Shown: piece by piece, positions 1 to 64,000 of the stretch | How positions within the stretch are numbered: the stretch's first letter is position 1 | Layout of the letters: the number at the start of each line of letters is the position of its first letter | Source: Myxococcota bacterium | Lineage (GTDB): Bacteria > Myxococcota_A > UBA9160 > UBA6930 | Assembly: GCA_965223705.1 (NCBI GenBank) | Contig: OZ245015.1 | Coordinates: forward strand, 2,880,001 to 2,944,000 | Direction of reading: 5' to 3' | Length of the DNA stretch: 64,000 nt | The notes under the pieces: model-generated | Databases searched by the model: none | What the model saw: only the letters and a program-made list of their open reading frames with translations | What the model was told of the DNA's origin: nothing | Position numbers and translations under genes: made by a program

Positions 1-573
1 GCGCCCGCCATTCGCGGCCCGGTCCAGGCGACCGAGGCCGGCGCCGCTCAGGCGGGCCCTCGCCAAGTCGCGAATGGCGCCACCGTCGGGCGGGATAACC
101 TGGCCGCGTTGGGTACGGGGTCATCGGTCCGAGACGGCATCGCCTCGAATCGCGACGTCCTGGGGAGCAAGACCGGCGTTCGCGCACAAGTGAACTGGGC
201 CGTGGGCGACGGAAACCTCCGCGGAACAGGTGGCGATGGCACCGGGCCCGGCGGCATCACCTGGTCGGACTGCATCGCGCGCCCCGAAGTGCGCGCCTAC
301 ATGGAGCGCATCCGCGCGCGCGTGATGGCGCGTTGGTCGCTCCCGCCTTCGACGCGCGGCAACCAATCCGTGAAGCTCCGTTTCACCCTCGACCGCGCGG
401 GGAGTGCCAGCGCCGTCGGCGTGGTTCAGTCCGAGGATCCGCTGCTCGGGCAAAGCGCCCAGGCCGCGCTCCGGTCGGCCTCTCCCTTTGATCACATGCC
501 GGAACGGGTGCGCTGCTTGGCTGGCCAACCGATCTCCGCGACGTTCCGCAATCCCACCGTTGCGAACCGCTAG
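1..573 (+). CDS. TonB/TolA C-terminal domain protein (5' truncated by window edge)
   Basis: Frame is open from base 1. A Gly/Ala-rich linker is followed by YMERIRARVMARWSLP..VKLRFTLDRAG..LLGQSAQAALRSASPF, typical of TonB_2/TolA C-terminal domains. Confidence 0.75.
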   Translation, partial: APAIRGPVQATEAGAAQAGPRQVANGATVGRDNLAALGTGSSVRDGIASNRDVLGSKTGVRAQVNWAVGDGNLRGTGGDGTGPGGITWSDCIARPEVRAYMERIRARVMARWSLPPSTRGNQSVKLRFTLDRAGSASAVGVVQSEDPLLGQSAQAALRSASPFDHMPERVRCLAGQPISATFRNPTVANR

Positions 574-3500
574 CGCAGCACTCCTAGCGCTCCTTCTCCT
601 GCTCCCGGCTTCGCTCGCGGTGGCACAGGGCAAGCCCGCTCGCAGGAAGCCGACGGTTCTCCTCTACGACGACAACGAGGCGCTGAAGGAAAAACGCTCC
701 GACACGAACGCCGACGGAGCGTTCGACGAGTGGGTGCACTACCGAAACGGGAAGCCCAAGCGCGCGGAGCAGGATTCGGACTTCGACGGGGCCATCGACG
801 TCTGGCTCCAGTACGACGCGGAAGGACAACCGGAGCGCCAAGAGCGCGACACCAACGCCGATACCCGCGCCGATCAGTGGATCTCCTTTCGCGACGGGAG
901 GCCCGAGCACCAAGAAGACGATCACGATTACGACGGCAAGCCGGACGTCGAGATCCACTACGAAGAGGGTCTCCCGTCTCGGCGCGAAGAAGACTCCGAC
1001 CTCGACGGCAAGCGAGATCGCTGGATCGTCTACCGAGACGGAGAACCCGAGACGATCGAAGAGGATCATTCCGGGGACGGCAAGCCCGACCTGCGGGCGG
1101 AATTCCTACCCGGTGGCAACAAGTCCCGCGAGTTCCAGGACACGGACGCGAACGGTCGCTTCGATGTCACGATCTTTTTCGAGAACGGCAAGCGCGCGCG
1201 CGTCGAAGAGGATACGCGCGACGACGGCAAGCCCGACATCGTCACGTTCTACGAGGCCGACAAAATCGTCCGGCGCGAGGCCGATACGACCGCGGACGGA
1301 CGGTTCGACACGGTGTCGATCTACGAGAACGGCAACGAGCGGCGCCAAACCCGCGACCCCGACGGAGACGGCAAACCGAACGCCATCGTGCTCTTCCTGG
1401 CGAACGGCGATCGGGAGCACGAATCCTTCGACACCACGAACGACGGCAAGCTCGATCTCGAACGCAGCTACACGAACGGTCGAAAAACGCTCGAAGAGCA
1501 GGATCAGAACGGCGATGGCGAGCCGGACCTCGTGACGACCTTCTCGGGTGAGACACCCCTCCGGAGCGAGGCCGACAGCAACTTGGACGGTCGCAAGGAT
1601 ACCTTCGTCGACTACCGAGACGGATTGCGACACCACCAGGAAGAGGACCAAAACCACGACGGCACCGTCGATGTCGCGTTCGACTACGAAGCGGATGGCG
1701 AAATGCTCCGCCTCGAGCAACGCGACGCCGATTTCGACGGCCGGTTCGAGACCGCCGTCATCTATTCTCTGGGAGAGATCCTGCGCAAGGAGATCGATCG
1801 CGCCGGGACCGGCGTTCCCGATCGCATCGAGCACTGGGGCGAAGGCGTGGTCCAGTACGTCGAACTCGACGAAGACGGCGACGGCAAGAAGGAGCTGCGC
1901 AACTACTTCGACGCCAAGGGCCGGCTCGAAAAACAGGAACAGGACACGAACGGCGACGAGAAAACCGACACGTGGATCACGCGCGACGTGGAAACCGACA
2001 CCGAAGAGCGGATTCTCCTCGATCGCAACTTCGACGGCGAGGTCGATTCCTGGCGAGACCACGACACGAAGGGTCAGACGACCCAGTTGCAAGAAGACAA
2101 CGACTACGACGGCACCGTCGATCGCGTCGTCGCCTTCAGGGACGGTCGGCCGGCGACCTTCGAACAAGATTCCGACGGCGACGGACGCATCGACCGCCGC
2201 GGCTCCCTCGACGCCACCGGAAAGGTCGCCGTGGAGGAACGGGCCACCGGAGACGGCGCGGCGTTCGACGTGAAGGTCGCCTTCGAAGACGGCGAGAAGG
2301 TCCGGGAAGAAAAGGACACGACCGGCGACGGCAAGGCGGACATCGTGACCACGTTTTCGGGGGACCAACCCGCGACGCAGCGCCAGGACACCACGGGCGA
2401 CGGCCAGCTCGACACCTACATCATTTTCGCCGCGGGCGTGCGGCAGGAACAACAGCGGGACACGACCGGCGACGGCTCGTTCGACCAGTTGGTGTACTAC
2501 GACGACAAAGGGGAGACCGAGCGCGAAGAGGTCGACGGCAACAGCGACGGCGAGATCGACTTCAAACGCTTCTACAGCGGCGGCGTCGTAGCGCGCGAAG
2601 AACAGGATCGGGATTTCGACGGCACGTTCGAGCTGTCGACACGCTTCGAAAACGGTGCCCCCGCACGTACGGAAGAGGACCTAAACAACGACGGGAAACA
2701 AGACGTCACCATTGAGTACACCGACGGCAAGAAGCGCCTGCAGACGGAAGATCGCAACACTGACGGCCGCGTCGATGTCGTCACGCGGTTCGGTCCGGAC
2801 GAGAAGCCGATCGAAATCGAAGAGGACACCGACGGCGACGGCGAGCGCGAGACGGTGAGCACGTTGGAAGCCGGAGTCGTGGTCCGGACGGTGACCGACC
2901 GAAACGGAGACGGCCGCCCGGACGTGCGCGTCGCGTTCGAGGGCGGAAAAGCGGTACGCACGGAGCAGGATGACGACTTCGACGGAACCTTCGAAAAGCA
3001 GTTCACGGCGGCCAAGGGCGGCGGACAACAGCAAGAGCTCGATCAGAACGCCGACGGGAGGACCGATACCTGGGTTGTCGTCGACGATTCGGGGAACCTC
3101 CTCCGACGAGAAGAGGACAAGAACTTCGACGGCAAGCCGGACCTGATCGTCGAGTTCAAGGCCGGCAAGATTTCGCGCCTTCGCGAAGACACGCGTTTCG
3201 ACGGCTGCTACGACCTCGTGCAGATCTACGACAGCAAGGAGCGGGTATCGCGCCAACGCGAAGATCGAAATGGCGACTGCAAGATCGATTTGTGGTCGAG
3301 GTTCAAGGCCGGCGTCGCTACGTCCCAAGCGGAGGACGCGACAGGGGGCGGCAAGCCGACCTTGGTGGTCCGATTCGATGACTCGGGCAACATCGCCATC
3401 CAAGAGCAGACGACGAACGGCGGCAAGCGACCGGACACGAAGGTGTACTTCACCCCGGGAGGGGCCGTGCGGTCTCAGTGCGTCGACAGCGACGGGAACG

Positions 3501-3838
3501 GCACCTTCGATCTCCGGTATCGCTTCAAGGACGGCGCACCCTATGAGGGCCTGATCGACGTCGACGGCGATGGCCAGGGGGATCAGCGCCAGGTCTTCAG
3601 CGGCCCGGCGGTGGTTCGGCTCGAGATCGACACGAATCGAGACGCGCGCCCCGATGTCGTTCAATACCTCGAAGGCGAACAGGTCGCGCGCCAGTGCCAG
3701 GATGACGACTACGACGGCACCCTCGATGCCTGCTTCACCGGCCAGACGCCGACCGAGCTCGGCGGCGACCGAGCGACGGGGCAAGCCCTCGACGCGTTGG
3801 GCTGTGGCGGCTTCGATCCTCTGTGGAAAGAGCTCTAG
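560..3838 (+). CDS. Large secreted repeat protein with ~42 tandem 23-25 aa Dx[DN]xDG-containing repeats
   Basis: Within ORF 404..3838. TTG at 560 gives a signal peptide (LRTASAALLALLLLLPASLAVA). Repeats resemble E-D-x-D-x-D-G-x-x-D-x4-[YF]-x-x-G, and six Cys lie near the C-terminus. Confidence 0.85.
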   Translation: MRTASAALLALLLLLPASLAVAQGKPARRKPTVLLYDDNEALKEKRSDTNADGAFDEWVHYRNGKPKRAEQDSDFDGAIDVWLQYDAEGQPERQERDTNADTRADQWISFRDGRPEHQEDDHDYDGKPDVEIHYEEGLPSRREEDSDLDGKRDRWIVYRDGEPETIEEDHSGDGKPDLRAEFLPGGNKSREFQDTDANGRFDVTIFFENGKRARVEEDTRDDGKPDIVTFYEADKIVRREADTTADGRFDTVSIYENGNERRQTRDPDGDGKPNAIVLFLANGDREHESFDTTNDGKLDLERSYTNGRKTLEEQDQNGDGEPDLVTTFSGETPLRSEADSNLDGRKDTFVDYRDGLRHHQEEDQNHDGTVDVAFDYEADGEMLRLEQRDADFDGRFETAVIYSLGEILRKEIDRAGTGVPDRIEHWGEGVVQYVELDEDGDGKKELRNYFDAKGRLEKQEQDTNGDEKTDTWITRDVETDTEERILLDRNFDGEVDSWRDHDTKGQTTQLQEDNDYDGTVDRVVAFRDGRPATFEQDSDGDGRIDRRGSLDATGKVAVEERATGDGAAFDVKVAFEDGEKVREEKDTTGDGKADIVTTFSGDQPATQRQDTTGDGQLDTYIIFAAGVRQEQQRDTTGDGSFDQLVYYDDKGETEREEVDGNSDGEIDFKRFYSGGVVAREEQDRDFDGTFELSTRFENGAPARTEEDLNNDGKQDVTIEYTDGKKRLQTEDRNTDGRVDVVTRFGPDEKPIEIEEDTDGDGERETVSTLEAGVVVRTVTDRNGDGRPDVRVAFEGGKAVRTEQDDDFDGTFEKQFTAAKGGGQQQELDQNADGRTDTWVVVDDSGNLLRREEDKNFDGKPDLIVEFKAGKISRLREDTRFDGCYDLVQIYDSKERVSRQREDRNGDCKIDLWSRFKAGVATSQAEDATGGGKPTLVVRFDDSGNIAIQEQTTNGGKRPDTKVYFTPGGAVRSQCVDSDGNGTFDLRYRFKDGAPYEGLIDVDGDGQGDQRQVFSGPAVVRLEIDTNRDARPDVVQYLEGEQVARQCQDDDYDGTLDACFTGQTPTELGGDRATGQALDALGCGGFDPLWKEL

Positions 3839-3961
3839 TGTCGTAAGTGGCCGCCATTCGGTCGCCGATCCCCACCCGTTTCCGTCCGACAAACCCGTCT
3901 CCGCGCGCGAGAAGGTCGGTACGCGTGTTGCACTCACCACCCGCGAAAGCGAGGACGAGCG

Positions 3962-4927
3962 ATGAGTGATCGAGCGGATTTCTATGGCGTGGTGGGTGCG
4001 AGCCCGTCGATGCGGGCCCTGTTTCGGGAGGCGCGGCTTGCCCAAGCTTCGGATGCGACGGTGCTGCTTCGCGGCGAAACGGGAACCGGAAAAGAACGGT
4101 TGGCCCGCGCGCTCCACCGGGGGAGCCGAAGGCGGCACAATCCGTTCGTCGCCGTCAACTGCGCGGCCTTCGCGGAAGGACTTCTCGAAAGCGAGTTGTT
4201 CGGACATTGTCGGGGCGCATTCAGTGGCGCGCTCCGGGATAAGCCCGGCCTCGTGGAACTCGCGGGAGGCGGGACGCTCTTTCTCGACGAGATCGGAGAG
4301 ACGTCGCCGGGACTCCAGGTCAAGCTCCTGCGCGTCCTTCAGGAGCGGCGTATCCGGCGGGTCGGCGGCCTCGAAGAACACCCCGTCGACGTTCGCGTCG
4401 TCGCGGCCACGAACCGCGACCTGCGCGAGGCGATTCGTACCGGCGCTTTCCGAGAAGACCTCTACTACCGCTTGGCCGTGATCGAGCTCGACATCCCCCC
4501 GCTCCGAGAACGACGCGAGGACATCCCGATCCTCGTCGACCATTTTTTGGGCCTTCATCGGCGCCCGAAGACGGACGAGCTGGCCGAACTGACGCCCGAG
4601 GCGCTTTCGCTCCTCACGTCCCATCACTGGCCGGGGAACGTGCGAGAGCTCGAGAACGAGATCCAGCGGGCCGTCGCCATGGCACCACCCGATGAGCGGA
4701 TCGGACGCGAGTGGCTCTCGGCGAGGGTGAGGAGCGGTGTCGCTCCCGTCGTCGCCGAGACCCGCTGGGAAGTGGAGAGCCTTCGCGAGACCCTGCGACG
4801 CGTCGAGGCCTGGGTCATCCGTCAGGCCTTGCAACGCAACGGTGGGCACCGCACGCAAACCGCACGGGCCCTGGGGATCACGCGAGAGGGCCTCTACAAG
4901 AAAATGAAGCGCCTGGGGATCGCCTGA
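3962..4927 (+). CDS. Sigma-54-dependent Fis-family activator without an N-terminal sensory domain
   Basis: GETGTGKE, ESELFGHCRGAFSGA, LFLDEIGE, FREDLYYRL, WPGNVRELEN and a C-terminal HTH (TARALGITREGLYKKM). Confidence 0.92.
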   Translation: MSDRADFYGVVGASPSMRALFREARLAQASDATVLLRGETGTGKERLARALHRGSRRRHNPFVAVNCAAFAEGLLESELFGHCRGAFSGALRDKPGLVELAGGGTLFLDEIGETSPGLQVKLLRVLQERRIRRVGGLEEHPVDVRVVAATNRDLREAIRTGAFREDLYYRLAVIELDIPPLRERREDIPILVDHFLGLHRRPKTDELAELTPEALSLLTSHHWPGNVRELENEIQRAVAMAPPDERIGREWLSARVRSGVAPVVAETRWEVESLRETLRRVEAWVIRQALQRNGGHRTQTARALGITREGLYKKMKRLGIA

Positions 4928-4950
4928 CGGGCGGGTGACTAGTGCCCTGC

Positions 4951-4972
4951 CGCGGAAACGCTAGTTTCCGCG
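4951..4972 (+). promoter_or_regulatory. Perfect 9-bp stem hairpin immediately upstream of typA
   Basis: CGCGGAAAC-GCTA-GTTTCCGCG ends 4 nt before the GTG start. No U-tract follows. Confidence 0.35.
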
Positions 4973-4976
4973 CTCC

Positions 4977-6785
4977 GTGACGACTTCAACGTCTGTACAA
5001 CAACGCCGCAACGTCGCCATCATCGCTCACGTCGATCATGGCAAGACGACCTTGGTGGACGCCCTGCTCCGGCAGAGCGGGCTCTTCCGCGAGGGCCAGG
5101 AAGTCGTCGATCGGGTCATGGACTCGGAAGATCTCGAGCGCGAGCGCGGCATCACGATCGTCGCAAAGAACACGAGCATCGATTACAACGCGTATCGCAT
5201 CGCCCTGGTCGATACTCCAGGACACGCGGATTTCGGTGGCGAAGTCGAGCGCGTCTTGGGGATGGTCGACGGCGTGCTGCTTCTCGTCGATTCCGTCGAA
5301 GGCGTGATGCCGCAGACGCGATTCGTCGTCAGCAAAGCGCTCGAACACGGCTTGCAGCCGATCCTCGTAGTCAACAAGATCGATCGCCCCGAGGCGCGCT
5401 CCGAAGCCGTGGTCGATGAAGTGTTCGATCTGTTGGTCGAGCTCGGAGCGACGGACGAACAACTCGATTTTCCCGTCGTCTACGCCTCGGGCTCCCAAGG
5501 CACCGCCACCCTCGACTTGAGCGAACCCGCGAAAGACCTGCGTCCGCTCCTCGACACGTTGGTCGAAGCGATCCCCGCGCCGGATTGCTCCGAAGACGGT
5601 TCGTTGCAGTTTCAAGCGGTGACGCTCGGTTGGGACGCATTTCTCGGGCGCCTCATCATCGGTCGAGTCGAACGCGGCGTCCTGCGGCGCGGCGAAACCG
5701 TCGTGCGCGTTCGTGACGACGGGCCCGCCGAAAGCTTTCGCGTGAGTAAGCTCTTCGGAACAAAAGGCCTCGAGCGCGTCGAACTCGAGAACGCTCCCGC
5801 CGGCGAGATCGCGATCCTCGCCGGTCTCGACATCGTGGAGATCGGCGACACGATTTGCTCCGTCGGCGATCCCGATCCCCTCCCCCGGATCGCGATCGAT
5901 CCTCCCACCATCCGCGTTTCGTTCGCGGCGAACACGTCGCCCTTCGCCGGGCGCGACGGGCGATTCTTGACGAGCCGGCAAATCGGCGAGCGGCTCGAGC
6001 GCGAAGCGCTCGGCAATGTCTCGATTCAGATCGAAGCGACCGGCGAGCGCGAGCGCTTCTTGGTCGCCGCACGCGGCGAACTGCAAATCGCGATCCTGAT
6101 GGAGACGATGAGGCGCGAGGGATACGAGTTCAGCGTCTCGCGTCCGGAAATCATCGTGCGCGAAATCGACGGAAAGCGGTGCGAGCCCGTCGAAGACGTG
6201 GTGGTCGAAGTCCCGGAGAGCATGTCCGGCGTCGTGATGGACAAACTCTCCCTTCGGCGCGGCGTTCTCCATTCGATGGAGACGCGCGGCGATCGCACGA
6301 GGCTCCACTTCAGTGTCCCGAGCCGCGGCCTGTTCGGCTATCGGGGCGTCTTTTTATCGGACACCCGCGGCGAGGGGGTCCTCTACCGCACCGTACGCGG
6401 CTACGAACCGTTCTCCTCGGAGCTACCGGGGCGGCCGGTCGGCGCCATCGTTGCCACCGAGGCGGGGGTCGCGACGCCGTACGCGATCTTCAACATCCAA
6501 GAACGCTCCACCCTCTTTATTCCCCCCGGAGACCCCGTCTACGAAGGACAGGTCGTTGGGGAAAACCGGCGGTCGGGCGATCTCAATGTGAACGTCTGCC
6601 GCGCGAAGAAGCTCACGAACGTCCGGGCGGCGGGAAAAGACGACAATACGCTGATAACGCCGCATCGCGCACTCACCCTGGAGCGCGCGCTCGAATGGAT
6701 CGAAGACGACGAGCTGCTCGAAGTCACGCCGAAAGCCATTCGGCTCCGCAAGAAAACTCTCGAGGCGAATCGCCGCAAACGCTAA
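4977..6785 (+). CDS. typA: Translational GTPase TypA/BipA
   Basis: [62 protein letters not shown]. Confidence 0.97.
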
Positions 6786-6791
6786 AGCCGC

Positions 6792-7205
6792 GTGCCTCCG
6801 GTTGTCGATACGAAAGGCGACACCGGGGGAAGTGTGGACGAGCTTTCGGAAATTGCGAGCGAGGCACCACTCGCGGACCTCATGGATTTCGCATTCGAAA
6901 ACGGCGTGGACCGCATCCATTTCCGCACGGGTTCGCTTCCGCTTCTCGCGTGGCACGGCGTCGCTCGGCAGGTGAACACCCGACCATTGCGGGCCGAGGA
7001 CACCGAATCGATTGCGGGCGTTCTGCTCGACTGGGCACGCGTTCCGCCCAAGTTGTCCGCCGCGCGCGAGGAAGGTGCACGCGCGTTGTCTTTTCTCTGC
7101 GATCCCCCATGTGAAGGCGGACTGCTTCACGTAGCGGTGTGCCGCGAGGAATGCGGGCTCGCTCTGTCGATCGATGTCGTGCGGCCGCTACCCGAAGCCT
7201 ACTAA
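6792..7205 (+). CDS. Hypothetical protein resembling an isolated PilT/PilU N-terminal domain
   Basis: LMDFAFENGVDRIHFRTGSLPLLAWHG..NTRPLRAEDTESIA parallels the PilT N-terminus (..ASDLHLxxGxPPxxRxDG..PLxxE). No Walker motifs. Confidence 0.5.
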   Translation: MPPVVDTKGDTGGSVDELSEIASEAPLADLMDFAFENGVDRIHFRTGSLPLLAWHGVARQVNTRPLRAEDTESIAGVLLDWARVPPKLSAAREEGARALSFLCDPPCEGGLLHVAVCREECGLALSIDVVRPLPEAY

Positions 7206-7900
7206 AGGCTGACTTCGAGCTCTGCTCGAAGGAACGCGAGCATTCTCGACCAGGCTCGCGCTGCGGCGGACGCGTCGTATACGTCGGGGCGCGACTCGTT
7301 CATGAAGGCGTGGGATACATCGGGATAGATCTCGACGGCGTGGTGAACGCCTGCGTCGCGCCATGTGCTTTCGAGTGTGCGCACGGCTTTCGGCGGCACG
7401 AACTCGTCATTCTCCGCGAAGATTCCGAGTACCCGCGTCTCGTTTTCGCGTAGCGCCGTCGCATCGACCGACACCGCCGGATGGATCCCGTAGAAATCCA
7501 CGACGGCGCGCACGCGCGGATCGAAGCTCGCCGCGTAGAGCGCCAGTTGCCCGCCCATGCAGAAGCCGACGGCCGCGACGCGAGAGCCGCGAACGGCGTG
7601 ATGGTTCTGGAGCGCCGTCGTCGCGGCTTGAAGATCTTCGCCGGCGCGTGGAATTTCGAGATCCATCATCAGCCGACTCGCCCGATCGGGATCATCGGTT
7701 CGCTCGCCGTGATAGAGGTCGGGTGCCAGCGCGACAAACCCTTCGCGCGCAAACCGGTCGCAGATATCGACCACGGAGTCGACGAGCCCCCACCATTCCG
7801 AGAGCACGACGACACCGTACCCGTCAGCACCGGCGGGCTCCGCCAGGTACCCCTGGGCGTCGCCGCGAGGCGTCGCGAACGCGAAGTTCCCAACGCTCAC
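7202..7900 (-). CDS. Dienelactone hydrolase family protein
   Basis: EWWGL, GFVALAPDLYHG, GFCMGG nucleophile motif, HAFMN. Confidence 0.93.
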   Translation of the reverse strand: MSVGNFAFATPRGDAQGYLAEPAGADGYGVVVLSEWWGLVDSVVDICDRFAREGFVALAPDLYHGERTDDPDRASRLMMDLEIPRAGEDLQAATTALQNHHAVRGSRVAAVGFCMGGQLALYAASFDPRVRAVVDFYGIHPAVSVDATALRENETRVLGIFAENDEFVPPKAVRTLESTWRDAGVHHAVEIYPDVSHAFMNESRPDVYDASAAARAWSRMLAFLRAELEVSL

Positions 7901-7939
7901 GGTTCGATTCCGCGAAAGGCTCGGACGATCACCATGCGA

Positions 7940-8809
7940 TCAGTCGAGCCCGCCGCCGCCCATGTCCGGATCCATCGGCGGCATCGGAGGCATGGGGGGC
8001 ATCGGCGGTGCGACGGGCGGCGGCATCAGTGCCGGCTGCTGCGATCCCATGCACCCCGATCCCGGATCATCGCAAGCGTCGCGCTGTAGCGACGCGATAT
8101 CGAGGGGGCCGGGGAAGGCCGGCATGGCAGCGCCAATGGCGGCGACGTCAGCCGGCGTGAAGTGCTCGGTGAGATCGGCGAGCGCGAAGTCCCCCGGATT
8201 CATCTGGCATCGATCCATGCCCGCGAGATCGATTCGCCGTGCGTGGGCAGGGGCGCGGTAGAGCCGCTCGCGCGCCTTTGCAACCACGCAGTCGCCCGGT
8301 TCGATGCCCATCGTCTCGCGATTTCGGGCGACGGAGAGGGGCTCGTCCCATTCGCAGACCATGGCGTAGAGACCCGCTTTTTCCGAGATGCGGTGCGCCT
8401 CGGTGTCGTTGCCGTCGACTTTTGCCAGTACGGTTCCCGCGCGCAGGAGGCTCGGCGCCCCCGATTCGGCCGAGTCGAGCACCCGGGCGCTGCCCTCCTC
8501 GAGGTCGAGGGAGAACGCCCCGTCGGCAGTCTGGCCGACCCGCGCCTTCGTGGTCGAAGCCAGCTGGGTGTACACGTCGTTCGAGAGAATGCCGATCTGG
8601 CTGCCGGCACCGGTCTTCACGGTTTCGCCCGCTGCCAGCGCGTCTCCGCACGACAGACTGCGGATGCTTCCATCGGTTCCGACGGCGCGCGCGTTACCGA
8701 CCAGGCCAGCGACGACGCCGGCGGGTTCGGCAGAGGCGGCTCCGGAGACCATGGCGCTCGCCAACAAGAGGATCAGAGACGAGCGAGTTCGGTTGAGGGG
8801 TCGTGACAT
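7940..8809 (-). CDS. Secreted FecR-domain protein with Met/Pro-rich C-terminal tail
   Basis: ATG at 8809 with an AAGGAG RBS and a signal peptide. AGVVAGLVGNA..LSCGDALAAGETVKTGAGS..LDLEEGSARV is FecR-like. Confidence 0.75.
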   Translation of the reverse strand: MSRPLNRTRSSLILLLASAMVSGAASAEPAGVVAGLVGNARAVGTDGSIRSLSCGDALAAGETVKTGAGSQIGILSNDVYTQLASTTKARVGQTADGAFSLDLEEGSARVLDSAESGAPSLLRAGTVLAKVDGNDTEAHRISEKAGLYAMVCEWDEPLSVARNRETMGIEPGDCVVAKARERLYRAPAHARRIDLAGMDRCQMNPGDFALADLTEHFTPADVAAIGAAMPAFPGPLDIASLQRDACDDPGSGCMGSQQPALMPPPVAPPMPPMPPMPPMDPDMGGGGLD

Positions 8810-8823
8810 GGGTGCTCCTTGAG

Positions 8824-10479
8824 TCAAAGCAGAAGTAGCGTGAGGTACAAGCCGATGATTTCGCGGTCGTAGTCAAACACCGCGGCGTTCGAATCGTTGT
8901 CGATCCACTGGTACCGAAGGGCCGCGCTCATGCGCTCGTTGAGATCGCGCTCGAGGCCGACGGAGAGATGAATCGTGCGATCGCGGCGGTTCGCGGAGCT
9001 GAGTCGGTATTGCGTCCCGTCTTCCAAGACGTCCGCCGGATCCGGGTACGACGTGGGATCGTCGAACGGTCGGTAGAGCAAGGAACCGGACGTGTCGAGA
9101 ATGACTTCCCAGGGCAGCTGCGTGCGGGCGCCGAGCCTTAGCTCGTGTCCCATGAAGGAGTACTCGTTCCCCTGGGCATCGAACAAGTGGTAGACGTAGC
9201 CGGCGTGGAAGCGCGTCGCGAGGGCCTCCACCGGCCACCAATGCTCGAGCGTCAACGCGAGTCCGTAGCCGTCGCGATTGCGCGACGACGGTTCGTTCAG
9301 GCCCAACGGACCGCAGAAAGTGAAGCCGCCGGGACAGACGCCGCCGATCACGCCGGGACCGTCCGGAATGTCGTCGCCGCGGGAGAACATGAAGTCGTTG
9401 CGGTAGAAGCGGGCCGAGAGACGCGTCACCGAACCTTGCGCCCATTGGTAGTGGAGCGCGGGCGTGAGTGCCTGCGTGTTCATGAACGGGTCGCCGTCGA
9501 GCCAGGCGTAACCAAAATCGCCCTGAAACTGGGCGGTGAGCTGTTCGCTCAGCCGGCGGTCGATCCAGAACGAGGCCACCGGGTAATGTGAGTTGAATTC
9601 GTTCAATTCGTCGTGCGCCGATCCGGAGTAGTTGAGCATGGCTCCGAAAGACCAGTCGCGGTTGCGCCAGAGTTCCTTCCCCAAGGAAGCCCCCCACACC
9701 AATCTCACGTCGTGTCGACCTGAGATCTCGTCGGGGAGCGTCACACCACGCCCGCGTAGCACCACGTTAGTGTCGTATTCCGCACCAAAAGTGACGGTTG
9801 CCCACGCATCGCCTGCCTGCCAACCGCTGATGCGTTGTAGCGCGCGTTCTGCCGCATCGGCCCAGGGACTGTTGGGCGACGTCTCACGGGCGCGTTCGAG
9901 TGCGTCCTCCGCGGCGTCCGCCTCTTCCGCGTTCGCCAGCGCAATCCCTTCGTAGTAGGAGGCGACGGGCTCGACGGCATCGGGGTTGGCTTGCCGAGCG
10001 CGCTCCAAAGCGGCGGCGGCCTCGCGATTCTCGACGCCCTCCTGCAACAGGGTCAGGCCCCGGTAGAGCTCGAGGGCAGCCGTGTCCTGCGTGCGACCTT
10101 CGGCCGCTGCGAAAGAGATGCGGGCTTTGTCAAAATCGTCGAGGTGGAACTGCGCGATGCCGACGGCGAGATCGATATCCGGCAAGTCGGGGTCGAGGCG
10201 GCGGGCGGTGCGCAACGCCTCTTCTGCGGCGACGTAGTCGCGTTGACTGAGGAGGCAGCGACCGAGCAGAAACGGAGCGCGCGGGTCGCTGGGCTCCGCG
10301 TCGGCGGCCTCCCGGAGGACCGGTATCGCTTCGCCACAGTTGCCGGCTGCAACCAGGCGCTCGCCGCGGAGCCTGATCACCGCCCCTTCGTCGGCGGCAA
10401 AGGACGGGATCGCCGTGCAGGCGAAAAGCAACACGGGTGCACTGACGCGCAGGCGCCAGCTTCGGCTCCACATTCCCAA
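8824..10479 (-). CDS. TPR-repeat + outer-membrane beta-barrel protein (DUF560/Slam-like architecture)
   Basis: Signal peptide, N-terminal TPRs, then GAEYDTNV and alternating aromatic beta-strands ending in NDSNAAVFDYDREIIGLYLT. Confidence 0.75.
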   Translation of the reverse strand: MGMWSRSWRLRVSAPVLLFACTAIPSFAADEGAVIRLRGERLVAAGNCGEAIPVLREAADAEPSDPRAPFLLGRCLLSQRDYVAAEEALRTARRLDPDLPDIDLAVGIAQFHLDDFDKARISFAAAEGRTQDTAALELYRGLTLLQEGVENREAAAALERARQANPDAVEPVASYYEGIALANAEEADAAEDALERARETSPNSPWADAAERALQRISGWQAGDAWATVTFGAEYDTNVVLRGRGVTLPDEISGRHDVRLVWGASLGKELWRNRDWSFGAMLNYSGSAHDELNEFNSHYPVASFWIDRRLSEQLTAQFQGDFGYAWLDGDPFMNTQALTPALHYQWAQGSVTRLSARFYRNDFMFSRGDDIPDGPGVIGGVCPGGFTFCGPLGLNEPSSRNRDGYGLALTLEHWWPVEALATRFHAGYVYHLFDAQGNEYSFMGHELRLGARTQLPWEVILDTSGSLLYRPFDDPTSYPDPADVLEDGTQYRLSSANRRDRTIHLSVGLERDLNERMSAALRYQWIDNDSNAAVFDYDREIIGLYLTLLLL

Positions 10480-10601
10480 GACCCCCCCAGTCCGTCACCC
10501 CGAGAATGATGGTTCGGAGCGACGGAATCCAGCGGAGGATCCCGAATTCACGCGGTGTTGACAAAGCGAAACCCCCTAGGGGAAGGGAGTTTGGGTGGGA
10601 T

Positions 10602-11129
10602 TCAGCGAATCCGGACGACCATGGGGCGCAGCATGCGGCGACGCCGCTCGCCCTTCGCGGACCCGCGCGCGGGCGCGATCGCGCCACGGGCTTCGAGCCA
10701 CTCGAGGAGGGCGAGCATTCCGGGGTCTCCGGCTCGAACACAACCCAATGTAATGGGTTTTCCCAGCACCAATTCCGCTCCGCCGCCGTGGATGGCGAGA
10801 GAGCCGTCATCGCTGAACGGCAGCTTTGCGACCCCCATCGGCGTTTCTTCGCCGGGCTCCATGAAGACTGCGCCGCCGAGACGAGCCTTCGGGCCAGGCG
10901 TCCACGACGGGTTCTCGACGACGCGGCGGACGGCGTACTCGCCGCTTGGGGTCGGGTTGGCCGGGGAGCCCACGGAGACGGTCAGCGCCGGCCCCGGCAG
11001 ACCGTGAAGTCGATCCACCGCGTGGAGCTCGAAACGGGCGCGCGACACGTCGAGGACGATCCCCGGGTCCCCCCGAACAGCGCCCAACGCGGGAATTACG
11101 CTGACGGCGACCAGTAGGATGGGAACCAT
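10602..11129 (-). CDS. L,D-transpeptidase (YkuD family)
   Basis: VSVGSPANPTPSGEY, NPSWTP, PMG, AIHG..GKPITLGCVR catalytic His/Cys motif. Start codon uncertain. Confidence 0.8.
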   Translation of the reverse strand: MVPILLVAVSVIPALGAVRGDPGIVLDVSRARFELHAVDRLHGLPGPALTVSVGSPANPTPSGEYAVRRVVENPSWTPGPKARLGGAVFMEPGEETPMGVAKLPFSDDGSLAIHGGGAELVLGKPITLGCVRAGDPGMLALLEWLEARGAIAPARGSAKGERRRRMLRPMVVRIR

Positions 11130-12336
11130 GCCGTTCAAACCGAGCGAGCTCCGCCGCGTCTTCCCCGAGCCGGTCCGCGAGCTGGCGCGCGCGCTCGTCG
11201 CCGCCGGAGGCGCGGCCTTCGCGGTGGGCGGGTGCGTCCGCGACTTCCTGCGCGGGCTTCCACCCGCCGATTTCGATATCGCCACGAGCCTCGCGCCAAA
11301 CGTTGTCGTGACCCTCTTCAAGCGAGCTATCCCCACAGGCTTGTCCCACGGCACCGTCATGGTGCCTACATCGGCCGGCCCGGTCGACATCACAACATAT
11401 CGGCGGGGTGCCGCGCTCGTTGACGACCTGCGTCACCGAGACTTTACGTGCAACGCGATTGCCCTGGATCTTCTCGCCGGCGCGATCCACGACCCGCTCG
11501 AAGGCCGCCGCGACCTCGTTGCCGGTGTGTTGCGCACGCCCGCCTCGCCGCGGGCGACCCTCGCCGCCGATCCGCTCCGGGTCCTGCGCGCGGGCCGCTT
11601 CGTCTCGACCCTGGGCTTCCGCATCGAACCGACCCTCCGGGCTGCGCTCCCGGAGTTCGCCGACGCGCTCGAGGAAATCTCGCCGGAACGGGTCGCGAGC
11701 GAGCTCAAGAAACTCCTCGCCGGCCGGTTCGCTGTGGCCGGACTCCGACTCCTGCGAGACTGCGGCGCGGAAGCGACGCTCCTGCGAACCCCACCGGGAG
11801 CGGGCTCTCCCCTCGGCCCGATCGCGTTCACCGACGATCCGGTACTCAGGCTCGCGCTCTGGCTTCCCCAAAGAGATCCCGGAGGCTGGCTCGGTCGCTT
11901 TCGCTTCTCGCGCGAAGAGACCCGCCGCATCGTCTCCCTGGCCGGAAGCGAAGGGTTGTCCGCGGGAGCGACAGACGCAGCAAGCGTGCGCCACGCCGTA
12001 GCCCGCCTGGGTCGCGATCGCGTAAACGACGCGTTGGACCTCGTCGAAGCGCGCTCCCTGGCGTGTCTTCCCGACCGGGAGACCGCGCGAACCCGTCGGG
12101 GCCTTGTGCGCAATCTCCGAACCGAGCTCGCTCGCATCGATGAAACCGGGGTCGCGACCACGGTTGCGGACCTCGCCGTCGACGGAAAGTGGGTCATGGA
12201 ACGGCTCGACTGTGACGCGGGTCCCGCAGTGGGAGCAGCGCTTCGCTACTTGCGCGACGAGGTTGTCCGAGACCCGAGCTGCAATCGCCCCGACCGTCTC
12301 GGGGCCCTCCTCGATCGCTTCGAACCTCGGGATTGA
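11119..12336 (+). CDS. Class II tRNA nucleotidyltransferase, probably CC-adding
   Basis: VGGCVRD, DFDIAT, TGLSHGT, DDLRHRDFTCNAIA, DPLRVLRAGRF, ISPERVASEL. The loop between motifs A and B is short. Confidence 0.88.
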   Translation: MGTMPFKPSELRRVFPEPVRELARALVAAGGAAFAVGGCVRDFLRGLPPADFDIATSLAPNVVVTLFKRAIPTGLSHGTVMVPTSAGPVDITTYRRGAALVDDLRHRDFTCNAIALDLLAGAIHDPLEGRRDLVAGVLRTPASPRATLAADPLRVLRAGRFVSTLGFRIEPTLRAALPEFADALEEISPERVASELKKLLAGRFAVAGLRLLRDCGAEATLLRTPPGAGSPLGPIAFTDDPVLRLALWLPQRDPGGWLGRFRFSREETRRIVSLAGSEGLSAGATDAASVRHAVARLGRDRVNDALDLVEARSLACLPDRETARTRRGLVRNLRTELARIDETGVATTVADLAVDGKWVMERLDCDAGPAVGAALRYLRDEVVRDPSCNRPDRLGALLDRFEPRD

Positions 12337-12367
12337 CATCCGCTTTTAGCGCCGCTTCCCTCCGTCT

Positions 12368-12793
12368 GTGCGTTTCCCCTTTTCGACCCTTCTCGTCCTC
12401 ATCGCCCTCGTCGGTGTCGTCGGTTTCGCCGCCTACGCGCAGGAAGAAGAGGTGCCGGCCGAACCGAGGGCCGAGTTCCCGGCGCGAATCGACCGCAGCG
12501 CCGCGGTTGCCGAAATCGAGCTCCGCTGGAGCGGCCCGGTCGAGGGAACCCCAACACAGATCATCGTCGAAAGGCTCGATCGCGAGCGCGAGCGCTTTAT
12601 CCCGGTAGCGACGCTCGACCCGGGCGATCGTCGCTACGTCGACCGAGGGCTCAACGCCGGCGAGACCTATTGCTACCGGGTGCGCACGCTCGGCTCCGAC
12701 GGAACGCTGCTCTACACGGCACGCACCTGTGAGGCCGCGCGCAAGGTCCCGGGTACCGTGGATGTGCCCGCCGCCGCGAGTCCGACGCCTTAG
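12368..12793 (+). CDS. Secreted fibronectin type III domain protein
   Basis: Signal peptide; IELRWS..IIVER..YVDRGLNAGETYCYRVRT. Confidence 0.8.
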   Translation: MRFPFSTLLVLIALVGVVGFAAYAQEEEVPAEPRAEFPARIDRSAAVAEIELRWSGPVEGTPTQIIVERLDRERERFIPVATLDPGDRRYVDRGLNAGETYCYRVRTLGSDGTLLYTARTCEAARKVPGTVDVPAAASPTP

Positions 12794-12819
12794 GCTCGCG
12801 CTCCGAGCCATGTGCGTCA

Positions 12820-12852
12820 CACCCGCTCGGTCTCGCTGAGCCCGAGCGGGTG
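12820..12852. terminator. Strong hairpin between convergent genes
   Basis: 11-bp inverted repeat CACCCGCTCGG..CCGAGCGGGTG with no U-tract. Confidence 0.45.
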
Positions 12853-12861
12853 CGCGGCCGA

Positions 12862-13506
12862 CTAGTGGTCGAGCACCCCGGCCTCGAACGCAAATCGTAC
12901 GAGCTTGGAGGTCTTGTGGATCCCGAGCTTGCTCATCAAGCGGGATCGGTGCGTTTCGATGGTCTTGGCGGAGACACCGAGGTTGCCGGCGATCTCTCGC
13001 GACGAGTAGCCCTCCGCCACCAAACGAAGGACTTCGCGCTCACGACGCGTGAGTCCCGACAACGCGTTCTCACTCTCGTCTTCTTCGAGAATCGCGTTCA
13101 CCAAGTGATCGCTGATGTTCGGCGAGAGATAGGATTTTCCGGAAGCGATCAGTCGCGCGGCGCCCAGGATTTCGTCGTTCGAACCGGACTTCAGCAAATA
13201 GCCGACCGCGCCGGCGCGCAGTGCCCGCCGAACCGCTCGCGCTTCGTCACGGCCTGAAAAGACGAGCACGGAACACTGGGGCACGTCGGCCCGAAGTTCT
13301 TCAATCGCCGAGAGCGAGCTGTCTCGCGCCAACGTGGCGTCGACGACGATCAGATCGGGCTTGCTTTCGCGCGCGACGCGGAGAAGCGCACTCGGGTTGT
13401 CGACTTCCGACTCCACCGAAAATTCCCCGCTCTGTTCTAGGATCGAGCGAACACCGGTACGAAGCGCCGGACAATCGTCTGCTAGCAGTACCTTCTTCAC
13501 AACCAT
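12862..13506 (-). CDS. NarL/LuxR-family response regulator
   Basis: VLLADD, PDLIVVD and GYLLK receiver motifs; LTRREREVL..IAGNLGVSAKTIETHRSRLMSKL HTH. Confidence 0.95.
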   Translation of the reverse strand: MVVKKVLLADDCPALRTGVRSILEQSGEFSVESEVDNPSALLRVARESKPDLIVVDATLARDSSLSAIEELRADVPQCSVLVFSGRDEARAVRRALRAGAVGYLLKSGSNDEILGAARLIASGKSYLSPNISDHLVNAILEEDESENALSGLTRREREVLRLVAEGYSSREIAGNLGVSAKTIETHRSRLMSKLGIHKTSKLVRFAFEAGVLDH

Positions 13507-13519
13507 TCCCCCCTTTGGT

Positions 13520-13655
13520 TGACTTTCGTGTACAAGTCAGCAATTACCGTGCCGGCGGAAACAGACAATGCTGCGCGAAAAACCGGGGTAACCTTGGGGT
13601 CCCCGCACAGCGTTTCCGATGCGGAGTCGGCCGTATTGTCAATCGCGTATGACAA
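13520..13655. promoter_or_regulatory. Two inverted repeats in the divergent intergenic region
   Basis: TGACTT-N8-AAGTCA (13520-13539) and TTGTCA-N8-TGACAA (13636-13655) in an AT-enriched region. Confidence 0.45.
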
Positions 13656-13677
13656 AATGTCCGACTGGAGTCGTGGC

Positions 13678-15108
13678 ATGCCCGACAAGAACACCTGCCT
13701 TCTCATCGAAGACAACGAGCAACTACGCAACATGCTCTGCGAAGTTCTATCGGGGCAGGGATACAGCGTTTCACCTCACGAGAGCGCCGAAGAGGGAATC
13801 GCCCACGCGGAACGTGAGGGTTTCGATGTGGTCGTCTGCGACATTTCCCTACCCGGAATGAGTGGAATCGATGCCATCGGACCGCTGCGCGACGCCCTAC
13901 CCGACACTCCTGTCATCCTCGTGACGGGATTCCCGAGCATCGAGACCGCGGTGCGCGGCATCCGTGCCGGTGCGTTCGACTACGTTACGAAACCGTTCAA
14001 CTGGGCGGAGCTGTTTCTCGTCATCGAACGCGCGTTGGAACATCGCGCGTTGCAGATCGAGAACCGGACACTGCGGGGACGGCTCGGAGACGGCGAATCG
14101 TTCGCGGGAATCATCGGCCGGAGCCCGGTCATGCGGGACGTGTTTCGTCGCATCGAGCGCCTCGCGAAGAGCCGGAGTTCGGTGCTCGTCACCGGTGAAA
14201 GCGGAACGGGCAAGGAAGTCGTAGCCCGAGCGATCCACCAGACCGGCCCGACGGGCGGACACCCCTTCATCGACGTGAACTGCAGCGCGATTCCGAGGGA
14301 TCTGCTCGAGACGGAGCTCTTCGGCCACGTGCGCGGCGCATTCACCGGCGCCAACCGAGACAAGCCGGGACTGTTCGAAGCCGCCGGTCGGGGAACGCTG
14401 TTTCTCGATGAGATCGGCGAGATGCCCGTGGGATTGCAAGCCAAGCTTCTCCGAGTCCTCCAGAACCGAGAAGTCCGGCGCGTTGGAGGTACGGAGCAGG
14501 CGCCGGTGGGGGCGCGCGTCATCGCCGCTTCGAACCAAGACCTTCGCGCCGCGATCGATCGAGGAACCTTCCGACGCGATCTCTTCTATCGCCTCAATGT
14601 CATTCCGATCCATCTCCCATCGCTTTCCGAACGGCCCGAAGACATCGCGCCCCTCGCTCAGCACTTCGTCGACAAATTGTCGCCGGACAAGAAGCGCGGG
14701 CTTTCTCAGGGAGCTCTGTCGCTGCTGTCTCGCCGGTCCTGGGAGGGCAACGCACGCGAACTCGAGAACGTGATCGAGCGAGCGCTCGTCTTGTCCGACC
14801 AGGCCGTCATTCAAGCGGAGGACTTGCCGCTCGAGGACGAGCAATCGACCGCGACCCCGGACGACGATGCTTGGGAAACGCTCCTCCAGCGGGCGTCGGA
14901 ACGCGGGCTGACGGTTCGCGAACTATCCGATCGCTATATCGCGCACGTACTGCGTGCCCACGATGGCAACAAGACCCGCGCGGCGAGTCGCTTGGGAGTC
15001 GCGGTGCGAACGCTGTACCGAAAGAACGTCGCCGCGCAGGAGGGGCCCTCTACGCCGGGGGATCCGAGCGATCCTTCGCAGAGCGCTTGGGGACATAGAG
15101 ATCCGTGA
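13678..15108 (+). CDS. NtrC-family sigma-54-dependent response regulator
   Basis: ATG at 13678 after GGAG. Receiver domain (LIEDN, VVCDISLPG, YVTKPF), GESGTGKE, GAFTGA and a Fis HTH. Confidence 0.94.
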   Translation: MPDKNTCLLIEDNEQLRNMLCEVLSGQGYSVSPHESAEEGIAHAEREGFDVVVCDISLPGMSGIDAIGPLRDALPDTPVILVTGFPSIETAVRGIRAGAFDYVTKPFNWAELFLVIERALEHRALQIENRTLRGRLGDGESFAGIIGRSPVMRDVFRRIERLAKSRSSVLVTGESGTGKEVVARAIHQTGPTGGHPFIDVNCSAIPRDLLETELFGHVRGAFTGANRDKPGLFEAAGRGTLFLDEIGEMPVGLQAKLLRVLQNREVRRVGGTEQAPVGARVIAASNQDLRAAIDRGTFRRDLFYRLNVIPIHLPSLSERPEDIAPLAQHFVDKLSPDKKRGLSQGALSLLSRRSWEGNARELENVIERALVLSDQAVIQAEDLPLEDEQSTATPDDDAWETLLQRASERGLTVRELSDRYIAHVLRAHDGNKTRAASRLGVAVRTLYRKNVAAQEGPSTPGDPSDPSQSAWGHRDP

Positions 15109-16852
15109 TCGTGCCGTTCGCCATCTCCGCCGCGAAAGCGACCGTCTCGGACAACGTGGGATGGGGATGAATCGTCAGTGACATGTCTTCGGCGTCCGAG
15201 CCCATCTCAAGCGCGAGAACGGTCTCCGCGATGAGCTCGCCCGCGTTCGGGCCGACGATGGCGGCTCCCACCAGACGCCCGCTCTCCGCATCGAACAAGA
15301 GCTTCGTCTGACCTTCGGGACGCCCCACGCCGAGGGCTCGCCCACTCGCAGCCCACGGGAATCGTTCGCGCCGCACACGAACGCCCGTCGCGCGCGCTTC
15401 GGTTTCTGTGAGCCCCATCCAAGCGACTTCCGGATCGGTATACGCGACGGCGGGAATTGCGCGCGGATCAAAACTCGCCGGCTCTCCGGCGATGACTTCC
15501 GCTGCGACTTTGCCCTGATGCGTGGCTTTGTGCGCCAGCATCGGCTCGCCGACCACGTCGCCGATCGCGAAAATATGCGGCACGTTCGTCCGCTGCTGCT
15601 CGTCAACTCGGATGAACCCGCGCTCGTCGACGTCCACGCCCGCTCGGTCGGCACCGATGAAGCTGCCGTTCGGGCGCCGTCCCACCGCGACGAGTACGCG
15701 ATCGAACAACGCGGTCTCCGGCACGTCTTTCCCTTCGAAGCGCACGAGAAGCCCGTCTCCTTGCGCCTCGACTCCCGCCACGCGAGACCCCGTCCAAACG
15801 TCCTCGTAGCGATCTCGCACGACGCGCTCGAGCGGCTTGACGACGTCTCGGTCTGCACCCGCCAGCAACTCGTCGAGCCATTCGACCACGGAAACGCGGG
15901 AGCCCAAGGCGTGGTACACGGCGGCCAATTCGAGCCCGATGACGCCCCCGCCGATGACGAGGAGTTTCTCGGGGATGTCTTCGAGCGCGAGCGCTCCGGT
16001 CGAACTCACCACCCGAGGATCGTCGTAGGGGATGCCGGGTAGCTTCGCGCTGTGGGAGCCCACCGCGATGATCGCGTGAGCAAAGGTCACGACGCGGTCA
16101 CCTTCCTCCGACGTCACGCAGAGCCGGTGATCGTCCTCGAAACGCCCCTCTCCCCGCAAGACTTCGACGCCGCGACGCTTCGCGAGCCCGGCGAGCCCCC
16201 CGGTGAGCTTGCGGACGACGTCCTCTTTATGGGCGCGCAGTTGGTCGAGATCGATTTCCGGATCGCCGAAGCGAACGCCGTGATCGGCGAGCTCGCGGAC
16301 TTCGGTCAAGACTTCGGCTACGTGGAGGAGCGCCTTCGACGGGATGCAACCGACGTTGAGGCACACGCCGCCGAGCTCGGCATGACGCTCGACGAGTGCG
16401 ACCCGAAGCCCCAGGTCGGCGGCACGAAACGCAGCGGTGTAGCCGCCGGGACCGGCGCCCAACACCAGGACGTCGACGTCGGCGTGAGAGAACTCGGAAC
16501 CGGGCGATGCCGGCGGCATGTCGTTCGGTGTCGGTCGTGCGTCGGCGACAGGCGGCGCTTCCGTTGTCGCGGACTCCTCTTCCCGCGCGGCCGGCGGCTC
16601 TGCGGATTCCGACGCGTCCGCTTCCATGCGCACCAGGAGCTGCCCTTCGCTCACGTGGTCCCCCAGGGCCACGCAGATTTCCTGTACGAGGCCGGCCCGC
16701 GGAGACGGAAGTTCCATGGTCGCCTTCTCGCTCTCCAGCGTGAGAAGCGAATCTTCGACGGCGACCCGATCTCCGACGGAGACCAGGATCTCGATCACTT
16801 CGACCTGATCAAACTCGCCGAGGTCCGGAACGGTGACGTCGAAGCGCGCCAC
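15050..16852 (-). CDS. lpdA: Dihydrolipoyl dehydrogenase (E3) with N-terminal lipoyl domain
   Basis: LESEKATME lipoyl domain; GAGPGGY, GGVCLNVGCIPSK, HPHPTLSE. Confidence 0.97.
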   Translation of the reverse strand: MARFDVTVPDLGEFDQVEVIEILVSVGDRVAVEDSLLTLESEKATMELPSPRAGLVQEICVALGDHVSEGQLLVRMEADASESAEPPAAREEESATTEAPPVADARPTPNDMPPASPGSEFSHADVDVLVLGAGPGGYTAAFRAADLGLRVALVERHAELGGVCLNVGCIPSKALLHVAEVLTEVRELADHGVRFGDPEIDLDQLRAHKEDVVRKLTGGLAGLAKRRGVEVLRGEGRFEDDHRLCVTSEEGDRVVTFAHAIIAVGSHSAKLPGIPYDDPRVVSSTGALALEDIPEKLLVIGGGVIGLELAAVYHALGSRVSVVEWLDELLAGADRDVVKPLERVVRDRYEDVWTGSRVAGVEAQGDGLLVRFEGKDVPETALFDRVLVAVGRRPNGSFIGADRAGVDVDERGFIRVDEQQRTNVPHIFAIGDVVGEPMLAHKATHQGKVAAEVIAGEPASFDPRAIPAVAYTDPEVAWMGLTETEARATGVRVRRERFPWAASGRALGVGRPEGQTKLLFDAESGRLVGAAIVGPNAGELIAETVLALEMGSDAEDMSLTIHPHPTLSETVAFAAEMANGTITDLYVPKRSAKDRSDPPA

Positions 16853-18201
16853 TAGAGAAGCAAGTTCCGGATGTCGGACAGGCGCTCAGCCAGCGCGCCG
16901 GTGAAGCGAGCCGCCAAGGCCCCGTCGATCACGCGGTGGTCGTAGGACAGGGACAACGGCAGCATCAGCCTCGGTTCGAAGCTTCCGTCGCGGAACACCG
17001 GCGTCATCCGCGAACGCGAGACGCCCAGGATCCCCACTTCCGGGGGGTTCACGATCGGCGTAAACGCCGTGCCGCCGATCCCGCCCAGACTCGAAATGCT
17101 GAAGCAGCCGCCGGACAGGTCGGCAGGCGTGAGCTTGCGGGCACGCGCCCGTTCACTCACCTCGCCCAGCTCCGCCGCGAGCTCCCAGATCCCCTTGCGG
17201 TTCACGTCACGGATCACGGGCACGACGAGCCCGTTCTCGGTATCGACCGCGACCCCGACGTGGAAGTACTGCTTGTAGATCAGCGACTCTCCATCGGGCG
17301 ACAGCGATGCGTTCATGCGCGGAAAGTCCGCCAGGTTCGCCGCGACGGCGCGCAACAGGAACGACAGTAGGGTGAGTCGAACACCGCGCTCCTGCGCTGC
17401 GGCCTTCTTCTCGCTCCGGAACGCCTCGAGCTCGGTGATATCGGCCTCATCGAACTGGGTGACGTGGGGAATCGTGACCCACGAACGGTGTAGGTTGCGC
17501 GCCGAGGCGCGACGGATCTTGTTCTCCGGCTCGGTTTCGATCGCGCCGAACTTGGTGAAGTCGATTTCGGGAGCGGCGGGCCAGGCTGCGGGCGAAGTCT
17601 GCGCCGGCTCACGCAGCGCTTTCTTGACGAAGCCCTGGACGTCCTCTTTCGTGACGCGGCCCTTCCGGCCCGAGCCCGAGACGAGCTCGAGGGTCACTCC
17701 GAGCTCCCGGGCCAATCGGCGGACACTGGGACTCGCATGGGCGCCCACCGCTGCGACGGCGCCTTGCGCTTCGGCAGCTGCCGCTGCGACGGCCCCTTGC
17801 GCTTGTCGGGCCGGCGGGGCTGAGACGGCAGGCGACGGTGGCGGGGGCTCCACGGCTCGACGTGCTTCTTCCTTCGGCGCCGGGGACTCGACGGCTCGAG
17901 GTGCTTCCTCCTTTGGCGCCGGAGCGTCGGCACCGGCTTCTTGCGACACGGCGGCCTCGGCATCGACGGTCACCGTGACCAGCGGAGAGCCTTCCGAGAC
18001 GAGATCCCCGAGTGTCACGTGGAGCTTCGCCACTACGCCGGCGTGCTCCGAAGGGATTTCCATCGTCGCTTTTTCGCTCTCGAGGGTCACCAGCGACTGA
18101 TCGAGCGCGACGCGATCGCCTTCGGAGACCAGGAGCTCGATCACTTCGACGTTTTCGAACTCGCCAATGTCGGGAACGCGTAGGATGTGCTCTTCGGACA
18201 T
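16852..18201 (-). CDS. aceF: Pyruvate dehydrogenase E2 dihydrolipoyl acetyltransferase
   Basis: Single lipoyl domain, HASPSVRRLARELGV, SYDHRVIDGA. Confidence 0.96.
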   Translation of the reverse strand: MSEEHILRVPDIGEFENVEVIELLVSEGDRVALDQSLVTLESEKATMEIPSEHAGVVAKLHVTLGDLVSEGSPLVTVTVDAEAAVSQEAGADAPAPKEEAPRAVESPAPKEEARRAVEPPPPSPAVSAPPARQAQGAVAAAAAEAQGAVAAVGAHASPSVRRLARELGVTLELVSGSGRKGRVTKEDVQGFVKKALREPAQTSPAAWPAAPEIDFTKFGAIETEPENKIRRASARNLHRSWVTIPHVTQFDEADITELEAFRSEKKAAAQERGVRLTLLSFLLRAVAANLADFPRMNASLSPDGESLIYKQYFHVGVAVDTENGLVVPVIRDVNRKGIWELAAELGEVSERARARKLTPADLSGGCFSISSLGGIGGTAFTPIVNPPEVGILGVSRSRMTPVFRDGSFEPRLMLPLSLSYDHRVIDGALAARFTGALAERLSDIRNLLL

Positions 18202-18203
18202 CG

Positions 18204-20858
18204 CTAGACCGTCGCTGGATTCGGTTTCTTGGCGTCGATGCCGTAGCGCGCAATCGCGCGCCCGACGACTTCGCGGGGCAATTCACCGTCTTGCGCCAAG
18301 GCGTGAAGCGCTGCCACCACGATGAACGTGCGATCGATTTCGAAAAACTCCCGCAGCTTCTTTCGCGTGTCGCTCCGACCAAACCCGTCGGTCCCGAGAA
18401 CGTGATACCGGCGCGGCACAAACGCCCGAATCTGATCGGCATAAGCGCGCACGTAATCCGTCGACGCGATCACCGGGCCCTGGCGCGGCGTGAGACACTG
18501 CTCGACATAAGAGAGTCGCTTGGGTTCTTCGGGGTGAAGCAGATTGAAGCGGGCGGTTTCCGCTCCTTCGCGCGCGAGCTCGGTAAAACTCGTCGTGCTC
18601 CAGACGTCGGCGGCGACGTCGAAGTCCGCCTCGAGATGCTCGGCGGCGGCCAACACTTCGCGCAGGATCGCGCCGCTTCCGAGGAGCTGCACGCGAAGCT
18701 CTTTGTCGGCGCCTTCGCGCAAGAGGTACATGCCCCGCGTGATTCCGCGTTCTGAGCCGACAGGCAGCGGCGGATGCGCGTAGTTCTCATTCATCACCGT
18801 GACGTAGTAGAAGATGTTCTCGTGATCGCGATACATGCGTCGCAGACCATCTTGCAAGATGACGGCGACCTCGTAGGCGTACGTGGGATCGTACGCGCGG
18901 CAATTGGGGATTGCCGAAGCCATGAGATGACTGTGGCCGTCCTGGTGTTGCAACCCCTCGCCCGCCAAGGTCGTCCGTCCTGAAGTCGCGCCGAGGAGGA
19001 AGCCCCGAGCGCGACTGTCTCCCGCGGCCCATGCGAGATCGCCGATGCGCTGGAAGCCGAACATCGAGTAGAAGATGTAGAACGGGATCATCGGCGTGTT
19101 GTGGCACGAGTAGGACGTCGCCGCAGCGATCCACGACGCGAACGACCCCGCTTCGGTGATCCCCTCCTGGAGGATCTGGCCTTCGCGATCCTCGCGGTAG
19201 TACATGACTTGATCGGCGTCGACCGGATCGTAGAGCTGGCCCTTGGACGAATAGATGCCGAGGGTTCGAAACAAACCCTCCATGCCGAACGTCCGCGCTT
19301 CGTCGGGGACGATGGGAACGACGCGATCTCCGATCGATTCATCCCGCGTGAGAAGCGTCAGCATCCGAACGAAGGCCATTGTCGTCGAAAACTCTCGGTC
19401 GCCGCTTCCACTGGTCAGGGTTTCGAACGCATCGAGACCGGGGACTTCGAGGGTCTCCGCGCTCGGAGTGCGCGCCGGGAGAAAACCGCCGAGCGCTTCC
19501 CGCCGCTCGCGCAGATACGACATTTCCGCGCTGTCTTCCGCGGGTTTGTAGAAAGGCATCTCTTCGAGCTTCTCGTCGGGAATCGGAATTCGGTAGCGAT
19601 CTCGAAACGCCTGCAATGCCTCGGTGGTCGGCTTCTTCATCTGATGGGCGATGTTCACGCTTTCGCCGCCCTTGCCGAGTCCGTAGCCCTTCACCGTCTT
19701 CGCGAGGATGACCGTCGGCTGCCCCTCGTGAGACGCCGCCGCGGCGTACGCGGCGTAGACCTTTTGCGGATCGTGACCGCCGCGGTTGAGCCGCCAAATG
19801 TCGTCGTCCGTCATGTTCGCGACCATCTGCAGAAGCTCCGGGTATTTTCCGAAGAAATGCTCGCGAACATAGGCGCCGCCCTTCGCCTTGTAGTTCTGGT
19901 AGTCGCCGTCGAGGGCTTCTTCCATGCGGCGCAACAACAGACCGTCTTTGTCCTGGGCGAGTAGCGCATCCCACAGCCCGCCCCAGATCACTTTCAACAC
20001 ATTCCAACCGGCGCCGCGGAACCCGCCTTCCAGTTCCTGGATGATCTTTCCGTTGCCGCGGACCGGGCCGTCGAGCCGCTGGAGGTTGCAGTTCACGACA
20101 AAGATCAAGTTGTCGAGCTGCTCGCGGGCGGCGAGGGAAATCGCTCCGAGGGACTCGGGCTCGTCGGTCTCGCCATCGCCCATGAAGACCCAGACCTTGC
20201 GCCCGCTCGTGTCGAGCAAGCCGCGGTTGTGGAGGTACTTCATGAAGCGGGCCTGATAGATGCCCATGAGTGGCGCGAGCCCCATCGACACCGTCGGGAA
20301 CTGCCAGAAGTTCGGCATCAGCCAGGGATGGGGATAGGAGGACAGCCCTCCTCCATCGACTTCCCGCCGAAACGCGAGCAGCTGGTTCTCGCTGATGCGT
20401 CCTTCGAGAAACGCGCGAGCGTACATCCCGGGCGCGCTGTGGCCTTGGAAATAAACGAGATCGCCGCCGTGCTTGTCGGTCGGCGCGTGAAAGAAATGGT
20501 TGTAGCCGACGTCGTACAACGTTGCGGCGGACGCGAAGCTCGACAGGTGTCCGCCGAGCTCTTTGCTCGTCATGTTCGCCCGGATCACCATCGCCATCGC
20601 GTTCCAGCGGATGATCGAGCGAACGCGGTGCTCGAGCCCGGGCTCACCGGGCATGCGCTGCTCGTCCTGCGGTTGGATCGTGTTGACGTACGCCGTGGTG
20701 GCACGATGCGGCAGGTGCGCGCCGGATCGCCGCGCCTTGTCGATCAGGCTCTCGATCAGGAAGTGCGCGCGCTCGGGACCGTCTCGGTCGATCACCGAGG
20801 TCAGCGCGTCGATCCACTCGCGTGTTTCTAAGGCGTCGATGTCGTGGTCGTTAGCCAA
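18204..20858 (-). CDS. aceE: Pyruvate dehydrogenase E1, homodimeric type
   Basis: [53 protein letters not shown]. Confidence 0.98.
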
Positions 20859-21786
20859 GAGAACCCTCGCGTTTCTTCACCAGGCGCTGGAAGTCGTCGT
20901 CCGCATGGTACGACGAACGGGTAAACGGCGAAGCGGAGACCATGTCGAAACCCAACGACCACGCGTGTTCGGCGAGCGCGTCGAACTCCGCGGGCGGCAC
21001 GTACCGCTCCACCGGGAGGTTCCGCGGCGAGGGCCGGAGATATTGTCCGACCGTCAAGAAGTCGCAATCCGCGCCCCGCAGGTCTTCCATGACGGCGTGC
21101 ACTTCTTCCGTGGTCTCGCCGAGGCCGAGCATGATGCCCGACTTCGTGAAGATGCCCGGCGCGCGTGCTTTCACCCGCGCCAGGAGCTCGAGAGAATGGC
21201 GGTAGTCCGCACCGGGCCGGACGCGACGGTAGAGCCGCGGCACCGTCTCGAGGTTGTGGTTGTAGACGTCCGGACGGGCATCGGCGACCGCGTCGATGGA
21301 GCCCTCTTTGCGGCGAAAATCCGGTGTGAGCACTTCGACCGTCGTGTTAGGGGTGCGATTCCGAATGGCCGCGATCGTTTCGACGAAATGCGCGGCTCCG
21401 CCATCGGGGAGATCGTCGCGATCGACGGACGTCACGACGACATGACGCAGCCCCAGCTCAGCGATCGCCGAGGCGACGCGCTCCGGTTCTTCGGGGTCCA
21501 GGCGATCGCCGAGACCCGTTCGAATGTTGCAAAAACCACACGCTCGCGTGCAGACGCTGCCGAGGATCATCACGGTGGCGTGGCGCTGCGACCAGCACTC
21601 GCCAATATTGGGACACGCGGCCTCTTCGCAGACCGTATTGAGGGAGAGGCCTCGCATCAACGCCTTGGTCGCGGCATACTCCTCCCCGGAGGGAGCCCGC
21701 ACACGAAGCCAATCGGGCTTCCGAGCCGGTTGCGCCGAACCGGCGGAATGCTGCCCTTCGATGGAGATCAAATGCTGTTTGGCCAT
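20851..21786 (-). CDS. lipA: Lipoyl synthase
   Basis: [33 protein letters not shown]. Likely start at ATG 21786. Confidence 0.97.
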
Positions 21787-21905
21787 GCCCCACCCGGGTA
21801 TGAGCCTAGCAAAACGCCCCTTGCGGGGGGTCCGGGATATCCCCGAGACTGGCGGGCTCGGCGAGTCTCGCCGCGACCCCACCCGCAATACGTCCGGAGA
21901 ACTTG

Positions 21906-22787
21906 ATGTCGGAGAATCCCAACTTTTATCGCTTCCGCGGGACCGAAGGCTACATCGCGTCCGAACCCCTGATCGACGCGGTGAACTGCGCCCTGGCCCT
22001 CGAGCGTCCCCTTCTCATCAAGGGAGAGCCCGGCACGGGCAAGACCCTGCTCGCACAGCACGTCTCGGATGGTCTCGGGCTCCCGATGGAATCGTGGCAC
22101 ATCAAGTCGACGTCCAAAGCTTCGGAAGGGCTCTACGTCTACGACACGGTGCAGCGGCTCAACGACGCGCGCTTCGGTGACGGAGACGTCTCGGATATCC
22201 GGCACTACATCAAGCTGGGCCCGCTCGGTCGCGTGTTCAACGCGGAGAACCGACACGTCCTGTTGATCGACGAAATCGACAAAGCGGATCTCGAGTTCCC
22301 GAACGACATCCTCCTCGAGCTCGACGAAATGCGCTTCGACGTGATGGAGACCGGCGACGAAATTCGCGCGAAGCAACGCCCGGTCGTGATCATCACGTCG
22401 AACAACGAGAAGGAACTGCCCGACGCGTTCTTGCGTCGTTGCGTGTTCCACTTCATCGACTTCCCAGACCGCGATCTCATGAAGGAGATCGTGGACGTTC
22501 ACCATCCGAACCTCGACAACACGTTGCTCGATCAGGTCCTTCTCAAGTTCTACTGGCTCCGCGAGCAGGACGAGCTGCGGAAGAAGCCGTCGACGTCGGA
22601 GCTCATCGACTGGATCTCGGTGCTCTTGCGCGGCGGGATCACACTCGACCAGCTCGAAGCGCACATCCCGTTCCTGGGCGCGCTGCTCAAGAACGAGCAG
22701 GATACGGAAGCCCTCGCGGGCTACGAGGAAAAAGGCGGCAAGTACCCGAAGGAATGGAGCGACCTCGGGCCGCGCTACAACCAGTAG
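21906..22787 (+). CDS. MoxR-family AAA+ ATPase
   Basis: [38 protein letters not shown]. Confidence 0.95.
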
Positions 22788-22801
22788 GGGGCGAGACGCG
22801 G

Positions 22802-23998
22802 ATGTTCCTCGATCTTTTCTACGGGCTGCGCGACGAAGGGGTCCCGGTCGCGATCCAAGAGTGGCTCATGCTGATGCAGGCCATTGCGGAAGGCCAGCAC
22901 GCGGCGAGTCTCGGCCACTTCTACCACATCTCCCGCGCCTGCTTGGTCAAGAGCGAAACCTATTTCGACTCGTTCGATCGGGTATTCGCGCGCGTCTTTC
23001 ACGGCGTCGAAGGCGAGTACGACGTCACCGACGAGATCATGGCGTGGCTGCAGGACCCGAAGAACCGCAAGGAGCTCACCGAAGAAGAGCGCGCCATGCT
23101 CGAGCACCTGAGCCAAGACGAGCTGATGAAAAAGTTTCTCGAGACGCTCGCGGAACAATCGGAGCGACACGACGGCGGCGGGCGCTGGGTGGGAACCGGG
23201 GGGCGTTCGCCCTACGGCAACAACGGTGAACACCCGACCGGTATTCGCGTCGGCGGCCAGAGCCGCAATCGCAGCGCCATGAAGGTGTGGGAAGAGCGCC
23301 GCTACACGGGCTATCGGACCGACCTGACGATGGACTTGCGGCAGACCAAGATGGCGCTCAAACGGCTGCGGCAGCTCACGCGCATCGGCCCCGAGGATCA
23401 GCTCGACCTCGACGCCACCATCGATACGACCTGCCGGAACGCGGGCGAGATCGAGCTCGAGTTCCGTGCCGAGCGCAAGAACAACGTGCGTCTGCTCTTG
23501 TTGATGGACGTCGGCGGCACCATGGATCCCTACTATGAGCCGGTAAGTCGGCTTCTGACAGCGCTCCACGAGGAGCGCGGGCTCCGCGATTTCCGCACCT
23601 ATTACTTCCACAACACGATCTACGATCGGTTGTACGAGACCGCGGCCCTCGACGCGAACAAATCCGTGCCGACCGGCGACGTCCTGCGGCGACTCGACAC
23701 GCGTTGGAAGCTTCTCGTCGTGGGCGACGCGGCCATGAACCCCGCGGAGCTCCTCGAGCCCTTCGGCAACATCGACCCGCGGCTCGTCAGCGAGACGACG
23801 AGCATGGTCTGGCTACACCGGCTGCAGGATCACTTCGACCGAAGCGTGTGGCTCAACCCGGATTCTCCAAAGCTCTGGGGACACACGCATACGACGCGGA
23901 TCATCGAGCGAATGTTTCCGATGTTCCATCTGAGCGTCGACGGAATTAGCGAGGCCGTCCAGGCGCTGGTCGGCGCGCGCCACGCCGCGGTGCACTAA
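22802..23998 (+). CDS. VWA-domain protein, MoxR partner
   Basis: ATG at 22802 (MFLDLFYGLR), HDGGGRWVGTGGRSPYG, LLMDVGGTMDP (MIDAS-like), VGDAAM. Confidence 0.9.
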   Translation: MFLDLFYGLRDEGVPVAIQEWLMLMQAIAEGQHAASLGHFYHISRACLVKSETYFDSFDRVFARVFHGVEGEYDVTDEIMAWLQDPKNRKELTEEERAMLEHLSQDELMKKFLETLAEQSERHDGGGRWVGTGGRSPYGNNGEHPTGIRVGGQSRNRSAMKVWEERRYTGYRTDLTMDLRQTKMALKRLRQLTRIGPEDQLDLDATIDTTCRNAGEIELEFRAERKNNVRLLLLMDVGGTMDPYYEPVSRLLTALHEERGLRDFRTYYFHNTIYDRLYETAALDANKSVPTGDVLRRLDTRWKLLVVGDAAMNPAELLEPFGNIDPRLVSETTSMVWLHRLQDHFDRSVWLNPDSPKLWGHTHTTRIIERMFPMFHLSVDGISEAVQALVGARHAAVH

Positions 23999-24007
23999 GC
24001 TCGCGTC

Positions 24008-24802
24008 GTGCGTGCGTATCTCGACCTCCTCCGCGACGTCCGAACGACCGGCACGCCGAAGAACGACCGCACGGGGACCGGAACCCTGAGCCGGTTCGGG
24101 GCGCAACTTCGCTTCCCCCTCGACCAGGGCTTTCCCGCCGTCACGACCAAGAGGCTCCATTGGCCGTCGGTTGCGCACGAGCTTCTGTGGTTCCTCCGCG
24201 GCGAGGGCAACGTGCGCTACCTCCACGAACATAAGGTGACCATCTGGGACGAGTGGGCCGATTCGAAAGGCGAGCTCGGTCCGGTCTACGGCGTCCAGTG
24301 GCGCTCCTGGCCCACTGCTTCGGGCCAGACGATCGATCAGCTCGCGGCGGTCATCGAAGAGATCCGCAACAACCCCGATTCGCGGCGACTCGTCGTCAGC
24401 GCTTGGAACGTCGGGGAGCTTCCTTCGATGGCCCTCCTTCCGTGTCACGTGCTGTTCCAGTTCTACGTCGCGGAAGGAAAGTTGTCGTGCCACCTCTACC
24501 AGCGAAGCGCCGACATCTTTCTGGGCCTCCCCTTCAACATCGCGTCCTATGCCCTGCTGACGCACCTCGTGGCGCATGTCACCGGGCTCGGGGTCGGCGA
24601 CTTCGTTCATTCGCTCGGAGACGTCCACCTCTACAACAACCACCTGGAGCAAGCGGACCGTCAGCTCGCGCGCGACCCCCTGCCGCTGCCGCGCCTCGAG
24701 CTCAACCCGAGCGTGAAAACCATCGACGCATTCCGATTCGAGGATTTGACGCTCCACGACTACGAACACCATCCCGCCATTAGCGCGCCGGTCTCGGTGT
24801 AG
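24008..24802 (+). CDS. thyA: Thymidylate synthase
   Basis: [48 protein letters not shown]. Confidence 0.98.
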
Positions 24803-24807
24803 AGCTC

Positions 24808-26364
24808 GTGGAACCGTTGAAGCTCCGCGACGCTTCCGGGCAGTTCCGTACGGTCCCCGACCGGCGGCCGGCGTGTATCGCCTTCGGCAAACGCGACTGC
24901 CCGACCTGCAACCTCGCGTTCCCCGTGTTTCGCACGTTCGCCGAAGCGTACGGCTCGTCGCTCGACGTCCTCTGGATCGCCCAGGACGCAGAGGGTGCGA
25001 CGGCCTGGGTCGACGAAGCCGGCCCGCTGCCGGTTCTCGACGACGCCGCGCTCGAAGCCACAATGCGCTTGGCGCCCGAAGCGGTACCCACGGTCTATTG
25101 GGTGACGCCGGGAGCCGACGCGGAAGTCACCTGTGTCGGCTTCGAGCGAGCGGAGTGGCAAGGGCTCTCTCAACGCCTTGCCCGCGAAGCGAACTGCGGG
25201 GAAGCCCGCGTCGATTGGAGCGAGCTTCCCGCGCTGCGGCCCGGGTGCGGCTCGCGGCATCTCGACCCCGCGGTCGCAGCGACCCTCGAGCTGCCACCCG
25301 GCTCCGAGCACCTGGAAGCGCGGCACCTACTTGTCGCCGACGGTGTCGACGAATACGAGTTCCTCGAAAGTCGCGGGCTCACCGACGGACTCCCCGTCGT
25401 CCCCCCGACCCCTGCACGCGTTCTCGCCATGCTCGAAGGCACGGCGCGATCACCCGACGCGGTCGTCGCTACCGTGCCCCCGAATCTCGCGCCGATCACC
25501 GTCGAAAAAATCGCGATCAATGCCGTCATGGCGGGTTGCGAGCCCACCTACCTCCCGGCCGTGATCGCCGGTGTCGAAGCGGTTTGTAGCGAGCGCTTCA
25601 ACCTCCACGGCGTCCTCGCGACGACGTTCTTCACGTCGCCGATTCTCGTCGTCAACGGCCCGGTCCGAGACGCCCTGTGCATGAACTACGGTGGGAACTG
25701 CTTGGGCCAGGGGAACCGCGCCAACCAAACGATCGGCCGCGCTGTACAGCTCGTGGTCCAAAACGTCGGGGGTGGCCGGCCAGGCGAAATCGATCGGGCC
25801 GTGATGGGGCAACCCGGCAAGACCAGCTTTTGCTTCGCCGAGCACGAGGCCCGCAGCAGCTGGGAGCCCTGGCACGTCGAGCGGGGCTTTCAGCACGACG
25901 CAAGCGCCGTGACGGCGTTTGCCGGTTCGGGCCCGATCGCGATCGTCGACCAGCTCTCGAGAACCGGTCGCTCGCTCGCAACGAGCTACGGGATGACCGT
26001 GGCGGCGAGCATGCACCCCAAGTTGTTCTCGCCCGATGTCGTGATCATCGTCCCGCCGGAACACGTCGATACCTTCGCTCGGGACGGGTTTACAAAAGAC
26101 GACGTCCGCGAAGTGATGCAGGAAGCCAGTCAGCGGCCGGCGAGCCGTCTCGCGCGCGACGCCGAGTGCGAAGAAGGCACGCCGGATTCGATCCTGGCGA
26201 AGTTCTCGCCAGACGCACCGGTCGCGAAATTCCCGTCTCCCGACAACATCCATTTCGTGGTCGCCGGCGGCGAAGCCGGCAAATTCGCGGCACTTCTCCA
26301 GGGATGGCCGGCCGGCGCCCTGGGTTCTTCGATTTCTACCGCTGTCATCGACGCGGACGCCTAA
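24808..26364 (+). CDS. Thioredoxin/TlpA-like CxxC domain fused to the conserved domain found next to UGSC-type proteins
   Basis: KRDCPTC, VPT (cis-Pro-like), PGCGS; GLTDGLPVVPPTPARV, AINAVMAGC, GNRANQTIGRA, VVAGG. Confidence 0.75.
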   Translation: MEPLKLRDASGQFRTVPDRRPACIAFGKRDCPTCNLAFPVFRTFAEAYGSSLDVLWIAQDAEGATAWVDEAGPLPVLDDAALEATMRLAPEAVPTVYWVTPGADAEVTCVGFERAEWQGLSQRLAREANCGEARVDWSELPALRPGCGSRHLDPAVAATLELPPGSEHLEARHLLVADGVDEYEFLESRGLTDGLPVVPPTPARVLAMLEGTARSPDAVVATVPPNLAPITVEKIAINAVMAGCEPTYLPAVIAGVEAVCSERFNLHGVLATTFFTSPILVVNGPVRDALCMNYGGNCLGQGNRANQTIGRAVQLVVQNVGGGRPGEIDRAVMGQPGKTSFCFAEHEARSSWEPWHVERGFQHDASAVTAFAGSGPIAIVDQLSRTGRSLATSYGMTVAASMHPKLFSPDVVIIVPPEHVDTFARDGFTKDDVREVMQEASQRPASRLARDAECEEGTPDSILAKFSPDAPVAKFPSPDNIHFVVAGGEAGKFAALLQGWPAGALGSSISTAVIDADA

Positions 26365-26373
26365 GGAGCTCTC

Positions 26374-26896
26374 ATGCCGGTGCTTCTCGACCCGACCGAC
26401 GAACGAAAACCCGTGACCCGCGACCGCACGCCGCGCCCCGGAAACCTCTCCGGCGTAGTCGGCCTCCTCGATATCAGCAAGGCCCGGGGAGACGTGTTTC
26501 TCGCGCACCTGGCCCACGAAGCTACGGCGGGAGCACCCCGATATCGAGGTGCGTACCTACCGGAAGCCGACGTTCGCGAGGCCGGCGCCGGCGGATCTCC
26601 GCCGGCAAATCGCGGAAGAGTGCGGGTTCGTGATCGAAGCCCTCGCGGATTGAGGCTCCTGCACGACGTGCAGTGTGCACGACACGGTCCACTTCGAATC
26701 TCTCGGAATTCCCTCGGTCTTCGTCGCGTCGAGCGTCTTCGAAGAAGCGGCAGACGCCCAGGCCGAAGCCCTGGGTCTTCCCGACGTCGCACGCGTCTTC
26801 GTGCCCCATCCTATCCAGGACGCGAACGACGCAGAGCTCGCCGAGCGCGCGGCAGCTGCCCTGCGCCCGATCGTCGCGTCACTCGCGGGAGGCTGA
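26374..26896 (+). CDS. UGSC-family selenoprotein (Sec at TGA 26651-26653), with a 1-nt frameshift near 26511-26521
   Basis: AAGGAG RBS. First frame reads MPVLLDPT..GLLDISKARGDVFLAHLA; the +1 frame reads TKLRREHPDIEVRTYRKPTFARPAP..VIEALAD-TGA-GSCTTCSVHD..GIPSV..VPHP. Confidence 0.85.
26659..26673 (+). promoter_or_regulatory. Candidate bacterial SECIS hairpin
   Basis: Perfect stem CTGCAC-GAC-GTGCAG begins 6 nt after the TGA. Confidence 0.45.
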
Positions 26897-27084
26897 GCCG
26901 GCAACTCCATCGGCGTTTCGTTGCGCAGCCGAACGGAAACTCGTCTCCTCGAGCTTGCCTCGGGAAATAAATTCGTCACCTAACCGGTGTGGGCGTGCAC
27001 CTACAGACCGTCGAAAGGCGGGCCGATAGGCCTGTCGACGATGATTGCTGTCTTCTCTGTTACGACCCTTAAGGGGACCTTGCC

Positions 27085-27693
27085 ATGACAACGACTACGC
27101 GGATCAAGCGAGCCCTACTCGCTTCCCTACTTGGAATCGCAGCGTTTGCTCTTCCGCTCGCAGCTTCGGCGGTCACCCTGACGTTCGATGACGCCGCAAG
27201 CCTGGGCGCCTATTCCGACCTGACCTTCAGCGGAAGCGCTTACATCTGGGATACGGCCGGCCACGAGTCGGTGCTGACGAATCCGCTGGGAACCCACTTT
27301 ACGACCGAAGACGTTCTCTGCGTATCAGCTGCGTGTGTGGGCTCCGTCGACATCACGTTCTCGAGTGACATGGACTTCGTCTCGGTTGCCGTTCTCTCCG
27401 GACCGGGAAGCGATGTGGTCTCCGCAGCGGCGTCTCTCGAAGCTTTCGATGCTTCGGGAAACTCGTTGGGCATCGCTTTCGCGGGTAGCGGTGTGCAATA
27501 CGACACGCTCTCGATCTCAGCAGTCGGCATCGCAAGCATCCGTCTCACGGGTGGCAGCGCCGTCGAAGTCTTCGACGATCTGACCTACGAGTCCGAGTCC
27601 GGTCAGGAACCGCCGCACATGCCCGAGCCGGGCGCTGCGCTGCTCTTTGGGCTCGGCATCACCAGCGTGATGCTGCGAAAGCGCGCTCGCTAG
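27085..27693 (+). CDS. PEP-CTERM sorting-domain protein
   Basis: Signal peptide; C-terminus MPEPGAALLFGLGITSVMLRKRAR. Confidence 0.92.
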   Translation: MTTTTRIKRALLASLLGIAAFALPLAASAVTLTFDDAASLGAYSDLTFSGSAYIWDTAGHESVLTNPLGTHFTTEDVLCVSAACVGSVDITFSSDMDFVSVAVLSGPGSDVVSAAASLEAFDASGNSLGIAFAGSGVQYDTLSISAVGIASIRLTGGSAVEVFDDLTYESESGQEPPHMPEPGAALLFGLGITSVMLRKRAR

Positions 27694-27722
27694 GGAGCTG
27701 CTCCGAACTTGCCTAGTTAACG

Positions 27723-27757
27723 CCGGGTGGTCCCGTTGGGGCCACCCGGTTTTTTTT
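27723..27757 (+). terminator. Rho-independent terminator
   Basis: CCGGGTGGTCCC-GTT-GGGGCCACCCGG followed by T8. Confidence 0.9.
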
Positions 27758-27869
27758 CGCCTTGCAAAAGCTTCGAAAAACGCGCGTCACCTATTCCTGC
27801 TTTCGGCCACTCACCCTCAGACATGCTGTGCGTGGCCCGTCCTGCGAAGCCACGCATGAGGTACAGGAA

Positions 27870-28468
27870 ATGATGAACCGCAACAGTCTCTCCACCCGAC
27901 GCTGGATCTGTGCTCTCTCGTTCGCGGCGGTGTTGTTCTTCCTCCCCGGCGCGGCCTCGGCACTCACCCTGACGTTCGACGACATGAGTGGCCTCGGCGA
28001 CGCACCGGAGGGTATTACGTTCAGCTCGGGCGCCTACATCTGGAGGACCCCCGGTCACACGTCGGTCTTGAGCAACCCCCTTGGAACTTACTATTCCACG
28101 GAAGACACGCTCTGCATCACCGCGTCCTGCATCGGCGCCGGTGATATCTACTTCGACTTCGAGATTGACGCCTTCTCGATCGTGGCTCTCTCCGGACCCG
28201 GCGTCGACCTACTCGGTTCCGGTGTCCAGATTGAAGCCTTCGATGCCGCCGGAAACTCTCTCGGCGTGGATGTCGCTGAAGCGCTCCAGTTTGATGTGCT
28301 CGCGATCTCGGCAGAAGGAATTCGACGCATTCGCTTGACTTCCACGAGCGCGGTCGAGGTGTGGGACGACATGAGCTACGAGACGGCACACACGCCCGAG
28401 CCCTCGACCGCCATTCTGCTCGGCGCGGGCCTCATGGCAATCGCTTCTCGGACCGCCGCCGACGCTAG
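27870..28468 (+). CDS. PEP-CTERM protein, paralog of 27085..27693, with its basic tail frameshifted
   Basis: Signal peptide; TPEPSTAILLGAGLMAIASR. RRRR-stop lies in the -1 frame at 28454-28468. Confidence 0.85.
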
Positions 28469-29350
28469 AGGTGGTCACAAACCGACTGGATCCCCTGCTC
28501 TACGGGAACCGTCGATAGCGTTAGGCAGCGCTTGCAGAATCGAGGTGTCCGCGACGAGATCTCCGTCGCGGACACCGTTTATTTCGAACTTCGGAGAGAT
28601 TCCGAGAACTTCCCCGGCCATTCGCGCGATTTTGGCGACGCTTGTCGGAATCGCGTTGCCGACGTTGATAGACCCCGGGCGGAGAGTTCGGACAGGGCCG
28701 CTTCGAGCACGCGGACAGCATCGTCTCGGTGAAGGAGCGAGACACGTAGCCCTTCAGTTGGGTGACCTTTCGCTGCGTGTCGGCTGCAAGACCACGGGTT
28801 CGCCTTTCGCCACGCGTGCCACGATGTCGGGCACCATCCTGCCGTCCTGCTTCGGCCCGTAGAGTGCGAACAGCCGGAGAATCACCGTCTCAAACTCGCC
28901 CCGGAAGAACGCCGAGCACCTCCTCCCCCATCCGCTTGCTCACCGCGTAGGGACCCTCCGGCTAGAGAGCGCCGAATCCGCAGCCACGTGGTGAGGGTCC
29001 CCGAGTCCGTAGACACTTCCTGTGGACGTGAGAACGAACCGAGAGACTCCCGGCGGCAACGTGGCGAGTTCTGCCGCGCGAACCACACCGAGCGTATTCA
29101 CCGCCACCACATCGCCGCGATCGATATCACCGCGGTAGTGCCTGGACTGTGCGGCGTAGACGGCTACATCGTGAGGCCCCACCTGAGGCGTCTCGAAGCT
29201 GCGTCAAATCGAAACGAATCGACCGGCAACCTTCGAGTTCATTGCCCCCTTGTCGGCCACAAGCTGGTCACGTCGTGTCCCGCTTCGACGAGTCGCGCTC
29301 GCCAACGCACTGCCCAGGTACCCAGTCGCTCCGAACAGAAGGACTCTCAT
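28465..29350 (-). pseudogene. NAD-dependent epimerase/dehydratase, multiply frameshifted
   Basis: Fragments in different frames: MRVLLFGATGYLGS, FVLTSTGSVYG, PYAVSKRMGE, VILRLFALYGPKQ, NVGNAIPTS, VPVEQGIQSVCDHL*. Confidence 0.75.
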
Positions 29351-30833
29351 GCTCCATCCAATACAGCGGAGAGGACGCTTGCGAGCGTGCTCCCCACGAC
29401 CTGGTTCGAATGCCACTTCTCGTACCACTGCTTCGAACTGCCGGCCCAGATCCCTCGCGTAGGCCGGATCGTCCGCGAGGCGCTGCAGATGGTTCGCGAC
29501 TTGCTCGTCGGTCTCAGCGTGGCAGACGGGGGGTAGTTCTGGGAACGCCCATCGGTGTCGATCTGCGTCGAGGTTGAGCAGGACGGGACGCTCGAGGAAC
29601 ATGGCTTTCGGCGTGGTGCTCCCAAAGGCGCCGAGATAAAACTGGTCCGCCACAACGTCGCAAGCTTCGATGTATTCGGCCATCGCCAGATGGGGTTGCG
29701 GCTCGATCCAGTGCACTCGCCCTTCGATTCCCAGTTCGCGAATCAGCTGTCGCGACGCCTCAACGGTCGCTCCCCAGTTCACCAAAATCGCGGCCGCCCG
29801 CGGCGTCCCAGTTCCGAGGAACGCTGCGAAACCCCGCAGGAACACGTCGTTCCCTTTTTCCCAGGATGGATCGCGTCGAGCGTCCCAATGTTGGCGAGAT
29901 GGGTGGAACACGAGAAAGTCCGCGTCGTAATGTTCTCGGAGTTCCTCCCGAAAGCCGCGAGGAGGCAAGGTGCGCTCGTTGATGGGATGAGGAATGAAGC
30001 GGTATCGCGAAAGCTCGAGTGCCTCGGCCGCATCGACGTTATCGCAATTCGTGATCAGCACTTGATCGGCCTCTCGATACGTCGCCGCGCAGAGACGCCC
30101 CTCCTCACTGTCTTCGAACGGCAGCGCCCGGATCGTGCCGTGTTCGTAAGCGATGTAGGGCACTCCAGCGAGGAGCGGCATCCATCCTTCGGTCGCGTAG
30201 CCGATGACAACGTCGTAGCCCCGGAGCACACCCAACCATCGGGCCAAGTCGGCTTGCCGCGCAGCCAACTCTGTGTCGACGAGCCCATGATGGCGCGGCT
30301 TTGCCGCATCGCCGGCGTCTCGTTGCGTTGGGGTTTCTGCCGGCGATCAAGCGGCGCGCATAGCGCTCTAGGCTTCGGCGATCCCCCCGCACGATTTCAC
30401 CGATGATTTCAAGTATGCGAAAGGCCCGGTGGGCTCCGCGCACAGCGGGCGTTCGCAGCACGCGATCGACGGCCCAACGCCACCCCTTCTCCTTGACGCC
30501 ACCGCTCTGCATCGCCGCGAGGAGTCCGCGGCACAGAGGGCGCGGCCCCTGGACAAACCACTGTGGACGTTGCCAACGGGCGAAAACCTCTTCGGGAAAG
30601 CGGGGTGAAAAGTGGTCGCCGACATCCGAAGAAAACGAGCACTCCTCCCATTCGGGCCACGCCATCACATGGTAGTAGTTCGATACCACGACGTGATTCT
30701 CGTAGCCTAGGTCGTTGAGAATTCGTGCATTGAGATACGCATTGTTCGCGATGTTGCCGATATGCAGGACACGCGGCGCAGGTGCATGCCGTCCGGCCCC
30801 CGCCTTCACATCGCTGCAGAGCGCCTCGTTCAC
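29347..30833 (-). CDS. GT4-like glycosyltransferase with at least two apparent frameshifts
   Basis: RVLHIGNIANNAY N-terminus; YEHGTIR, EKGNDVF, DVVADQFYLG; C-terminus KQWYEKWHS..VLDGA* in another frame. Breaks near 30300 and 29435. Confidence 0.75.
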
Positions 30834-32788
30834 TCGGCGTCGACGAAGTGTCTCTGGAGCCACTCGAGCGACAACAGAGACCAGATCAAAAGGCGGTGAT
30901 TCCGCTCACCCCGAAAATGCTCGGCGAGCCGGTCGTTGAGGGCCGCGTGATCAAACCACGGCCTCCCTCGTGTTTTCGGATCGAGCAGAATGTCTCGGAC
31001 GTAGTTCATCGAGGGGCCGCGAAACCAGTTCTCATCGGGTGGCGAGAAGCCTTGCTTCTTCAGGCGAGTGAATTCGCGCGGGAGAACCGATTCCATCGCT
31101 TCCCGGAGCACGAGCTTGCCTTCGGCAGTCTCCAGATGTTGGCTCGGAGTTTTCAGGGCCGAGAATTCCATCTTGAAACGCGGCGGGAGCGTCCAAGAGA
31201 ACTCGGCGAGATCGTTGTCCAAGAAGGGAACCCGCGACTCCATCCCATGAGCCATGCTCATTCGATCTTCGATGGCCAGGAAACCCGGCATGAACGTCCG
31301 AAACTCGAACGATAGGGCGCGATTCACGAGTTGTTCTTCGAGCGCGCCCTCTCCTTTTCGAGCTTGATCGACTTCCGCGCGAAACGCGTCCCAAGTCGTT
31401 CCCAGATAGGGCCGCATCCACCGTTGGAAGATGCCTCCGAGCTCGTCGATCGGAAGCAGGCGGTGCCAATAGGAAAAGTACGCCCGATCGAAGCTGTCGG
31501 TGTCGGGGTGCGCGAGGGCCAGCCGATAGCGCCAGGGGTACCCGCCGAACAGCTCGTCGCCTCCCGCGCCGGCCAGACACACTCGCACAAACCGGCTAGC
31601 CAGCTTCGAGACGTACCAGTTCTGGTGCGACATACCGAGGCGTGGATCGTCGACATGCCAGGCCAACTGCTCCATCACGGCGGGCATGTCGCCCGCATGG
31701 AGCACGACGGCGTAGTGTTCGGTCTGAAGGAGGTGGGACAAACGTTCCGCTTCGGGACGCTCGTCGAAGCCAAGCTCGATCCCGCTCACGTTCGTCAGAT
31801 CGAAACCGCCCGTAAACGTCGGCAGGCGGTCTCGCTCTCTCGCCGCGATGGCCGTGATCGATCCAGAATCCATCCCGCCAGACAGGTAGGCGCCGACCGG
31901 CACATCACTCACCAACTGCCGACGCACGGCCCGGTCGAACAGGTGGCCGAGCTGCTCGGCTGCCTCTCCGAATGTTCCTTGGAAGGGCTCTCGGGCGCGG
32001 TTCCAATCGTGAAATTCGTAGACGCGCGGGGCTTCGTGGCTCTCGACGTTCCACTGGACGCAACTGCCTGGCTGAAGCAAATTGACTCCGCGATACATCG
32101 ACGCTCCACCGAACGTGTTTTGAAACGTCATGTACTGCGCCAAGGCTGAGGGATTGATCTCCGCTTCCACCAAGCCGGACGCGAACAGTGCCTTCGGCTC
32201 ACTCGCGAATGTGAGGGCGTCATCTGTATCGCTGTAGTAGAGCGGTTTAACGCCGAACCGGTCTCGACACAAACTGATCCTCTTGCTCTGATCGTCGTAC
32301 AGCGCGAAGGCGAACATCCCGTCGAGATAGGGAAGCGCCTGAGCACCGAACTGCGCCCACAAGTGCAGCAAGACCTCGGTGTCCGTCTTCGTCTGGAAGC
32401 GCGTTCCTCGAACCTCGAGCTCCGCTCGGAGTTCACGGTAGTTGTAGATCTCTCCGTTGAACACGACCCAGAGGCGCCGATCGGGGGTTGTCATCGGTTG
32501 ATGCCCGTTGTAGGACAAATCGAGAATCGCGAGCCGGCGATGCCCTAAAGCGAGGTCAAACGCACGGTCTGAAAGATGTTCACGCTTCTCGTCAAGCACG
32601 GGACGCCGCGGATTGAGATGCCAGAAGGCTGCGTCCCCAAACTCAACGGGGTCGTGCTGTTCGGTGGCGCGGAAAAACGCGTAACCTGCATCGTCGGGGC
32701 CGCGATGCTTCAGCGAGTCGCACATCGCACGAATTGCTCGCGGCTCAAGGACGCCCTTGCGCCGAAGGATCCCGGCAATACCGCACAT
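30830..32788 (-). CDS. asnB: Asparagine synthase-like (AsnB-type) glutamine amidotransferase
   Basis: MCGIAG, HRGPD, NGEIYN, RDRFGVKPLYY, LSGGMDS, GGDELFGGY, ESRVPFLD. Confidence 0.93.
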   Translation of the reverse strand: MCGIAGILRRKGVLEPRAIRAMCDSLKHRGPDDAGYAFFRATEQHDPVEFGDAAFWHLNPRRPVLDEKREHLSDRAFDLALGHRRLAILDLSYNGHQPMTTPDRRLWVVFNGEIYNYRELRAELEVRGTRFQTKTDTEVLLHLWAQFGAQALPYLDGMFAFALYDDQSKRISLCRDRFGVKPLYYSDTDDALTFASEPKALFASGLVEAEINPSALAQYMTFQNTFGGASMYRGVNLLQPGSCVQWNVESHEAPRVYEFHDWNRAREPFQGTFGEAAEQLGHLFDRAVRRQLVSDVPVGAYLSGGMDSGSITAIAARERDRLPTFTGGFDLTNVSGIELGFDERPEAERLSHLLQTEHYAVVLHAGDMPAVMEQLAWHVDDPRLGMSHQNWYVSKLASRFVRVCLAGAGGDELFGGYPWRYRLALAHPDTDSFDRAYFSYWHRLLPIDELGGIFQRWMRPYLGTTWDAFRAEVDQARKGEGALEEQLVNRALSFEFRTFMPGFLAIEDRMSMAHGMESRVPFLDNDLAEFSWTLPPRFKMEFSALKTPSQHLETAEGKLVLREAMESVLPREFTRLKKQGFSPPDENWFRGPSMNYVRDILLDPKTRGRPWFDHAALNDRLAEHFRGERNHRLLIWSLLSLEWLQRHFVDAE

Positions 32789-32798
32789 GCTGGACCCC

Positions 32799-33842
32799 CT
32801 AAGCCGGCTCTAGCGCCTTTTGTAGCTCCTCGACTCTCCCTTGATGAGCCCGGCGCCACTGAATGAGGCTCTCCATTCCCTCTCGCAAATCCACTTGCCA
32901 GTCGTAACCGAGGTCACGCGCTGCCGCAGTCGTCGAGCCTACGCGGTTCGTCACGAAACTCTGTTCCGACGGTAAGTACCGAACCGGCAAGTCCGATCCC
33001 GAGAGCTCTAGAAGTAGCTCCGCCAGCTCTTTGATGCTCGTCTTGATTCCGCGCCCGACGTTGTACATCCCGTAGGCTACGTCCGCCTTCAGAGCGCAAA
33101 CGTTGGCTCGTGCGATGTCACTGACGTGCACGAAATCGTACCCTTGGGATCCGTCGCCATAGACCGTCGGCGGCTCGCCACGGTCGATGCAATCGAGAAT
33201 CTTCATCATCACTGCGATGTAGGCGCCGCGGTAGTCCTGGCGCGGCCCGTAGACGTTCATGTATCGGAGACCGATGCCACTCAGCCCATAGCGCGCGTGG
33301 AACGCCTTGAGCATCTGCTCGCCTGCGATTTTCGTTGCACCGTAGAACGTCCAGTTGTTGAACGGGTGTTCTTCGTCCATCGGCTCTTCCACAGCGTCGC
33401 CGTAGACACTCGCCGAGCTCGAGTAGACGAGACGCCGCACGTCATTCGCGACGCACGCTTGCAACACGTTGAACGTGCCCCGGATGTTCACTTCGAAAGC
33501 CGACTCTGGGTATTCGTGGCAGTGCAGCAGCCACAGCGCTGCGAGATGCACGACGGAGCCGCAGCCTTCGACGGCGCGCCCGAGGAGGTCGGGCTGGCAA
33601 ATATCCCCGCCGAGATCGAAGACTCGGACGCGACGATCGAGCAGCGCTTTGTCGAGGTTCGACCGATCGCCTCGACTGAAGTTGTCGAAGATCACAATCT
33701 CCCGGACCGGCTCTCGTATCAGTGCTTCGACGACGTGCGATCCAACGAGCCCAGCACCGCCGATGACGAGAACCTTTTCGTCTTCCAGCGGGTTCGCAGT
33801 TTCTCCCACTGGGTCTACTGCCCCGCGCTCTAAGCTCACCAT
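32799..33842 (-). CDS. NAD-dependent sugar-nucleotide epimerase/dehydratase
   Basis: GGAGLVGS, SSSASVYG, YGATK, RYMNVYGPRQ, GDGSQGYDFVHV. Confidence 0.93.
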   Translation of the reverse strand: MVSLERGAVDPVGETANPLEDEKVLVIGGAGLVGSHVVEALIREPVREIVIFDNFSRGDRSNLDKALLDRRVRVFDLGGDICQPDLLGRAVEGCGSVVHLAALWLLHCHEYPESAFEVNIRGTFNVLQACVANDVRRLVYSSSASVYGDAVEEPMDEEHPFNNWTFYGATKIAGEQMLKAFHARYGLSGIGLRYMNVYGPRQDYRGAYIAVMMKILDCIDRGEPPTVYGDGSQGYDFVHVSDIARANVCALKADVAYGMYNVGRGIKTSIKELAELLLELSGSDLPVRYLPSEQSFVTNRVGSTTAAARDLGYDWQVDLREGMESLIQWRRAHQGRVEELQKALEPA

Positions 33843-33865
33843 GTGCCAGCCCCCTGAGTGTTCGT

Positions 33866-33894
33866 ATACTCGGAATAGCCTTAGGACGTGTCAA
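33866..33894 (-). promoter_or_regulatory. Candidate sigma-70 promoter for the leftward glycan genes
   Basis: Minus strand TTGACA, 17-nt spacer, GAGTAT, about 25 nt upstream of the epimerase start. Confidence 0.4.
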
Positions 33895-35117
33895 CACTGG
33901 CCAAGCAAGAGGCGTCGGGTAATCTGACCGCGGTGATTGGGGTCCGACTGAAGGTTTTTGGCTACACACTCTTGGGTATCGGCGAGACCGTAGCATTCGC
34001 TCTGTCCGGACTCGCCGCCTGCGCGTCGCGTTTTCTACGGCGGGCCGACGGACGAGTAGGCTTCGGACCCGAGCCGCTCATCAACCATGTCTTCCACCAG
34101 CGCGCACTCGAGGGTGCTCGCTACGACGCCGAGACGTTTTCTCTCCGCCCATACTACATCAGCCGAGATTTCAACTTCATTGTCGACTGGCCCCGTCCGT
34201 GGGGCTACCTCGCGCGATGGTTTCTGCTGTGGCGCGCGTTGTTTCGCTTCGACGCACTCTTCGTGTCATTCGCTGGCGGGTGTCTAGGCGGCAGTCGCTT
34301 CGCTTGGCGCTATGAGCCGTGGCTCTATCGGCTTGCGGCGATTCACACCGTGGTCCTGCCGTACGGCAGTGATGCCCAGGAAATGTCGCGCTGTCCAAAT
34401 CTCTTGTTCAAGGATGCGATTTCTCGAGACTACCCCGACCACCGTCTACGACAACGGCGCATCGAGAAGTCTCTCGAGCTATGGACTCAACACGGAGACC
34501 ACGTGATCGGTGGATGCGACTGGGTCGACTATCTACCGCATTGGGACTCTCTCACCCTGGGTCACTTCTCGATCGACACCGCAGCCGTTCGCCCCCAAGG
34601 GGGTTCACACCCGGACCGACCGCTCCGGATCGTTCACGCCCCGAACCACCGCTCCATCAAGGGAACCGAGTTTCTGGTCAAAGCGGTCGAAGAGCTGAAA
34701 GCCGAGGGGGTTGCCGTAGAACTCACGCTGATCGAGCAACAACCCAACACAACCGTGCTTCAAGCCATCGAGGAAGCCGATGTTGTGGCGGATCAGTTCG
34801 TGATCGGGTGGTACGCGATGTTCGCGTTGGAAGGCATGGCAATGGCGAAACCTGTTCTTTGCTATATCCGACCCGATCTCGAGCGTTTCTACATTCGTGC
34901 GGGGCTCCTTGAAGAAGGTGAGCTCCCGATCGTCCGCACATCGCCGGAAACGATCGCTGACGAGCTGCGACGACTCGCTGGAAACCGAGCCCTTCGAGAG
35001 GAGCTCAGTCAAAAATCGCGAGCCTATGTCTGTCGCCATCACTCGCTCGAGGCGGTCGGCGGACACTTCGGGCGCGTCCTGAGAGATCTCGGGGTGCCCC
35101 CAAGGGCGCGAGGATGA
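33888..35117 (+). CDS. GT4-like glycosyltransferase
   Basis: IVHAPNHRSIKGT, ADVVADQFVIGWYAMFALEGMAMAKPV. The true start may be downstream. Confidence 0.82.
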   Translation: MSTLAKQEASGNLTAVIGVRLKVFGYTLLGIGETVAFALSGLAACASRFLRRADGRVGFGPEPLINHVFHQRALEGARYDAETFSLRPYYISRDFNFIVDWPRPWGYLARWFLLWRALFRFDALFVSFAGGCLGGSRFAWRYEPWLYRLAAIHTVVLPYGSDAQEMSRCPNLLFKDAISRDYPDHRLRQRRIEKSLELWTQHGDHVIGGCDWVDYLPHWDSLTLGHFSIDTAAVRPQGGSHPDRPLRIVHAPNHRSIKGTEFLVKAVEELKAEGVAVELTLIEQQPNTTVLQAIEEADVVADQFVIGWYAMFALEGMAMAKPVLCYIRPDLERFYIRAGLLEEGELPIVRTSPETIADELRRLAGNRALREELSQKSRAYVCRHHSLEAVGGHFGRVLRDLGVPPRARG

Positions 35118-35986
35118 CACTGCACTCCGCGACCCGTGACAGCTTTACGCTCGCGGATCTCGTTTCCCCCGCGGAGCATTGGCGATCCCTTCGTGAAGCG
35201 GCGCGCTACTTGTACGGTCATCGCGAGTTGCTCTATGAGCTGACCGCACGAGAGATCAAAGATCGCTATGCGGGCCAGGTCTTCGGAATCCTGTGGGCGA
35301 TCGCACATCCCTTGGTCTTGGTGTCCACCTACCTGGTGATCTTCGTGTTCGTTTTCCAGGTTCGGTTCCCTGAAGGACACACCCTACCCAGGGACTACGC
35401 CACGTACATCTTGGCTGGGCTCATCCCGTGGTTGACGTTCTCGGAAGCGATGAACCGCTCGTGTATCTCGATCGTTTCGAATCGTGCTCTCGTTAAACAA
35501 GTCGTGTTTCCGATCGAAATCCTCCCGATTCGGTCGGTGCTCGCAACCATGGTGTTTTTCTCCGTGACGATGGTTGCGCTCGTTCTCTACTCACTCGTTC
35601 GCTTCGGTAGCGTTCCAGGAACGTTCGGCCTCGTCTTCATCTTGGCGCTCTGCCAGATCCTCGCCATGTCGGGTGTCGGGTTGCTGCTGGCCGGTCTCGG
35701 TGCGTACTTCAGAGATGCGAAAGACGTCGTGCAGGTCTTCAGTCTGATCGGACCGTATTTGATCCCGGCGTTCTTCCTGCCGCAGTGGGTCCCTGCGGCT
35801 CTCAAACCCGTCCTCTTTGCGAACCCGTTCAGCTACCTCGTCTGGTGCTTCCAAGACGCCTGCTATTTCGGCCGTATCGAGCACCCCATCGCATGGGTCG
35901 TTTTCCCCCTGATGTCGGTCGCCGTGTTCTCGGTCGGTTTCATGAGCTTCCGTCGACTCAAGTTCGCGTTCGGAAATTTTCTGTGA
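35114..35986 (+). CDS. wzm: Polysaccharide ABC transporter permease (Wzm-like)
   Basis: REIKDRYAGQVFGILW, GLIPWLTFSE, LVKQVVFP, YFRD, NPF; about six TM segments. Confidence 0.92.
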   Translation: MTLHSATRDSFTLADLVSPAEHWRSLREAARYLYGHRELLYELTAREIKDRYAGQVFGILWAIAHPLVLVSTYLVIFVFVFQVRFPEGHTLPRDYATYILAGLIPWLTFSEAMNRSCISIVSNRALVKQVVFPIEILPIRSVLATMVFFSVTMVALVLYSLVRFGSVPGTFGLVFILALCQILAMSGVGLLLAGLGAYFRDAKDVVQVFSLIGPYLIPAFFLPQWVPAALKPVLFANPFSYLVWCFQDACYFGRIEHPIAWVVFPLMSVAVFSVGFMSFRRLKFAFGNFL

Positions 35987-37212
35987 CGGCCGCGATCACA
36001 GCCAGATCGCTCTCGAAGAACTTCCGTGTCTTCAAGCATCCGAAGGATCTTCTGATCGAGCTACTCACCGGCCGCGAGAGACACACCTCGAACGCTGCGC
36101 TCTCGGATGTTTCTTTCACCGTGAGAAAGGGCGAGGTCCTCGGAATCATCGGCCGGAACGGGGCGGGAAAAAGCACGCTCCTCAAGATTCTGGCGGGCGT
36201 TCTCGAGCCCTCGCAAGGCCAAGTCGAAGTCAACGGCAGAGTCTCCGCGATTCTCGAACTCGGAACCGGCTTCAATCCGGAGTATTCGGGCCGGGAAAAC
36301 ATCGTGATGGGCAGTATCTGCCTCGGGTTGTCGCGGGCGGATGCGGAATCGCGAATCGACGACATCGTCGAGTTCAGCGAGCTGGGCACCGTCATCGACC
36401 ACCCCTTCAAGACCTACTCTTCGGGGATGCAAGCGCGGCTGACGTTCTCCACAGCGATCCATGTCGACCCGGACATTCTGATCGTCGATGAGGCGCTATC
36501 GGTGGGCGATGCGCTCTTTCAACGGAAGTGTTTCCGAAAACTCCGCGAGGTTTCCGACTCTGGCAAAACCATCCTGTTTGTGAGTCATGCTATCTCCGCC
36601 GTGTACGACTTGTGCGACTCGTGTCTACTCCTCGAGGCCGGTCGCCTTGTTGCGCAAGGAGATCCACGGGAAGTGAGCTACGAGTACGAACGGGTACTCC
36701 AAAGCTCGTCGAGAGAAGAAGCATCGACACCGGTTTCGCGAGGCTTTGTCGAGCAAGAAGTCGATTCGCCTGCGCAGATCGTCTCCGCCACCATCGAGAC
36801 GACCGCCGGGCAGCCGATCGAGACGATCGAAAGTGGCAAGCGCTACCACACGAGAATTCGGATTCGCTGCAATGAGACCGTCGAAGACCTGAACATCGGT
36901 TTTCGTATCGCGCGTACCAACGGCGCGATCCTTTATTCGACGAACACCCAGCTTCATGACCACTATATTGAAGGAACCAAGGGTGCCGAGTTTGATTGGG
37001 AACTCACGTTCCCTTGCCCGCTCGCGCCAGGCCGATACATCCTCGACGCCGGAGTGACACGAATGAACAGCGCATTCGATCACGAGTTCCTCCACCACGT
37101 CGTTGAAGCGCGCACGTTCGATGTTGTCGGCGTCGCGCCGTTCAGTGGCGAAGTCGACTTGGGGTTCACGTCGAACGGAGTCAAGCCCACTCACGGAAAG
37201 GTACTCCGATGA
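35983..37212 (+). CDS. wzt: Polysaccharide ABC transporter ATPase with C-terminal Wzt carbohydrate-binding domain
   Basis: GTG at 35983; GRNGAGKS, YSSGMQARL, LIVDEALSVGD; C-terminal beta domain containing LAPGRYIL. Confidence 0.93.
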   Translation: MTAAITARSLSKNFRVFKHPKDLLIELLTGRERHTSNAALSDVSFTVRKGEVLGIIGRNGAGKSTLLKILAGVLEPSQGQVEVNGRVSAILELGTGFNPEYSGRENIVMGSICLGLSRADAESRIDDIVEFSELGTVIDHPFKTYSSGMQARLTFSTAIHVDPDILIVDEALSVGDALFQRKCFRKLREVSDSGKTILFVSHAISAVYDLCDSCLLLEAGRLVAQGDPREVSYEYERVLQSSSREEASTPVSRGFVEQEVDSPAQIVSATIETTAGQPIETIESGKRYHTRIRIRCNETVEDLNIGFRIARTNGAILYSTNTQLHDHYIEGTKGAEFDWELTFPCPLAPGRYILDAGVTRMNSAFDHEFLHHVVEARTFDVVGVAPFSGEVDLGFTSNGVKPTHGKVLR

Positions 37213-38195
37213 GCTCCCCCCACGAGCAGGCCTCCGCTTTTCTGGCGGGCCACCCGCGACTCAGGCGAGCCCTCGACATTCCTTTCGTCGGATCCTTCGC
37301 TCGCGCGGCGTTTCGGCAAGTGAACGCAATTCGAGCGATTGGGAGCGGAGCCAAACACTTGGCGGTTCTCGAATCTCGCTATGACGACATCCACCACAAG
37401 CACCGAGAGCTCATCAAGCGACTCGCCGAGCTTGAGCTTCGCGCAACGGAACGCGATCAAGAGCTGCGTATCGCGCTTCTCGAAGAGAGACGTCAGCGGC
37501 CACCGGCGCCTCGCCAAGCCCGTTCGGTCGCCGTGACGCGCGATGTGCGAATGGACGAAGCGATGTGCGAGCTCTCGCGCCTGGCTCCGGCAGCCTACAA
37601 AGAGTGGGAACGACTTCTCCACGAGAACGAGCGCACGTATCGCGGGCTCCCTACACACAGCTGCAGCGTCGACAGCCATGAGGTTGCGAGACACTTCGCA
37701 TCGTTCATCGCTCCCTTGTTGGGCGGGACCGTGCTCGACATCGGCTGCGGTCCGCAGGCCACCCCATCCTATCTCGACGGCGTTGCTGCGGACCGCATCG
37801 CAGGCATCGACCCACTGCTGCCTTATCAAGACCATCCGTTTGCGTTCGCGCAAGGCGTTGCGGAGTTTCTCCCGTGGGAAGACGGTACCTTCGATCTCGT
37901 ATTGGCGGCGACCTCGCTCGACCATGTCCTACTCCTCGACAGGACTTTCGACGAGATCACCCGCGTGTTGCGCCCCGCCGGCCACTTCGTCGCATGGGTT
38001 GCCTTTGTCGAAGGCGCGGCCAGCTATGAGCCCTACAGCGGAAACCCCACCCCCGTCGACGACTACCATCTTTTCCATTTTGATCGGGACTGGTTCGAGG
38101 ACGTCGTTTCGAAGTATTTCGACATCGATGAGAAATTTCACCTGAACTCGCTCGGGTCGAGCTTCTACACCATGTCTCCACGGAGATCCTCTTAA
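37209..38195 (+). CDS. Class I SAM methyltransferase with N-terminal coiled coil
   Basis: VLDIGCG, AEFLPWEDGTFDLV, RVLRPAG; heptad-like LESRYDDIHHKHRELIKRLAELELR. Confidence 0.85.
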   Translation: MSSPHEQASAFLAGHPRLRRALDIPFVGSFARAAFRQVNAIRAIGSGAKHLAVLESRYDDIHHKHRELIKRLAELELRATERDQELRIALLEERRQRPPAPRQARSVAVTRDVRMDEAMCELSRLAPAAYKEWERLLHENERTYRGLPTHSCSVDSHEVARHFASFIAPLLGGTVLDIGCGPQATPSYLDGVAADRIAGIDPLLPYQDHPFAFAQGVAEFLPWEDGTFDLVLAATSLDHVLLLDRTFDEITRVLRPAGHFVAWVAFVEGAASYEPYSGNPTPVDDYHLFHFDRDWFEDVVSKYFDIDEKFHLNSLGSSFYTMSPRRSS

Positions 38196-38199
38196 CGCT

Positions 38200-39318
38200 G
38201 TGAAGATTCTTCACTGTCCGTCGAGTGTCGGTGGAAATCCGCAGGGCCTCGCGCGGGCAGAGCGAGCGATCGGCCTCGACAGTCACTCCGTCATCCTTCG
38301 TAGCAGCCCCTTTGGTTACGCCGCCGACGAAAGCCTCCACGAACCAGGCATGTCTCCCGTCCGCTTCGAGGTTCGTCGTTGGAGACTCTTGTGGCAGGCA
38401 TTGCGCCACTATGACGTCATTCACTTCAACTTCGGACGCTCGATCCTACCGAGCCTCGAGTCCGAAGCAGCCGTCTCCGCCCTTTCGAGCAGCCGTGTCG
38501 TTCGATCCGCGTACTCTCTCTACGCCGGAGTTTTGGAGTTTCGGGATCTTCCCTGGTTGAAGAGAGCGGGTAAAGCGATAGCCGTGACCTTTCAGGGAGA
38601 CGACGCCCGACAAGGGGACCGGTGGGCGGCAGACGGGGCGAAAACTCACATTCCTCCGGGCTACTACTCGCCGGAAAAAGATCGGCGGCGCCGCGACGTG
38701 ATACGTCGCTTCGACCGGTACGCGGACCTGATTTTCGCACTCAATCCCGATCTGCTTCGGGTCCTCCCCGAACGCGCACAGTTCATGCCGTACGCTCACG
38801 TCGACCCGAACGAGTGGAAGCCCGTATCTCCGCACAACGACCGCTTGGTCATCGCACATGCCCCAACGCACGAAGGGATCAAAGGAACGACTTTCGTCCG
38901 GCAAGCCGTCGAGCAACTTCGACGAGACGGACTCGAGTTTGAGTTTCGCCTGCTTCAAGGCCTTTCGCACAGCGAGGTCAGAACGGAACTCGAGTCCTGC
39001 GATCTCCTTGTCGATCAACTCCTGCTCGGCTGGTACGGCGGCATTTCGGTCGAGGCCATGGCTTTGGGGCTTCCGGTGGTGTGCTACGTACGTGACGAAG
39101 ACCTGGGCGCTATTCCCGCAGAAATGAAACGCAGCCTTCCACTGATTCGCGCGACCCCCGAAACCATCGCGTCTGTGCTTCGGGAGACCGTCGCTCTCGG
39201 TCGAGACGGTCTGCGTCCGCACCGGAAGGCCAGCCGCGCCTTTGTGGAGCGATGGCATGACCCGACGTCCATCGCTCGTCATTTGAGAAGCTGCTACGAG
39301 AGCGTCGTCAATCCGTAA
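38200..39318 (+). CDS. GT4-like glycosyltransferase
   Basis: MKILH, IAHAPTHEGIKGT, DLLVDQLLLGWYGGISVEAMALGLPV. Confidence 0.85.
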   Translation: MKILHCPSSVGGNPQGLARAERAIGLDSHSVILRSSPFGYAADESLHEPGMSPVRFEVRRWRLLWQALRHYDVIHFNFGRSILPSLESEAAVSALSSSRVVRSAYSLYAGVLEFRDLPWLKRAGKAIAVTFQGDDARQGDRWAADGAKTHIPPGYYSPEKDRRRRDVIRRFDRYADLIFALNPDLLRVLPERAQFMPYAHVDPNEWKPVSPHNDRLVIAHAPTHEGIKGTTFVRQAVEQLRRDGLEFEFRLLQGLSHSEVRTELESCDLLVDQLLLGWYGGISVEAMALGLPVVCYVRDEDLGAIPAEMKRSLPLIRATPETIASVLRETVALGRDGLRPHRKASRAFVERWHDPTSIARHLRSCYESVVNP

Positions 39319-41252
39319 TGTGTGGGTTCGTAGGCGCGTTCTCGCGCGAACTTGCGGAGACATTCGGCGAATCCGTGTTTCGGGCGACCCGAGCACTAGA
39401 GCACCGAGGCCCCGACCAGGAGGGCTTTGTCTCCCTGGGCGCGCAACCCGCTTCTCGATTCGGCTCTGGGGCGTCACCCTATCCGGCGTCCGAGCTCCAC
39501 TCCCTCATCATCGGTTTCCGCAGACTTGCCATCCAAGATCTGTCCGCGGCGGGGAACCAACCGATGACCTCTGTCGATGGACGCTACGCGATTGCCTTGA
39601 ACGGTGAGATCTACAATTTTCGAGAACTGCGGAAGGAACTCTCCAGCTCTTGGCGGTTCGTCTCTTCCTCCGACACCGAAGTCGCTTTGGCCGCACTTGC
39701 AACCTGGGGCGCCGAAGGCATCGGGCGCTTCGTGGGAATGTTTGCCCTCGCCTTCGTCGATGCTGTCGAAGGCAGTTTGCTCCTGGCGCGCGACCCGATG
39801 GGGATCAAACCCTTGTACTTCTGTCGGGCGGGGAATGCCTACTGTTTCGCATCACAGGCGAACGTTCTCGTCGAACACTTTCATACGGAACCGCCGCCGA
39901 TCGACCCACAACGGGCGTTCGAGTATTTGAGGTTTGGGGTTACCGATCACGATGAAGGCACACTCTTTGAAAGCGTTCGTCAAATTCGGCCCGGCGAACG
40001 CAGAACCTTCGAACTCCGAGGCACAGGAGAATCCGTAGCGCGCTCGCCCATCGAGGCGTGTTGCGACCCATGCGAGTGGTCGTACGAAGACGCGAAGCGC
40101 TCCCTTCGCGAGGCGCTCCTCGAGAGTGTCGACCTGCATCTGCGAAGCGATGTTCCCGTGGGCATCTTGTTGTCGGGGGGCATCGATTCCTCGGCGATCG
40201 CCGGCGCGGTCAAAGAAGTCGACTCGCAGTGGACGCGTCGAAGAGTATTCACGTTTGTGCCCGATGATCCCGACTTGTCGGAAGAGCGATTCGCCGACGC
40301 CGTCTGTCGGCATACCGGTTTCATCGCGACCCGGGCGAGGGTCCCAACCGGCGACCTCACGAAAGACGTCCTCGAACTGTGCGATCAACACGATTTTCCC
40401 GTGGGCAGTTCGAGCGTCCTTGCGCAACGCCGTCTGTTTCAAGCCGTCGCACAATACGAGACGCCCGTAGTGCTCGATGGGCAGGGAGCGGACGAGTTGT
40501 TCGGCGGTTACCGCACCTACCTGGGCGCGCGAATCGCCACGTTGATCCTCGAGGGCCGCCTCATCGACGCGGCGCGCTTCTTGACACGATGCCGCGCCCT
40601 TCCGGGCGTGACAAACGGTTTTCTCCTGTCGCGGGTCATCGGACATCTCGTTCCGCGTCGCTTGCAAGAAGTCGCCCGACTACTCGGGGGCGAGCCGCTT
40701 GTACCGAGCTGGTGCGCTTCGGACTGGCTCAAATCCCGTGGCGTCGCCCCTCGACCGCTTTGGCACCGAGTCGGCCGCTCGGCGCTTCGATCTCAACTCG
40801 ACGCGGCACTCAAGCGAACGAGTCTCCCGATGCTGCTCCAGTGGGAAGACCGGAACTCCATGGCCTTCTCGATTGAAAGCCGCGTGCCCTTCCTCACGCC
40901 GAAGCTCGTCTCTCTGGCGCTGTCCCTCCCCGAGAGTTTCCTCATTTCCGCGGAAGCTGAGACGAAGAGTATCCTACGGAGCGCGTCTGTCGGCTTGATT
41001 CCCGAAAGCGTCCGCAAACGACGCGACAAGATTGGCTTCGCTACGCCGGAACGCGCCTGGCTCGCGCCTCATACCGGTTGGATTGATGAGGTGTTTCGCG
41101 AGGCCTCAGCGCGCGCATCCATCATCGACTGGTCCGTCGCCAGGCGGCAGGCCGCGGAGATGTTGACGGGTCGCTCTCCTTACGATTTTCGCCTTTGGCG
41201 GTGGCTCAACCTCGCGCTCTGGTCGCGGCGGTTCGACGTCCGCTATGGATAA
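39318..41252 (+). CDS. asnB: Second AsnB-type glutamine amidotransferase
   Basis: MCGFVG, HRGPD, NGEIYN, LSGGIDS, GQGADELFGGY, DRNSMAFSIESRVPFL. Confidence 0.92.
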   Translation: MCGFVGAFSRELAETFGESVFRATRALEHRGPDQEGFVSLGAQPASRFGSGASPYPASELHSLIIGFRRLAIQDLSAAGNQPMTSVDGRYAIALNGEIYNFRELRKELSSSWRFVSSSDTEVALAALATWGAEGIGRFVGMFALAFVDAVEGSLLLARDPMGIKPLYFCRAGNAYCFASQANVLVEHFHTEPPPIDPQRAFEYLRFGVTDHDEGTLFESVRQIRPGERRTFELRGTGESVARSPIEACCDPCEWSYEDAKRSLREALLESVDLHLRSDVPVGILLSGGIDSSAIAGAVKEVDSQWTRRRVFTFVPDDPDLSEERFADAVCRHTGFIATRARVPTGDLTKDVLELCDQHDFPVGSSSVLAQRRLFQAVAQYETPVVLDGQGADELFGGYRTYLGARIATLILEGRLIDAARFLTRCRALPGVTNGFLLSRVIGHLVPRRLQEVARLLGGEPLVPSWCASDWLKSRGVAPRPLWHRVGRSALRSQLDAALKRTSLPMLLQWEDRNSMAFSIESRVPFLTPKLVSLALSLPESFLISAEAETKSILRSASVGLIPESVRKRRDKIGFATPERAWLAPHTGWIDEVFREASARASIIDWSVARRQAAEMLTGRSPYDFRLWRWLNLALWSRRFDVRYG

Positions 41253-41259
41253 CGCCCGT

Positions 41260-42699
41260 TCAGAACGTCGTGGTGTGGGTGTAGGCGCCAGCGTCGAAAT
41301 GCCAAAGGTGCTCTCGCCCCTGGTTGTCTCGCCACAGAATTTCTGCCTTTCCGTCACCATCAAAATCATCGACGGCGAGAATGCTCGCGCGCCGGCTGGT
41401 TGACGGGAGCGGAAGCTGCAGCTGGAATTGGCCACCCGCCAGCCGCCAATAAACCGCAGCGCCACTGCGTGGATTGTGCCAGACGAGATCCCCGGCCCCG
41501 TCACCGGTGATGTCACCAGCCGCAGAGATCTTCCAGCCGATCGTAGACGTCGGCAGGGGCAGTTGGGTTTCAAACGAGCCGTTCGAGAATGTCCAATACA
41601 CCGAGCGACCGCGTGACGAGCTATGCCACACCATCTCGTCGATGCCGTCTCGATTGAGATCTGTCACCGCCTTGACGCGCCATCCCGCCGTGGAACTCGG
41701 GAGCGGCAACTGTTCCAAAAAGGATCCGTTCTGGAAGCGCCAGTAGACGTTCCCTCCGACTCTAGAGGAATGCCAAATCAGCTCTGAAATCGAATCTCCA
41801 TCGAGGTCTCCCGCCCCGGAGATACCCCAGCCAAAGCTGTTGCCCGGGAGAGCGATCGACTCCTGCAATTGCCCACCTTCGAGGATGAGCATTGTCGAGG
41901 CGTGTCTCCTACGGTTGTGCGCGACCAAGTCTGCGTCGCCGTCGCCATCGAAATCGCCTTGCGCCGCGATCTGCCACCCTCGACCGAGTTGCGGAAGCGA
42001 CCTTTCTTCACGGACCCCGTCGCTGTCGAGCAGCCGCAGGGTGACCTGACCGGCCCCCCCAGTACGAAGCACATCCGCGATCCCGTCGCCGTCAAAATCG
42101 TTGCGAGCGTCTCCGTTTCCGCGCAGCGGGGCGGCTTCCTCGACGGGCGGTGCAGGCGCTTCCTCCTCGGCCGGGGCCGGCGGCGACGGCGCGGGCACGT
42201 CCTCCTCAACGGGCGGCGGCGGCGGCGCGGGCGGGTCCGGCTCCGCCGGCGGATTGGCGGGCGGTTGCGTCTCTTCTTCCTCAGCCGGGGGCGGCGGCGC
42301 GGGTGCTTCTTCCTCTGCCGGCGGCGAAGGAGGAGGCGTGACAGGCGGCGAAGGAGGAGGCGTGACAGGCGGCGGAGGAGGAGGCGGCGCGGCCGCAAAG
42401 GTAAAGACGTCTGACGGATCGGAGAGCGGTCCCTCGGCGCCGACCGCGTCGCGTCCTGCAACGCGGATCTGGAAGCTCTCGCCGGGCTGGCCCATCACGG
42501 TGACCGCGGTGCCGGGTACGGCCTGCTCGAAGGTGTAGGCGCCGCCTTCCCGGGAGATATATACGGCGTAGTCGACGACGGGCCCGGAGGCGCTGAACCA
42601 GCGGACTTCAGCGCTCGTTCCCGGGACGGTGATCGCGCTCGCTGCTGATGCGACCATGGCACAGGCGAGGAGCAGGATGAACGCAAGGGATCGGTTCAT
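41260..42699 (-). CDS. Secreted protein: FnIII-like domain, Pro/Glu linker, FG-GAP/VCBS repeats
   Basis: Signal peptide; FQIRVAGRDAVG..GPLS; P/E-rich linker; repeated GD[FLI]xGDGxxD/ELxW. Confidence 0.85.
   Translation of the reverse strand: MNRSLAFILLLACAMVASAASAITVPGTSAEVRWFSASGPVVDYAVYISREGGAYTFEQAVPGTAVTVMGQPGESFQIRVAGRDAVGAEGPLSDPSDVFTFAAAPPPPPPPVTPPPSPPVTPPPSPPAEEEAPAPPPPAEEEETQPPANPPAEPDPPAPPPPPVEEDVPAPSPPAPAEEEAPAPPVEEAAPLRGNGDARNDFDGDGIADVLRTGGAGQVTLRLLDSDGVREERSLPQLGRGWQIAAQGDFDGDGDADLVAHNRRRHASTMLILEGGQLQESIALPGNSFGWGISGAGDLDGDSISELIWHSSRVGGNVYWRFQNGSFLEQLPLPSSTAGWRVKAVTDLNRDGIDEMVWHSSSRGRSVYWTFSNGSFETQLPLPTSTIGWKISAAGDITGDGAGDLVWHNPRSGAAVYWRLAGGQFQLQLPLPSTSRRASILAVDDFDGDGKAEILWRDNQGREHLWHFDAGAYTHTTTF
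42320..42373. repeat. 24-bp tandem repeat in the Pro-rich linker
   Basis: GGCGGCGAAGGAGGAGGCGTGACA twice plus a partial copy; encodes PPVTPPPS. Confidence 0.8.
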
Positions 42700-42756
42700 G
42701 CGGGGGCACCTTTCGATGAAGCGATGCCCCTGACTCGACCTGTGAAAGTCGAAATC

Positions 42757-42774
42757 TCGTGACTTCAGTCACGA
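42757..42774. promoter_or_regulatory. Perfect palindrome upstream of the FG-GAP gene
   Basis: TCGTGACT-TC-AGTCACGA in an AT-rich intergenic region. Confidence 0.5.
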
Positions 42775-42935
42775 AACTATGTTGTTTTCAACCCATTCTG
42801 GTCATCAGACGGATGATTTTGCCCCAATTTAATGAGGCAAATCCCACTCGTATGGAGATCCCTGCACATTGGGGTTGACGCAGGTTTTTTGTCGTTTGAA
42901 TGCGTCCCGGGCCCACCCGGTCGCATGCCGGCGGA

Positions 42936-44486
42936 CTAGTCGCCGAAGACCCGGCGCAGGTGTTCGGGCGGAAGATCGTCCGTGACCCAGGAGATCACCA
43001 CGCTGGCCAACAGCGAGGCGAACCCGCCCAGTGTCGCGCAAGCGAACGGGTTCGGTGCTTGGGCCGCCAGCCAGCCCATCACGCCGGAGTCTCCGGTGAT
43101 CCACCCGACCTTGAGAACGATGAACACCGCCGCGCCCGCGAAGAAGCCGGCGATCGCGCCACCGCGGGTGAGCCCACGCCAGAGCACGCCCAGCATGAAC
43201 GGGCCGGACAGTGCTGCCATCATGCCCCCGACCCCCGCCCAGATGAGGAGGGCGACGTTCATCTTTTGAAACGCCCAGGCCATGGCCATCGCGGCGATCA
43301 TCACGACCGCCGTCGCGACGCGACTGATCTGGAGGGCCTTGTGGTCGACGTACGCCGCGCCCTCCTCCCTGTGCCACCGCGGTGCGAGCGAGCAGCGGTA
43401 GATGTCGTTCGCGAAAATTTGCGAGGCCGAAACGGCGAGCCCGTCTGCCGTCGACATCACGGCGGCCAGGACCCCTGCTCCGAGGAGCGCGGCGAGCCAC
43501 GTCGGGAGCAGAGCGATAAAGAGCGCGGGGATCGAATAGTTCGGGTCGAGATCTCCCGTGAAGAGCGCATCACCGAGGACGGCTCGGGCGAGAACGCCGC
43601 CCAAAGTGATGCCCGGAAGGATGAAGCCGAACACGAACGCCAACGACAAAAAGATGCGCCGGCTGCTGCCATCGCGGAGGGCCCAAAGCTTGTTCCCCAC
43701 GTGGGGCAGCATGCCGAGCGGCAAATGGGCCGCGAAGATCGCGAAGACGCCCCACCAGCTGCCCACCAGCGGGTGGCCTTCTCGCAACACCGCCACGTTT
43801 TGTGGATCGAGTTCTTCAAGGCGCGAGACCATTCCGGAGAACCCGCCTTCCACACCGTACCCGACCCAGAACATCCCGATGACGCCGATGGCCAGAACGA
43901 TCATCAAGGCGCCCTGGACACCGTCGGTGAGGATGTCCGCGTGGGCCCCGCCGATCGCGATATAGACGAGCAACACAGCACTCGTGATCACCAGCGCCCA
44001 GAACTTCGGGATGCCGATCATCTGCTCGAACATGACGGTTCCCGCGAGCAGCTGCGCCGCGAGGTAGAAGAGCAGCAGCAACGAGAAGATCGCCACCACG
44101 AGGCGCAGGAACTCCGACTGATAGCGATCGCCCAGGTACTCGGGGACGGACCGGTTTCCGAACACGTGGCCGGCGCGCTGGACGACACGCATACAGAGGA
44201 GAATTCCGGTGTAGACCCCGGCCGGGTAGACGAACGCGTACCAAAGGCCGGAGATCCCGGCGGAATACGCAATCGCCGGGAGCCCGAGGAACGTTCCCCC
44301 GCTGGCGGCCGTCGCGACCAACGCGAAAGACAGAAAAACGGGCCCGTAGCTGCCTCGCGCCGTGGCGAAATCGTCGCCGCTACGGACCCGCCGCATGCCG
44401 ATGATCCCGCACACGACCATGATTGCGATGTACATCAGCAAGAAGACGATGGACCAGGTCTTGAGTGCGGGGTCGAGTTCGGGCAT
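42936..44486 (-). CDS. Sodium:solute symporter family protein
   Basis: DFATARGSYG, SGGTFLGLP, SVPEYLGDRYQS, GGAHADILTDGVQG, AAVMSTADG. Confidence 0.93.
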   Translation of the reverse strand: MPELDPALKTWSIVFLLMYIAIMVVCGIIGMRRVRSGDDFATARGSYGPVFLSFALVATAASGGTFLGLPAIAYSAGISGLWYAFVYPAGVYTGILLCMRVVQRAGHVFGNRSVPEYLGDRYQSEFLRLVVAIFSLLLLFYLAAQLLAGTVMFEQMIGIPKFWALVITSAVLLVYIAIGGAHADILTDGVQGALMIVLAIGVIGMFWVGYGVEGGFSGMVSRLEELDPQNVAVLREGHPLVGSWWGVFAIFAAHLPLGMLPHVGNKLWALRDGSSRRIFLSLAFVFGFILPGITLGGVLARAVLGDALFTGDLDPNYSIPALFIALLPTWLAALLGAGVLAAVMSTADGLAVSASQIFANDIYRCSLAPRWHREEGAAYVDHKALQISRVATAVVMIAAMAMAWAFQKMNVALLIWAGVGGMMAALSGPFMLGVLWRGLTRGGAIAGFFAGAAVFIVLKVGWITGDSGVMGWLAAQAPNPFACATLGGFASLLASVVISWVTDDLPPEHLRRVFGD

Positions 44487-44585
44487 AGGTTCGCGTTTGT
44501 AACACCGATCGCCGGACCGGATCTACCCCGAAGGCACAGGGATGGCGGCCGCAAACGCCCCCGGCCGCGTGCTAAAGTGCGCGAT

Positions 44586-45002
44586 GTGAAAGGCCATTTC
44601 GCCGCGCTCGTGGCCGCGCTCGTCGCGCTGGTTGCCCTCGACGCGGGGTGCGTTCAACAAAGCGCACGCCGCCCGCGGATCGACCGCTTCAGCGATGCGC
44701 CGCTCGTTCCCGTGGGTCGATCGGACATCCCGCGCTCGGGCAAGGTCACGTATCGCATCTCCTCGCTCGAGCAGAGCGAGGGCGGGCAAGCATTTCTCGA
44801 TATCGACCTCATGAACGGATCCGCCAGGGGCTTCCGCTCGGCGAACGTGGTTGTCACGTTTCTCGGCCGAGACGGTGCGAGCAAACGCGTGAGACGCGCG
44901 CTGGGGCCTCTGTTCGAAGGCGCCACGGAACGCGTCGTGGTTCGCTCGACCCTCGACTTCGATCTCGAAGACGTGCAGGTCGCCGTTCAGATGACCATGT
45001 AG
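44586..45002 (+). CDS. Small putative lipoprotein (FxLYD-like beta domain)
   Basis: GTG at 44586; hydrophobic stretch then LDAG-C; LMNGS..VVVTFLGRDG..LFEG. Confidence 0.5.
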   Translation: MKGHFAALVAALVALVALDAGCVQQSARRPRIDRFSDAPLVPVGRSDIPRSGKVTYRISSLEQSEGGQAFLDIDLMNGSARGFRSANVVVTFLGRDGASKRVRRALGPLFEGATERVVVRSTLDFDLEDVQVAVQMTM

Positions 45003-45024
45003 GGCCGGCGCCCGACCGCCCTTT

Positions 45025-47232
45025 CTACCCCGGGCAACTGTCCGCGATCTCGGTGAGCTCGGCTCGGACCGGATCGGCGAAAACCCGCCCGCTCGCGAGC
45101 AAAGACGCTGCCACGGCGCAGCCGTCCTGCGCTTTTCCCGGAGCGGCGCGGAGGGTCCGGGCGACGCCGACGCGCGCTTCCGCCCACTGCTCGCTTTCCG
45201 GCGGCACGAGTTGGCTCGCACGGTGCCAGATCAACGTGGCGCGGTCGGGCAGGTCGAGAGATTCAAAGAGTGTCGCCGCGCCGTGAAGGGTTCCGAGCGC
45301 GCGCGGCTCGGTGGACAGCGTCTCGTCGAGGAGCGTCACCGCTCCGTCGATGTCGCCCGCGCGCGAAGACGCCTCGGCTTCACGCAGGGTGAGATCCGCG
45401 ACGAGCTCGACCTCGACGTCGTCAGGACGCTTCGCGCGCAGCGCCGCGAGCAGCTTCGCGTGAACCGCCGGGTTGGGCGCGGCTTCCGGCGGAACGGCGG
45501 CGAAGATCGCCGCGAGCTGCCAGCGATCGCGTTTCGCGCCGGGCCCCGCTTCGAGCATTCGTCGCGCGCGATCTTGTGCGTCCGCGTGCCGCCCGACTCG
45601 CCACAGCGCGACGAGACGCGTGCGGGTCGTCTCGAAATCGTCGCGAAGCGTGAGCAGGGTATCGAGTGCGGGTGTCACCTTCCCCTCCGCGATCTGTTGC
45701 CTCGCACGTGCGAGTCCCAGCTCCTGGGCGTAGGTCTTCTTTGTGGCCGCCGGGATTCCCGCAACAGCGTGCAATGCGCGGGCGAGCTTCTGCGCCGGCG
45801 CGCGGAGGTTGACGCGCTCTTGCAGCGAACGCTCGAGCTCCGACTGCAGCTTGGAAGACAAGAGGAGCGCCTTCTGAAGCTCGACGGCTTCGCCTCCCGC
45901 CTTGTTTCGTGTATCGACGCGCTCGAGGATGCGAATCGCGCGATCGGGGTTGGCGGTCGCCGCCGCGCGGCCGAGCGCCCGGTGGACGGCGACTTCCCCC
46001 GCCTCAGCGCTGTCGGGAGCATCCTTGGCCACCCAGGCCGACGCGTCGGCGACGGCGCGGTTCGCGCCCGCGCCGCCTTCCGCCTGCCAAGATCGCGCCG
46101 CGTCATAGGCCAGGCGCGCGACGTCGGGCCGGAGCGACGACTGCGGATGATCGGTGCGAAAACGCTGACTGGCGGCGTAGGCCTGTGCGAACCGTCCCGC
46201 GCGGTACTCGGCTTCCGCGAGCCGAGCGACCACGACGTCCCGTCGCAACCCGGGCAACGGGCCTCCACGCAACGCCCGGTCGAGGTGCGCGGCCGCGCGC
46301 GATGGTTCGTCCTTTCCGGCGGCGAGGCCCGCTAGAGCGGAACCGACAGCGCCGAGACCGAGTCCGTCCAAGAACGCCGCGTCGAGCCCCGCCGCGGCGA
46401 GGTGCGCGGTGGCCTGGCCGGCGCTCTTGCCTTCCATCAACGCCTTGGCGGTCTCGCTGATCGCCGACGATCGTTTCGCACGGTCTTTGGCACCGAGGAA
46501 CGCCTCGAGTCTCATCAGGAGGAGCTCTTCGTTGCGTGTCCCCTCGGTTTCTTTCAGGACTTCCTCGAGCTTCCCCTCGGCGGCCGCCGTTCGCGCCCGC
46601 TCGACGCGGACACGCTCGTGGAAATCGGGCGGCGCATCGCGGAAGACCTTGCCGAGGCGGTCCAGGGTCGCGCGCGCTTTTGCGGTCTGCCCCAGGCCGC
46701 GCTGCAACGATGCGACCGCGAGCAGCGTCTCGCGACCGACGGCCGGGTCTCGGACGCGAGGCAGTGCGCGACCGAACGCCCGGAGCGCTTGCTGAAAGTA
46801 ACCGCGCTGGCGTGTGCGACTCGCGCCACTGCGCTGCGCAGCGTGCCCCAAGCGAAAGAGCACCCAACCGCGCCAGTAGTCGATCTCGCCCGACAGGTGA
46901 TCCATCTGCAGCCACTCCGAAGAACCGTAGAGGGCATCGAGCGCCGCTTCGTCGTCCGCAATGGCGTTTTCTCTCCGGTCGCGCAGTGAGGTCAGCCCAC
47001 TTTGGGCGCTTTGCAACGCCGCGAGGGCGTCCTCGAGGCGCGCCGCTGGGAGGCCGTCGCCCCGCCCGAGCACCTCCGCCGTGTCGCGAACGACCGCCTT
47101 GAGCCCCGGCAAGTCGCCGGACTGTGCCGCGCGCTTTGCGCGCCCCGCGAGCTCCGTCGCCGCTATACCGGGTGCCGCGAGCACAGCGGTGAGCAAACCG
47201 ACGATCACGAGGTAGCGCGCGAAGAGCAGCAT
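45025..47232 (-). CDS. Large exported TPR-like helical protein
   Basis: Signal peptide; YWRGW, LAEAEYRAGRFAQAY..FRTDHPQS, WAEARVGVARTL. Coupled to the upstream ExbD gene. Confidence 0.7.
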   Translation of the reverse strand: MLLFARYLVIVGLLTAVLAAPGIAATELAGRAKRAAQSGDLPGLKAVVRDTAEVLGRGDGLPAARLEDALAALQSAQSGLTSLRDRRENAIADDEAALDALYGSSEWLQMDHLSGEIDYWRGWVLFRLGHAAQRSGASRTRQRGYFQQALRAFGRALPRVRDPAVGRETLLAVASLQRGLGQTAKARATLDRLGKVFRDAPPDFHERVRVERARTAAAEGKLEEVLKETEGTRNEELLLMRLEAFLGAKDRAKRSSAISETAKALMEGKSAGQATAHLAAAGLDAAFLDGLGLGAVGSALAGLAAGKDEPSRAAAHLDRALRGGPLPGLRRDVVVARLAEAEYRAGRFAQAYAASQRFRTDHPQSSLRPDVARLAYDAARSWQAEGGAGANRAVADASAWVAKDAPDSAEAGEVAVHRALGRAAATANPDRAIRILERVDTRNKAGGEAVELQKALLLSSKLQSELERSLQERVNLRAPAQKLARALHAVAGIPAATKKTYAQELGLARARQQIAEGKVTPALDTLLTLRDDFETTRTRLVALWRVGRHADAQDRARRMLEAGPGAKRDRWQLAAIFAAVPPEAAPNPAVHAKLLAALRAKRPDDVEVELVADLTLREAEASSRAGDIDGAVTLLDETLSTEPRALGTLHGAATLFESLDLPDRATLIWHRASQLVPPESEQWAEARVGVARTLRAAPGKAQDGCAVAASLLASGRVFADPVRAELTEIADSCPG

Positions 47233-47675
47233 TAGAGCACGTCTCCGAGCTCGCCGAGCGTCACGCGCTTGCGTCCCGCCGCGAGCGCCGCGTCGTAGGC
47301 GTCGACGACTTTTGAATACGGCACATCGTCGTCCCCGACAACGACGACGGGGATCGAGCCCGGGAGACCGCGCAAACGCGCGACCAGTTCCTCCGCGGTG
47401 GTGACCGCGGTTCCAGCCGCGAACCAGGCCGGCCCTTGTTCCGTGTTGCGCACAGCCACGCGGTAGGGTTCGAGAAACTGCTCGACCGTCGGAGGTTCCT
47501 TCTCGGGGAGACGGACCTCAAAACGATCTTCCCTCGGGATGAAGCGAGCTGTGAGCACCAGGAACAGGAGGAGAAGAAAGACGACATCGACCAACGGGGT
47601 CAAGCCCGAGGTCGACGCCGCGGACGCGCCGTGGGGCGCGCGCCGAACCTGCTGGCGCCCGCGCAATCTCCTCAT
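47232..47675 (-). CDS. ExbD/TolR family protein
   Basis: GLTPLVDVVFLLLLFLVLT, VRLP, VVGDDDVPYSKVVDAYD. Confidence 0.9.
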   Translation of the reverse strand: MRRLRGRQQVRRAPHGASAASTSGLTPLVDVVFLLLLFLVLTARFIPREDRFEVRLPEKEPPTVEQFLEPYRVAVRNTEQGPAWFAAGTAVTTAEELVARLRGLPGSIPVVVVGDDDVPYSKVVDAYDAALAAGRKRVTLGELGDVL

Positions 47676-48085
47676 CGCGCGCTCCCCGACGTCTCGGGCG
47701 TAACCATGAGGCGAACGTTCGGAACGCCTTCCTCGCGAAGCACCGAGAGCACACGTTTCATCGTTCCGTAGTTCACGCTCCCATCGCCGCGAAGACGTAC
47801 CATCGTCGCGCCCCGCGCCGACAACTCCGAGGCGATGGAATCGAGTCCGGTCGGTTCTCCAGAAAGGTGCAGCGCGCCGCCTCGCGTAACGGTTATGACG
47901 GGCTCGCCGCCCGGACGGTCGGTTTCCTTCGCCTCGGTGGCCTCGGGCAACGCCACTTGGACCAGCTGCTGCTGAATCACTCCCTGTGCCAGTGCGAAAA
48001 ACAGCACGAGCAACATGACGAGGTCGATCAACGGCATGAGGACAGCGCCGAGCCGTCCCCATGCGGCGGAGCTACTTCGCTTCAT
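47672..48085 (-). CDS. ExbD/TolR family protein
   Basis: LMPLIDLVMLLVLFF, VALPEA, LRGDGSVNYGTM. Confidence 0.88.
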   Translation of the reverse strand: MKRSSSAAWGRLGAVLMPLIDLVMLLVLFFALAQGVIQQQLVQVALPEATEAKETDRPGGEPVITVTRGGALHLSGEPTGLDSIASELSARGATMVRLRGDGSVNYGTMKRVLSVLREEGVPNVRLMVTPETSGSAR

Positions 48086-48873
48086 GCCGAAACGCGACGG
48101 CCGCCGTGAGACAGGCTTTCCGGAAGCGCCGCTACTGCGTTCTCCCCGGCTGCGACGCCCGTCGCCTGAACGTGATCCGCCCGGTTGCGCAAGATCGTGT
48201 AGAGCAACAGGATGGGGATCGCGACGGAAAGCCCCATCATGGTGGTGACGAGCGCCTGAAAAATACCTGCGGAGAGTTGGACCGGATCCACCGGGCCCGT
48301 CGATTGAGACAGGGCGGCAAAGGTTTTCACCATCCCGGTCACGGTGCCGAGCAAACCCAGCATCGGCGCAATGGTCGCGATCAAGTTCAAGTACTCGACG
48401 CGGCGTACGACGCCGCTCATCCAACTTTCGGCTGCGTCCGCCATCACGTTGCGCGCTTCGGGTCGGCCGTCTTCCAGGGCTTCAATGCCCGAACGGAGGA
48501 TATGCCCGAGAAACGTCGGGCTCTTCCGACTGGCGGCGAGAGCCGCGGCGGCGTCACCTCCGCGAAGTGCCTCGCCGACCTCGTGCGCGAGCTTCGCCGG
48601 TACCAACGACTTTGCGCGGAGCTCGAAGAAGAACACCGCCGCTAATGCCAGACCGACGATCGAGAGCGCGAGAATCGCGTAGCCTACCGTACCGCCGTAA
48701 CCCAGGACCTCGGCGAAATCGATGTCCGCCTCTTCCGAGGCGCTCGGTGTAGCCGCAGGCTCCGCGAGGACGGGTGCCGAGTCGGGCTCTTGCGCTGAAC
48801 TGATCGACACCGTCGACAACAGCGCGCCGAGCACGGCGAGGATGAGCCAGAAAGGCTTGATGTTGCTTCTCAT
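48082..48873 (-). CDS. MotA/TolQ/ExbB proton channel protein
   Basis: IATIAPMLGLLGTVTGMVKTF, LSAGIFQALVTTMMGLSVAIP; N-terminal signal-like extension. Confidence 0.93.
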   Translation of the reverse strand: MRSNIKPFWLILAVLGALLSTVSISSAQEPDSAPVLAEPAATPSASEEADIDFAEVLGYGGTVGYAILALSIVGLALAAVFFFELRAKSLVPAKLAHEVGEALRGGDAAAALAASRKSPTFLGHILRSGIEALEDGRPEARNVMADAAESWMSGVVRRVEYLNLIATIAPMLGLLGTVTGMVKTFAALSQSTGPVDPVQLSAGIFQALVTTMMGLSVAIPILLLYTILRNRADHVQATGVAAGENAVAALPESLSHGGRRVSA

Positions 48874-49946
48874 TCGAGTCCTCCGAGAAACGGAACCAAC
48901 CAGTCGAGCCACTGCGTTCCGAAAATGGCTACCGCGAGATTGCGGGCAACCTGAGCGGTGCCGCCGAGATTGACGACTTCACCGCCTCCGGCGTTCGCCA
49001 GCTCGGCAAACTGCGGAATGAGTCCGCTCGATTGGTACGCCGGCTCCACGCCGTGCAGCTTTCGCAAGACCTCGGGATTCGAGATCAACGACACGTCGAG
49101 CAGGGTCACGACCCCACCGCGCCGGTGGAACGCTCCGACGCGGTCGATGAGCCGCCCCATCGTCTCGGGATGTGGCGGCGCGTCTCCGACCACGATGACG
49201 ACTTGAACCGCCTGCGAGCGGAACCCGGTCTTCTCGATCGCCGCTTCCATCGCAGAGTCAATCGCTTCAAAAATGTCTCCGCCCCCTTCGGCGTCGAGGG
49301 CGTGAAGGAACTCGCGAAGGCGCGCGTTCCGATACGTCAGGGGCAGGACCTTCGTCACGTAGGCCGAGTCGTAGTCGCGATAGGCCACGACGCCAAACCG
49401 CGTCTTCGGCACGAAGCCGCGAACGACGCGCACGAGCTCGTCGATGCGATCCCGCACTTCCTCGATCACCCAGCCCATGCTCCCCGTCGTGTCGATGGCG
49501 AGTACGACGTCGAGTCCGTGGCGTCGCATCTCGTCGAGCATGTCGTCGAAGCTGCCGAACGCACCGGGGCGGCCCGCGCCGAACGACGGCGCCAGTTGCG
49601 CCACGGCGCTCGGTTGAGACTCGAAGATCTGGGTCGCTTCCGCCGTGATGGGGTCGGGGCGGAACGTCCTCGTCGGAAGGGGACGGACCGTGGTGACTTT
49701 GGGTTTCGGCCTGGGAATCGGCTTGGGTTCCGGTGCGGCCTCGGCCGAGGTCGCGGCTTCGGGGGCCAGCGTCAACGCGGTTTCCGTCTCTTCGGGTGCG
49801 CCGGGCAGCCCGAGCCTGACGCCTCGCATGTACGCGAACAACGCGATGTGAAGGAGCACCGAGAACGCGAGCCCCAGCAGGACCCAACGATTCGTCTGCC
49901 AGGAAGACGGACCCGGCGCGCGCGGCGTCTGCATGGGCTCGCTCAC
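48870..49946 (-). CDS. Membrane-anchored VWA protein with TonB-like SxxxH anchor and Pro-rich linker
   Basis: TM LAFSVLLHIALF; PEPKPIPRPKPK; LDVVLAIDTTGSM (MIDAS), GVVAYRD, GGGDIFE, VGDAPPH. Confidence 0.85.
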   Translation of the reverse strand: MSEPMQTPRAPGPSSWQTNRWVLLGLAFSVLLHIALFAYMRGVRLGLPGAPEETETALTLAPEAATSAEAAPEPKPIPRPKPKVTTVRPLPTRTFRPDPITAEATQIFESQPSAVAQLAPSFGAGRPGAFGSFDDMLDEMRRHGLDVVLAIDTTGSMGWVIEEVRDRIDELVRVVRGFVPKTRFGVVAYRDYDSAYVTKVLPLTYRNARLREFLHALDAEGGGDIFEAIDSAMEAAIEKTGFRSQAVQVVIVVGDAPPHPETMGRLIDRVGAFHRRGGVVTLLDVSLISNPEVLRKLHGVEPAYQSSGLIPQFAELANAGGGEVVNLGGTAQVARNLAVAIFGTQWLDWLVPFLGGLE

Positions 49947-50635
49947 GACGGGACGACGCTTTCGGCACCGCCGCGCCCCGACGCCAGGAGTGCCGCGGAA
50001 AGTTCGCGCTGGCAGTGAACGAGCGTCGCGTGGTGGGACGCTCTCGAAGCCTCACTCGCTGCGGCGGCGATGGCGAGGGCCAGCCCGTAGCGACACTGCG
50101 CGCGCAGGCCCGCCGTCGAGAGGAGCCCATTGCTCCAGGCCTCGAGCGCGATGAGATAGTCGAAGAAATGTTGTCGTGCGAGCAAGTCCACCCGGACGCC
50201 GAGCGCGATATCCCCGGCGGTGGTCGCGGCGCGGAGGACTTCCGCCATGCCGTCGATGCAATGCGCCCAGACCTGGGGGGTGAGCTGGGGATCGCTCTGT
50301 TCCCAAAGCGCTCGCAGAAGACCGCGGCCGTACACGGGATCTTCGGTCTGCTCGTCGATCGCACAATCGAGGATCGCGAACGCCAAATCGACCGGCGGCA
50401 TGTCCGGTAGCGCCTGAATCCGCTCCTCCGTGCGCTCCACCGTCTCGACCAATAGGGCGTGAAGCACTCCGCCCTTCCCGCCGAACAAGTTGTAGGGCGT
50501 CACGAGTCCGACACCGGCTTCGCGCGCCAGGGAGCGCATCGCCAACCCGCCGGGCCCTCCCCTTCGGATGAGCCGTTTCGCCGCGCTCAAGATTCTCCGG
50601 CGCCGCTCGTCTTGCTGCTTCTCTCGCAATCCCAT
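49943..50635 (-). CDS. TetR/AcrR family regulator
   Basis: MGLREKQQDERRRRILSAA..MRSLAREAGVGLVTPYNLFGGK. Confidence 0.93.
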   Translation of the reverse strand: MGLREKQQDERRRRILSAAKRLIRRGGPGGLAMRSLAREAGVGLVTPYNLFGGKGGVLHALLVETVERTEERIQALPDMPPVDLAFAILDCAIDEQTEDPVYGRGLLRALWEQSDPQLTPQVWAHCIDGMAEVLRAATTAGDIALGVRVDLLARQHFFDYLIALEAWSNGLLSTAGLRAQCRYGLALAIAAAASEASRASHHATLVHCQRELSAALLASGRGGAESVVPS

Positions 50636-50666
50636 AACGCGTTATGATTGTATAACGTGTTATGGG
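50631..50666. promoter_or_regulatory. Double-palindrome operator overlapping the tetR start
   Basis: CATAACGCGTTATG (50633-50646) and ATAACGTGTTAT (50652-50663). Confidence 0.75.
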
Positions 50667-50685
50667 ATGGGTGAACGCGTATTCG

Positions 50686-51216
50686 ATGTCAGCGATGAGG
50701 CTCGCCGCTATCGGTGCTGTGTGGCTCGTCATGAGCGCCTGCAGCGGCATCCAGAAGCATGAGGGCGGTTACATCTTCGTCCCCGAGGTTGAAGGCGACG
50801 CCGTCGAGCAGGAAGTCGAATCCCTGATGCGCGCCGAAACCGGAGTGTGGCTGGGAATGCCTCGGGGTATCGCCGAAGACATCCTCAACGATCGTTTTGG
50901 ACTCACGAGCGGCCGACAGCCGAGCTCCGGCGGGATCGAGACGCTCGTCGCCCCGGGTGGGGGCTACGTCTACCTCCTCTACTACAAAGGACCGCCGGGG
51001 AGCGGCAAGATCCTGGTCTGCGGGCTTCAGATGCGCGGCGTCGGCGAAGACCCGCCGCCGCTCATGTCACCCGCCGGCGTTCGGCAACATCTCGGCGGGA
51101 AGAGCTACCGACGCACGGCGGAACGCGTTGTTTCTGTCTCCGATCGCGAGATCTTGTTCCTCGACCGCGAACACTGTCCGGAGCGCGATCCGGGACCGCC
51201 GCGCCGAACCGACTAG
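50686..51216 (+). CDS. Hypothetical lipoprotein
   Basis: MRLAAIGAVWLVMSA-C lipobox-like; divergent from tetR. Start uncertain. Confidence 0.6.
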   Translation: MSAMRLAAIGAVWLVMSACSGIQKHEGGYIFVPEVEGDAVEQEVESLMRAETGVWLGMPRGIAEDILNDRFGLTSGRQPSSGGIETLVAPGGGYVYLLYYKGPPGSGKILVCGLQMRGVGEDPPPLMSPAGVRQHLGGKSYRRTAERVVSVSDREILFLDREHCPERDPGPPRRTD

Positions 51217-52397
51217 AGTCGCGCCTGGGTGGGGCTGAGCGCGCCCGTCCCCTCTTCGTAGCCGCCGTCCTGGTTGTAGATGACGGCCCACGCGGCCATG
51301 ACTCGAACCGGGAGGCTCGTGTCGTCGAGTGCGCCCGCCGCCAGTTCGCGCTCCTCGGCTCGCCCTCGCCAGCCCACGGCCCACAAACTCTGCAACCGCA
51401 GATGCTCCGCCTGCCCTGGCTCGACGCCGCGCGCGAGTGTCTCGCGCGCCTCCATGTCGCGAGCCCATCCCAATGCCTCGATCACCCGGCCGGCGGCGAT
51501 CTCGTCGACGGAGCCGTCGGCGACAACCAGGTTCGCGAGCTCCAGAATGATGTCGCCGCTCGAGCGGCGGAGCGCGCCCGCGGCGATCGATGCCAGTCGC
51601 TCGTCGTTGCCGAGCACCTGCCCGCGCAGGTAGTCCTTCGCTTCTCGGACGCCTTGGCGTGCGCGGCTGGCAGAAGCCGCGATGCGAACCCGCGGTGAGG
51701 GATCTCGTGCGAGCTTCTCGAGTGCATCCCGCGACCATTCCGTCGGCTCAAGCGCCAGGCAGGCTGCCGCGATCTCTCGCTGGAGCTCTCCACTGGCTCT
51801 GAGCAGAGGCTCGACCATTGCGGGAATCTTCGCGCTGCCCAGCGAAGAGGCCGCGTAGATCGCGTAGGCGCGCATCCGCGGATCGTCCAGCTTCGAGATG
51901 TACTCCTCCACGACAGGGAGTAGCTCCGGGTTCCTCGAGTTCGCCGCCGCGTCCAAGGCCGCAACCTGCATGTTCGGTTGACCGGTGCGGATCGCCGACT
52001 CGATCAACGCCACGGCGTCCGTTCTCGGCGTAATGCGAAGACCTTCGAGGACCGAGCGCGTGAGCTCGGGGCTCTGCGTCGAATGGCGTTCGAACCACTG
52101 GATGGCACGCGGGCCTCGCACGGTGAGCACCGCGCCAACCGCGGCTTGCCGTGCGAGCTCCGCGCCGCTGGTGAGCGCATCCAGCAACACCTCTTCGCCT
52201 TCGACAGAGCCGCCGCTCAAGAGGATGCCTGCGGCGACGACGCGGTCGTAGCGGTCGACGTCTTCGAGGGCCAACGCATCTCGGGCAACCTGGAGCGCGC
52301 GCTCGCGCAGCTCGGCGTCCGGTCCTTGGCACCCCGTACCCAACGAGACAAGCAGCGAAAGAGCGGCAGAGAGAAGGAGGGGCTGGCAACGTCGCAT
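51213..52397 (-). CDS. HEAT-repeat lipoprotein
   Basis: LGTG-C lipobox; repeats such as LARDPSPRVRIAASA and LDDTSLPVRVMAAWA. Confidence 0.8.
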   Translation of the reverse strand: MRRCQPLLLSAALSLLVSLGTGCQGPDAELRERALQVARDALALEDVDRYDRVVAAGILLSGGSVEGEEVLLDALTSGAELARQAAVGAVLTVRGPRAIQWFERHSTQSPELTRSVLEGLRITPRTDAVALIESAIRTGQPNMQVAALDAAANSRNPELLPVVEEYISKLDDPRMRAYAIYAASSLGSAKIPAMVEPLLRASGELQREIAAACLALEPTEWSRDALEKLARDPSPRVRIAASASRARQGVREAKDYLRGQVLGNDERLASIAAGALRRSSGDIILELANLVVADGSVDEIAAGRVIEALGWARDMEARETLARGVEPGQAEHLRLQSLWAVGWRGRAEERELAAGALDDTSLPVRVMAAWAVIYNQDGGYEEGTGALSPTQARL

Positions 52398-52491
52398 GGA
52401 TTCTCCGTTCAGAATGAGGCCTTCCCAGCGGGCATTTTACACCTCCTGGAGATACGCCTCGAACCGCGGTTTGGACGCCGTCCGCGGGGCC

Positions 52492-52530
52492 AAAAAGGAA
52501 GGGGCTGGGCGGCACCTGCCACCCAGCCCC
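52492..52530 (-). terminator. Rho-independent terminator after the DUF1302-like gene
   Basis: Minus strand GGGGCTGGGTGGC..GCCGCCCAGCCCC followed by TTCCTTTTT. Confidence 0.75.
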
Positions 52531-52566
52531 TATCCAGGATGCTTCCTTCGCTAGGCGAAAGACTGC

Positions 52567-54786
52567 TTAGAACGAGTACCGAATCCGGAAGAACACCTCG
52601 TCCTGGTTCCGGATGTTGCTCAGGCCTTCCTGGATGGCGCCTCGCACGTTCGTGGGCGTGCCATCTCCAAGCGGCAGAAATGTACCATCCGCTTGAGGAT
52701 CGACCGTGAACCCCGTGAAAGGTCCGATGGCATGGCTGTCTTCTTGGGGGGTCCCCCAGATGACGTTCACGCCGCCGAGAATGCTCCAGTTGTTGGTGAG
52801 CAGGTATTGCAGCTGAAAACCCGATACCCAAGCCCCCGAGGCCTCCTCCCAAACGATGAAGCCCTGTGGCGTCAATCGATCGCGCATGTACTGGCCCTGG
52901 ATGAAGAGCGTCAGGATCCAGTTGTGCCGGTCGATCGGCATGCCGCTCTGGTTGTTCCCCTCATGGTCCTTCCAGTACGTGTGGAAGATCTGGCTCGAAA
53001 TAAAGAACGTCCGGTTCGGGTTCAAGAACTTGATGAACGTCGGTCGATCCATACCTAACGCGAACTGAATGAGATCCGACTCGTCGAACCAGTTCAGCTT
53101 GTTCGTATTCGTGATCGGTACGTCGTTACTCCAAGACGACTCGAGGCGGAACACGATGCCGGTGAAGTCATCGAAGTAGTCGACGGCGAGCCCCAGCGTG
53201 TTCACCTTGTTGTAGTCGAGGAAGATCGAGCCACCCGGGGTCAGGAAACCGCCGAAGGCCGAATAGAACGCCTGCGGATCGTTGTGGGCGTTGTTCGCCA
53301 GCGCCACCACGGCCGGGTTGGTCGAGTTTTGCGCCAGGGCCACGACCTCTTCCGGCGAGCCGACGAAGGCCGGGATGTTGCCCAGGGCCGCCGAGCAGCC
53401 CGCTGCGGCGGCCGCCGCGGCGGCGCGGTCGAACCACAGACAGTCGTTCGTCGGAATCCCGGTAGCGACGTTCTGGCTCAGTGTGATCGTGTTCCAGCGG
53501 ACCTCAGGCGTATCCCAGGTGCCCCAGTGGTTGGTGAGCGCGAAACGGATCTTCCAGATCCTCGCCTCGAAGCGCACCGCGATCTCGGTGTTGTCGAACT
53601 TCCAGGCCGGCAGGTTCTCACCGCCCGCCAGGCCCGCCGGTGTGCCAAAGCCCGAAGGCAACACACCGGAGCCGAAACCGTCCGGATCGGCTCCACCACA
53701 TGCGATCTGGCCGTCACCGGCCGTGGCCGGATTGAAGTCCGTACCGCCCGGAGCGCAGGGTTCCACGCTGAAGTAGGTATTGAACAGCGCGAAGGTTCCG
53801 ATCTGGCGACCGAAGAAATCGAATGCCCAGCCGTGATACGGCGCGCCGCCGCCTACCCGCTGGAAGCGGTCGAAGTTCCAGATCAACTGGATCGCGGTAT
53901 CGGTCAGCGGCCCGATCGAACCCGGGCGCCACTGCGCCGAGATCATCCACTGCGGAATCCGGATATCTTCGAAGGAATCGAAGAAGAAGTGCTGTCCAAA
54001 GTCCACCGGGTTGATGACGTCCTGGAGGCGGAAAAAGTCCGTCTTTCCCCACACGATCTGCTGCTTGCCCGCGCGGATCCAGACGTCGCCGATGCGCAGG
54101 TCCATGTATAGCTCGCGCACCGGGTACAGGCGTCCGTTCGAGTCCGTTGCCCCGAAGGCGACGTCGAGATGGTCGTCGTCGACGTCCTGACACTTGGGAC
54201 AATTAAGATTTCGATCGCTCAGAGGAAACGTGAGCGGGAAGTTTGCGTCTTCAAGCACGGCAAACTCTTCGAAGAAGCTCGGTCCCTCGACCCCGTGCAG
54301 GACGATCTTCTCGAGACCGCCTGTGGCTGTGATCGCAGGCTGCCCGATGGCACGACCGGCAGCGAAGTCGAGACCACCGAAGGCAACCGGGTCGCTACCG
54401 TAGGAGAGGCGGCCCGAGTCAGCGGGCGTATTGTCGGCGTCCCGGCCCACGTGGCCGTTCGAAATATCCTCACCGTAGTACTGCGCCCAGTCGAACTGAG
54501 GTCGCAACACTGTCGTGATTGCGATCTCGTCGAACAGCCCGACTTCTTCCCAGGTGATGGTCGCCTCTACCTGGAGCCGTGTGATCAGCTGATTGAGGTA
54601 GGTGGAGCCACCATCTTCAAACGTGTGAATGCGAGCTTCCGCGTCTGCGAAGCCGGCGACCTCGAGTTCGCCACCGAGAACTTCCCAGGTGTAACCCGCG
54701 CGCGCCTGTTGGCTGGCGCCCAGAGCGACGGCCATGACGGCGGCGAACAAAAATGTCGCGCCTCGACCCATGAGTTGAACGAGCAT
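52567..54786 (-). CDS. DUF1302-like outer-membrane protein
   Basis: Signal peptide; RELYMD..IRAGKQQIVWGKTDFFRLQDVINPVDF..EDIRIPQWM; C-terminus RNQDEVFFRIRYSF. Confidence 0.8.
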   Translation of the reverse strand: MLVQLMGRGATFLFAAVMAVALGASQQARAGYTWEVLGGELEVAGFADAEARIHTFEDGGSTYLNQLITRLQVEATITWEEVGLFDEIAITTVLRPQFDWAQYYGEDISNGHVGRDADNTPADSGRLSYGSDPVAFGGLDFAAGRAIGQPAITATGGLEKIVLHGVEGPSFFEEFAVLEDANFPLTFPLSDRNLNCPKCQDVDDDHLDVAFGATDSNGRLYPVRELYMDLRIGDVWIRAGKQQIVWGKTDFFRLQDVINPVDFGQHFFFDSFEDIRIPQWMISAQWRPGSIGPLTDTAIQLIWNFDRFQRVGGGAPYHGWAFDFFGRQIGTFALFNTYFSVEPCAPGGTDFNPATAGDGQIACGGADPDGFGSGVLPSGFGTPAGLAGGENLPAWKFDNTEIAVRFEARIWKIRFALTNHWGTWDTPEVRWNTITLSQNVATGIPTNDCLWFDRAAAAAAAAGCSAALGNIPAFVGSPEEVVALAQNSTNPAVVALANNAHNDPQAFYSAFGGFLTPGGSIFLDYNKVNTLGLAVDYFDDFTGIVFRLESSWSNDVPITNTNKLNWFDESDLIQFALGMDRPTFIKFLNPNRTFFISSQIFHTYWKDHEGNNQSGMPIDRHNWILTLFIQGQYMRDRLTPQGFIVWEEASGAWVSGFQLQYLLTNNWSILGGVNVIWGTPQEDSHAIGPFTGFTVDPQADGTFLPLGDGTPTNVRGAIQEGLSNIRNQDEVFFRIRYSF

Positions 54787-54913
54787 CAAATCCCCTCCTC
54801 GGTCCGGAACCACTGAGGGGGGCACCCCCGGGGTCCGGCCAGCTCGCTGATTAAAGCATTCCCCCGCAAGGATTTAAAGCATCTTTTGCGGGTTTCTTCG
54901 TCTTTCGGGGCGT

Positions 54914-57583
54914 CTAAGCCCCGGCCGGTTCGCGTACCGCCTCTCCGGCCTGCTCTGCTCCCTGATCCTTGATGAACTTGGGTTGGAAGATACGGATCAT
55001 CATCGGGAGGATCGTGATCGCACCGATCATGTGGCCGCCCATCAGGAGTGTGAGGAGCAGCGCCATTTCCGAGTTGAAGCGGAGCGCCGATCCCACAATC
55101 CAGTAGAAGATGCCGGCGACGACCGTGATCGCCGTAAACACCACGGCAGCCCCCGTCGTCGACAGCGTCTTCACGATGGCGTCGTTCACGGACATCTCGC
55201 GCGCCTCCTCGCGGATGCGGTCGAGGATGTAGATCGCGTAATCGACGCCGATCCCGATGCCGACAGCCGTGACCGGAAGCGTGTTGACGTTGAGCCCGAT
55301 GCCGCGGATCCCCATGTACGCGCGGTTCACCAGCACGGCGATCATCAGCACGACGAACACCAACGCCGGCGCCGTAAAGGACCGGTAGGTGATGAACACC
55401 GACGCCATCACCACGACCAGAATGAGCGCCGTCTGGATCAGCTCCGAGTGCTCGATCTCCTCGTTCGCCGCCGCCGTCACTCCGACGTAACCGCCGGCCA
55501 GCTTGTACTCGATCCCCTCGAGCGGGTTCTCCTCGATGAACTCCTTCACGGCCGCGACCGCGCGGGTCACCGTTTGACCCGTCGCGTCCTTGAAGAACGT
55601 GACGAAGTTCGCCTTCTGCGCCGGGTAGTCGACGTACTCGAGAATGACGCCGGGGATGGCCGCACCCGCTTCGTACATGAAGAGAATGTTGCCGATGTCC
55701 GAGGCCGATTCGGGAAGTGCCGACCAACGGGGGTCGTCGAAGTGATAGAGACGGTTGATCGAGCGGACCAGCGTCGGCACGTCACGCGTACCGCCCGCGC
55801 CGAGCACGCCCATCATGTGCTGACGGAACTTCTCGACGGTGCGCACGACGTCGGGGCGCTTCATCTCGTGCTCCTTGGTACCGACCAAGTAGACAGACAG
55901 CTGGTTCGCTCCCGCGAAGCGATCGTTGATCGCCGCCGCGGCGACGTTGTAGTCGCTGTCCTGGAAGACGATCGGGGAACCCGGGAGGTTCTCGCCGACG
56001 ACCACGTCTTTCGCGTACCAGAGCGAGCCGAACACGAGGACGGCCGTGATGATTCCCACCGGCACGTTCGAGCGCGGTGAAACCAGGAAGTTCCCCAGAT
56101 GCCACATCACACGCTGGGCGAACGGCTCGGGAGAACCGTCCGCGCGGTGGCCCGCCGAAGCGGCCGTGGTCGTGGGTGCCATCAAGTGCGCGATGCACCA
56201 CGGAAGGAGCAGCGGCACCGAAACGATGTTGCTGCCCGACCAGAAGCAACAGAAGATTCCGAGCTTCGCGATGATCGGGATCGACGATACCGCGAGCACC
56301 AAGAGCCCCGCCGCGTCCGTGAAGATCGCGATGAAGCTCGGCGTGATGAGCTCGCCCATCGTGTTGATCACCGCGGGCTTGCGCTCGTAGCCCGCCCGCA
56401 ACTCGTCGCGGTAGCGCTCGAGGAACTGCACCGCGTGGCTCGCTGTCCGCGCGGAGATCAAAATCGGTACCACGAGGATCAGCGGGTCGAGGTTGTACCC
56501 GAGCCAACCGACGAACCCGAGGCCCCACACCGCGGACAGGCCCGTCGAGATAACCGGCAGAATCAGCCCCGGGAGTGACCGGAAGTAGAGCAGGAGGAGG
56601 GTTCCGAAGAGCACTGCGGTAACGCCGAAGATGAACGCCAGCTGATCGGAGTGGTGGTAGATCCAACCCTTCAGCATCGGTTCACCGGCGGTGTAGAGCC
56701 TGGTCTTCGGTTCGCCCGCCGGTTCATTTGCGGCCATCACCGCTTCGTGCATGGGATCGTAGATCTCACGCCAACCCGGAACAGGATCTTCGCCTTCCGC
56801 GATCTCCGCGTCGAAAGCCGCCGCGAGCTGATCGAGCGGAGCGCTCTCCACTTCGAAGTTCTGCTCGGCGATCACCTTCTTGAAGTTGTTGAGTGCTCGT
56901 TTGGCTTTCGAGGTCTCTCCTGTGTCGATCTGCCAACCCAGGATGTCGAGTGCTCGCGCGACCCAGAAGTTGTCGGATTCCACGAGCCAGCGGAGCGCTC
57001 GCAGTCTGCCGAACACCTCGTTGTAATCGAGGCGGTCTTCATCGAAGCCCGCGAGCACCATCGCAGCCTTTCCGTCTTCGGAGAGGTAGGTGCCGTAGAC
57101 GATGTCGTTGTTGAACATCTCCTCGCGGAGACTCTTCAGCACCTCATCCTTTTTTGGGATGCGGCGCGGCAACACCGGTTCGGATTTCACGAGGCCGCCG
57201 GCCGTCGTGATGATCCGGCGAATCTTGCGGTGCGCGATGCTCGCCACCTGGTAGTGGTTCACGCCCTTGATCTTGTCGACTTCGTCGTTCAGGTAACGAA
57301 CTTTCGACAGCGCTTCCTCGGTAAAGATGTCTTCGCCGGTGGCCTCGAGGGACATCGTCACCACGTTGGCGCCGCCGAACGTGTCGCGCATCTCGTTGTA
57401 CGTGCGGATGTACTCGTGACGCTGCGGGAGAAGATCCGCGAACCGCGAGAACACCTCGATCGAGGGAATCTTGTAGGCGAGTACCGCCGTGGGAATCGCC
57501 ATCAAGATGAGCGAAATGACGGGGTGCTCGATCCACCACTTCGCGAAGTTATATGTCCAGCCTGAGGTTCGATCGTCTGACAT
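54914..57583 (-). CDS. MMPL/RND family transporter
   Basis: Two TM bundles; DLLPQRHEYI, GGAN, LDPLILVVP, GIGIGVDYAIY. Confidence 0.9.
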   Translation of the reverse strand: MSDDRTSGWTYNFAKWWIEHPVISLILMAIPTAVLAYKIPSIEVFSRFADLLPQRHEYIRTYNEMRDTFGGANVVTMSLEATGEDIFTEEALSKVRYLNDEVDKIKGVNHYQVASIAHRKIRRIITTAGGLVKSEPVLPRRIPKKDEVLKSLREEMFNNDIVYGTYLSEDGKAAMVLAGFDEDRLDYNEVFGRLRALRWLVESDNFWVARALDILGWQIDTGETSKAKRALNNFKKVIAEQNFEVESAPLDQLAAAFDAEIAEGEDPVPGWREIYDPMHEAVMAANEPAGEPKTRLYTAGEPMLKGWIYHHSDQLAFIFGVTAVLFGTLLLLYFRSLPGLILPVISTGLSAVWGLGFVGWLGYNLDPLILVVPILISARTASHAVQFLERYRDELRAGYERKPAVINTMGELITPSFIAIFTDAAGLLVLAVSSIPIIAKLGIFCCFWSGSNIVSVPLLLPWCIAHLMAPTTTAASAGHRADGSPEPFAQRVMWHLGNFLVSPRSNVPVGIITAVLVFGSLWYAKDVVVGENLPGSPIVFQDSDYNVAAAAINDRFAGANQLSVYLVGTKEHEMKRPDVVRTVEKFRQHMMGVLGAGGTRDVPTLVRSINRLYHFDDPRWSALPESASDIGNILFMYEAGAAIPGVILEYVDYPAQKANFVTFFKDATGQTVTRAVAAVKEFIEENPLEGIEYKLAGGYVGVTAAANEEIEHSELIQTALILVVVMASVFITYRSFTAPALVFVVLMIAVLVNRAYMGIRGIGLNVNTLPVTAVGIGIGVDYAIYILDRIREEAREMSVNDAIVKTLSTTGAAVVFTAITVVAGIFYWIVGSALRFNSEMALLLTLLMGGHMIGAITILPMMIRIFQPKFIKDQGAEQAGEAVREPAGA

Positions 57584-57595
57584 GGTGCGATACTC

Positions 57596-58918
57596 CTAAG
57601 CGTTGTCGTCGTTCAGACGAATCTGGCAGCGTTCCCAGCCGGAATTGCCTTTGCGAAACACGCAGCTACCGCGCCCACCGAGAGCGAGCAGCGTGTTGTC
57701 TTCCAATACGAGGATGGGCTTGAGCCACGAATAGAGCTCGAGCGCGGAACGGTCGACGAGCTTCCACCCCTCGCCCTCGACCTCTCCGAGCAACCCGACG
57801 GCGCCGACGATCAGCGGCGACGAGTTCGCGAGGAGGTGCGTCCCGAAGATGCCCGCCGTGCCCGCAGGTTGCGGCCTCGAGGACCACGTGACGCCGCGGT
57901 CGTCGCTGCGTTGGTTGGCACCGGCCGCTCCGACGAGAACGATGGTGTCGCCCTTCCCCGTGGAATCGATCCAATACGGGAGGTCGGGGTCTCGCGCGGA
58001 GAGCGATGCGCCGCGGCGTGCCCACGTAGCGCCGTCATCTTCGCTCTGAAGAATGAGTCCGAACTCACCCGCGGCCGTGATGAGGTCTCCCTGGAAGACC
58101 ATCGTGCTGATCGTGAAGTCGCCGGCCTGGAACGCCGCGCCGGGCCGGAAGTCGAAGGTGATCGTCGGCGCGGGCTCGGCGTCGAGCTCGTTGACGATCT
58201 CGATGACGCCGTCCTCGCTGACGATGAAATCCTTGTCGAGTTCGGCCGGGCGTCCGTTGACGTTGCCGGCGAGTACGATGGACTCGCGGAGAATGTTCGC
58301 GACGCCGGTGAACCAAACACCCGGGTTCGTGTTCGGGAAGGGCAGCGGGGGTTGGTTCACGGTATCCGGGGCGGCGTCCTGAAAGGTCTTTCCACCGTCG
58401 CGCGACACCGCGAGGATGCCTCGCCCGCCAGCGGCCCAGATCGACCTGATGTTGCCCGATGAATCGCGCCGCACGCCCATGGTGAGGACGGCGTCGTTCC
58501 CGATGTTCTGCACCTGAGAGAGCGTGCCGTTTTCGAAGCGGAGAATATTGCCCGACGCACTCGCGACCAGCGCCGAGCCATCGGGCAAGGCGACGACGTC
58601 CATCAGGTCTTCGGTGACGTCCGTCTCGACGAGCTCGGCTTTCGAGACTTCCGACCCGTTGAACGTGATGAGGGCGACCATGCCGAACTCGCCGACGCCC
58701 AAGATCTGGTCGCTTCCAACGAGCTGAACCGCAGCGATCACATCGTTCGAAAACTGCAGCCGTCGGTCCCACGAAGGCGTCGGTGCCGCCTCTTGGGCGA
58801 ACGACGCAGACGCGACGAGGCTAGAGCTCATGCAGAGGAGGAGAAGCAGGACGAGTTCCTTGCTTCTCGGTACCCGGCGAACCGGGACCGATACGAGGGG
58901 CGCGTGTCGTTGTGTCAT
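57596..58918 (-). CDS. YCF48/BNR-repeat beta-propeller protein
   Basis: Asp boxes SRDGGKTF, SEDDGATW, SDDRGVTW; repeated VGEFG/AGEFG motifs. Confidence 0.8.
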   Translation of the reverse strand: MTQRHAPLVSVPVRRVPRSKELVLLLLLCMSSSLVASASFAQEAAPTPSWDRRLQFSNDVIAAVQLVGSDQILGVGEFGMVALITFNGSEVSKAELVETDVTEDLMDVVALPDGSALVASASGNILRFENGTLSQVQNIGNDAVLTMGVRRDSSGNIRSIWAAGGRGILAVSRDGGKTFQDAAPDTVNQPPLPFPNTNPGVWFTGVANILRESIVLAGNVNGRPAELDKDFIVSEDGVIEIVNELDAEPAPTITFDFRPGAAFQAGDFTISTMVFQGDLITAAGEFGLILQSEDDGATWARRGASLSARDPDLPYWIDSTGKGDTIVLVGAAGANQRSDDRGVTWSSRPQPAGTAGIFGTHLLANSSPLIVGAVGLLGEVEGEGWKLVDRSALELYSWLKPILVLEDNTLLALGGRGSCVFRKGNSGWERCQIRLNDDNA

Positions 58919-58967
58919 GGGGGTCTTGAAGTCGTCCGTGTGAGTGTTGGGTGGTTGTTGGGTCGTT

Positions 58968-60173
58968 CTAGCGGATCTTGTCCGTGAAGTTCGGCAGGAC
59001 TTTTTCCGTGAGCAGCTCGAAGTGCCGCATCATCGCTTTCTGCGGAATGAGCTGCGTGTACGTGAAGAGCCAGAAGTACTCGGCCGGCAACTCCTCGAAC
59101 AGCGCCTCGAGCTTGCGCGACACGGTATCGGGGCTGCCACACACGACGAGCCCACGTTCATCCAACAGTTCGAACGTTTTCGGCAACTTCATCGGGTCTT
59201 CGCCGGGCCGCGCTACGGCCGCGTTGAACCCGAAGGGCTGGAAGAACTTCTGCCAGATGTAGACGCCCGCGTCCTTCGCGAGGTTGTACGCCTCTTCGTC
59301 GGTGTCGGCGACGATGACGTCGCGAATGATTCCCAAGCCTTCGCCGAACTTGAGATCTTTGCCGACCTCCGCGGCGCCTTCTTGTCCGGCGCGGAACTGG
59401 CCGGCGCAGATGTCGGGATCGCACACGATCGTGATGGGCACGACGTCGTTCTGTGCGGCCCAGCGAACCGACGATTCCGAAAAGCTGAAGGGCTGGAACA
59501 ACGGCGGGTGCGGCTTCTGATAGATCGCCGGGGCGATTCCGATCTCGCGAATCATTCCCGCGTCGTCGACGCCTTGCCCGAGCTCGCGTGTCACTTCGTG
59601 GGCGGGCCAGAAGATGTTGTCTCGGGGCGGGATGTCCCAGTGCTTGCCGTGGTGGCTGAAGGTCGGGTTCGCCCACGCCTTTTTGATGATGTCGAAGTGC
59701 TCGTGGTAGAGCTCTTTCTTGAGCTCCTCGTAGCGCGCCGGATCCGTCGTGCTATCGGCCAGCGTGTCGTAGTGCTGACCTAGCAGGTCGACCCAGCGGG
59801 GCTGGTAGCCGCGCGCAAAGCCGGCGAAAACACGCCCTTTGAGCATCTGGTCCACCATCGCGATGTCTTCGGCGAGGCGGATCGGGTTCGCGCAGGGCAA
59901 CACGTTGCCGAGCTGCCCGAAGCGCAGGTGCTTCGTCTGCATACCGAAGTACAGATCGAGTAGGATCGGGTTCGTCGAGACCTCTTCGCCCTCGATGTGG
60001 AAGTGATGCTCGGTGGTCGCGGAACCGTAGTAGCCGTGCTCATCGCAGTACTGAAGCTGCTCGGTCATGTCGGCCAGCATCTGCTGGTACAGATCCGTCC
60101 GCTGACCGGCCATTCCCTTTTCGAGCTCCTTCTTGGAGCCCGTGCTCGGCAAATAGAAAATTCCGACTTCCAC
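58968..60173 (-). CDS. Luciferase-like (LLM) flavin-dependent oxidoreductase
   Basis: TEHHF, NPIRLAEDIAMVDQMLKGRVFAGFARGY, QKPHPP, GSPDTV. Confidence 0.93.
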   Translation of the reverse strand: MEVGIFYLPSTGSKKELEKGMAGQRTDLYQQMLADMTEQLQYCDEHGYYGSATTEHHFHIEGEEVSTNPILLDLYFGMQTKHLRFGQLGNVLPCANPIRLAEDIAMVDQMLKGRVFAGFARGYQPRWVDLLGQHYDTLADSTTDPARYEELKKELYHEHFDIIKKAWANPTFSHHGKHWDIPPRDNIFWPAHEVTRELGQGVDDAGMIREIGIAPAIYQKPHPPLFQPFSFSESSVRWAAQNDVVPITIVCDPDICAGQFRAGQEGAAEVGKDLKFGEGLGIIRDVIVADTDEEAYNLAKDAGVYIWQKFFQPFGFNAAVARPGEDPMKLPKTFELLDERGLVVCGSPDTVSRKLEALFEELPAEYFWLFTYTQLIPQKAMMRHFELLTEKVLPNFTDKIR

Positions 60174-60185
60174 GATTTCTCCCGC

Positions 60186-61034
60186 CTAGCCCTGTGCTCG
60201 AATCTTATCGAGGACGGGCATCAGATACTTCTTGAAGACTTCGGGATTCTCACACATGGGGAAATGCCCGATCTCCTGCATGATGATGCACTCGGAGCCC
60301 TTTACCTTTTTCGCCGTGTCCTCGGTCATTTCGGGCGTGCAAGCGAAGTCGTATACGCCGGTCATGAGGTAGATGGGAATGTCGCCCGAGAGCTTCGAGC
60401 ACAACTCGCGGAAGTCGTGATCGACGCTGTAGAAGTAGAGGTCTCCCTTGAAAACGCCGGGACCGCCCTGGGCGTAGTACCACCAGGTCTCCCAGCGATA
60501 CTCGTCGGGGCTTTGCGGCGCCATCAAGCCGAAAACGGACGTGGCACACGCTTCGCCGCCGTGGACCTGCGAGTTATGCAACCAGTCGAGATGCCAACCC
60601 GGCGAGTGATCGCACGCTTCGATGGCGATCAGGGAGCGGAGCTGCTTCTCGTAGTGGAGTGCCAGGTGGAGGCAGATATTGCCGCCCATCGAGCTCCCCA
60701 TGATGACCGGCCGGTCGAGCTCCAGTGCTTCACAGAAAGCCATCACGATGCCGCTGTAGAACTCGGCCGTGAGTTTGTATTCCTCGGTCTCTAAGTACCA
60801 GTCTCCGGGCGGGATCGATTTTCCGTGGCGCGGCAGGTCGAGCGCGATGACGCGGAAATGCTTGTTGATGTCGGGATCGCAGAGCTGGTGCCGCCACTCG
60901 CGGGAATCGGTGCCTGCCGTGTGCAGGCAGACCATCGGGATCCCCTCTCCGGCTTCTTCATAGAAAATCCGGTAATCGACGCCCTTGTAGGGCACGTAGA
61001 CGTAGCGGCCGGTGATCGGTTCGATCTTTGCCAT
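60186..61034 (-). CDS. Alpha/beta hydrolase
   Basis: LHTAG, DLPRHGKS, GSSMGG, YDF, GHFPMCENP. Confidence 0.92.
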   Translation of the reverse strand: MAKIEPITGRYVYVPYKGVDYRIFYEEAGEGIPMVCLHTAGTDSREWRHQLCDPDINKHFRVIALDLPRHGKSIPPGDWYLETEEYKLTAEFYSGIVMAFCEALELDRPVIMGSSMGGNICLHLALHYEKQLRSLIAIEACDHSPGWHLDWLHNSQVHGGEACATSVFGLMAPQSPDEYRWETWWYYAQGGPGVFKGDLYFYSVDHDFRELCSKLSGDIPIYLMTGVYDFACTPEMTEDTAKKVKGSECIIMQEIGHFPMCENPEVFKKYLMPVLDKIRAQG

Positions 61035-61046
61035 GGATCCCTCGCT

Positions 61047-61436
61047 CTAGTTCGTCACGTCGCGCATCAGCGCGAGCGCCCAGGTGAAAGCGCGTAGGTT
61101 CTGCCAGAGCACCTTGACGTCGCCGTCGATGACCAAGCGCCCGTGGAGCGGGTGCGCCATGGCCCACATGTCGTTGTACATGGGCGGCGGCACTTCCTGA
61201 CAGAACTTCTCCCATGTCTCAGCGGGCGCCCGAAGCGCGAAGTTCCAGCACGTCTCCGGCCCGAGCTCGCTCTCGACCTCTGTGATGCGACCCTTCCGAA
61301 AGCTGACCGCGTGGCCCGCGTCTCCGAATTCGAGGAGCACATCGGCGGTCAAGTGCTTCCCGATGTTGGCCATCACTCCGTCGCGGTTGACCTGTTCCTG
61401 CCAACGACCCACCCAGGCCGAGTCGAACATCGCCAT
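61047..61436 (-). CDS. Small SCP2-like sterol/lipid-binding fold protein
   Basis: ATG at 61436 after GAGGA; FDSAW..W..VNRD, FALRAPAETWEKF, GRLVIDGD. Confidence 0.6.
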   Translation of the reverse strand: MAMFDSAWVGRWQEQVNRDGVMANIGKHLTADVLLEFGDAGHAVSFRKGRITEVESELGPETCWNFALRAPAETWEKFCQEVPPPMYNDMWAMAHPLHGRLVIDGDVKVLWQNLRAFTWALALMRDVTN

Positions 61437-61735
61437 CAGCTTGTCCTCTTCCGTGTGCGTATTCCGGTCCGCGCTGGCCTCGGCCGGCGTCCGCTCCGCC
61501 GGCTTCCGAATCGTGGGCCGGTGGAGAAGCCGATAGCGCACGGGCGCGGCGCGGCGAAGTGGCGCGGACGAGCCCCGCCCCAACAGCTCGAAAAGTAGAC
61601 TCGATCCGGCCTCCGTGTGTCAACTCGATTTGCGATGACGCGATGCGCTAGCGCGTTGCGTTATTCGAACCGACCCGCCACCGAGCCGTTGGATGGCTTC
61701 GTTACGCTACGAGCGTCGTACAGGAGGCCCGAGCA

Positions 61736-63214
61736 ATGGATCAGTTCAAGATGTTGATCGACGGCGAGTGGTGTCAGGCCGCGGGCGGGGAATGGTTCGA
61801 AACCCAAAACCCGTACACCGGGAAAACCTGGGCCCTCGTTCCTCGCGGCGGGAAAGAGGACGCGAATGCCGCCGTAACGGCCGCGCACCGGGCGTTCACG
61901 TCCGGCGAATGGCCGACGTACACCCCGACCCAGCGCGGCCACCTCCTCCGCCGGCTCGGTGACCTGATCAAAGAAAAAGCCGAGTACCTGGCGGACTGCG
62001 AAGTCCGCGACAACGGGAAGCTCAAGCTCGAGATGTTCGGCCAGCTTCAGTACGTCCCGGAGTTCTACTACTACAACGCGGGCCTGGCGGACAAAATCGA
62101 AGGCCGTGTCATCCCGATCGATAAGCCGGGCATCTTCAACTACACCCGACACGAGCCGCTCGGCGTCGTCGCATGCATCACCCCCTGGAACAGCCCGATC
62201 CTCTTGCTGTCGTTCAAGCTCGCGCCGGCTCTCGCGGCGGGCAACACGATCGTGGTGAAACCGTCGGAGTTCACTTCTACGTCGACGCTCGAGCTCGCGA
62301 AGCTCTTCGAGGAAGCGGGTTTCCCGCCGGGCGTCTTCAATGTCGTGACGGGCTACGGGCCCGACGTCGGCGAGCCGCTCGTCGTCGACGATCGCGTTCA
62401 GAAAGTTTGCTTCACGGGTTCCGAGATGGGCGGCGTGCGTGTCTACCAAGCCGCGGCCGCCGGTCTCAAGGCAGTCACTTTGGAGCTCGGCGGCAAGTCG
62501 CCAAACATCGTCTTCGAGGACGCCAATCTCGACAACGCGGTAAAGGGAGCTGTCTCGGGCATCTTCGCAGCGAGCGGTCAAACCTGTATCGCGGGCTCGC
62601 GCCTGCTGCTGCAGCGATCGATCCACGACGCGTTCGTCGAGAAACTCGTCGACTTCGCCCGCACCGCGAAGCTCGGCGATCCGAGCCAGATGGACACGCA
62701 GGTCGGTCCGGTCACGACGCCGCCTCAGTTCGAGAAAGTGCTCAAATACATCGACATCGGTAAGGAAGAAGGCGCCGAAATCGTGCTCGGTGGCGGACCT
62801 TCCGATCGACCGGAACTCGGGGACGGCTGGTTCGTCGAACCGACGATCTTCCGAGGCGTCAACAATCAAATGCGCATCGCTCAGGAAGAAATTTTCGGGC
62901 CGGTTCTCTCGATCATTCCCTTCGATGACCAAGACGAGGCCGTCTCGATCGCGAACGACGTGCTCTACGGCCTCGCTTCGGGTGTCTGGACCCAGAATCT
63001 GGCACGTGCCCACCAAGTGGCCGCAGCGCTGCAAGCCGGCACCGTGTGGGTGAATACGTACCGAGCGGTCTCGATGACGTCTCCCTTCGGCGGGTGGAAG
63101 CGCTCCGGGCTCGGCCACGAGAACGGTTCCCGGGCCATCGAGCAGTTCCTCCAGGAAAAGAGCGTCTGGATCAACACGAGCGACGAGTTCCCGAACCCGT
63201 TCGGGATGCGCTAG
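61736..63214 (+). CDS. NAD(P)-dependent aldehyde dehydrogenase
   Basis: ITPWN, KPSE, FTGS, LELGGKSP, GQTCIAG, EEIFGPV, PFGGWKRSG. Confidence 0.96.
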   Translation: MDQFKMLIDGEWCQAAGGEWFETQNPYTGKTWALVPRGGKEDANAAVTAAHRAFTSGEWPTYTPTQRGHLLRRLGDLIKEKAEYLADCEVRDNGKLKLEMFGQLQYVPEFYYYNAGLADKIEGRVIPIDKPGIFNYTRHEPLGVVACITPWNSPILLLSFKLAPALAAGNTIVVKPSEFTSTSTLELAKLFEEAGFPPGVFNVVTGYGPDVGEPLVVDDRVQKVCFTGSEMGGVRVYQAAAAGLKAVTLELGGKSPNIVFEDANLDNAVKGAVSGIFAASGQTCIAGSRLLLQRSIHDAFVEKLVDFARTAKLGDPSQMDTQVGPVTTPPQFEKVLKYIDIGKEEGAEIVLGGGPSDRPELGDGWFVEPTIFRGVNNQMRIAQEEIFGPVLSIIPFDDQDEAVSIANDVLYGLASGVWTQNLARAHQVAAALQAGTVWVNTYRAVSMTSPFGGWKRSGLGHENGSRAIEQFLQEKSVWINTSDEFPNPFGMR

Positions 63215-63217
63215 GCC

Positions 63218-63616
63218 CTAACGAAAGAAGACCGCGTCCGGCTCGACTTGGTATCCCTCGGCCAGGCGATTCGTTTCGTTGAACATGCCGACGACGGACA
63301 TCATCTCCCCGAGCATCGCATCGGTCATCCCGAGTTTCCGCGCGGAAGCGGTATGGGAGCGGATGCAGTATTCGCAACCGTTCGTCGCGCTGACGGCGAT
63401 CGCGATCATTTCCTTGGTCAGTCCGTCGAGGGCGCCGGGTGTCATCACTTCCTTCACGCTTTGCCAGGTACGGCGCAAGAGCGCCGGGTCGTGAGCGATC
63501 GTGCGCCAAAAGTTCGGAATGAAATCGATCCCGCGGCTTTTCATGATGTCGTCGTAGATCGCGCGTACTTCTTCGTTCGCGGCCTCGTACGAAACCGGCT
63601 CGACGAGTGTGTTCAT
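63218..63616 (-). CDS. Carboxymuconolactone decarboxylase/AhpD-like protein
   Basis: KEMIAIAVSATNGCEYCIRSH. Confidence 0.9.
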   Translation of the reverse strand: MNTLVEPVSYEAANEEVRAIYDDIMKSRGIDFIPNFWRTIAHDPALLRRTWQSVKEVMTPGALDGLTKEMIAIAVSATNGCEYCIRSHTASARKLGMTDAMLGEMMSVVGMFNETNRLAEGYQVEPDAVFFR

Positions 63617-63631
63617 CGTGACGTCCCTTTT

Positions 63632-64000
63632 CTAACGGAGCTCGGCGACCACTTCGCCCAAGCGCTCGATCGTCTCGAGGCATTCTTGTCGCGAGGGATA
63701 GTACTCGGGTGAATTGTTCGGCGTCCGCGTGCGCAGGCAGATGTAGTCGGGTTTCACGATCTCGCGCATCTGCCCGAGCCGATCGACCCACTTCTGCTTG
63801 TTACCGAGGGTCAGCGCCGCGCGCTCCAGGTTTTCGAGGACGTCCCGTTTCTTGTCCGGGGCCAGCGACTTGTCTTCGTAGAACCCCAGTTCTCGCACCC
63901 AGCGGTGGCCGTGCTTCTTGCGGACGTCGGCTTCGTCGTCTCCGATCCATCCCTCGAGACCGGTCGCGAAGACCCAATCCTCTTTGCCGCGGGCGGCCGC
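63632..64000 (-). CDS. Probable LLM-class oxidoreductase, C-terminal part (5' truncated by window edge)
   Basis: Frame open to the window end; WIGDDEADVR..LTLGNKQKWVDRL..CLETIERLGEVVAELR resembles an LLM C-terminus. Confidence 0.55.
   Translation of the reverse strand, partial: AAARGKEDWVFATGLEGWIGDDEADVRKKHGHRWVRELGFYEDKSLAPDKKRDVLENLERAALTLGNKQKWVDRLGQMREIVKPDYICLRTRTPNNSPEYYPSRQECLETIERLGEVVAELR

Follow-up and report, generated by a model that had tools for sequence, protein, structure and literature searches.

What does an ExbB/ExbD-type motor pull on when its TonB-like transducer ends in a vWA domain? The question is raised by a six-gene operon in the window, i.e., the whole 64,000-nucleotide stretch of a Myxococcota genome (95% complete) that was analyzed here. 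The genes of the operon are:

50635-49943, minus strand: tetR, TetR-family regulator, 230 aa (Pfam TetR_N, E 9.4e-07)
49946-48870, minus strand: vWA gene with GTG start, 358 aa, predicted vWA force transducer with anchor, disordered linker and head (Pfam VWA/VWA_2/VWA_4, AlphaFold model and alignments)
48873-48082, minus strand: exbB, ExbB/TolQ-type motor subunit, 263 aa from an ATG overlapping the vWA stop (Pfam MotA_ExbB, E 5.3e-27)
48085-47672, minus strand: exbD1, ExbD/TolR-type subunit 1, 137 aa (Pfam ExbD, E 5.4e-17)
47675-47232, minus strand: exbD2, ExbD/TolR-type subunit 2, 147 aa (Pfam ExbD, E 6e-16)
47232-45025, minus strand: TPR-like gene, 735 aa, signal-peptide-like start (marginal Pfam TPR_6)

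The initial annotation described six genes with overlapping stop and start codons and characteristic motifs, and this was confirmed by the coordinates and by Pfam matches over cut-off. Adjacent genes overlap by 4 nt at four junctions and by 1 nt at the fifth, and GC3 lies between 0.74 and 0.81. Alignment also verified that the membrane Asp is kept in both ExbD1 and ExbD2; at the ExbD2 position, Asn is found in 6/6 aligned proteobacteria-like loci. By sequence, ExbB starts with a signal-peptide-like extension. The reported lack of a TonB C-terminal domain and of a TonB-dependent receptor holds for the 14 genes scanned with Pfam, while genes for TonB_C and TonB-dependent receptors are present elsewhere in the same genome, which has separate Ton-like and Tol-Pal-like loci.

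In the Ton and Tol systems, an ExbB pentamer and an ExbD pair conduct protons. The transducer docks onto ExbB with its S-x3-H helix and contacts the ExbD pair with a short strand that follows this helix. The parts of the vWA protein that bear on such coupling, together with its head, are:

49827..49886, minus strand: membrane helix carrying S29-x3-H33 (residues 21-40, where pLDDT is about 93)
49764..49781, minus strand: D-box/motor-box-like stretch of alternating hydrophobic residues (56-61), predicted to bind ExbD as a strand
48876..49550, minus strand: vWA head, residues 133-357, with integrin-beta-I-like metal site D152, T154, S156, D191, D224, E227 and D255

The single N-terminal membrane segment proposed earlier was recovered: SVLLH (S29-H33) lies inside the sole hydrophobic segment of the protein (best 19-residue window starting at residue 22), within a helix spanning residues 15-42 of the AlphaFold model. 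Conservation of SxxxH across homologs had been named beforehand as a check, and in an alignment of 43 vWA proteins the anchor His33 is invariant (43/43) and Ser29 occurs in 40/43. An S/A-x3-H helix was found at 51/53 family loci with an intact N-terminus, compared to 1/37 secreted vWA controls. A motif count after the helix gave an AxA cleavage motif in only 4/43 proteins and a lipobox in none of the 43, which argues for an anchor and against a cleaved signal peptide. The D-box/motor-box motif is defined in PMC10907165; a permissive search retrieved the alternating pattern in 37/43 vWA proteins, starting 20-25 residues past the His in 30/37, in a region of low confidence in the single-chain model. 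The described Pro/Lys stretch PEPKPIPRPKPK corresponds to residues 72-83, within a 90-residue linker containing 16 Pro, and pLDDT is low over residues 48-128 of the model. Across the family, the linker is 102-164 residues long (median 119), with a median Pro fraction of 0.14. A TonB-like transducer that has a vWA head and is coupled to the motor is supported. The motor families, the S-x3-H anchor and the Pro-containing linker are shared with TonB-ExbB-ExbD and TolA-TolQ-TolR, and the candidate D-box-like strand may be shared as well, whereas the cluster lacks a TonB/TolA C-terminal domain, receptor, TolB and Pal, and has two different ExbDs.

Transducers of this kind were predicted computationally in 2025 (Williams-Jones et al., PMC12204202), with function unknown in the part of that paper used here. 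The machine is therefore not new in kind: the TonB-like anchor with its His-bearing membrane helix, motor-box-like strand, disordered linker of ~100 residues and vWA head, alongside one tolQ-like gene, two different tolR-like genes and a TPR gene, is already described there. Placement of the window protein among these transducers rests on architecture and synteny. Synteny in other genomes, also named beforehand as a check, was found in relatives, as the tolQ-like, two different tolR-like and TPR genes stand beside the vWA gene both in the window and at four orthologous loci (L001, L043, L173 and L174). The same source states that "many" vWA transducers carry a full S-H-L-S motif. Here, helix position +7 is Met in the window protein (Leu in 19/43, gapped in 18/43) and position +11 is Ser in 4/43, i.e., the first half of the motif is kept and the last Ser is not. 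The second family of that paper, the trans-pore-helix vWA proteins, is described with an Asp in the helix, no His motif and no exbD neighbours, and was rejected, as the helix in the window has no Asp, the His is present and two exbD genes are adjacent. Compared to the transducers in PMC12204202, the host order is not among the phyla named there, the vWA gene comes first, and we find an integrin-beta-type metal site, motorless vWA-TPR paralogues, a local TetR and a DUF1302/Ycf48/RND linkage that is not mentioned in its text or in one supplementary file. The core architecture is thus already in print, and what we add is the link to an Ame-type neighbourhood (DUF1302/DUF1329/Ycf48/RND), the integrin-beta-I-like head and the dedicated TPR-like family.

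A TonB/TolA C-terminal domain was not found in the vWA protein: Pfam matches are to vWA families only and the sole globular domain of the model is the vWA domain, a fold supported by Pfam, Foldseek and VIA. The initial annotation read this head as having an intact MIDAS. DTTGS is indeed present at residues 152-156, but the site is non-canonical: Glu227 takes the place of the Thr found in most vWA domains. The head aligns with integrin beta-6/beta-8 in VIA (Z 17.6, rmsd 2.6, 185 aligned) and matches the integrin beta-8 profile with E 1.2e-07. The DxSxS-type motif (Thr in place of the first Ser), the D-x-x-E loop and a later Asp all align with this profile. D224 was dropped as the equivalent of the MIDAS Thr because the integrin alignment puts E227 there. 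In the 43 aligned proteins the metal-site residues are invariant except for D224 (D36/S4/N3). As judged from alignment and model, the site thus appears to be of the integrin-beta type (DxTxS, with Glu227 as the distal ligand) and not a canonical MIDAS. Residue roles follow the portion of PMC3792891 used here. Fold and aligned MIDAS/SyMBS-type residues are common to the head and the integrin beta-I domain, while the head differs in having Thr in the second motif position, in that DxTxS is followed by M-G-W and not by the acidic ADMIDAS pair, and in lacking both the specificity loop insert and an alpha subunit; its metal binding is a prediction.

The candidate partner of this head is the TPR-like protein, an all-helical solenoid in the model (pLDDT 89.9). 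Across branches, the TPR-like proteins form one family (hhalign probability 99-100; 108 clusters at E<=1e-30), and the gene adjoins the vWA gene in 8/9 loci that have no motor gene nearby. These comparisons suggest one dedicated partner family that stays with vWA even without motor genes, and it is this co-occurrence that supports the partnership proposed earlier. One element stands out as a possible contact:

46936..46956, minus strand: acidic hairpin tip, TPR-like residues 93-99, candidate metal ligand for the vWA head

Positions 95 and 99 are acidic in 20/20 locus-derived proteins; in a wider set (n=82) the hairpin is looser, with acidic residues in 73 at position 93, 62 at 95 and 59 at 99. 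Foldseek with the TPR-like model returned generic solenoids only, with TM-scores <0.3. When 10 partner proteins were looked up by cluster, a single named organism emerged, a Gammaproteobacteria MAG.

The best clue to function is found in the neighbouring DUF1302, RND and Ycf48 genes, which the initial annotation missed:

50662..51216, plus strand: divergent lipoprotein-like protein (no Pfam family; orthologues in the four loci, 31-51% identical)
51213..52397, minus strand: HEAT-repeat protein with lipoprotein-like start (Pfam HEAT_2, E 1.6e-17; conserved in the four orthologous loci)
52500..52531, minus strand: terminator-like hairpin 3' of DUF1302, 14-pair stem and T run
52567..54825, minus strand: DUF1302 predicted outer-membrane barrel, AmeA-like (Pfam DUF1302, E 7.4e-17)
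54914..57583, minus strand: RND/MMPL transporter, AmeD-like (Pfam MMPL, E 1.5e-32; best NCBIfam match HAE3)
57596..58918, minus strand: Ycf48/BNR-repeat protein, AmeC-like (Pfam PSII_BNR, E 8.5e-13)

The DUF1302 gene occupies the same position in the four orthologous loci. The RND gene matches TIGR00921 (HAE3) with E 2.1e-46, yet under the family cut-off. With DUF1302, Ycf48/BNR and HAE3-like RND genes adjoining the operon, the neighbourhood resembles AmeABCD of Castellaniella defragrans and the DUF1302/DUF1329/BNR/RND cassettes (PMC6394551; 10.1101/072470; 10.1101/2020.07.04.188060; PMC13499233). As far as these sources describe them, the published cassettes comprise four genes and no motor, i.e., no ExbB, ExbD, vWA or TPR genes, and AmeABCD is read as an exporter. 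The module is widespread and tied to monoterpenes and other terpenes, fatty esters, and aromatic or steroid clusters. DUF1329 is missing from the window's cluster but present in those of relatives. The genome as a whole is rich in Ame-type genes (4 DUF1302 and 13 DUF1329 matches, the latter all outside the window's cluster), and both vWA paralogues lie <=7 kb from a DUF1302 gene, a zone that makes up 1.4% of the chromosome.

The linkage is conserved in three branches of the family. Ame-type genes lie <=10 kb away in 17/17 loci with enough flank, from three branches (4/4, 7/7 and 6/6 loci with >=5 kb flank) with three different gene orders, compared to 0/22 near secreted vWA controls, the loci in these counts being related and not independent. 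In L046, L051 and L053 the motor cassette is downstream of DUF1302 and shares its strand; DUF1329 follows the TPR-like gene in L046, L049 and L051 (Pfam). All four families are present in L046, L051, G192 and G490. Motor genes themselves are found <=4 kb from the vWA gene in 6/6 window-type loci, 11/17 proteobacteria-like loci (5/5 of those with 2.5 kb on both sides) and 0/37 controls. Among 60 relatives, 25 vWA matches were weak (E no better than 1e-18); most of these were secreted vWA proteins outside the family, and two such loci (L041 and L042) were placed in the control set. Only 3 loci came from scanning the species-genome collection with a single protein. Plasmids searched with a proteobacteria-like member yielded 14 vWA matches, all partial and below 80% coverage, and no named cultured carrier.

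Our preferred reading, held tentatively and with slightly less than even confidence, is that the motor pulls, via the vWA protein and the TPR-like adaptor, on a module for transport of hydrophobic compounds. ExbD1 and ExbD2 would form a heterodimer, and the membrane-anchored vWA protein would be the force transducer of the ExbB-ExbD-ExbD motor. Its head may bind an acidic residue of the periplasmic TPR-like protein via the integrin-beta-type metal site, with the 93-99 hairpin as first candidate. The TPR-like protein could then pass the pull to the DUF1302 barrel or to a LolA-like DUF1329 carrier, whereby the barrel would open or the cargo be unloaded. The module would move hydrophobic compounds across the envelope, and uptake of scarce lipophilic substrates is the direction we prefer. 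A precedent for such a chain, from transducer head through periplasmic scaffold to outer-membrane complex, is the GltG-GltD contact predicted in the sections of PMC11761067 used here. A bolder version, which we regard as rather doubtful, makes the DUF1302 barrel of these bacteria an energised outer-membrane transporter for hydrophobic compounds that the proton motor opens or unloads without a TonB box, by means of the integrin-beta-like head gripping the TPR-like adaptor. If true, powered transport across the outer membrane would have a route independent of TonB-dependent receptors, and vWA transducers would gain their first function.

The vWA, TPR-like and motor proteins might instead form a force machine of general use in the envelope, acting on a target of their own, with the Ame-type adjacency arising from shared regulation or inheritance. 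This is possible but on the unlikely side. An Ame-type gene is found at 0/12 loci (0/8 with long flank) of a sister branch that shares the vWA, TPR-like and motor genes, and the mixed remaining loci show one Ycf48-like neighbour among 13; the machine therefore exists without the Ame-type module. The terminator-like hairpin after DUF1302 divides the two gene groups, so barrel and motor genes are likely separate transcripts here, and the published cassettes hold four genes only in the sources cited. However, the link is kept in three branches despite different gene orders, the cassette sits between DUF1302 and DUF1329 in L046 and L051, and the link persists where motor genes are lost. Nine loci have no motor gene nearby, and one genome (G059, 98% complete) has three single ExbD matches only. 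Speculatively, motorless vWA-TPR pairs could borrow a stand-alone exbBD at C1:2.878 Mb, whose ExbB groups with those of the sister branch (support 99/97), although this exbBD already has its own divergent TonB/TolA-like gene.

An improbable alternative is that the motor and the solenoid assemble, position or dismantle the RND-carrier-barrel complex without driving each transport cycle. The size of the all-helical TPR-like protein (735 aa) fits a scaffold, genes for a HEAT-repeat protein and a small lipoprotein-like protein accompany the window-type operon, and AmeB and AmeC have been proposed as assembly-type proteins in the Ame literature used here. Against this, the anchor His and the candidate D-box-like strand resemble those of TonB/TolA, which apply force in repeated cycles, and no chaperone family was matched among the genes scanned with Pfam and NCBIfam.

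Gliding, guessed in the part of PMC12204202 used here, and adhesion are very improbable roles. The one-ExbB/two-ExbD layout, a pentamer plus heterodimer, is shared with AglR5QS of the Agl-Glt machinery (PMC11761067), and the vWA head is integrin-like. The initial comparison with AglRQS thus stands for the layout but is weak for gliding: GltG combines an FHA domain with a head of the TonB type, and its six matches in this genome are all partial, confined to positions 2-184 of 650, and below cut-off. In addition, the operon proteins match no gliding family, the vWA head is tethered to the inner membrane, and the neighbours are transport and catabolic genes. Gene context thus points to the Ame-type envelope module instead, in line with the preferred reading.

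Regulation is a local matter. The TetR control claimed initially fits a tandem operator in the window, but it is not a family trait, as tetR is absent between the lipoprotein and vWA genes in 4/4 orthologous loci. In this genome only, expression is likely set by TetR through an operator of its own. A wider TetR regulon was rejected, as the genome has three further near matches, fewer than the 13 that shuffled palindromes give on average. A promoter scan was at chance level (1 found, 1.4 expected). The operator is:

50633..50664, no strand assigned: two tandem 14-bp palindromes, 18 bp apart, likely TetR operator pair

The 12-bp palindrome core, with two central bases free, has an exact match at 2 places on contig C1, and related motifs were seen by eye upstream of 6/11 TetR homologues. 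The start of tetR, the divergent gene's first ATG and a weak sigma-70-like match all overlap the pair. Position 50666, where the annotated feature ends, falls in this operator region, beyond the tetR start.

Judging by its architecture and synteny, the vWA protein of the window is a real member of a class of vWA force transducers recently predicted in print (PMC12204202), and its operon is a variant of that class tied to a module resembling AmeABCD of Castellaniella defragrans. Gene coordinates confirm the six-gene operon with overlapping stops and starts described in the initial annotation and place it on the minus strand, and its products match the Pfam families TetR_N, vWA, MotA_ExbB, ExbD (twice) and, marginally, TPR. 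In the AlphaFold model of the 358-aa vWA protein, a helix spans residues 15-42, confidence is low until about residue 130, and the vWA domain at 133-357 is modelled confidently. The SxxxH anchor noted in this helix is conserved in homologues, with His33 in 43/43 and Ser29 in 40/43 sequences of alignment A3 (43 sequences, picked from top protein hits and loci), and the His is present in 32/35 of a wider alignment (A1). The final Ser of the SHLS motif is not conserved in A3. Among the matches listed, 51 of the 53 family loci whose N-terminus is intact have an S/A-x3-H helix, against 0/34 secreted vWA controls with a distance filter that disfavours controls and 1/37 without it. By motif count the N-terminus also reads as an uncleaved anchor, since AxA cleavage motifs come after the helix in only 4/43 sequences and a lipobox in none of the 43. 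An alternating hydrophobic stretch, after the D-box definition in PMC10907165, follows the helix in 37/43 by a permissive pattern, and 30 of these 37 begin 20-25 residues past the His. We consider it very probable that the vWA protein is a motor-coupled transducer.

ExbD is matched six times in the genome (4.56 Mb, 95% complete), and the operon holds the sole adjacent ExbD pair. The Ton-like and Tol-Pal-like loci are separate from the vWA operon, and five TonB-dependent receptor matches were found. The motor layout is the same as that of AglR5QS (PMC11761067), as it would be if the operon encoded an Agl-Glt-like gliding machinery; however, GltG matches in the genome are partial only, and we disfavour this reading. 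In proteobacteria-like loci, Asn replaces the membrane Asp of the second ExbD in 6/6 aligned proteins (L046, L048, L049, L052, L054, L056), so the predicted ExbD heterodimer there would carry one proton-binding site. Elsewhere, motor genes are arranged differently: sister-branch loci L065, L066, L075, L077 and L086 have exbB-exbD-vWA-TPR-like followed by a second exbB-exbD, and one exbB and four exbD genes precede the vWA gene at L068:387-4438. A stand-alone exbB-exbD pair, accompanied by a divergent TonB/TolA-like gene, lies at G000:C1:2877985-2880500, reaching into window 1-500, and its ExbB clusters with the ExbBs of vWA operons from the sister branch. Features in and downstream of the window operon include:

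48082-48873, minus strand, exbB, encoding a signal-peptide-like N-terminal segment, an acidic spacer and then the motor domain, likewise in L001 and L174
44586-45002, plus strand, small lipoprotein-like gene without a Pfam family, kept in L043 and L174
42936-44486, minus strand, sodium:solute symporter gene, kept in L043 and L174
41260-42699, some 2.3 kb past the end of the operon, gene for a secreted protein that combines fibronectin-III, a Pro-rich linker and integrin-alpha-type FG-GAP repeats; inspection by eye did not show it among the ORFs listed for orthologous loci

In structure comparison the vWA head comes closest to integrin beta-I domains (Z 17.6, rmsd 2.6, 185 residues), with other vWA domains trailing by just 1-2 Z. 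A 63-sequence head profile, which takes in non-transducer relatives, matched integrin beta-8 at E 1.2e-07, aligning DTTGS with DVSAS, YRD with YVD, GGGD-x-x-E with GNIDTPE and GD with TD. By the residue roles described for beta-3 integrin (PMC3792891), E227 is the predicted MIDAS/SyMBS Glu, while a SyMBS-type role is predicted for D191 and D224. D152, T154, S156, D191, E227 and D255 are conserved in 43/43 sequences of A3 and D224 in 36/43, and we infer that the head binds metal at this site. Secreted vWA relatives have the site as well, so it is not special to transducers. The five sister-branch operons with a second exbB-exbD carry the variant motif DATDS.

The TPR-like protein is modelled as an all-helical solenoid, for which a structure search returned no close solved relative. 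The TPR-like genes adjoining vWA genes across three branches form a single family, with 108 clusters at E<=1e-30. Hairpin-tip positions 95 and 99 are acidic in 20/20 locus-derived proteins; among 82 full-length cluster representatives, acidic residues occupy position 93 in 73, 95 in 62, 99 in 59 and 303 in 75. On balance, the TPR-like protein is probably the ligand of the vWA head, and residue conservation offers the acidic hairpin as no more than a lead to a possible contact.

A metagenome scan yielded at least 527 confirmed matches, of which the best 80 gave 79 loci, and 9/193 genomes of the window's order carry the family. We sorted 94 loci by the vWA tree (44 rows), with distant or incomplete rows placed by score and motif, and counted neighbours with profiles from in-hand members, mostly Pfam-checked. 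Among the matches listed, Ame-type genes (DUF1302, DUF1329, MMPL/RND, Ycf48) occur no more than 10 kb away in 5/6 window-type, 8/9 motorless and 11/17 proteobacteria-like loci, compared with 0/12 in the sister branch, 1/13 in the remainder and 0/37 controls. Members of the first three groups served as seeds for the profiles, which may miss distant homologues in the others, and the loci include kin, which are not independent. Where the flank is at least 5 kb, the listed matches give 4/4, 7/7 and 6/6 against 0/8, 1/4 and 0/22, in the same order. The expectation that the neighbourhood would be syntenic in relatives was borne out: window-type loci share the order Ycf48, RND, DUF1302, HEAT, divergent lipoprotein, vWA, exbB, exbD, exbD, TPR-like. 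Proteobacteria-like loci have RND, Ycf48, DUF1302, exbB, exbD, exbD, vWA, TPR-like and often DUF1329 on a single strand.

AmeABCD (DUF1302, DUF1329, Ycf48-like, HAE3 RND) helps monoterpene tolerance and was interpreted as an exporter (PMC6394551). The four genes cofit, with export of a wall component proposed, and members occur in aromatic and steroid clusters (10.1101/072470); in P. putida they are important on fatty esters (10.1101/2020.07.04.188060). DUF1302 is a predicted 18-strand barrel in a predicted complex with DUF1329 (PMC13499233). Among the open-access papers listed by the searches, none paired DUF1302/DUF1329 with a vWA motor, and one supplementary file of PMC12204202 has no mention of DUF1302, DUF1329 or Myxococc. 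Several observations count against a motor-Ame link: the sister branch has vWA, partner and motor, yet no Ame-type genes; the published Ame cassettes, unlike the window neighbourhood, are without motor genes; in the window, the barrel and motor genes have a terminator-like hairpin between them; DUF1329 is absent from the window's cluster; and nine loci have no adjoining motor genes. The whole chain from motor through vWA and TPR-like partner to an Ame-type transport module is the reading we favour, tentatively and at slightly less than even odds.

Control by TetR, proposed for the operon, did not extend to the family, as no tetR occupies the same position in the window-type loci L001, L043, L173 and L174, nor was an operator match found between their lipoprotein and vWA genes. 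The window query also found no tetR in genomes G001 (87% complete) or G002 (75% complete). These absences are best read as pointing to a local insertion of tetR. Two 14-bp palindromes, 18 bp apart, span the tetR start, and related motifs lie upstream of 6/11 TetR homologues (by eye), which fits autoregulation. The match of this TetR to KstR falls far below cut-off.

A second vWA gene of the genome (C1:1499743-1500867; L005, L037), without motor genes, faces a second DUF1302-Ycf48-RND cluster, and the distance to its DUF1302 gene is 6.5 kb. The second TPR-like gene (C1:1916682-1918907; L127, L142) stands alone, apart from this vWA gene and likewise without motor genes; in G059, G192, G490, G520, G438 and G439, the second-type pair is side by side. 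An ECF-sigma-like frame and a zf-HC2/RskA anti-sigma gene are found just upstream of the second vWA (G000:C1:1497600-1498881). Ame-type families are expanded in this genome: DUF1302 is matched 4 times and DUF1329 13 times, alongside numerous MMPL/RND and Ycf48-like genes.
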